Source: Candidatus Heimdallarchaeota archaeon
GTDB lineage: Archaea; Asgardarchaeota; Heimdallarchaeia; Heimdallarchaeales; Heimdallarchaeaceae
Direction of reading: 5' to 3'
Length of the DNA: 27,763 nt
Assembly (NCBI GenBank): GCA_019057375.1
Contig: DXJF01000017.1
Coordinates: 1 to 27,763, forward strand
In this document: piece by piece, positions 1 through 27,763 of the stretch
Layout of the letters: each line of letters begins with the position of its first letter
Numbering within the stretch: position 1 is the first letter of the stretch
Position numbers and translations under genes: made by a program
The notes under the pieces: model-generated
The model's input: the letters and a program-made list of their open reading frames with translations, nothing else
Told to the model about the DNA's origin: nothing
Databases searched by the model: none

Positions 1-2
1 TA

Positions 3-134
3 GGCTTAGGAATAGGAATATTAATCGATGTTTTTGTCTCAAGGTTATTTATTGTTCCTCCAGCTATAGTAATAACTTTCAGAGGGGAGAAAACAAAGAA
101 GAAAAAGAGAAGAGGTACTAAAGATGAGAAATAA
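3..134 (+). CDS. 3' end of an MMPL/RND-family transporter (partial, truncated by window edge)
   Basis: The frame from nt 3 reads GLGIGILIDVFVSRLFIVPPAIVITFRGEKTKKKKRRGTKDEK*, resembling the last TM helix of MMPL proteins (G-x-G-I-L-I-D...R-x-x-x-V-P) plus a basic tail. TAA at 132-134 overlaps the next ATG at 124. Confidence 0.6.
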   Translation, partial: GLGIGILIDVFVSRLFIVPPAIVITFRGEKTKKKKRRGTKDEK

Positions 135-1737
135 CAAATTGGTATCAGTTATTTTAGTTTTCATAGTACTTAGTCTTTCTGTCTCAAAAATAGAAGCTGA
201 ACATACTGAAAATTTTCGAGAGATTGGCTTTGAGGACAAAGGATATCTTATCAGTTATAGGATTGCTCAAGGTGAAAATCTAGATAATATGTTTGAAGAG
301 TTAGGTTTTGATTTACAGGGATCATTCTCAAATGGATTACTGAATGTTTTACTGAGGGAAAGGTCTACAGAATTTAGAGACATCTACTATATTGAATCTG
401 ACAAATTCATACAAACTCAGGAAACAGTATATTCTATCGAGAGTTATTTAGTTATCGAGGAACCTCTAACTGTTGAAATTAACACAGGAAGTGAATTTAT
501 AGCAGAGTTCATTGGTTTTAATTTCGAACCAGTAGATTCAGAAATTCTACATGCTGAACTACCCAAGGAAACCGCTATAATTATACCAAAAATCTTCACT
601 AACATAACTAGGCCAAATTTTGGAGCAATGATTAAAAATGCCAATTATTTTGATTTCTTACCTCTAATTATTGGGGAAGATTTTGATAGATATGAAGCTG
701 AATTCGCTTCTTTGCTTCTTGATGAATCTTTTTCAGTCAATATTTACAATAGAGGTGATGAAGAATTTACAATTTCATTAGATATAAAACTAGAAACTTC
801 CATATCGATACGTGCAACTTGGAACAAGTATAGTGGTCTATTAACTGCCCTCTCTGTTCATCTTATACATGGTGGTAGAAGTAGCGTTCTGGTAATCTCA
901 TTAGAAAGCTCTGAAGAGATTCTCTCCCCATTGGATTCTCCTCAGATGCGATTCTTTATTACGAATAGTTCTTCTAGACATGAAATTTATCAATTAAGGA
1001 ATTCTACTAAAGACCAACTAGAGCAGTGGGATCATTGGATTAACCAATTAAATCAAACATATGGTCTAAAATATTTATTTTCCAGATCTGGCTTAAATTT
1101 TCAAAAAACACTTTACGTATATGACAAACTTCTCGATTCTTATTTCTCATCAACGCCAGTTCACGGTTCATGGGTTGCACAGATTCCGCCTATTCTCATA
1201 CCAACATGGGATAAGTATTTAGGAATGACAATACTAGCAGAAAAATTATGGGAACAACTGCATCAAGTGTTTCACGGGTTCCAATTTACACTCACAGGTG
1301 TTACAAGCTCCTTATTTACCATTAGAGAAATAGATTTTCACATTGAGTATCAAAAAAGGGATGATCTTCACCACATCCTGTGGGAGTTTTCATTTGATTA
1401 CCAATCAAATAATACCCAAACTGTTATTCCAAGATTATTTATTCAAGATACAAATGTCTACATGAACGGATGGTTGGCATATACCGAAAGTGGTCAACTT
1501 CAATCATTTTCTCTTGAGTTTCAAGAATTCTATCACTCGTATTATGATCCACCTGAATTAGATTCAGGAAATAATTACTTCTTTGAATACTATATTGAAT
1601 CCATATCAGAAAATACCACTAAACCTGAGTTTGTGAGTATAACTGAAACACCTCATCCATTCCATTTTGAGCAGATAATTTTTTATTGTATTCTTGCTTA
1701 TTCAATTATTAAGAAGAAACGCAAAAGAAGGAACTGA
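124..1737 (+). CDS. Secreted, C-terminally membrane-anchored surface protein with two tandem homologous domains (choice-of-anchor/CTERM-like)
   Basis: N-terminal signal peptide (MRNNKLVSVILVFIVLSLSVSKIEA). C-terminal TPHPF, hydrophobic stretch, then KKKRKRRN. Halves resemble each other: FLPLIIGEDFDRY vs IPPILIPTWDKY, TWNKYSGLLTALS vs AYTESGQLQSFS, ISLESSEE vs YIESISE. Confidence 0.7.
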   Translation: MRNNKLVSVILVFIVLSLSVSKIEAEHTENFREIGFEDKGYLISYRIAQGENLDNMFEELGFDLQGSFSNGLLNVLLRERSTEFRDIYYIESDKFIQTQETVYSIESYLVIEEPLTVEINTGSEFIAEFIGFNFEPVDSEILHAELPKETAIIIPKIFTNITRPNFGAMIKNANYFDFLPLIIGEDFDRYEAEFASLLLDESFSVNIYNRGDEEFTISLDIKLETSISIRATWNKYSGLLTALSVHLIHGGRSSVLVISLESSEEILSPLDSPQMRFFITNSSSRHEIYQLRNSTKDQLEQWDHWINQLNQTYGLKYLFSRSGLNFQKTLYVYDKLLDSYFSSTPVHGSWVAQIPPILIPTWDKYLGMTILAEKLWEQLHQVFHGFQFTLTGVTSSLFTIREIDFHIEYQKRDDLHHILWEFSFDYQSNNTQTVIPRLFIQDTNVYMNGWLAYTESGQLQSFSLEFQEFYHSYYDPPELDSGNNYFFEYYIESISENTTKPEFVSITETPHPFHFEQIIFYCILAYSIIKKKRKRRN

Positions 1738-1738
1738 T

Positions 1739-3529
1739 ATGATATCCACAAATAAAGTACAAAATAATAAATTTGTATTAGATACTAATTTCTTTATCAG
1801 TGGATTTGAAACAAATCCTTCAGAATTTGCGTTATTCCTAGAAATAATAACAGAAATGGGAATTGAACTTTTTGTTACAAATTTTATTCTGCAGGAAATT
1901 CGCTGGTATCTCCGCAGAAGAATCAAGCCTCCTATTCAAGTCATAAAAATCCCAATCAAAGAGGTTAGAGATTACAAAGAGAATTTAGACAAAGAGGAAC
2001 TTTCTTCTCCCCAAATTAATGATTTATCAAATATAGTAGCAGCAAAACAAGTTAATGCAGTTGTGGTATCAAGTGATTTAAAGCTTGTAAAAACATGTGA
2101 GGCATTAAATGTTCCTGTTTTGATTAGCTCTTCATTTGTATTCTTACTAAGAAACACTTGTTTTCATGAAGCTCATAATGAGGTTCTAGAGAAACTCCAT
2201 GACATTGTTCTATCAGATGAGATTAGACATTCTGTTGAAAAAAGGCAAATGTTTGACCCTGTAACTAGAATTAAAAAAATCCAAGAACATGCAATCAATG
2301 TGCTACAGAACATTACTGCTGCAAATCAAATATCTCCAGAAAGGGAGACTTCGAAATATCATACCTTAGTAGAAGAGAATAATCTTATCGAATTAATGAA
2401 TGAGTTGGAATTTGAGTTTCCAAATTACATAGAAGAAATGGAAAAGGGGAATCTTGAAGTTCTAAGGTTAGAACTTGAAGAAGCATATATTGAACTATCT
2501 GATCAATCTTTGGAACTTCGAATTGCACTTCTAGAAAAGGAAAGTTATATTGAAGAGTTATCTATTCGGCTAAAAGCTAGAATACTTTATTTACTTAGTG
2601 TAGTTGAGTTTACACTTTTGGATTTTGAAAAATTAGATGGTCATCTGAATATTATTACTGAAATTTCTACAATTTTTCCCGCTCTTGTTTCAGACATTTT
2701 TATGGATCTTCAATTCCTAAGAATGGTTTATTTTCTAGTCACAGATAATCACGAAAGATTGAAAGGATATTATTCTGAAAAATTCCTATTTTTGTGTGAA
2801 AAACAAGGTCGCTTAGATTTACTAGGTCTAACCAGAGCCGTTATTTTAGCATCAACCATAATGGAAAGTGGTTTAATAGATAAAAAAGCAGTAATTGAAG
2901 AAAAAGATGAAATTTCCTTACTCATTCAGATTGGTTATATTTTACTGCAAAAGGAGCAATTTGAACATGCCTTATTGATACTCCTTCAGTCACATTATCT
3001 TGCTTTAAATCTTGAAGATCAAATTCTCTCAAAAGATACTCTAGAATTGCTTGTAGTTCTTCACTATGCGATAAAAGAGCGATGTACAGAGGAAATTTAT
3101 CAAGGAATCGAAGATTTGCAGGAATTAGGAATATATGAACTTCCAGTAATTAGTATAGCAAATATTAATGAATTACAAAGATTAATCTCTCATGAATATG
3201 TCCTTAAAGATGAGTTAGACATCTTTTTACAAGATTGGTTTTATATCTACCAAAGTGGTACTCTCATTAGAGAAGGGGAAGTTTACTCCTTTATACTTCT
3301 TAAGAATCCATATTACTCTCCAAGAATAGGTTTAATCCGAAAAACACCATTTTCTACTTATGATACAAGTCCCGGAAGACAAGTCAAACTATATGAAGGG
3401 AAGATCAAAGTTGTAATTCCTAAAGAATCTACAATTGGTGGTTTTCCAATAGATCTCATCATGCAAGTTGAAGAGAAAGAAGCAAAATTTATTTTCAGAG
3501 GACCATTTGGCATGAAAATAATCCTATAA
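1739..3529 (+). CDS. PIN-domain protein (putative RNase) with long helical C-terminal region
   Basis: Four PIN acidic motifs: FVLDTNFF, ILQEIR, INDLSNI, VVSSDLKL. ATG at 1739, just after the upstream TGA, is preferred over the track start at 1694. Confidence 0.75.
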   Translation: MISTNKVQNNKFVLDTNFFISGFETNPSEFALFLEIITEMGIELFVTNFILQEIRWYLRRRIKPPIQVIKIPIKEVRDYKENLDKEELSSPQINDLSNIVAAKQVNAVVVSSDLKLVKTCEALNVPVLISSSFVFLLRNTCFHEAHNEVLEKLHDIVLSDEIRHSVEKRQMFDPVTRIKKIQEHAINVLQNITAANQISPERETSKYHTLVEENNLIELMNELEFEFPNYIEEMEKGNLEVLRLELEEAYIELSDQSLELRIALLEKESYIEELSIRLKARILYLLSVVEFTLLDFEKLDGHLNIITEISTIFPALVSDIFMDLQFLRMVYFLVTDNHERLKGYYSEKFLFLCEKQGRLDLLGLTRAVILASTIMESGLIDKKAVIEEKDEISLLIQIGYILLQKEQFEHALLILLQSHYLALNLEDQILSKDTLELLVVLHYAIKERCTEEIYQGIEDLQELGIYELPVISIANINELQRLISHEYVLKDELDIFLQDWFYIYQSGTLIREGEVYSFILLKNPYYSPRIGLIRKTPFSTYDTSPGRQVKLYEGKIKVVIPKESTIGGFPIDLIMQVEEKEAKFIFRGPFGMKIIL

Positions 3530-4492
3530 TTCAATCCATGATTTGATTGTTTCAGTTAGTTCATTATTTGTGAAAGGATGTCGTTTTATTTTTTCAATTA
3601 TTTGACTTATTTCATGTCTTCTTTGGGTTGCAAGGACACCCATTTCCATTAATGCATCTCTTGCTTTTGTAAAAGCTTGTATTAGCTCATCTTTATCAGA
3701 TTCAACATAGACAACTGACATCAAATTTTCATATACTTGCTCTGGTGTAAGACCCCCCCAGTTCTTTGATATATCTGTCATTTCGGCAAATTCTGAAGAA
3801 ATAACAGCAAAACCTCTTCCAACCTTCTTAATGAAATTCTTTTGCATTAACCTAAAAAAAGCTCTTGAAATATCTTGAGGTTCAATTTTTAACTTTTGTT
3901 TTATCTCATCTTCTGTCATAGGCATCTCTACTTTGAGAAGAAGTCCTAGGATTTGCTGATCTGGTGTTCCACTTTCACTACAATGAATAGCTAAATCTCT
4001 TAGTGAAGAAACAAAGACATCATCTGTTGGTTTTTTGTAATAAGCCATTAAAGTATCAACAAAATTATTCACAGGCCCTAAATCTAACTCAGGAATATTT
4101 GAAACACTTGATTCGCTAGGTGGTTCATGAAGGGGGGTTGGAGGACTAAAAGTTGATTGTTGCGAACTTTCTTGAAGTGTATTAATTTCCAATTCTTTCT
4201 GCTGGACAGTTTTTTGTAGCTCATATTCTCGATCGCTTCTTGCTTTCTTATCTTGCTCGAAAAACATTCTTTCTTCTTCTACTCTCTTAGAATATTCTTG
4301 TATTTCCAAATCTTTATTTTGTATAACTTGAGTAAGTTTTGAAATTTCTACTTGCAGTTCTTCAATTCGATTAGACTGATTAGCAAGTCTTTGTTGTAAT
4401 TGTTGGATAAACTGCTGTTGAGCTTGAGTTCTTAACTTTGCTTTCTTTGGATCGTCTTTAGAATTTTCGTCATCAAATGGATTATGAACCAT
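3524..4492 (-). CDS. Coiled-coil + Pro/Ser linker + winged-helix protein of unknown function
   Basis: About 90 aa Q/E/K heptad region, linker SPPTPLHEPPSES, then a wHTH-like segment QILGLLLKVEMPMTEDEIKQKLKIEPQDISRAFFRLMQKNFIKKVGRGFAVI. Confidence 0.65.
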   Translation of the reverse strand: MVHNPFDDENSKDDPKKAKLRTQAQQQFIQQLQQRLANQSNRIEELQVEISKLTQVIQNKDLEIQEYSKRVEEERMFFEQDKKARSDREYELQKTVQQKELEINTLQESSQQSTFSPPTPLHEPPSESSVSNIPELDLGPVNNFVDTLMAYYKKPTDDVFVSSLRDLAIHCSESGTPDQQILGLLLKVEMPMTEDEIKQKLKIEPQDISRAFFRLMQKNFIKKVGRGFAVISSEFAEMTDISKNWGGLTPEQVYENLMSVVYVESDKDELIQAFTKARDALMEMGVLATQRRHEISQIIEKIKRHPFTNNELTETIKSWIEL

Positions 4493-4594
4493 TCTTTACA
4501 CCTAACTTTTCTTTAGAACCGTATCAAATAAAGTTATTCATTTAGTGCTTTGGATTTAACTAATAGAGTAATAAAGATTGACACTCTTGATTGT

Positions 4595-5215
4595 TTAATC
4601 AAGGTTTAATATCTCTCTGATAATCGTTTCAAAGCTTGTCTGATTTTCATCTAAAGTAACATATGGCCAGATTCTATTTTCAGTACTCATCATATATTCG
4701 GCTAGAGCTATTACATCTCCAACGCCATATCCAAGTTCTTTCTTATTTCTAGCCAAGAAATTGTCGAAGTTTCTTAGCAACTCATCTTCTTTTGCTTTGG
4801 CACCTTTTGTTTCATCAATACGATCTGGATTGTCAAGCCTTTTGAACCTAGTTTTCATAGAAGTATGAAACGCAATTACAAAGACATTATCATCACCATA
4901 ATGTTTTCTTAATATTTCAACCTCTGAAACCGCTCTTATTCCTGAGATAAAAACACCTGGGACTTCACTTGGAAGTGTGTCTATTTTTTTCATCAACCTT
5001 TCTGTAAAAAAGCTATCTGAAATCTTCTTACATTCATCAGTAACCTTCTTAATATTTTCAGGTGTAAAATCAAAACCTCTACTCGTCACTTCTTCTAGAA
5101 CTTCAGTACCAGTTTCATACAAGGGCATACTATATTTTGGCCCAATTACTTTAGCATTAGTCGTTTTACCACTTAGAGGCAACCCAGAGAGAACTACTAT
5201 TTTCACCAATTTCAC
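4595..5215 (-). CDS. UPF0200 / dephospho-CoA-kinase-like P-loop nucleotide kinase
   Basis: Walker A GLPLSGKTT plus FISGIRAVSEVE, TRFKRL and KELGYGVGDVIALAE, matching the archaeal UPF0200 pattern. The start may be GTG 5206, with AGGTGA as RBS. Confidence 0.8.
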   Translation of the reverse strand: MKLVKIVVLSGLPLSGKTTNAKVIGPKYSMPLYETGTEVLEEVTSRGFDFTPENIKKVTDECKKISDSFFTERLMKKIDTLPSEVPGVFISGIRAVSEVEILRKHYGDDNVFVIAFHTSMKTRFKRLDNPDRIDETKGAKAKEDELLRNFDNFLARNKKELGYGVGDVIALAEYMMSTENRIWPYVTLDENQTSFETIIREILNLD

Positions 5216-5227
5216 CTATAGATATTT

Positions 5228-5299
5228 TGGCCAGAGAGCTCACTCTCGTCACAGCTAGCCATAACATTGCTCAGAGAGGTCTATGATAAGCTCTGGCCA
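5228..5299 (-). ncRNA. Candidate K-turn hairpin RNA (H/ACA-guide-like, or an L7Ae-binding 5' leader)
   Basis: Minus strand: UGGCCAGAG-CUUAUCAUAGAC-CUCUC-UGA-GC-AAUGUUAUGGCUA-GC-UGU-GAC-GAGAG-UGAGCU-CUCUGGCCA. It has a 9-bp basal stem, an internal loop, a 5-bp upper stem, tandem sheared G.A pairs, a 3-nt bulge and a C-G closing pair. A TATA-like element lies just upstream. There is no exact ACA box (AAA/AUA follows). Confidence 0.55.
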
Positions 5300-5317
5300 T
5301 ATATACTAAAAGAAGGA

Positions 5318-5327
5318 TATTTAAAAA
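5318..5327 (-). promoter_or_regulatory. TATA-box candidate for the hairpin RNA / kinase transcript
   Basis: TTTTTAAATA on the minus strand, about 20 nt upstream of the hairpin's first base. Confidence 0.45.
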
Positions 5328-5360
5328 ATCAGTGGTTGAACATTAAAAGAGAAAAAGGGA

Positions 5361-6584
5361 TTAAAGGAGTCTTTTTTCACCTTCAATTTTTCTTATATCA
5401 GTAATATCTTGTGTAACTTCTAGAACGCCCAAGTATTCTCCAGCTTTATTTCTAACAGGGAAATATCGAATAAAAATCAATCTATCTCCTAACTCTAACC
5501 AGAATTCAGCTTTGTCAAGAGTTTTATTTTTGAAGTGTTCAATGATTTTCATCACTTTGTCTACACTTTTAGAAGGATGACAGTTTTCAACTAATCTACC
5601 TATAACACTTGGAGATCGTATAAACACTCTATCAGGACCTTCACTGTAAAATTTCACAACATCATCTTTATCAACAAAAGTCGTATCTACAGGCAGAGTT
5701 TTGAAAATCTGTTGAAGAATTTCCAAATCTAAAATTCCTGTACCTAAATCAACCTGTTTTTCATCAACCATTACAGGTTTAGTTTCCTCATCTATTCTAT
5801 CCTTTTCAGGGACAATATCAGGAGATAAGAAGAAATATCCAATATCATCAAATTGCTTTCTTACTTCAACCCAATCTGAGTCTTTTAGAAGTTTCAAAGC
5901 TGTAGGAAACAAGATTTTGTTTTCTTTTGGAAAATGACTAGCTAACTTCTCTGCTAAACCATGAGCATATAGGTGGAATTTCTCTAGAAAAGTAGGGAAA
6001 TTATGGTCACCTTTGTTTTTAACCAGACTAATCAGATTTTTCTCCAAATCACGAATCCGATCATGTTCTATCCACATTATTTTGGGAGGTTGAGTTACAC
6101 CATATTTTTCTAAGTACGAGAATAGAACATTTTCTTCTCTTAGATAATGATTTTCTGATTTTTGTAAAATATCAACTATATTTGCAATCTCTGTTAATTC
6201 ATTGATAATTGCAGGAAACTTATCTTTCTTGCTGATTTCTTTATAAATGTCTCTCAATCTATTGACATTCTCCAGCAGTATTACATGTTCTTGCATAAGT
6301 ATATGAATCGGATGACCTTCAGGGGCTAAATCCTGCTCTTCTTCGAGTGTTTCTTGTAGAACTGCTAAATGAACATCACACATATGATGAATTTGTTCAG
6401 CAGGCATACCTTCCTTTATAAGCTGTTCCTCAGCTTGAGCAATTTCCAAAGAAGAGAGATTTTTAATAACCTCTTTAAACTCTTCTTTTACCTTTTGAGG
6501 TTCTTCCCCATCATGTAATTTCTTGATGAGTTTCTTAATAGCTTCTTTATTCTTTATAGATTTTTCACTTACTTTCTCATGCAT
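5361..6584 (-). CDS. DUF438 + hemerythrin-like (HHE) + PAS_10 domain protein
   Basis: DUF438 (LHDGEEPQKVKEEF...HMCDVH), HHE motifs (GHPIHILMQEH, NHYLREENVLF, MWIEHD, SHFPKENKILFP) and PAS (DTTFVDKDDVVKFYS...NCHP...YLGVLEVTQDIT). Confidence 0.9.
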   Translation of the reverse strand: MHEKVSEKSIKNKEAIKKLIKKLHDGEEPQKVKEEFKEVIKNLSSLEIAQAEEQLIKEGMPAEQIHHMCDVHLAVLQETLEEEQDLAPEGHPIHILMQEHVILLENVNRLRDIYKEISKKDKFPAIINELTEIANIVDILQKSENHYLREENVLFSYLEKYGVTQPPKIMWIEHDRIRDLEKNLISLVKNKGDHNFPTFLEKFHLYAHGLAEKLASHFPKENKILFPTALKLLKDSDWVEVRKQFDDIGYFFLSPDIVPEKDRIDEETKPVMVDEKQVDLGTGILDLEILQQIFKTLPVDTTFVDKDDVVKFYSEGPDRVFIRSPSVIGRLVENCHPSKSVDKVMKIIEHFKNKTLDKAEFWLELGDRLIFIRYFPVRNKAGEYLGVLEVTQDITDIRKIEGEKRLL

Positions 6585-6795
6585 TTCTAGTCAATCCAAC
6601 GTTTTGAGCATTTTGAGAGAGCCTTATAGCCCCCATATACGAGCTTTTCTTTAACAAACTCTAAATAAATATTTAGTTGGACCCAAACTCATATTTTTCG
6701 AAATCAAACAAGTAGAGATTTTTTATTGGTTGAATAGAAGATTTTAAATGTCAGTAATTGGGCTGAAAAACGAGATTCAAAGGTGGGTTTTTCCT

Positions 6796-7482
6796 ATGTT
6801 TGAAAAAGCTGACAACCCTGATAAAGAAGAAGAATTCATTGAAGTAGATGTAGATAGTGAGCCTGAGGAACAAGTTTCCCAAGAGGAAATAAAGCTCGCT
6901 CCAGAAGAAGTTGAAAAAAATCATTTATCTGTTGAAATACTAAATCTGGTAAATAATAATCAAGTTGACAAATTAACTGAAATAATCTGGACATTAAACC
7001 AAAAATTGAGAGAAGCAAAGATCAAACAAGACGAATTTCTCTATACAGCTCAAAGGGTTCAAGCAGATTTTGAAAATTTCAAAAAGAGAATGCAAAAAGA
7101 TCAAGAATTCTCTAATTTCCGTAATAAAAGTAGTATTTTGCAAAAACTGACAACTGTATATGAAGATTTAGAAAGAACTCTAACAGTTTTAAATGAAAAT
7201 GATGATTTGAAATCTTCTAAAGATGCAATTAAGATGATTTTTAACAATACTAAATCTGCTTTCGAAACTTTAGGAATTAAAGTTATAAATCCGATTGATG
7301 ATATATTTGATCCGAAATATCATGAAGCTCTATATACAGTTGAAGATGCTAAAAAAGACAATAACCAAATAATAGAAGTTGTGTCAAAGGGATTCATGTT
7401 AGAAGGCATTTTACTTAAACCTGCAAGAGTTGTTATTGCTAAACCTCCTCAAAAGAAGAAAGAGGAAGATAATGACAACTAA
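6796..7482 (+). CDS. grpE: Nucleotide exchange factor GrpE
   Basis: QRVQADFENFKKR, FDPKYHEAL and EVVSKGFMLEGILLKPARVVI. ATG 6796 is preceded by AGGTGG and is preferred over 6748. Confidence 0.93.
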   Translation: MFEKADNPDKEEEFIEVDVDSEPEEQVSQEEIKLAPEEVEKNHLSVEILNLVNNNQVDKLTEIIWTLNQKLREAKIKQDEFLYTAQRVQADFENFKKRMQKDQEFSNFRNKSSILQKLTTVYEDLERTLTVLNENDDLKSSKDAIKMIFNNTKSAFETLGIKVINPIDDIFDPKYHEALYTVEDAKKDNNQIIEVVSKGFMLEGILLKPARVVIAKPPQKKKEEDNDN

Positions 7483-7608
7483 GTTTTATTGCATCTGTAT
7501 GTAGGAAATTTTAATTAATGGTTGGATTATCAGTATGATAGTAGCAGATTAGAATTAACTTATATTTCTATTACAGCTATAATGAATAAACTCTTTCAAG
7601 GTATTATC

Positions 7609-8649
7609 ATGAGTAAGCTAGGAATAGTATCCTATGGTTCGTATGTCCCTAAATTTCGTATATCTATTGAGGAAATAGCTAAGGTTTGGGATGAAGATCC
7701 GAATGAAATTATCTCACAATTACAGGTTTTTAGTAAATCAGTTCCTGGACCAGATGAAGATGTAGCTACGATGTCTGTTGAAGCAGCAAGAAACACAATA
7801 AGCCGATGGAAAGGGAATCCTCAAGACATAGGTGCAATCTATGTTGGGAGTGAATCTCACCCTTATGCAGTTAAACCTACTGCTACAATTGTTGCTGCAG
7901 CTATAGATGCTGAGAAGGAATTAACTGCTGCAGATTTGGAATTTGCATGTAAAGCTGGAACTGCTGGTATGCAAATGTGTTTTGGATTAGTTAAGTCTGA
8001 GATGATAAAATTCGGATTAGCTATAGGTTCAGATGACAGTCAAGCTAAACCAAGAGATCCTCTAGAATATACAACTGGAGCTGGAAGTGCAGCTTTTCTA
8101 ATTGGTAAGGAGAGAGTTGTTGCAGAGCTAGAGGGGACGTATTCAATCACTACAGATACCCCAGACTTTTGGAGAAGAGAAGGGGCGGTATTTCCTTCTC
8201 ATGGGAACAGATTTACAGGACAACCTGCATACTTTCAACATATTGTTGATGCTTCCAAAGGATTAATGGAAGAACTTGGAACCAAACCTTCAGATTATAA
8301 GTATGTTACATTTCATCAACCTAATACGAAATTTCCACTCACGGTTGCAAAAATGCTTGGCTTTACAACTGACCAAATCGACATTAGTTTAATCTGCAAA
8401 AACATTGGAAATACATATTCCGCTTCATCGATGCTTGGATTAGCACATATTCTTAATAATTCCAATCCAGGAGACAAAATATTTATGACTTCATATGGCA
8501 GTGGCGCTGGAAGTGATGCGTTTTCATTTTCAATAACTGACGAGATTGAAGCTCTCAAATTATATCCACTAACAGTTGAACATTATGTGAACAACAAGGA
8601 AGAAATTAACTATGGTAAATATTCTAGATACAAGGGGATTCTGAGGTGA
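7609..8649 (+). CDS. hmgS: Hydroxymethylglutaryl-CoA synthase (archaeal type)
   Basis: GIVSYGSYVPKFRI, GSESHPYAVKP (catalytic Glu), EFACKAG (Cys), FHQPN (His), GNTYSASS and SYGSGAGSD. ATG 7609 is preferred over 7522. Confidence 0.95.
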   Translation: MSKLGIVSYGSYVPKFRISIEEIAKVWDEDPNEIISQLQVFSKSVPGPDEDVATMSVEAARNTISRWKGNPQDIGAIYVGSESHPYAVKPTATIVAAAIDAEKELTAADLEFACKAGTAGMQMCFGLVKSEMIKFGLAIGSDDSQAKPRDPLEYTTGAGSAAFLIGKERVVAELEGTYSITTDTPDFWRREGAVFPSHGNRFTGQPAYFQHIVDASKGLMEELGTKPSDYKYVTFHQPNTKFPLTVAKMLGFTTDQIDISLICKNIGNTYSASSMLGLAHILNNSNPGDKIFMTSYGSGAGSDAFSFSITDEIEALKLYPLTVEHYVNNKEEINYGKYSRYKGILR

Positions 8650-8653
8650 TAAT

Positions 8654-9835
8654 ATGAGTAAAAGAGAAGTTTATGTTATAGGATATGGTATAACTAAATT
8701 TGGTGAGCACTATGAATTGAATCCTAGTACCAATGCATCGCAAGCTCTATCTAAAGCTATTCAGGATGCAAAGATTAACAAAGATCAGATTCAGAGTCTA
8801 TATTTTGGGTCATTGGTTTCAAATAGGAATAGCCAATCTTACATTGGAGCAGAAGCTACTCGAGAATGTAATTTAAACATACCAGTTACTAAAATTGATG
8901 TAGGAAATGCAAGTGGTGCAGGAGCATTTCATCAAGCATTCTTAGCTATAAAAAGTGGTCTTCTAGACTGTATCGCAGTATTAGGCACAGAAAAATTAAG
9001 TGATTTTGTTAATAGTAGTACAATAGAAAAAATTCTTGGAGGTACATTAGATTATCAATGGGAATTTGAGCAAGGAGCTACAGTAACAAGTCTCTATGCT
9101 TGGATGACACAAGCTCATATGAAAGAGTTCAATACAACCATGGAACAATTAGCATCAGTTCCAGTCAAAAACCATGCCAATGGAGTGAATAATCCAATCG
9201 CTCAATTCAGACGTGAAATCTCATTAAAACGATTTCTGGATGCAAAGAGAATTTCAGATCCCATTGGAAGATTTGATCCTGCAACTTATTGTGATGGAAG
9301 CGCAGCAGTGGTAATAGCTTCCAAGGAATTTGTGGAAAACCACTCAGAAATAGAAAAAAAGGTTAAAGTGATTAGTTCTGCCCAAAGCTCAGATAAAATT
9401 GCACTACACCATAGGGAAACCTTATCATCACTTCTAGCAACTCAAATTGCCTCAAAAAAAGCTTATGAAATGGCTCAAATTTCGTCGAAGGATATCAGTA
9501 TTGCTGAAGTACATGATTCATATCCTATAGGAGAGATTCTAGCAATAGAAAATCTTGGATTCTTCCAAAAAGGAGATGGGGGCGGAGCTACAATTGAAGG
9601 AAAAACTCAGATTAACTCAGAAATTAGTGTAAATACCAGCGGAGGTCTCAAGGCTAGAGGGGATCCTTTCGGTGCAACAGGAATTGCTCAAATTATCGAA
9701 ATCGTCCAACAAATGAGAAGAGAAGCTGACCAGAGACAAGTTGATGATATTAAGTATGGACTAACACAGAATGTTATGGGAACAGGAGCAAGTGTTTTAA
9801 TAAATATATTTTCAAATATGGAGGACGATAAATAA
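8654..9835 (+). CDS. SCP2/archaeal-type thiolase-fold protein with substituted catalytic residues
   Basis: Thiolase motifs DGSAAVVI, AEVHD and NTSGGLKARG-PFGATG. However GNASG (N85) replaces xCASG, HDSY replaces HDCF and GDP replaces GHP. RBS GAGGTGA overlaps the HMGS stop. Confidence 0.9.
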   Translation: MSKREVYVIGYGITKFGEHYELNPSTNASQALSKAIQDAKINKDQIQSLYFGSLVSNRNSQSYIGAEATRECNLNIPVTKIDVGNASGAGAFHQAFLAIKSGLLDCIAVLGTEKLSDFVNSSTIEKILGGTLDYQWEFEQGATVTSLYAWMTQAHMKEFNTTMEQLASVPVKNHANGVNNPIAQFRREISLKRFLDAKRISDPIGRFDPATYCDGSAAVVIASKEFVENHSEIEKKVKVISSAQSSDKIALHHRETLSSLLATQIASKKAYEMAQISSKDISIAEVHDSYPIGEILAIENLGFFQKGDGGGATIEGKTQINSEISVNTSGGLKARGDPFGATGIAQIIEIVQQMRREADQRQVDDIKYGLTQNVMGTGASVLINIFSNMEDDK

Positions 9836-10224
9836 TGGAACCACCCAAAATATGGAGAGAAAGAAGAGAAAAATATCTAGCTTTGGGAATCTTATGTCAT
9901 GAATGTAAAAAGAAGAGCTTTCCAATCACTCAATATTGTCCTTACTGTTCCAGTGAAAATATTGTAGAATTAAAACTTGCACAAACAGGGAAAATTCTTC
10001 ACTTCACGAGAGTATCTCAAACTGCAGAAGAAATGATGTTTTATGCTCCATATATAATTGGTCTTGTAGAATTAGATGATGGCATTAAGGTAACTGGACA
10101 AATTACTGATAATAAACTTGAGAAGCTTTCAGAAGGAACGAAAGTCCGAATGGTTTTTAGAGTATTATCAAAAAATGGAGAAGAAGGATTAATAGGATAC
10201 GGGTTTAAGTTCGTACCTATCTAA
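9835..10224 (+). CDS. DUF35 Zn-ribbon/OB-fold protein (scaffold subunit of the thiolase/HMGS complex)
   Basis: CHEC...CPYC zinc ribbon, GKILHFT and PYIIGLVELDDG. TAATG overlap indicates translational coupling. Confidence 0.92.
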   Translation: MEPPKIWRERREKYLALGILCHECKKKSFPITQYCPYCSSENIVELKLAQTGKILHFTRVSQTAEEMMFYAPYIIGLVELDDGIKVTGQITDNKLEKLSEGTKVRMVFRVLSKNGEEGLIGYGFKFVPI

Positions 10225-11595
10225 TTATTGTTTTATATGAGTAAATGAGTGTGTAATCAATCCTATTGATTGGATTTGCTTTTTAGCATTATCAACTTCA
10301 TGGGCATATTGTTGATCTCCACCAACAAAGAAACCATGAACTCCACCTTGGAACTTGTCCTTAACTATTACAAAGCCTAAACCACACCCACTTCTTTTAT
10401 AATCACAATAAACTACATACGAATTTTCTTTTGTTAGTTGGAGTTCAAGATGAAGGTGTGGAACAACATAATCTGGAATCTGATGTATAATGTTAGTGTT
10501 AGAACAGAAAGGACACTTTGATGAATAGAAATTCTTTAACCTCTTCTTTGCCTCATTGAATACATTAGTAAACCAATATCCAGAGGATGTTTTCAACAGT
10601 TCACCAAGTTCAAGATTTGCGATTGGACTTAATTGTGGAAGGGCAGATAGTTCTTCTACAGAAGCAACCTCTAGAAGCAACTTAAAACCCTTGGTTGTCG
10701 TCTTTATGACTATTGGATGTTCAAAATGATCCTCTACAAATTTGTTATCTTTAGGAACATAAGGATTCATGTAACTTTTATCCTTATCAATTATTGAAAT
10801 ATTGAAGAATATAGCTTTAACTGTAGTTGGGAACTTATCTATTTTTGTCCCAAAATGATAAACTGCAAAGTCCATAAGTTTGGGATGAACATTGTCATCT
10901 GGTTCATCCACAACAAAAATCATCATTTGATCATTTTGAGTAAGAGTTAGAGCTAATGGTGGAAGAGTAGGTTTATCTAAATGGACAGATTTCATTATTC
11001 CAATTCTTCTAGATGCTAATACTTCTTCTATTTCAGTTATTGCTTGCTTGATATGGATCTCTGGTTCATGTTCGATTGGTTCTGAAACTTTATATCCTTG
11101 ATCCATTAACGATAGTTTAAAATCCTCATTCCAGAATTCCTTTAGCCACTCCCAAGGAAGATAAACTACGTTCTTCTTCTTATACCATGTCTTAGATTCT
11201 CTGGCATCCCCATCAAAATAATAGTAAAGCGGATGATTTCTAGAAGATTTTTCCATTATAATAACAGGAACAGCTTTCATTCCTTTGTATTTATCACAAT
11301 AAACTGGATCCATGCCTGAATTTAAAGATAAAACACAGCTTAATAGCTTTAGAGCTGGTTCCTGAAGCTTAGCTTCAATTTGCTCATCTGTTCCCTTAAA
11401 TGGATCTGATGCTTCTCCACTTCTTGCGCGAATAGTTAGGAGTAAATCATCTTTGTAAGCACACATGATTACTCGTTTGTAGCTTTCATAGAAATCAACG
11501 TTTCTTGTGTAAATATTACACATCTCTACTGTAAAGCCTTTGTCTTTAAGATATGCTTCAACGAGCTTCATAAAATTTGTTTTAAATAAGCTCAT
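10225..11595 (-). CDS. Hypothetical protein, possible degenerate restriction-endonuclease-like fold with C-terminal Zn ribbon
   Basis: 456-codon ORF. N-terminal LVEAYLKDKGFTVE..VD resembles the start of PD-(D/E)xK folds, but no clear catalytic E-x-K is visible. C-terminal CPFC...CDYKRSGC. Confidence 0.55.
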   Translation of the reverse strand: MSLFKTNFMKLVEAYLKDKGFTVEMCNIYTRNVDFYESYKRVIMCAYKDDLLLTIRARSGEASDPFKGTDEQIEAKLQEPALKLLSCVLSLNSGMDPVYCDKYKGMKAVPVIIMEKSSRNHPLYYYFDGDARESKTWYKKKNVVYLPWEWLKEFWNEDFKLSLMDQGYKVSEPIEHEPEIHIKQAITEIEEVLASRRIGIMKSVHLDKPTLPPLALTLTQNDQMMIFVVDEPDDNVHPKLMDFAVYHFGTKIDKFPTTVKAIFFNISIIDKDKSYMNPYVPKDNKFVEDHFEHPIVIKTTTKGFKLLLEVASVEELSALPQLSPIANLELGELLKTSSGYWFTNVFNEAKKRLKNFYSSKCPFCSNTNIIHQIPDYVVPHLHLELQLTKENSYVVYCDYKRSGCGLGFVIVKDKFQGGVHGFFVGGDQQYAHEVDNAKKQIQSIGLITHSFTHIKQ

Positions 11596-11633
11596 GAAGG
11601 TATATCAGTAATTGTAACAGATAAAGTTTATCA

Positions 11634-12191
11634 TTAATCTGTTTGTTTTTCACCAAAAAGAGATGTCAACAGATTCTCCGTTATCTCAATAGTATTTGAT
11701 CTAGATTCTTCTACGGAGAGTTCAATGAATTCACAGATACTTTTAGGATGAACTATGACATAAAGCTTGTTTTCATTTTTCTTGACTGAAAAAGGATAAA
11801 GCTGACATGTCAGTGGTTTGAATTTATGTACTTTGCACAGACCTTTCTCATCAAGAAAAACACACTCATTCACAAATGGTTTTTTTCTTAAAATGTAGGC
11901 TTTGATTAAACCATTTTTTTCAAGGTTTTTGTTTGCGATAAGAACAGGACTCAATTCTTCTAATATCTGATCAATTTCAAAACCATGATCTTGAATGAGT
12001 CTAATATCTGGTTCAGTAACAGGAATGTTATTCAACTTACAACATTCTGTACAGCATGTACATTCAAAATAGATATGTCTAACTACTTCAATTTCACCGT
12101 GTTCATTCACAGTAGCAATTATAGTTCCGTTAATATCCATTTTTTTCCTGAATTGACCAAAAAACTGAACATAAAAAGCTTGTCTATTCAT
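11634..12191 (-). CDS. YkgJ family CxxCxxCC (Fe-S/Zn cluster) protein
   Basis: FECTCCTECC...CVFLDEKGLCKVHKFKPLTCQLYPF. The start may be ATG 12140. Confidence 0.85.
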   Translation of the reverse strand: MNRQAFYVQFFGQFRKKMDINGTIIATVNEHGEIEVVRHIYFECTCCTECCKLNNIPVTEPDIRLIQDHGFEIDQILEELSPVLIANKNLEKNGLIKAYILRKKPFVNECVFLDEKGLCKVHKFKPLTCQLYPFSVKKNENKLYVIVHPKSICEFIELSVEESRSNTIEITENLLTSLFGEKQTD

Positions 12192-12370
12192 GGTCTAGAA
12201 TATTACAAATTCTAAAAGCACATAGCATACACCAAAAAAAAGCAAAATGCGAGTATGGTTACCTATATGTGGATAAGGCGTTGTTTATGCTGTATTTTGT
12301 AACTTCAGAGGTTTTAAATACTTTCACACACACAGTAATAGTTGGAAATTAATTTTTCAGAGTGATTTTA

Positions 12371-12784
12371 ATGAGTGAAATGAATGAAATGATTAAAATG
12401 TTGGCTGATGCTCCTGAGGAGCAAAGACAACAAATGTTAACTCAAAGGTTGAAAATGATTGCAGGGCAACCAGAAGAACAAAGAGTAAAATCTCTAGCAG
12501 GACTGATAACAGCTGTTACAGAACTGAAGGAGAAGAAAATGAAACCTTTTATTGCAACACGAACAAAAATACTTTTGGGATTAAGCTCAGAAGAGAAGGA
12601 AGCTATTCTTGTTGGCCGTATGAAAGCTGGTAAAATGGTTGGTGACAAAATTCATATGACAGACATGAAAGTAACCCTAGAAGTTGCTAAACAAATGGGT
12701 GAAGAAAAACTCAAAATGCTAACTGGTCTTATGAAGCAAATTGCAGAGAAGCATGGGTTACCTACACCTGAGTTCGGATATTGA
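12371..12784 (+). CDS. Met-rich alpha-helical repeat protein of unknown function
   Basis: 14 Met in 137 aa. Repeats APEEQR / QPEEQR / SSEEKE / MGEEKL. TATA-like TTTTAAATA at about 12312-12320. Confidence 0.7.
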   Translation: MSEMNEMIKMLADAPEEQRQQMLTQRLKMIAGQPEEQRVKSLAGLITAVTELKEKKMKPFIATRTKILLGLSSEEKEAILVGRMKAGKMVGDKIHMTDMKVTLEVAKQMGEEKLKMLTGLMKQIAEKHGLPTPEFGY

Positions 12785-12795
12785 TCTGAAGAAGT

Positions 12796-12834
12796 AGATA
12801 ATGAGAGATCTATACTTTCTCTCTATCTTTTTTT
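12796..12834 (+). terminator. Hairpin + T-tract terminator candidate
   Basis: AGATA-AT-GAGAGA-loop-TCTCTC-TATCT followed by a T run, directly after the Met-rich gene. Confidence 0.4.
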
Positions 12835-12891
12835 CTCAAAAGATTAGGAGTTAGAAAAAATTGTTTTATGTTTAAATTAAGGATGATTAAA

Positions 12892-14406
12892 ATGATGGAA
12901 AATATATTTAAAAGGTACAAAGAAATTCTCTTTTTTGGTTTTTCTCTTGTGCTTATATCATTGGGATTGGGGATTTGGTGAACTATTAATGAAGCTACAA
13001 TACAAGGTACAGTAGTAGAGATAGTATTGAAAAGATTCTTAGAAATAATCCCACTATTAGGTTTAGGGTTTCTGAAACTAGGAATTGGTTTTGCTATTGT
13101 AACCATAGTGAAAAGTATTAAATCTACAGGTGAAAATGCAACTGGAAGCTTCAAGAAAGCAGGCTTAAAATTAGAAAACAATAAAGCACCATTCTTTGCT
13201 AAGAGTTTCCCAATTATGCTAATTGCAGGAATACTCTCTGAATTAGTTGCAGCAATTATAATGATATTTTGGATAATAGCTGGTGTTAATGGTAATGAAT
13301 ATGCAAATCATATATATGAAATAATTACTGTTCCAATCGAAGGATTGGGTGTTGCTTTGCTGATAGGAGGCATAGCTTTTGGTTTAACCACCATAGTGCT
13401 CAATTTGGGTATTCAAGTTAATGAATTACCCAAAAGACTGAAAGCATTGGTTAAAGGAGAAAAAGATCTAGAAGAATTACAACCTAAAAGTCTCATTCCA
13501 AGATGGACAAAGATTGTTACAATTACAGGTATGATTGTCACAGGATCTGCATTAATACCTGTTGCAATAATTAGAGCAGTTCACTATGCAGTTAACTATT
13601 CACCAACATATGAAACACCAGTTGGTTTGAATGCTTTACTCTGGGATACATGGATCTTTTTAGGGATAGCAATATTACTATTTGCAATAAGTTATTGGTT
13701 ATTAAGAATTATAAAGTGGTTGAGAAGACAAAGAACTCAATTAGGAAAAACTGTTGAAGAAATAGCTGAAATGGAAGTTCCTACAATAGAAAATCCTTTG
13801 AAAATCACAACAGCAGTACATTCATTTGCTACTGCAGGATTAATGTGGATGTTTATTTTCTTCTTTGTAATTGCAATCTATCAAGCTTTTCAGGAAACTT
13901 TGCTAGGGGTTGTTACTCTAAAAATGCTTATTAAACCTGGCAGAGCGATTAGTTTGGCTTTGCTTTTCATAGGAATAGGACTTGCTTTGTTAACCATAGT
14001 AGTTAATCTGAATCTCACAGCTTTTATGTTACCGAGCTCCTTTTCGAATATCGTAAATGCAATTAAGAAAGATAATACAAGAGTAGAGCTCTCTCAAGCT
14101 TCTGACAAACCCCTAAAACTATCACCTATGAAATTATTCATAGGCTTACTAATTGGCGCATTTATAGTTCTCTTAGGAACAATACCACTTGCCATTCTAA
14201 GAATAAGTTACCAGTTTCAAGGACTTACACAGAGTCAGTTAACTGTCGAACATCTTATTGGTCCAGTTGTGTCTACAGGAGTTGGCTTAATTTTCTTAAT
14301 GATTGGTTTATTCTTCAGCACCATTGTGGGTTTTGTTAAAGCAAGAAAAACAATAATTAGTGAGGGTGTTGAAAGCTGCGTTTATTACACTATTGAGAAG
14401 AAGTAA
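12892..14406 (+). CDS. Multi-pass membrane protein with 4-5 internal repeats, interrupted by one in-frame TGA (12979-12981)
   Basis: MMENIFKRYKEILFFGFSLVLISLGLGIW*TINEATIQGTVVEIVLKRFLE is in frame with the track ORF 13027-14406. Repeat motif G-x-A-L-L-x-x-G-I-G/A-x-x-L-x-T-I-V. RBS-like AGGATGA precedes 12892. It may be a pseudogene or may start at TTG 13027. Confidence 0.65.
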
Positions 14407-14468
14407 ATTCTTCTTTTTATTTTCTTTTTAACAGCAACAGTTTTAATACTTTTTTTTTCTCATAAATT

Positions 14469-15110
14469 GTGAGTGAAGATAAAGACAGTTTTTCCATGAG
14501 TTCTTTCTGGAAAACAAATTTACCTACAAGGAATATTTTGGTGATAATCCTCATTGTTCACATTGTTCTATGGATAATTACATTGTCCATGGGTAACATT
14601 GTTTCTTTCAAAGATGCTATATCTATAGCTGATGAGATATTAGTTGCCGTTGGTCAATATAATTACTTGGTTTTTCAAGGGCATATCTATCAATTAGTTA
14701 CTTCGATTTTTGTCCATGTAGATATTGTTCACTTGCTCTCTAACTGTTTATTTTTACTTGTTTTTGGCTTCAAAGTAGAAGAACGATTATTATCCTGGCA
14801 ATATTATTTCGTATTTGTTATTTCAGGAATAATGGGTGGTTTGCTCTCTTTTGTATATGGAGCTGATTCTATCTCAGCAGGAGCTAGTGGAGGTGTTTTT
14901 GGATTACTTGGGGCAGCTCTTGCTCTTATGTATCAACATGAAAAAACAAAATCGTTTTGGGGATATTTGGCATCAGGAGGAATTTTCTTCTTAATAATGT
15001 CCTTTGGTAGTCCAAATGTCAATTTTTTTGCACATGCTATAGGTTTAGTAACTGGTGCAATAATTCCATTTATTCTTAAAAAAAGAAAACAAACAGTTAT
15101 TGTAACTTAA
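14469..15110 (+). CDS. Rhomboid family intramembrane serine protease
   Basis: HVDIVHLLSN (HxxxN), GASGGVFG (catalytic Ser) and AHAIG (catalytic His). Confidence 0.92.
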   Translation: MSEDKDSFSMSSFWKTNLPTRNILVIILIVHIVLWIITLSMGNIVSFKDAISIADEILVAVGQYNYLVFQGHIYQLVTSIFVHVDIVHLLSNCLFLLVFGFKVEERLLSWQYYFVFVISGIMGGLLSFVYGADSISAGASGGVFGLLGAALALMYQHEKTKSFWGYLASGGIFFLIMSFGSPNVNFFAHAIGLVTGAIIPFILKKRKQTVIVT

Positions 15111-15116
15111 CCTTAG

Positions 15117-15803
15117 TTAAAAGTACTCGGAAAGTTTTTTTACCTCACTAAATTCCTTTTTTATCTTTTTGACAGTATCCCACGATTCTCGCACATATGG
15201 AGGAAATTTCTTATTTTTTGCATAATATCTATTCAAAAATTCTCTTGTAACAGGATCAGCTGGATATCCAGAACCAATTTCCTCTCCTATTTTGTTGGAT
15301 ATCTTTGCTATTTCATCATCCCTTTCCTTTTTTGCAATAATCGAAGCAGCAGAAACAACAGGAAAAAGCAAATCTGCTTTGTGTTTTGATATTATCTTTG
15401 CATTAGAAAATTCAGTTTCAAATACTCCCCCAAATCTCTTCGCATTTACATCAGCCGCATCAATATATATTTCTGAAGGGATTGTTTTAAGATCCTTTGC
15501 TAACTTTAGCATCATCCTTTGTTCAATAATATTGAGAGTATAGTTCTTTCTTAATTCGTCGATTTCAGCTGCTGAAAGATGTTTAACTTTGTAATCTGCT
15601 GCTATAGAAATCAATTGAGAATATAATTCATTTCTTCTTTTCTTCGAAAGTAGCTTTGAATCTTTAACTTTGAGTTTAATCAATTTGTCTATATCTTTCT
15701 TTGATATTGCATACGCACAGATTACTAATGGCCCTATAACTGGACCTCTTCCAGCTTCATCAATTCCTACAATAATTTCCTCAAGATTTGTAATATTTTT
15801 CAC
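15117..15803 (-). CDS. rnhB: Ribonuclease HII
   Basis: GIDEAGRGPVIGPL, KDSKLL, YIDAAD, KAD...VSAASIIAK and GSGYPADP. Confidence 0.96.
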   Translation of the reverse strand: MKNITNLEEIIVGIDEAGRGPVIGPLVICAYAISKKDIDKLIKLKVKDSKLLSKKRRNELYSQLISIAADYKVKHLSAAEIDELRKNYTLNIIEQRMMLKLAKDLKTIPSEIYIDAADVNAKRFGGVFETEFSNAKIISKHKADLLFPVVSAASIIAKKERDDEIAKISNKIGEEIGSGYPADPVTREFLNRYYAKNKKFPPYVRESWDTVKKIKKEFSEVKKLSEYF

Positions 15804-15811
15804 CTTCTTAT

Positions 15812-16987
15812 TCAGAATTTGTTTGTTATCTGTACCAACTCTTCATATTTTGCATCAGTTTTCAATCCCTCTGGATCAAATGGTGTTCTAGATGCTTTAA
15901 ATCCAGCATCAATAAGAGCATCAATAATTTCTTGTATTTTTATTCCTTTCTTCACAGAATGTCGTGTAACTAGAGGAAAATTATAGAAAAATGGAATTTC
16001 ATCTATTTCTTCCAAAGCTAGTTTTAGTAATCTTGATATCCTCTTTTCACTTGGTAAGTCCAGGTCCTTGTTTATTTCGTTCATCAAGAGAAGATATTGC
16101 TTATCATACAATTCACCCAACCATAGTGGCCCAGCTCTCTCCAGAAGGTTATCACAAATTGGACAATGTGATAAAGAAAAAGTTTCTTGTAATGTAAAAG
16201 TTCTATAGTAAGAACATTGAGAACAAAAAGATAGTAAACCGATTTGTTGATGCTGACTATTAGCAGCTTCTTTGCTTTTCTCTACTTTAACTTTAATTCT
16301 CAAGAAATGCTCATGATGGTAATTTAGTATTGGTTTTATTTCAAGACCAAGTCTTCCAGCGCTAATGAGTATATTGTATAAAAGAATTCTTAACGCAACC
16401 TCATGACATAGATAGTGGCGTGTTGGATAAGAATTGTAGATTCTTAAACAAGCTTCTGAAAACTTTCCACATAGAACTTGTAAATCAGTTGCTGTAGCAA
16501 ATAGATACCCAGAATTTCTTTTGAGGGCAAATAACGATGTTTCAAAGAATTTTATTGGAGAACCAAATGGATCAATATCTATTACATTTATTGGTCTCTT
16601 CTGTTGTATAAGTTCATAAAGTAAATCTGAAGCATCTGAGTGAATTATCTCAAATTTCTCTTTATTTTCAAGTAATAATGCATTTTTAGAAATTATCTCA
16701 ATAGCTTTAGGATTTTTATCGTTAATGATCACTTGATTGATTGTTGAAGAGCTTAATTCCTTTAATATCCTGAAACTACGAATCCCAGTTCCAGCTAAAG
16801 CATCTACAAAAGTTAATGGTTGTCCTTGTTTTCTGGAAATTGTTTCTAGCATAAGAAGCGTAAAGTCTCTATTTACAATCATTTTGGGATTATAGAATAC
16901 TGAAGCATCATATATTCTTTCAGCGTCTTTAATTATTGCTAATTCTGTATTTCCTTCTTTGACTTTCTTCCAACTACCTGTTGTCAT
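15812..16987 (-). CDS. trm1: tRNA (guanine26-N2)-dimethyltransferase Trm1
   Basis: VFYNPKMIVNRD, DALAGTGIRSFR, DIDPFGSP, TATD, CHEVALRIL, CSQC..CPIC and GPLWLG. ATG 16987 is preferred (track start 17005). Confidence 0.95.
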   Translation of the reverse strand: MTTGSWKKVKEGNTELAIIKDAERIYDASVFYNPKMIVNRDFTLLMLETISRKQGQPLTFVDALAGTGIRSFRILKELSSSTINQVIINDKNPKAIEIISKNALLLENKEKFEIIHSDASDLLYELIQQKRPINVIDIDPFGSPIKFFETSLFALKRNSGYLFATATDLQVLCGKFSEACLRIYNSYPTRHYLCHEVALRILLYNILISAGRLGLEIKPILNYHHEHFLRIKVKVEKSKEAANSQHQQIGLLSFCSQCSYYRTFTLQETFSLSHCPICDNLLERAGPLWLGELYDKQYLLLMNEINKDLDLPSEKRISRLLKLALEEIDEIPFFYNFPLVTRHSVKKGIKIQEIIDALIDAGFKASRTPFDPEGLKTDAKYEELVQITNKF

Positions 16988-17008
16988 TGAATCACCGCAA
17001 TACATAGA

Positions 17009-17605
17009 TTATGATTCTGATTTGAAATCTTTAGCTATCAAGTATATTTCCGAACTCTGTTTCCTTGAGGATTTGGGCTTGAATAATTTTACTACATTGA
17101 AGCGTTCTTTAACGCTCTTTACAAATTCCTGTGTTTCACTCCCCTGGAATATCTTGCATACAAAAGATCCTCCCATGTATAATATATTGGATGCAAGTTC
17201 TAATGCTCTATGTACAAGCATGGACTGTATAGAATGATCCCTATCATAATTACCTGAAATATTTGGGGCACAATCAGATATTAAAACATCTGATTTCCCA
17301 TAGTTCTCTAGGAGAAATACATCTAGGTCCTTTCTAAAAATATCCTGAAAAAGAATGATTATGTTCGTCTCTTTAAATTCTTGAATATATGCTTTATCTA
17401 TTGCTATTATCAAACCATTGCTTCCAACTTTTCTGGAAGCTACTTGAGACCATCCACCAGGAGAAGCACCTAAATCTACAATTTGCTGGCCCTTTTTGAA
17501 AATACTAAATTTGTCATTTATTTCAAAAAGCTTGTAAGAAGCTCGTGATCTAAAACCACTTACTCTTGCTTTTCTTGCATAAGGATCAGCACTCAAAGTA
17601 ATCAC
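17009..17605 (-). CDS. rlmE: 23S rRNA Um2552 2'-O-methyltransferase (FtsJ/RlmE)
   Basis: RSRASYKL, VDLGASPGGWSQ, SDCAPN, CKIFQG and KPKSSRKQSSEIY (K-D-K-E tetrad). Confidence 0.95.
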   Translation of the reverse strand: MITLSADPYARKARVSGFRSRASYKLFEINDKFSIFKKGQQIVDLGASPGGWSQVASRKVGSNGLIIAIDKAYIQEFKETNIIILFQDIFRKDLDVFLLENYGKSDVLISDCAPNISGNYDRDHSIQSMLVHRALELASNILYMGGSFVCKIFQGSETQEFVKSVKERFNVVKLFKPKSSRKQSSEIYLIAKDFKSES

Positions 17606-17674
17606 ATAGATTTATTTGAGTCATTTTAAAAATCGTTATTGATAAGAATTGCGTCCTCTCTCCCTTTTATTCTA

Positions 17675-18130
17675 TTACTTCAAGGGTATCCGAACTCTAT
17701 CGTCATCATCCAGGATATCATACTCAATGAATCTGTAAGTTTGTATATCCTTTGATTCATCTTCTTCAATTAACCATTCATTGTAAAGTCTGCAAGATAC
17801 AGGATTCACTGGATTATTAACTGCACATTCGCTTATCCTATCACAAATGAAGCAAGGACATACCATAGTCATCCAGCCAGTTTCTTTTTTCTTTGGAATT
17901 GTTAAAACATAGTCTTTAACGTTACCTTCTGCAACAGGGATTTTTAATATTTTATTTGCGTAGAGAAGTTCATCTATTTTGTGGATGATGGATTCATGAC
18001 CACCGAGTAGATCTATTACTTCTCTATAGAGCAAATTTTTATTCTTAGTTCTGTCAATCAACTCGATTATTTCATCCCCAAGGGCAATACTATAATTTTT
18101 CTCTGTCTTAATTCTTTGAACAGGCATCAT
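17675..18130 (-). CDS. Archaeal TFE beta subunit / RNA polymerase III C34 (RPC39) homolog
   Basis: N-terminal winged-helix-like region, a C34-type Fe-S Cys motif CPCFICDRISEC...VNPVSCRLYNEWL and an acidic tail. Confidence 0.82.
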   Translation of the reverse strand: MMPVQRIKTEKNYSIALGDEIIELIDRTKNKNLLYREVIDLLGGHESIIHKIDELLYANKILKIPVAEGNVKDYVLTIPKKKETGWMTMVCPCFICDRISECAVNNPVNPVSCRLYNEWLIEEDESKDIQTYRFIEYDILDDDDRVRIPLK

Positions 18131-18340
18131 TCTAATCACACCAGCTGAAAGTTATCGAATCCCTTCTCTATCCATTTTGATATCGAAGTACCCAAACAAC
18201 AATCTTATCGTCTTGTTATACATTCCCTTTCAGCATATTTAAGTTTTAATACAGTTCAATTTATTTTACAAATTTCAGAAAAAATTAAAAATTCTAATAA
18301 ATTGAATTATGACGACAATAATAGGGAAAGTGAAGTATTT

Positions 18341-18670
18341 TCAACTTCTTCTTTTTACTGTCTTGTTATACTTTGACGAATATGATTTTTTTCTCTGCCT
18401 TACATTAGAAGGTTTTCGATCAATCACATAAAGCAAAGTATTAACATCAATTGCTTCCTTATACTGTGGCTTGATTTTAATACTCACATAAGGGGATTTA
18501 ATTGGTCCAAAAATGTCTACAATTTTCCCAATATGTTCCATTCTTTCAGTGACAACATTAGAACCAATTTTGGGAAGTTTTGGAGGATTTTTTAGTATTG
18601 CATTTCCCAAATCACTAAAGAACATTATAGTACCAAGCTTCTTTATTCTTTCTCGCTCCAATTTAATCAA
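18341..18670 (-). CDS. gar1: H/ACA RNP subunit Gar1
   Basis: PKIGSNVVTERMEHIGKIVDIFGPIKSPYVSIK, plus a basic tail. Confidence 0.92.
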   Translation of the reverse strand: MIKLERERIKKLGTIMFFSDLGNAILKNPPKLPKIGSNVVTERMEHIGKIVDIFGPIKSPYVSIKIKPQYKEAIDVNTLLYVIDRKPSNVRQRKKSYSSKYNKTVKRRS

Positions 18671-18697
18671 ACCTTATATTAATCTAAAATCGTTAAT

Positions 18698-19036
18698 TTA
18701 TTTGGATTTGGATTTTGGTTTTTTTGAATCGCCAGATTTTTCAACTTTTTTGAGTTTTCTAGATACATTGGCTACTCTTCTAATCAACTCGGTTTTGCTT
18801 GTTGTTCCCTCAGGATTAATAATGACTCTACCTTCGCTCTCCCACCAGTTTTTAGAATATTTTTTGTCTTTTTCAACTTCATATTCCAGCTCTAGATACT
18901 TACACGCATAAACTATTTTTGATAAATTACATTGATCTACTGCTTTGTTTTTAGAAACTTTTCTACCCTGTTTACGTGTAAGTTGTTTATTGAAATATTC
19001 TGGATAGAGAACAAAATAACGCTTTTTGCGCAACAT
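18698..19036 (-). CDS. srp19: Signal recognition particle protein SRP19
   Basis: LYPEYFNKQLTRKQGRKV, KKYSKNWWESEGRVII. Confidence 0.93.
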   Translation of the reverse strand: MLRKKRYFVLYPEYFNKQLTRKQGRKVSKNKAVDQCNLSKIVYACKYLELEYEVEKDKKYSKNWWESEGRVIINPEGTTSKTELIRRVANVSRKLKKVEKSGDSKKPKSKSK

Positions 19037-19081
19037 AATATAGCCTTACTTGAATTTATATTAAAATATTTGGAAGATTTA

Positions 19082-19477
19082 CTATTCTTCCTTACGCTCT
19101 ATCAATATGCAATTGATGTTACCATGTTGGCCAGGTCTGCTTGTAACTATTGCTTTACCTATTTCTGTATCTATAACACAACCTTTGGTAATGATTCTTC
19201 TTCTTGCATATTCACGGTTTGCCTTATTTTCAAGAACATTAAGTATTTTGACTTTCTGTGAGATACCTGTTGATTGGTCTATAACATTAGCATGTTCATC
19301 TACGAGAGTACGATATTTGAGATTCCCACCACGTGTTCTAATTGGTTTGAGTACTCTTGAACCAATTTGAGTTTCAGCTGGATATCTACCCATATCTCTT
19401 TTCTTCTTTGAAGCAGCTCTTCGGATAAGACCACCTGATAGTTTTCTTCGTGAGCGTTTTAACCACTGATATGGCAT
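19082..19477 (-). CDS. rps8e: Small ribosomal subunit protein eS8
   Basis: [41 protein letters not shown] and [19 protein letters not shown] upstream. Confidence 0.97.
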
Positions 19478-19645
19478 AGTGTTATTTCACCTTGGAACTC
19501 ATCCATATTGTTTGAATATAAGACTTTCCATTTTAAAGTTATTAGAAGGTATTAGTTTATGACAATTTGATATTCCGACAAAAATGAATAGGTATTTGAT
19601 TAATACTAGAGAAAAATCTAAAAGTCACAATTCCATTCTATACCT

Positions 19646-22561
19646 ATGAGAAATAAGCCATTCATCATTTTTCTAGTTTCATTTCTTATTCTCCCCTTAC
19701 CAATGTTATTCCAAACAAATGCGGCTCTAACAGGTTATCAGATGAATTCCTCAACAGTATTCAATTCAAGTATCAATTCAGACGAGGCTAGTTTCTCTAT
19801 AACAAAAGCTAGTAATATCCTTGGGGATCAAAGATGGAAATTTCCTATGGAACAGAATCAAATTTACGCAGATTTAATGAAATTTGACGGAAGAGCAATG
19901 ATATCATTTTTCTCATTCGAAGAAAGGGATCTGTTCATTGAAAATACCATGAAAAGCGGCATATTAATTGAGAGAACTTTCAAATCTATTCCTGCTGTAT
20001 CAATTATATATACTGGAAAAACCTTACAACAATTGGGACTCAATGACCTAAGAGTGAAATATGTATACCCAATAGGAACATATGAGTTTCACATTCCTCA
20101 GAATGTGTATATGGATTTCTCAGGATTAATGGATCTTAGTGTTCTTCGTCAAGCTCTAGAAGTAGATGAAATACATGAAGCTGGAGCGACAGGATATGGT
20201 GTTCGCATTGCAATATTGGATAGCGGATTAAATGCAACTGTAGCTCCAGCTTTAAACAGTTTAAAGAACTATGATGAACCTAAAATCATAATTGATCTAA
20301 ACTTAATTCAAACCTTCGAAGACTCAGACGATTTAAGCGGTCATGGAACCCACATTGCATCTGTTTTAGCGGGAAATGGAAAATACAGAAACGAAGACGG
20401 CGTTATAGAAATAACAGAGAATTATGGAATTGCTCCCGATGCTCAATTAATCAATATTAAAGTTCTTGATAGAACTGGATATGGAAAAGATGAATGGTTA
20501 ATAATAGGTTTTGACGAAGCAATCCAACAGAATCCTGATTTAATATCAGCTAGTTTAACATCTGTTACTTTCTCTGAAATGGGGGATCCAGTTGAAGAAC
20601 TAGTTTATGAAGCTGCAGTACAAAACATACCAGTAATTGCATCAGCAGGAAATTACGGTCCTTCAGGAGCTTCTATTGGGGCTCCAGCAATCTGGGATCA
20701 TGTTATATCTGTTGGTGCATCTGAATATATGGATAATCTTGCATTATTTACATCAAAAGGTTTGAATAGCAATTTCTCCGCTGGAATAGACATTTTAGCT
20801 CCAGGTGTTGCTATTCAAGGAAGTGATGCTACAACTGGTGGTTCAAGATGGGTTTCAGGGACATCTGTTTCAGCACCTATTGTTAGTGGTGTTTTCGCTT
20901 TATTAATAGGGGCCTTCCCAGGTCTTGGAGTTCATAAATATGAAGCAGCTATTCTTGAGACAGCTGATGATATGAATTTCCCAATTATTTACCAAGGAAA
21001 TGGTATGATTAATCCTTTAGCAGCTTATAATTACTTAGATACTTATGAAAGTCTTGGACTTTTTACAATATTACCAAAACGAATCTCTCCAGTCAATGAG
21101 TACTTTTACTCATGTGTAGAGGGAGACACTTCTGAATTTATCATTAAACTAATCTCATCTTTTGATGGACAAATTAATACGACACTCACAGGAGATTCGC
21201 AATTCATTGAAATACCAAATCAAGTAGATGTTTCTATAGGTTGGAATCACTTTGCATTCAATATCACAATTCCTCTAAACACACCTATAAGAACTATTAC
21301 AGCAGGAATTTTATTTGAGAATGCGGATGGAATTATTGTAACCATGAGTGTTTCAATTCAAACAAGATATTTAGGTGGGACAGTTCTATTCGATAACTCT
21401 CATGAAAATGATACAGAAAACAGATGGTTTGATGCATCTTCATCAGTGGGGACACACACTTATCTTACTCGAATCTTGAAAGACAGAGGTTTTCGTATTC
21501 GCAATCATTATCAAGGAGACTTCTCTTTTACAAATATTGATATTCTAGTCATCTCAGATCCTGAATTTAATTTTACGTCAGAGGAATTAGATGATATCCA
21601 AGATTTTGTTACTAGTGGTGGTTCCTTACTATTTTTGATTGACAGTATTAGATTTATTGATGCCACATCTATAGATAATGAACCATTAATTTCAAGCAAT
21701 TATTATGCATGTGATGAATTACTAAAACAGTTTAATATGAGCGTAGGACAATCAATACCTATTCCTTATGTTCCCTATGAAGCACAGATTATTGAAACAG
21801 AAAACATTTTTGATGTTGATTCTTTTATGTTTTGGGGAAGACCGGTCTTTTTCTCAGATAATCCAAACGAAAACAACAGTGTTATAGCGACGTTTGAGAC
21901 TGTTATAGACAGTGAAAAATATATTTTTAACGCTGCAATAGCAAAGGAATTTCACAACGGAAGAGTAATGGTTTTTGGTTCAGGATACCCATTTACAGAT
22001 CATGGTTTGTTACCAGATTCCTATGAAAGTAATCCTTCAAGAGCTGGATTAGATTATTCATTCAAAGATATTTTTGGTTTGGATGATAAAAACTCTCAAT
22101 TAGTGAATGAAACATTCAATTGGCTTATTGATACTCATAGACCAGAGTACATAATTGAAAGTACTCCAAAGGAAACATTCATCCGAAAACCAGTATCTAT
22201 TGGTGTTCAAATCAGATTCAAGAATGGAAGTTTCTATGTAAGTGAAAATAATAAGCTGAATGCAACTCTAATGTATCCAAATTTAGTATTTGAAAATCTT
22301 GAACTAATCTATAATTCAACATCAAGTCAATATGAAATTACTTTTACGCTAGAGGAGTATGGATTGCATATTTTATATATTCCGCTAAAATTCACAGATT
22401 ATACTCCTTCAGATGGAAGAATTGAAATCTTAAATAATGTTCACTTTTGGGATCAATTGAGCACAATAAGATCTATTATAAACTGGGTAATAGCTTTTGT
22501 GTTTATCTCTCTAGCTATGGTTCCGGTTATCAGATTCAGATTTCGAAAAATAACGACATAA
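19646..22561 (+). CDS. Membrane-anchored S8 subtilase with Site-1-protease (SKI-1/S1P)-like domain order
   Basis: Signal peptide and prodomain. Catalytic D192 (ILDSG), H233 (GHGTH), oxyanion N336 (AGN) and S407 (GTSVS). Then a beta-rich domain, a DUF4350/GATase-like domain (VLFDNSH...SDPEFNFTSEEL...GGSLLF), a C-terminal TM helix and a basic tail. Confidence 0.9.
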   Translation: MRNKPFIIFLVSFLILPLPMLFQTNAALTGYQMNSSTVFNSSINSDEASFSITKASNILGDQRWKFPMEQNQIYADLMKFDGRAMISFFSFEERDLFIENTMKSGILIERTFKSIPAVSIIYTGKTLQQLGLNDLRVKYVYPIGTYEFHIPQNVYMDFSGLMDLSVLRQALEVDEIHEAGATGYGVRIAILDSGLNATVAPALNSLKNYDEPKIIIDLNLIQTFEDSDDLSGHGTHIASVLAGNGKYRNEDGVIEITENYGIAPDAQLINIKVLDRTGYGKDEWLIIGFDEAIQQNPDLISASLTSVTFSEMGDPVEELVYEAAVQNIPVIASAGNYGPSGASIGAPAIWDHVISVGASEYMDNLALFTSKGLNSNFSAGIDILAPGVAIQGSDATTGGSRWVSGTSVSAPIVSGVFALLIGAFPGLGVHKYEAAILETADDMNFPIIYQGNGMINPLAAYNYLDTYESLGLFTILPKRISPVNEYFYSCVEGDTSEFIIKLISSFDGQINTTLTGDSQFIEIPNQVDVSIGWNHFAFNITIPLNTPIRTITAGILFENADGIIVTMSVSIQTRYLGGTVLFDNSHENDTENRWFDASSSVGTHTYLTRILKDRGFRIRNHYQGDFSFTNIDILVISDPEFNFTSEELDDIQDFVTSGGSLLFLIDSIRFIDATSIDNEPLISSNYYACDELLKQFNMSVGQSIPIPYVPYEAQIIETENIFDVDSFMFWGRPVFFSDNPNENNSVIATFETVIDSEKYIFNAAIAKEFHNGRVMVFGSGYPFTDHGLLPDSYESNPSRAGLDYSFKDIFGLDDKNSQLVNETFNWLIDTHRPEYIIESTPKETFIRKPVSIGVQIRFKNGSFYVSENNKLNATLMYPNLVFENLELIYNSTSSQYEITFTLEEYGLHILYIPLKFTDYTPSDGRIEILNNVHFWDQLSTIRSIINWVIAFVFISLAMVPVIRFRFRKITT

Positions 22562-22591
22562 ATCCTTATTTCCCTTTTTTCTCATTTCGTG

Positions 22592-22671
22592 TGTGCAAGC
22601 CTTTGCACAGCGTTTTACGAAAGGTTTATATACTGTGCAAAATATATACACATGTGGAAAAAATTTACACA
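22592..22671 (+). promoter_or_regulatory. BRE/TATA promoter flanked by three palindromic operator sites
   Basis: TGTGCA-N6-TGCACA (22592-22609), CGAAAGG followed by TTTATATA (22625-22632), TGTGCA-N7-TACACA (22634-22652) and TGTGGA-N7-TACACA (22653-22671). Confidence 0.7.
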
Positions 22672-22691
22672 CCGCTTCAAAAGTGATAACA

Positions 22692-22970
22692 ATGAAAAGG
22701 GAAAAACTACCAAAAGGATCAATCGAAGTGATTGATTTATTAGGGGATAAGGGAGCATTAACACAAAAAGAGATAATTGACAGTTTGAAGGAAACCAAAC
22801 CACGAGCAATTAGATATACCGTTAGACAGTTACTAGAAAGAACAGTTCTTGTAAACCGTGCTAATTTCGAGGATATGAGATCTTCATTAATAGGACTCAA
22901 CCCTGAAATGGACAACAATTTGAAGGATTTAATAACTCTAAGTAAGGAAAGAGTTATTGCTTTAGCTTAG
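22692..22970 (+). CDS. Small winged-helix (MarR-like) transcriptional regulator
   Basis: LPKGSIEVIDLLGDKGALTQKEII...PRAIRYTVRQL...NFEDMRSSL matches the archaeal pattern LP-S---V---L---G-LTQKE---P-RT-RY-L---D-R. ATG 22692 is preferred over 22593. Confidence 0.8.
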   Translation: MKREKLPKGSIEVIDLLGDKGALTQKEIIDSLKETKPRAIRYTVRQLLERTVLVNRANFEDMRSSLIGLNPEMDNNLKDLITLSKERVIALA

Positions 22971-23038
22971 TACATGAAAAATAAGATTATCATCAAAATC
23001 TTTTTTATCTCTTAATTTTCAGTTTTTATGGAAAAGAG

Positions 23039-24316
23039 ATGACAATAAAAATCATAGCTAATATTTCGGGATTTTTTGTATTCGATAATCAAGATAAATT
23101 GATCGAGTTTGCAGCTTATGAAAAGAACCCTGAAAAAATTGCTGAAAAGATCCACAACTTATCGAAATATACTATTTCCGAAGAATTAGAGAATATTTTT
23201 TCTGACTTAAAGGAAAAAACTATTGAAACTAATTCAGCTGACGTTCAGAATTTCTCTAGAAGTAAGGGAATAAAGAGTGAACTCATTATTAAATCTGAAA
23301 ATTATCAAGCTGTAATCTCAAAGATTCCAGAAATCCTTATTCAAAAGAATTATATCAAAGACGATGCAGAATATACTGTACTATTGAAAGATGTTAGCAT
23401 AAATCTTTCAAAGAAAAGCGTTGCTTATAGTTCTCAAAGAATTGATAAGAACGTAGTCCACGCAATTTTATCAATGGATGATATAGATAAAACCACCAAT
23501 CTTTTTTCATCTCGAATAAGAGAATGGTATGGGGTTCATTTCCCAGAAATTTTGAAAGAAGTGCAAAATCATGTAACTCTCTGTAAAATCATCACTGAAA
23601 TTGGAACAAGACAAAAATTTACAGAAGATGATCTCAAAGATTATGGGTTCTCAATAGAGAGGAGTAAAAAACTTGTTCAATTAGCATCAAAATCCATGGG
23701 AGCATCTTATGAAGATAAAGATTTGCGTCCTCTACAAGATATGGCGCAAAAAACTCTCGACTTATATGAAGAACGAGAGAATTTGGATAGTTGGATAGAA
23801 AGAGAGATGGGAAGAATTGCTCCAAATATGAAAGCGATTGTAGGGTCTGCTATCGCTGCTAGGTTAATTGCTTTAGCTGGAGGATTGAGAGAAATAGCTA
23901 TGAAACCAGCAAGTACAGTTCAGTTATTAGGTGCTGAAAAAGCTCTCTTCAGAGCATTGAAAACTGGTGCTAAGCCTCCAAAACATGGTATTATCTATCA
24001 AATGCCTGAAATACACAGTTGCTCATGGTGGCAAAGAGGTAATATATCTAGAGCTATTGCTGGAAGACTCACAATTGCTGCTAGAATAGATTTTTTTCAA
24101 GGAGAATTCATGGGAGACCAACTGCGAATTGAGGTTGAACAAAAAATCGATGAAATTAAAGAGAAATATAAGAATCCCCCTGAAGGCAAACAACCACCTG
24201 TTGATAGAAGTTTTCAACCCTCTCAACCAAGACCAAAACGTGGAAGTTACAAAGGTGGTCAAAAGGGAGGTCAAAGAAAACCTCAATATAAGAAACCCTA
24301 CCAAAAGAGGAGATAA
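23039..24316 (+). CDS. nop5: Box C/D RNP core protein Nop5 (Nop56/58)
   Basis: REWYGVHFPE, APNMKAIVG, AARLIALAGG, PASTVQLLGAEKALFR, PPKHGIIYQ and IAARID. Confidence 0.96.
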   Translation: MTIKIIANISGFFVFDNQDKLIEFAAYEKNPEKIAEKIHNLSKYTISEELENIFSDLKEKTIETNSADVQNFSRSKGIKSELIIKSENYQAVISKIPEILIQKNYIKDDAEYTVLLKDVSINLSKKSVAYSSQRIDKNVVHAILSMDDIDKTTNLFSSRIREWYGVHFPEILKEVQNHVTLCKIITEIGTRQKFTEDDLKDYGFSIERSKKLVQLASKSMGASYEDKDLRPLQDMAQKTLDLYEERENLDSWIEREMGRIAPNMKAIVGSAIAARLIALAGGLREIAMKPASTVQLLGAEKALFRALKTGAKPPKHGIIYQMPEIHSCSWWQRGNISRAIAGRLTIAARIDFFQGEFMGDQLRIEVEQKIDEIKEKYKNPPEGKQPPVDRSFQPSQPRPKRGSYKGGQKGGQRKPQYKKPYQKRR

Positions 24317-24318
24317 AA

Positions 24319-25002
24319 ATGTCAAACCTAGAAAATCATAAATTTGGAAATTTGTTTTGGGTAACTACAAAAGACGGAAATAAGAGATTAGCAACTATTA
24401 ATGCCGATCCTGGTAAGAAAGTATATACTGAGAGATTACTAACTGAAGAAGGAACTGAATATCGGACTTTTGATCCCTACAAAAGCAAACTAGGCGCAGC
24501 TATTTTCAAGAAACTTAAAACGTTCCCTCTAACTAAAGGTAGCAAAATTTTGTATTTAGGTGCCGCTTCTGGAACAACTGTATCTCACATTTCGGATATT
24601 TTAGGTGATGAAGGTTCAATTTTTGCTGTAGAATTTTCTGCTCGATCAATGGGAGATCTCATAATTGTTGCTGAAAGAAGGAAAAATATTATACCGCTTC
24701 ATGCAGATGCAAGATTTCCTGAAGAGTATAGTAACATAGTTCCCCAAGTAGATATTGTCTATGAGGATGTTGCTCAACCATCTCAAGCAGAGATTCTTGA
24801 CACTAATGTTAAGACTTATCTTAAAGATGGCGGATATTTCTTTTTAGCTGTAAAATCTAGAAGTATTGATGTAACCAAAGATCCAAAAATAATATTCAAA
24901 GAAGTAATTGATAAGATTGAATCTTTTGGTCTGAAGATTCTTGAAACAGTAAATTTGGAACCTTATGAAAAAGATCATATTATGATTGTTGGGCAAAAGT
25001 AA
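24319..25002 (+). CDS. flpA: Fibrillarin-like rRNA/tRNA 2'-O-methyltransferase
   Basis: YRTFDPYKSKLGAAI, LYLGAASGTTVSH, DARFP and DVAQPSQ. Confidence 0.97.
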   Translation: MSNLENHKFGNLFWVTTKDGNKRLATINADPGKKVYTERLLTEEGTEYRTFDPYKSKLGAAIFKKLKTFPLTKGSKILYLGAASGTTVSHISDILGDEGSIFAVEFSARSMGDLIIVAERRKNIIPLHADARFPEEYSNIVPQVDIVYEDVAQPSQAEILDTNVKTYLKDGGYFFLAVKSRSIDVTKDPKIIFKEVIDKIESFGLKILETVNLEPYEKDHIMIVGQK

Positions 25003-25011
25003 CTGCTCAAC

Positions 25012-26004
25012 CTAACTTTCTTTCATATTAGAATATTTTTTAACCCAATTTTTAACTAAATCAAAAGCTTTCTTCATCTGATTAAGTTCATCTACAGTAA
25101 AAGTTGGTATGTTTTGAGTTAGAGGATTATCAGAGTCTTCAACAATCATTACAGCTCTTCTTTTAGTCAAAGTAGCTATATCTTGGGTAAGAATTGCTCG
25201 TTCAGCCATATTCTTTTGTTGAAGATCATCTACACAAACTAGAATGTTCATCCCACTATGAATATCTAGGTTTTTCTGCTCTCCAAAAGCATCAAAAGGA
25301 GATTGACGAGTCCAAAATTGGGTAAAAAAGCCTAATTCTTCAAGAATTCCAGATATTTCCTCCTTAAAATTTGAAAGATTTTCAGTTGAATACTGGGGTC
25401 TTGTTTCCTTCTCAATGTCAATATTGAAGATTTTGATTCCTTGTGCTACAGGGGAATCCAATACTTCTTCCAGTTTTGCGGCAGTTGAAGGAGTTGGGTT
25501 TATGGAATGCTCATATTCGTAAATTGTTCTTCTAGAAACTCCCACAAGATGTGCTAAATCAGCATAACTCAGATTCTTTTCCAGCCTTGCCTGACGGAGT
25601 ATTTTTCTGTTAATTTGAACAAAATATCCACCTTTACTACAATATACTATTGGAGGTACTCCATGAGAAATTAGATTGGTAAAAGTTTCATTACTAACAA
25701 CTGGAATCCCATATCTTAGTAAAACCAAGCCATCATCAATTTCTGAAAAACGTCTTCCTCGCTCACCTATAATTAAAGGAGAGGCATTAAGAAAGGTTGC
25801 AATATTCTTTAGTTCAAAAGAATTGTCACGGTTGAAATTATCAACATAGGGTTCAACTTTGATAATGATAAGCTGGTCTCTTTTTTTGGCAATAATATCA
25901 AAACAGGCTTTACTTCCTTGAGATAATTTAGCAATACTATATCCATTAGTATGGAGAATTTGTTCTACATCAGATAAAATTGCTAAACGACTGCTTTGAG
26001 ACAT
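25012..26004 (-). CDS. Putative HTH-type transcriptional regulator (COG1395-like)
   Basis: CFDIIAKK, NASPLIIGER, LRYGIPVV, GGYFVQIN and a Cro/C1 HTH LSYADLAHLVGVSRRTIYEYE. Confidence 0.87.
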   Translation of the reverse strand: MSQSSRLAILSDVEQILHTNGYSIAKLSQGSKACFDIIAKKRDQLIIIKVEPYVDNFNRDNSFELKNIATFLNASPLIIGERGRRFSEIDDGLVLLRYGIPVVSNETFTNLISHGVPPIVYCSKGGYFVQINRKILRQARLEKNLSYADLAHLVGVSRRTIYEYEHSINPTPSTAAKLEEVLDSPVAQGIKIFNIDIEKETRPQYSTENLSNFKEEISGILEELGFFTQFWTRQSPFDAFGEQKNLDIHSGMNILVCVDDLQQKNMAERAILTQDIATLTKRRAVMIVEDSDNPLTQNIPTFTVDELNQMKKAFDLVKNWVKKYSNMKES

Positions 26005-26086
26005 ATTCCAACCTGTAATTTATTTCTAAAATCCATCAAGTAGAAGCAAATATAAGTTTAGCTTTGTAAACAAACAATTGACTAAC

Positions 26087-27676
26087 TTACAATTTTTTTG
26101 ACATATAAGGACCATCCTTTGTATATCCTTGTTTTTGATAGTATTCTCTTACTCCAACACCAGAAATTACTGAAATCTTAGAATAATCTTTTTCTTTCCC
26201 AATTTCTTCTGCTCTTGAAAGTAACTCTTTTCCATACCCTCTATGTTGCCATTGTAAAGAACCCCTTTTCAATGCCTGCAAACCTAGAAGCTCTCCATAT
26301 ACATGTAATTCTCTTACAATAATCGTAAATTTGTCAAACTCTGGACGAATGATGTTATCACCTAGCTCTCTTAATCTTAAAAACCCGATAAGAGCATCAC
26401 TTTCTACCTCTTCAAAAGATAGAAAATGTTCGACTCCTTCACTGGCTTCATATGACCTCTCAATTAATTCAATGTTTGACTGATCTATTTTTGTGCCTTT
26501 TTTATAAATAACGTGACCTATTTCTCTGCAACGAATACACTGGCATTTCTTTCCTTGTTTTTCGAGAATAGCTTGAACATCTAATCTCAAATCACTCTTA
26601 TTTGGACCCGCAGCTATTTGATGTGCAGGAATATCCCTAAGCACTCTCTTGATTCTTACATAAGGAGGAATTAGTTCTTTTATTTTAGCAATTAAGTTTG
26701 TAGCAGATTCGTTAGTTAATGGGTCATATTCTCCATTTTGATAATCTTGGAAAAGCTTAGTTCCAGGAATAACCATTGTTGGATAGATTTTAAGCTCATC
26801 TGGTCGGAATCTAGAATCATTAAACAGAATTTCAAAGGATTCAATATCTCTCTCGAATGTTGATCCTGGAAGACCGGGCATCATATGTGCAGTAATCTTC
26901 AGTCCAGTATCCTTGATGAACTGAAAAGCTGCAACTGTTTCTTTAATTCCGTGACCTCTTTGCATTTTTTCTAGAACATCATCAAAAACAGACTGAACTC
27001 CAACTTCTAGTCTTGTAACACCATATTCGATAAGATGATTAATTTTTTCGTGGTTTACCTGATCAGGTCTTGTTTCAGCTGTTAATCCTATACATCGATG
27101 AACAGCTGTTTCGTTGATTCTGTGTGCTTCTTGAATGTCTTTGGAATCAATTTCATTTAAAGCATCAAACATTCGTTGAATAAACCATAGTTGATATTCA
27201 ACAGGTTGGTTGGTAAAGGTTCCTCCCATGATGATAGCATCTATTTTCTCAGTTGAGTGACCTATAGATTCAAGTTGTTTAATTCTATCATTCACTTGAA
27301 GATAAGGGTCGAAATTGTTACGAATACCCCTCATAGTTGTAGGTTCATATCCGGTATAACTTTGAGGTTTATCCATCTCTGGACCTCCAGGGCACATTAT
27401 ACATTTTCCATGAGGGCACTCCCATGGGCGTGTCATTGCAGCTACAATTGCAACGCCCGATAAAGTTCGAACAATACGTTTTATAAGAACAGGAAGTAGT
27501 AAATCTCTTTCCTCAGTATTGCAAATTGCTAAAATTTCACTGTTCTTTGGAAAATCTTTCAGTTTATACTTCTTAGCAATATTACGTTTGACTTGATCTA
27601 GAATTTTTCTATTAGGCTCATCTAAAATTAATAGCTTTTCTTTAATTTCAACTAGAGCTTTATCGCGATCAATCAT
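26087..27676 (-). CDS. elp3: Elp3 tRNA uridine-34 acetyltransferase (radical SAM + GNAT)
   Basis: RTLSGVAIVA, CPHGKCIMCPGG (CxxxxCxxC), MGGTF, ETRPD, GLPG, KIYPT, RELHVYG, QHRGYG and VISGVGVREYY. ATG 27676 is preferred over the edge-truncated track start. Confidence 0.96.
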   Translation of the reverse strand: MIDRDKALVEIKEKLLILDEPNRKILDQVKRNIAKKYKLKDFPKNSEILAICNTEERDLLLPVLIKRIVRTLSGVAIVAAMTRPWECPHGKCIMCPGGPEMDKPQSYTGYEPTTMRGIRNNFDPYLQVNDRIKQLESIGHSTEKIDAIIMGGTFTNQPVEYQLWFIQRMFDALNEIDSKDIQEAHRINETAVHRCIGLTAETRPDQVNHEKINHLIEYGVTRLEVGVQSVFDDVLEKMQRGHGIKETVAAFQFIKDTGLKITAHMMPGLPGSTFERDIESFEILFNDSRFRPDELKIYPTMVIPGTKLFQDYQNGEYDPLTNESATNLIAKIKELIPPYVRIKRVLRDIPAHQIAAGPNKSDLRLDVQAILEKQGKKCQCIRCREIGHVIYKKGTKIDQSNIELIERSYEASEGVEHFLSFEEVESDALIGFLRLRELGDNIIRPEFDKFTIIVRELHVYGELLGLQALKRGSLQWQHRGYGKELLSRAEEIGKEKDYSKISVISGVGVREYYQKQGYTKDGPYMSKKL

Positions 27677-27707
27677 TTGAAAACAGTTTTTCAATAAATA
27701 GAAGATA

Positions 27708-27761
27708 TTATCTGGAACGACGTTTAGCTCCCATACTCTGAGCTTGACCAGCGTAACGACC
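27708..27761 (-). CDS. 3' end of an unidentified upstream gene (partial)
   Basis: The minus frame reads GRYAGQAQSMGAKRRSR* with TAA at 27708-27710. It is locally more GC-rich and uses CGT/GGT/GCT codons. Confidence 0.4.
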   Translation of the reverse strand, partial: GRYAGQAQSMGAKRRSR

Positions 27762-27763
27762 AA

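Follow-up and report, generated by a model that had tools for sequence, protein, structure and literature searches.

Archaeal H/ACA guide RNAs follow a defined geometry, in which the lower stem spans 7-9 base pairs, the GA-stem 8-11, and the distance from the upper stem to the stem end 14-16 nt (PMC4652768). The ACA box itself can be absent. It is dispensable in a single-hairpin guide of Haloferax (PMC7075261), and guides without ACA are active in Sulfolobus (PMC11077068). For a class of atypical sRNAs, binding of L7Ae and Cbf5-Nop10 and guide activity in pseudouridylation have furthermore been demonstrated, and proteins from Pyrococcus tolerate guides that lack ACA (PMC11077068). Loss of the ACA box is therefore compatible with function. 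K-turns also occur in mRNAs. Those in the 5' UTRs of l7ae and nop5-fibrillarin fold only upon L7Ae binding, and occlude the ribosome-binding site (PMC5539422, PMC6298567).

In the literature searched, we found no publication on H/ACA-type, snoRNA-like guide RNAs of Asgard archaea or Heimdallarchaeia. The Heimdallarchaeia are among the closest known archaeal kin of eukaryotes. The hairpin described here is 72 bases long and lies at positions 5299-5228, on the minus strand, of a 27,763-nucleotide stretch of DNA from a Candidatus Heimdallarchaeota archaeon (contig DXJF01000017.1), which is called the window below.

A conserved K-turn hairpin on the minus strand

The original prediction described a GC-rich hairpin on the minus strand, and all the elements it listed are present in 5299-5228. 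The RNA starts with the 5' strand of the lower stem, U-GGCCAGAG (5291-5299), whose partner is CUCUGGCC-A (5228-5236). The proposed 9-bp basal stem thus corresponds to 8 bp and one U-A pair. The proposed bipartite loop and 5-bp stem are an internal loop of 12 and 6 nt and an upper stem of 5 bp. The 5' strand of this loop, or pocket, is CUUAUCAUAGAC (12 nt, 5279-5290), and it is followed by CUCUC (5274-5278), the upper stem strand that pairs with GAGAG (5243-5247). The 3' strand of the pocket is UGAGCU (6 nt, 5237-5242). The upper stem is 15 nt away from the end of the basal stem, in agreement with the roughly 15 nt predicted between the top of the pocket and the stem end.

The K-turn was likewise found as claimed, with tandem G.A pairs, a 3-nt bulge and a C-stem of G-C and C-G. 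Its non-bulged strand (5269-5273) consists of 3n (U), G.A, A.G and the G-C of the C-stem; GA is invariant and 3n variable. The bulged strand (5248-5255) is box C'-like (NGUGANGA) and consists of the C-stem GC, the bulge UGU, G.A, A.G and 3b (C). Between the two strands lies the apical loop AAUGUUAUGGCUA (13 nt, 5256-5268). The complete order on the minus strand is U-GGCCAGAG / CUUAUCAUAGAC / CUCUC / U-GA / GC-13 nt-GC / UGU-GA-C / GAGAG / UGAGCU / CUCUGGCC-A.

The G+C content of the hairpin is about 48-51%, compared with 33% for the genome, and it folds by itself at -26 kcal/mol. Folding energy alone is unremarkable (z = -1.87; 10 of 200 shuffles were as stable), and it is the comparative data that settle the question of chance versus conservation. 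They confirm that the hairpin is real. We aligned 23 sequences from the genus, 21 of them distinct, and all 16 modelled pairs stay paired in every one (100% of cells). Both partners have changed in four of the pairs, of which two belong to the lower stem and one each to the upper stem and the K-turn C-stem, so the covariation check named in the original prediction revealed compensating changes in all three helices. None of 500 shuffles matched the observed pairing and covariation, and slid controls were only 40-49% paired.

Two of the nine lower stem pairs have compensating changes within the genus (C-G to U-A in G014 and G002), and other genera carry GACC/GGUC and GGUC/GACC. The upper stem shows one compensating pair and two G.U variants in the genus; in other genera its sequence is wholly different and its complementarity is kept. 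The C-stem pair C37-G51 occurs as C-G, U-G and U-A. Both GA dinucleotides of the K-turn never vary, and G54, U55, G56 and A57 are invariant (L2 = G, L3 = U). L1 and the 3b.3n pair vary freely, as they should in a K-turn. The GA-stem is 8 in the genus and 8-9 in other genera. The U.G pairs and the covariance model, which scored 111 bits on one strand and 19 bits on the other, together identify the minus strand as the RNA strand.

Single-stranded regions are conserved as well. Fixed across four genera are the core of the 5' pocket, UCAUAGAC, then (A)GCU in the 3' pocket, and AUGGCU in the apical loop. A26 and C27 are invariant across the same genera except in G016 (C27 to A). The three 3' pocket bases adjoining the upper stem, which are part of the predicted guide, vary: UGAGCU, CGAGCU, UGUGCU, UAUGCU and AGUGCU occur in the genus, and GAGCU in other genera.

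Several other structures were considered and rejected. RNAalifold proposed, on a cross-genus MAFFT alignment, a GAGC:GCUC helix; its four invariant pairs lack two-sided covariation, a fifth pair (39-67) is kept in only 7 of 11 sequences, and the covarying upper stem is ignored. The apical stem of the minimum free energy fold (columns 41-44 with 49-52) suits the genus and breaks in G045, a closed-pocket fold (columns 15-19 with 64-68) is disrupted by U.U in most species, and a second K-turn inside the pocket is disrupted by A66 to U. A SECIS element does not fit either, as the orientation of its K-turn is opposite and the upstream gene is complete. A small ORF starting from the apical AUG was discarded because its pattern of variation is not codon-like. 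In the helix picked by RNAalifold, GAGC in the 5' strand of the K-turn (5269-5272) is complementary to GCUC at the 3' pocket and stem top (5236-5239), and both are invariant in all genera. Such a helix would exclude the K-turn, and might represent an alternative, protein-free conformation.

The element was found in 23 of the 24 genomes of the genus. There the hairpin is about 90% or more identical, compared with 71-76% for the whole intergenic stretch including its diverged flanks. The covariance model also recovered it in three further genera of the family (47-61 bits), including two complete Ca. Heimdallarchaeum genomes, so that four of the five genera searched within this one Heimdallarchaeota family carry it. 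The model had no match in 16 genomes from three other families of the order, and a broader model, R2, had none in 137 other Asgard genomes. A wider Asgard family was therefore rejected on the R2 result, and on the plain AT-rich leaders of kinase orthologues elsewhere. The Rfam/Infernal search suggested in the original prediction gave no match in the window at gathering thresholds, and a permissive scan gave only chance-level ones (E above 4).

Promoter, kinase gene and transcription

The upstream neighbour, a DUF438/hemerythrin/PAS gene identified by ORF and Pfam, differs between genera. Just 3' of its stop codon (5363-5361, minus strand) is a T-rich run (5345-5357) that probably acts as its terminator, of the archaeal type. 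It is followed, on the same strand, by a conserved promoter element, TTTTTTAAATAT (5317-5328), which takes the form TTTTTTAAAT or TTTTTTATAT across the genus. Inside it, the conserved TATA box TTTAAATA (5325-5318) precedes the first G of the hairpin (G5298) by 27 nt. Three other genera have a TTTTTAWA box 28-30 nt before the hairpin, which gives a spacing of 27-30 nt to the first hairpin base in all four genera. The original prediction had placed a TATA-like element about 20 nt upstream; the TATATA adjoining the hairpin is not conserved. Because the spacing of the TATA box is conserved and is the usual archaeal distance to the transcription start, the RNA likely begins at or a few bases from U5299, the base of the stem.

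Downstream of the hairpin, on the minus strand, lies the gene for a UPF0200/AdkA-like P-loop kinase (4595-5206; 203 aa from GTG 5206; Pfam AAA_17), with matches to PDB 3H0K (UPF0200 SSO1041) and 3LW7 (E about 1e-11). The hairpin had been predicted to end 13-22 nt before the kinase start. A short distance was indeed found, and the alignment favours a start at GTG 5206, 21 nt after the hairpin. These 21 nt (5207-5227) contain the Shine-Dalgarno sequence AGGTGA (5217-5212) and no conserved ACA/ANA box. The Shine-Dalgarno is 10 nt past the hairpin, and in the predicted fold it does not pair with it. In the genus, the spacer has no T-run and leaves no room for a promoter, which implies that the kinase is transcribed through the hairpin.

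The gene 3' of the hairpin is the same UPF0200-type kinase in all four genera, with orthologues of 66-70% identity located 3' of it in the three others. The transcriptional arrangement differs between them. G044 resembles the genus, as its kinase, too, can be transcribed only through the hairpin. G041 has a TATA-like box before the kinase gene. In Ca. Heimdallarchaeum (G045 and G046) the hairpin gives way to a long T-rich run, and a TATA of its own precedes the kinase; judged by these signals, the two appear to be transcribed separately. In other families of the order, kinase orthologues have short AT-rich leaders and no hairpin. Our conclusion is that the hairpin constitutes an independent RNA gene, which in the genus has come to serve as the 5' end of the kinase transcript too.

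Two further observations concern the kinase. In another family, the leader of the orthologue (L167 and L168, from G027 and G031) contains CUCAUGGCUUUC, which resembles the apical AUGGCU; there is no hairpin there. A paralogue with 29% identity (G000:C47:77582-78175) lies tail to tail with cbf5 (78231-79181). This paralogue is probably the ordinary archaeal cytidylate kinase, which would make the kinase next to the hairpin an extra, UPF0200-type copy.

Candidate targets in ribosomal RNA

The target expected from the original prediction, AGCUCA-U-N-GUCUAU, matched nothing in 16S rRNA, 23S rRNA, the 28 tRNAs, RNase P RNA, SRP RNA or the pre-rRNA flanks, and the canonical target formula was also unmatched in the kinase mRNA and the window. 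Among less strict pairings, LSU U678 (AGUUUA-U-G-UCUGUGG) forms 13 pairs, and only 1 of 300 shuffles was as good (12 of 400 in a looser scan). It was rejected because it lies in a variable helix, and because the U is G or A in 9 of 16 family genomes while the guide is unchanged. Pairings with 16S U898 and tRNA U8 were discarded as well; they are mostly G.U, or just 5 bp to the common D-stem GUCUA.

Helix 69 of the 23S rRNA, GGAGC-U2013-AA-CUAUGAG, is invariant in 17 family genomes, and its U2013 is the equivalent of E. coli U1911. The loop, CUAUGA(G), is complementary to the invariant UCAUAG of the 5' pocket, with an additional C in other genera, and (GG)AGC is complementary to the invariant GCU(CU) formed by the 3' pocket and the top of the lower stem. 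Such a pairing would use invariant guide bases, and leave most of the variable ones (columns 64-66 and 16-19) unpaired. Its geometry is non-canonical, with U2013-A-A unpaired. A comparable U-N-N, in this case U-G-C, stays unpaired with the Pab19 guide, which is active (PMC2377435). Screening of the whole genome yielded no other hairpin complementary to helix 69, and when other Asgard genomes were scanned with a pattern for canonical helix 69 guides, the matches stayed at the level of the controls.

About half of the shuffled guides or pockets find an equally good rRNA site, two to three guide bases are spare on each side of the junction, and A66 of the source genome could pair with the target U2013. 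For these reasons, we regard helix 69 as the best candidate only. By complementarity it is the sole conserved candidate target, and it is not significant on its own. The pairing also leaves the invariant A26 and C27, as well as the apical loop, unexplained.

The pocket of the genus contains four bases, CUUA, that are absent in other genera and are complementary to the UAAG following helix 69. The pocket as a whole (5279-5290) could thus bind three successive stretches of the helix 69 region (LSU 2016-2031) with GCUUCU looped out, and this may be due to chance.

The rRNA genes have features of their own. The 23S rRNA gene (G000:C12:79333-82910) is 3578 nt long and the archaeal model has 2987 positions, which indicates expansion segments. 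The 16S rRNA gene (94353-95863 of G000:C12) is 11 kb away, so the two are unlinked. A GC-rich island at G000:C145:49086-49220 reads like a 5S rRNA (..GCGGCCAUAG..CCCAUUCCGAAC..); a genome search with RF00001 was without a match.

Function of the RNA and its relation to described guides

The proposed H/ACA guide reading stood the comparison in part. The geometry of the apical K-turn hairpin, the promoter at its start and the kinase just after it were all recovered; the ACA box and the predicted target were not. A lower stem of 8 bp and one U-A pair, 100% paired, is within the 7-9 bp of classic H/ACA RNAs, as is the GA-stem of 8-9 within their 8-11. A variant ACA box (AAA/AUA) had been suggested. 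The bases at 13-15 nt are not conserved, and the region 14-16 nt beyond the upper stem is without an ACA (ANA) box. As the three bases that come after the stem, members of the genus have AAA, AAG, AAU, AUA, AGU, AAC or ACG, and the other genera have CUU, ACU or GUU. At the ACA position only the first A is common, and that A pairs with U7. Conversely, the atypical H/ACA-like class shares the K-turn without ACA and has no lower stem, which in our hairpin is present and covaries. The RNA thus sits between both classes.

Box C/D sRNAs have a terminal box C (RUGAUGA) and box D (CUGA) around guides of 10-12 nt. The hairpin differs from them, with a single internal D'/C'-like K-turn and box-free termini that are joined by Watson-Crick pairing.

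The genome encodes Cbf5, Nop10, Gar1 and L7Ae. The presence of gar1 (18425-18643), nop5 (23474-24151) and fibrillarin (24334-24996) in the window was correctly predicted. In two whole-genome descriptor scans (lower stem, pocket, upper stem, GA..GA), only two hairpins were both intergenic and preceded by a promoter, the kinase-linked one and a second K-turn hairpin of the same build, hairpin B (G000:C12:62559-62632, minus strand; L169:660-733). Hairpin B lies on another contig, is preceded at about 29 nt by a TATA and is followed by a T-rich tail of its own; it lacks ACA and is unlinked to the kinase. Its lower stem has 10-11 bp, its asymmetric pocket is CUCGUGUG / CACUUC, and its upper stem has 5-7 bp. 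The K-turn is of the D'/C' type, and UUAUGG after the 5' GA is common to both hairpins, while the sequences of stems and pocket are unrelated. Of 30 family genomes, 25 carry it; they belong to three of the five genera searched, and five of its pairs covary. The best conserved complementarity of hairpin B is to LSU GGGGUG-U3516-A-CGCG(U)CGAG, and it is not significant by shuffling. Within this match, C/U changes of the guide are always opposite G, and there is one U-A/C-G exchange in G005.

Our preferred reading, to which we assign about an even chance of being right, is that the hairpin is the gene for a small H/ACA-type K-turn RNA, with helix 69 as the likeliest substrate, and also the 5' end of the kinase transcript. 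The archaeal RNA polymerase would start at or within a few bases of U5299, L7Ae would bind the apical K-turn, and Cbf5-Nop10-Gar1 may assemble on the lower stem and the internal loop despite the missing ACA box. UCAUAG and GCU(CU) would pair with helix 69, and U2013 would be pseudouridylated. In the genus, where the RNA has no terminator of its own and the kinase no promoter of its own, the hairpin would form the 5' end of the kinase transcript, and may be trimmed from it.

The fold and its covariation are equally expected of a K-turn RNP RNA with a role other than guiding modification. It could serve as an L7Ae-bound scaffold, or as a chaperone of rRNA folding or processing, whose pairing with helix 69 or some other RNA would not lead to isomerisation of a uridine. 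For such a chaperone role, snR30/U17 provides a comparison. The missing ACA, the non-canonical junction and the strictly conserved apical AUGGCU, which a plain guide does not need, all point in this direction. Furthermore, sR666 of S. islandicus is a Cbf5/L7Ae-bound K-turn hairpin without guide function (PMC11077068). A large single-stranded internal loop with invariant bases, however, is a trait of guides, and is absent from sR666, and besides helix 69 no partner RNA was found among the tRNAs, RNase P RNA, SRP RNA and pre-rRNA flanks scanned. We regard a non-guide RNP as improbable, yet it has to be taken seriously, given the unexplained conservation of the apical loop and of A26-C27.

A cis-acting role in the kinase 5' leader is quite unlikely. 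Here, L7Ae or a full RNP on the hairpin would lower translation or alter the stability of the message. L7Ae controls mRNAs via 5' K-turns in Sulfolobus and Archaeoglobus (PMC5539422, PMC6298567), hairpin and kinase stay linked in four genera although their upstream neighbours differ, and in the genus and G044 the kinase can be transcribed only through the hairpin. Nevertheless, the hairpin is not built as an L7Ae switch, since it is stable alone and the Shine-Dalgarno lies unpaired 10 nt beyond. The T-run and second TATA of G045 and G046 part the hairpin from the kinase, and G041 has its TATA-like box before the kinase. Hairpin B has the same build without dependence on a downstream gene, kinase orthologues of other families lack such a leader, and the invariant loops are unnecessary for L7Ae binding. 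The L7Ae-responsive leader, which the original prediction had offered as its alternative, is therefore weakened by a ribosome-binding site outside the stable hairpin and by the apparently separate units of Ca. Heimdallarchaeum.

A riboswitch-like sensor of a ligand or protein, regulating the kinase by way of a K-turn that brings the conserved apical loop onto the conserved internal loop, is hardly credible. The hairpin does resemble K-turn riboswitches, which combine two strictly conserved single-stranded regions with a K-turn, and CAUAG of the 5' pocket is complementary to the apical CUAUG in most sequences. In two lineages, G021 and G044, an A.C mismatch disrupts this pairing, however, and hairpin B has no loop-loop complementarity. 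Moreover, an expression platform is missing, the Shine-Dalgarno is sequestered in no case, and in Heimdallarchaeum the hairpin appears to form a transcription unit of its own.

If the hairpin is a guide with a lower stem and without ACA, anchoring of Cbf5 via its PUA domain would be more flexible than in the classic model, and the gap between classic and atypical archaeal guides would be filled. In bacteria, the U1911-equivalent position is modified by a protein-only enzyme; if helix 69 is the target, an RNA-guided enzyme would act at this position of the decoding centre. The order of sRNA and then gene is, in addition, a clean case for promoter sharing between archaeal sRNA and mRNA. Going further, the Heimdallarchaeaceae may possess a third guide architecture, in which the lower stem is kept and ACA is lost. 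One helix 69 guide would be fused to the 5' end of the kinase mRNA, where a Cbf5 particle on the lower stem, 10 nt from the Shine-Dalgarno, would couple the capacity for ribosome modification to the expression of this nucleotide-kinase-like protein. This scenario is a long shot.

Compared with L7Ae-bound UTR K-turns, the hairpin is similarly a K-turn in a 5' leader shortly before a start codon. The regulated genes of the former are sRNP components, whereas the Heimdall gene is a kinase. With the classic single-hairpin H/ACA sRNAs of Pyrococcus (Pab19 above all, and Pab91 and Pab160/Pf9; PMC2377435, PMC4652768), the hairpin shares an 8-9 bp lower stem, an internal loop, an upper stem and an apical K-turn, as well as a GA-stem of 8-9 and a distance of 15 nt between upper stem and stem end. 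In Pab19, too, the 5' pocket is oversized and two extra bases stay unpaired after the target U, and the guide is active nonetheless (PMC2377435). Unlike these sRNAs, the Heimdall hairpin is without an ACA/ANA box, a canonical target and sequence or Rfam similarity, and it keeps unpaired guide bases beside the upper stem. The atypical sRNAs of Pyrobaculum and Sulfolobus islandicus (sR109, sR136, sR148, sR563; PMC11077068) share the K-turn hairpin and the lack of ACA. These crenarchaeal RNAs have no lower stem and their guide arms are free single strands, whereas in the Asgard RNA the pocket is closed by a covarying stem of 8-9 bp.

Follow-up and report, generated by a model that had tools for sequence, protein, structure and literature searches.

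Thiolase-like proteins without the catalytic residues of thiolases are encoded beside HMG-CoA synthase in Heimdallarchaeaceae

Organization of the HMG-CoA synthase locus

We analyzed a window of 27,763 nt (the whole stretch of DNA under study, to which all coordinates refer) from contig DXJF01000017.1 of Candidatus Heimdallarchaeota archaeon (Heimdallarchaeaceae; assembly GCA_019057375.1). The names given to close homologues likewise point to this Asgard family. Three genes of this window, encoding archaeal-type HMG-CoA synthase (HMGS), a thiolase-like protein, and a DUF35 protein, are adjacent and co-oriented (Table 1), which is the gene order of the thiolase/HMGS/DUF35 complex known from the 6ESQ structure. 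By position, the product of the middle gene is the orthologue of the thiolase subunit of this archaeal complex; we refer to it below as the pseudo-thiolase. A gene for HMG-CoA reductase was also found in the genome.

Table 1. Genes of the HMGS locus and active-site positions of the pseudo-thiolase, in window coordinates
Feature	Position	Strand	Description
HMG-CoA synthase (HMGS), archaeal-type	7609..8649	+	346 aa from ATG at 7609; Glu, Cys, His, and Asn catalytic residues intact
Pseudo-thiolase (thiolase fold without thiolase catalytic residues)	8654..9835	+	393 aa, no stops; Pfam Thiolase_N and Thiolase_C_1
Asn85 (codon AAT), at the position of nucleophile Cys85	8906..8908	+	GNASG (within DVGNASG) vs ACASG
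H287-D288-S289-Y290, vs HDCF	9512..9523	+	His-Asp pair retained; acid/base Cys replaced by Ser, Phe by Tyr
G336-D337-P338, vs GHP	9659..9667	+	Oxyanion-hole His replaced by Asp; Asp invariant in the genus
Fourth active-site loop, Q372-N-V-M375	9767..9778	+	Residue-retaining thiolases mostly read H-N-x-G
DUF35 scaffold protein	9835..10224	+	Stand-alone, 129 aa; Zn ribbon CxxC...CxxC and OB fold; Pfam PF01796 and OB_ChsH2_C

The ATG listed for HMGS is the probable start of this gene, the mechanically defined open reading frame beginning at TTG 7522. The HMGS stop codon (TGA, 8647-8649) is followed by a 4-nt gap and the ATG of the pseudo-thiolase, which is preceded by GAGGTGA, whereas the pseudo-thiolase stop and the DUF35 start overlap in TAATG (9833-9837), with GGAGGA upstream. 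The HMGS protein scored 526 bits against NF003274 (cut-off 244) and 428 bits against chain I of the solved complex (6esq_I), and it retains the motifs SESHPY, EFACKAG, FHQPN, and GNTYS with the Glu-Cys-His-Asn tetrad. The DUF35 protein matched chain E (6esq_E) with 87 bits, and both of its Cys pairs align.

Active-site substitutions in the pseudo-thiolase

The pseudo-thiolase was aligned using HMMER to two solved thiolases, 6esq_A from M. thermolithotrophicus and 7yvy_A from P. furiosus. Translation and both alignments bear out the reading of the first-pass annotation, which had placed GNASG, HDSY, and GDP at the three catalytic motifs. A fourth active-site loop is changed as well, where H372 and G375 of the armed thiolases are replaced by Q and M. 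The intact reading frame, ribosome-binding site, TAATG coupling, and HMGS Glu, Cys, and His that the same annotation had described were likewise recovered from the open reading frame, the upstream sites, and the 6esq_I alignment. In the alignments D337 falls under the His of GH(P/A), and S289 falls under the Cys of HDCF, which is Ala in 7yvy. Since the P. furiosus enzyme reads HDAF, the HDCF Cys is not universal among Cys-bearing archaeal thiolases, and S289 alone is not diagnostic. On these alignments, the decisive part of the change is the loss of the nucleophile together with the GHP His. No new Cys or His is found in any of the four active-site loops.

The family models agree with this picture. 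The pseudo-thiolase scored below the NCBIfam cut-offs both for the archaeal thiolase subfamily (406 vs 420) and for the M. thermolithotrophicus equivalog (362 vs 600). As an acetyl-CoA acetyltransferase of the archaeal/SCP2 type (NF053570, PRK06064) it falls short in score and lacks the Cys nucleophile and the GHP His, and the combination that characterizes the 6ESQ-type thiolase (Cys85, HDCF, GHP) is absent from the pseudo-thiolase and from all of its orthologues. From these replacements we infer that the pseudo-thiolase is catalytically inactive.

Conservation, selection, and predicted fold

We compared the pseudo-thiolase with one orthologue from each of 22 genomes of the same genus, at 61-93% identity. 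All 22 read [N/T]ASG, HD[S/A][Y/F], and GDP, and the 62 closest database homologues have the same state, with single-residue deviations at individual motifs as the only exceptions. Across the family there is next to no variation at N/T85, S289, and D337, and no member lacks the His-Asp pair. In pairwise comparisons between close members of the genus, dN/dS was 0.08-0.14 for the pseudo-thiolase, 0.055-0.11 for HMGS, and 0.09-0.18 for DUF35; purifying selection on the pseudo-thiolase is as strong as on its two neighbors. A sequencing error or a pseudogene is ruled out by the orthologues that share this state and by dN/dS of about 0.1. The gene is therefore under selection, neither misread nor decaying, which supports the earlier suggestion that it encodes a selected pseudoenzyme or scaffold.

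Considering the columns that are at least 90% conserved among HMGS-linked thiolases that retain their catalytic residues, the pseudo-thiolases of the genus keep 52%, whereas HMGS keeps 75% of such conserved positions over the same genomes. Constraint on the pseudo-thiolase sequence is thus shifted or relaxed relative to intact thiolases. The thiolase fold itself is predicted to be unchanged, as the AlphaFold model (pLDDT 92.7) superposes on 6ESQ chain A with a TM score of 0.94 and an rmsd of 1.6 Å.

Distribution and history of cysteine-less HMGS-linked thiolases

In a class-wide survey anchored on HMGS, the adjoining thiolase gene was read in each case. Cysteine-less proteins were found in all five genera of Heimdallarchaeaceae, where the motifs read [N/T]ASG, HDS[Y/F/H] (HDA[Y/F] in a few genus orthologues), and GDP. 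They were also found in family f4 (E at the nucleophile position, HDS[Y/F], GYP), in family f3 (G, E, or D at the nucleophile position, HDIF with one HDVL, G[A/Y/H]P), and in one genome of family f6 (D at the nucleophile position, HDSF). Family f7, which belongs to another order, has an intact enzyme (CASG, HDCF, GHP). An IQ-TREE phylogeny (LG+C20) recovered a single cysteine-less clade of families f1, f3, and f4 (SH-aLRT 97) and united the intact paralogues of f3, f4, and genus g13 of the Heimdallarchaeaceae in another (SH-aLRT 99). The tree is midpoint-rooted only, so that the term clade holds if the true root lies outside each group, and a FastTree run marked the grouping of f1 with f3 as perhaps due to long-branch attraction. 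Under the simplest history, the catalytic residues would have been lost once, close to the base of the order, and a separate thiolase-DUF35 pair would have carried out the chemistry.

Outside the Heimdallarchaeia, HMGS-linked thiolases without the Cys occur in Thermoplasmata and Methanomassiliicoccales, sometimes with identical HDSY and GDP motifs; those of methanogens retain the canonical residues. The Thermoplasmata/Methanomassiliicoccales cysteine-less clade is sister to the intact Thermoplasmatota thiolases, and by this placement the Thermoplasmata lost the catalytic residues independently of the Heimdall order. A single origin shared with Thermoplasmata through gene transfer was rejected, as these two cysteine-less groups are separated in the trees. 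A classical thiolase II (271-322 bits on PF00108) is likewise present in each of the five Thermoplasmata genomes tested. The best copies from two of the five match all of the thiolase II motifs CxSG, NEAF, GHP, and CxGGG, and the other three each miss one, as scored with exact patterns. Full-text literature searches found no earlier report of a cysteine-less HMGS-linked thiolase or of the mevalonate entry in these lineages.

Search for other thiolases

Searches with the protein itself, PF00108, and PF22691 revealed no second thiolase in this genome; the sole match to Thiolase_N and Thiolase_C_1 is the pseudo-thiolase, and the other weak matches are ketosynthase domains of a 3385-aa megasynthase. 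The latter was rejected as a thiolase replacement, because it occurs order-wide, including genomes with intact thiolases. Compensating changes in HMGS of the thiolase-free genera were also considered and rejected: I55M, G160S, and V263C are family-wide, and the genus with an intact paralogue has them as well.

Across the family, PF00108 detected only the cysteine-less gene in 29 genomes of four genera (g1, g10, g11, and g12), apart from weak matches to megasynthase ketosynthases. An extra intact thiolase (DACASG, HDCF, GHP) is confined within the family to two closed genomes of genus g13, where it has a DUF35 gene of its own and sits between Trm5 and PIN-aIF2gamma. The intact thiolase-DUF35 pair is still present in two sister families of the order (f3 and f4). 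In the genome studied here, the Trm5/PIN-aIF2gamma neighborhood lies on one uninterrupted contig and the intact pair is absent from it. The interval between PIN and Trm5 is occupied by a 9-kb block with an HD-domain gene, isocitrate/isopropylmalate dehydrogenase, aconitase-family genes, and ATP-citrate lyase.

An intact thiolase might have been missed through incomplete metagenome bins or unbinned DNA, given that this genome is 89% complete in 159 contigs and that all genomes of the genus are draft bins of 72-92% completeness. However, the same gene would need to have been removed from each of the 29 genomes in four genera, and the site that harbors the intact pair in the sister genus is present here on a single contig with other genes inside. 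We set incompleteness aside as the cause of the missing thiolase because of this uninterrupted syntenic site, and consider such an oversight extremely improbable.

Proposed role of the pseudo-thiolase and source of acetoacetyl-CoA

The best explanation of these observations, and on balance a probable one when taken as a whole, is that the pseudo-thiolase is a non-catalytic thiolase-fold subunit of the HMGS/thiolase/DUF35 complex that HMGS needs, and that acetoacetyl-CoA is provided by a thiolase-independent route. In the 6ESQ structure CoA is bound at an interface made of residues from all three proteins (PMC6392133). The CoA site is also described as shared in PMC11522927, in which archaeal HMGCS is described as truncated by 50-100 residues relative to other HMGS, both bacterial and eukaryotic. 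PMC12960953, citing Vogeli 2018, reports archaeal HMGS alone to be inactive and the thiolase alone to be insoluble. Because the CoA site is built by three proteins and HMGS is reported to be inactive alone, HMGS probably depends on the pseudo-thiolase, which would have been kept since HMGS cannot work without it. It would still dock DUF35 and HMGS, and would keep the CoA moiety of acetyl- or acetoacetyl-CoA in place for HMGS. As to how this state arose, the thiolase reaction would first have been taken over by the separate intact thiolase-DUF35 pair, which would then have disappeared from most genera of the family and from the genome studied here.

With the thiolase subunit presumably dead and the intact pair lost here, acetoacetyl-CoA would have to come from a thiolase-independent route. 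The first-pass annotation had named a paralogue or catabolism as its source; the paralogue is excluded by the lack of any other thiolase among the matches in this genome and genus, leaving catabolism or another route. An acetoacetyl-CoA synthase of the NphT7/KAS III type was not found, as PF08541 matched only HMGS, and its two weak matches are a PLP enzyme and a Zn-dehydrogenase. Family-I CoA-transferase, acetoacetyl-CoA synthetase, and 4-hydroxybutyryl-CoA dehydratase were also looked for in this genome, and none was found. The genome does encode a 3-hydroxybutyryl-CoA dehydrogenase, a short-chain crotonase, and an acyl-CoA dehydrogenase, with exactly one gene for each. The first two are present in 25 of 25 genus genomes, each in a single copy except for an extra crotonase fragment in one genome, and genus-wide identity of the acyl-CoA dehydrogenase is 87-98%. 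In NCBIfam this dehydrogenase best matches glutaryl-CoA dehydrogenase and acryloyl-CoA reductase, with scores under the cut-off in both cases. All three genes are scattered and unlinked to the HMGS operon.

With moderate to low confidence, we propose that acyl-CoA dehydrogenase, crotonase, and 3-hydroxybutyryl-CoA dehydrogenase form the most likely route to acetoacetyl-CoA. Short acyl-CoA (butyryl- or glutaryl-CoA), derived from breakdown of amino acids or short-chain acids, would be oxidized to crotonyl-CoA, 3-hydroxybutyryl-CoA, and then acetoacetyl-CoA, which would enter HMGS and subsequently HMG-CoA reductase. Without a thiolase to supply or remove acetoacetyl-CoA, the oxidative direction would be the coherent one. 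To judge from its title, Ekiel et al. 1986 (J Bacteriol 166:559) would be a precedent for mevalonate carbon derived from amino acids in an archaeon.

Alternative explanations

The main rival to a non-catalytic subunit is a neo-functionalised enzyme that uses other residues within the complex, for instance in malonyl-CoA decarboxylation, in a decarboxylative Claisen condensation giving acetoacetyl-CoA, or in an aldol-type reaction. Modelled by analogy on KS-Q domains and TbSLP, such an activity could explain why N/T85, S289, Y290, and D337 are strongly conserved in the family, why His287-Asp288 is always retained, and why HDSY and GDP arose independently in a Methanomassiliicoccus. Both the near-invariance of N/T85, S289, and D337 beside the retained His-Asp pair and the recurrence in Methanomassiliicoccus stand as counterpoints to the scaffold reading, as either could reflect a residual role in catalysis or ligand binding. 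Besides, our searches of the genome found no other source of Claisen condensation towards CoA esters; malonyl-CoA is probably available, with a carboxyltransferase gene adjoining the megasynthase; and the thiolase-fold relative TbSLP has weak malonyl-CoA decarboxylase activity (kcat 0.005 s-1, as cited in PMC12329534). However, order-wide the replacing residues are unrelated (N/T, E, G, or D in place of the nucleophile and D, Y, A, or H in place of the GHP His), without a catalytic constellation shared by the clade, which argues for loss of catalysis and not for one new catalytic set. The four active-site loops offer no new Cys or His for such chemistry, and a classical thiolase is found in Thermoplasmata whose motifs are almost identical, in keeping with simple loss. 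The aldolase signature, with Tyr first in YDHF/YDCY, is lacking as well. An aldolase reading of HDSY was rejected because this motif has His at the first position, and the new chemistry that the first-pass annotation had suggested for its Tyr and Asp is unsupported, the Tyr of Ltp2 and Sal sitting at the first motif position. Overall, we regard neo-functionalisation as unlikely. A related proposal is a thiolase-free mevalonate start in most Heimdallarchaeaceae in which the remodelled complex itself forms the C4 unit through previously undescribed chemistry, for example by malonyl-CoA-dependent or HMGS-Cys-based Claisen condensation. It is quite unlikely in our estimation; if true, close archaeal relatives of eukaryotes would enter isoprenoid synthesis by a new route.

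The protein could also still be a thiolase whose nucleophile lies elsewhere in the chain, such as Cys213 or Cys106, as these residues are conserved in the genus (96% and 100%, respectively) and not in intact archaeal thiolases. Against this, intact thiolases too have Ser, Thr, or Cys at position 213 and the cysteine-less Thermoplasmata have Ser there, position 106 lies within a predicted core strand, and sister families of the same clade lack both Cys106 and Cys213. Moreover, the oxyanion-hole His and the acid/base Cys have been lost along with the original nucleophile. This makes a relocated nucleophile very improbable, and we retain the non-catalytic subunit as the preferred reading.

Implications for archaeal isoprenoid synthesis

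The first step of isoprenoid lipid synthesis in archaea is unfavourable, and the standard account of what drives it is the thiolase/HMGS/DUF35 complex. With a thiolase half that appears dead yet is retained here, across an order of Heimdallarchaeia, and in many Thermoplasmata, this channelling model would not apply to these lineages. The label 'acetyl-CoA C-acetyltransferase' on these proteins is probably wrong, which affects metabolic reconstructions. As no intact thiolase was found in most Heimdallarchaeaceae, although both HMGS and HMG-CoA reductase are intact, where acetoacetyl-CoA comes from becomes a testable question in the Heimdall group, relatives of eukaryotes that are central to the debates on the lipid divide and eukaryogenesis. 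The locus would also provide a clear example from nature of a pseudoenzyme that persists as a required partner, in the reverse arrangement to PhlABC and MucABC.

Comparison with known systems

One of the closest known systems is the 6ESQ complex of M. thermolithotrophicus (Vogeli 2018), which is alike in its gene trio, gene order, and the fold predicted for the monomer of the thiolase subunit. It differs in that its thiolase has Cys85, the HDCF Cys, and the GHP His, all three of which the pseudo-thiolase lacks; therefore the Heimdall complex would be unable to couple a thiolase reaction to HMGS in the way of 6ESQ. The Thermoplasmata and Methanomassiliicoccales proteins are similarly HMGS-linked and have lost the same three catalytic positions. 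They nevertheless form an independent clade, and a classical intact thiolase II accompanies them in the five genomes checked, whereas none was found in the genome studied here.

Among thiolase-fold proteins with changed catalytic residues, TbSLP (YDCF), Ltp2-ChsH2(DUF35), and Sal-Shy(DUF35) (PDB 5AB4-7, 6OK1, 9MYR) share the SCP2-thiolase fold, and the aldolases also have a DUF35 partner. In these proteins the catalytic Tyr comes first in the motif, where the pseudo-thiolase has His, and identity is only 20-21%; Tyr at the first position of YD(H/C)(F/Y) is the retro-aldolase signature of Ltp2 and Sal (PMC12329534). In addition, DUF35 of Ltp2 and Sal is the C-terminal domain of a hydratase (ChsH2 or Shy), in contrast to the Heimdall protein, which is encoded separately beside HMGS.

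A further comparison is with the Friedel-Crafts acyltransferases PhlABC (PpATase) and MucABC (SmaATase) and with the P. fluorescens ACAT/HMGS-DUF35 assembly, which resemble the Heimdall trio in their three-protein architecture with one non-catalytic thiolase-fold partner needed for active assembly (PMC6392133, PMC12960953). In PhlABC and MucABC this required dead partner is the HMGS-like subunit, which lacks the E-C-H-N tetrad, and the thiolase-like subunit keeps its Cys. The Heimdall trio is the reverse, so that its earlier description as a mirror image of PhlABC holds on the published structures. PhlABC and MucABC serve antibiotic synthesis, whereas the Heimdall trio belongs to primary isoprenoid synthesis.

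Metabolic genes outside the window

The source genome encodes a single acyl-CoA dehydrogenase, which shares 87-98% identity within the genus and 80% with its counterpart in another genus. This unusually high conservation far exceeds that of HMGS or the thiolase-like gene, and it therefore suggests a central role for the enzyme. The sole crotonase gene is immediately preceded on the same strand by genes for the A and B subunits of the hydantoinase/oxoprolinase family, which includes the acetone carboxylases.

A 9-kb block containing an HD-domain gene, an isocitrate/isopropylmalate dehydrogenase, three aconitase-family genes, and a two-subunit ATP-citrate lyase lies between PIN-aIF2gamma and Trm5, the exact site occupied in the sister genus by the intact thiolase-DUF35 pair. 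The genome also encodes a type-I megasynthase of the fatty-acid/polyketide type with enoyl reductase, KS, AT, a second KS-like domain, ACP, KR, DH, and PPTase domains; it is preceded by a carboxyltransferase gene and followed by an alpha/beta hydrolase gene. Its KS-AT part is found throughout the order (41 of 47 genomes).

Other genes in the window

Three long ORFs in the window had no Pfam match. One of them (456 aa) directly adjoins the DUF35 stop codon on the opposite strand. The protein combining DUF438, hemerythrin, and PAS domains is probably a sensor of O2/NO or iron; its gene lies upstream of, and is oriented away from, the GrpE gene (6748-7482).

Features of the window and of other contigs (C) of the source genome, with locus positions (L) in parentheses
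Feature	Location	Strand
Acyl-CoA dehydrogenase	C128:19143-20396	-
Hydantoinase/oxoprolinase A and B	C65:61098-64750	-
Megasynthase, 3385 aa	C147:14039-26511 (L048:2039-14512)	
9-kb gene block	C102:18765-27695 (L210:2266-11196)	
ORF, 537 aa	window:124-1737	+
DUF438/hemerythrin/PAS protein	window:5361-6584	-
ORF, 456 aa	window:10225-11595	-
ORF, 459 aa	window:13027-14406	+

HMGS and the cysteine-less thiolase in other genomes

When 22 large genomes (mostly 3-6 Mb) of one family in the same class (family f5, genus g14) were searched for the archaeal-type HMGS (E<=1e-40), 19 gave no hit and the hits in the other three were weak (31-45% identity); these organisms may use an HMGS of another type. 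The closed genome G050 carries two copies of the pair formed by HMGS and the cysteine-less thiolase (C1:1296097-1301888), located about 4.2 kb apart and with identical scores, which looks like a recent tandem duplication.

The HDSY and GDP motifs appear again in Methanomassiliicoccus/Methanomassiliicoccales (loci L049 and P0064), within a lineage whose loss of the catalytic Cys was separate from that in the Heimdall clade. The two clades have converged on the same replacement residues.
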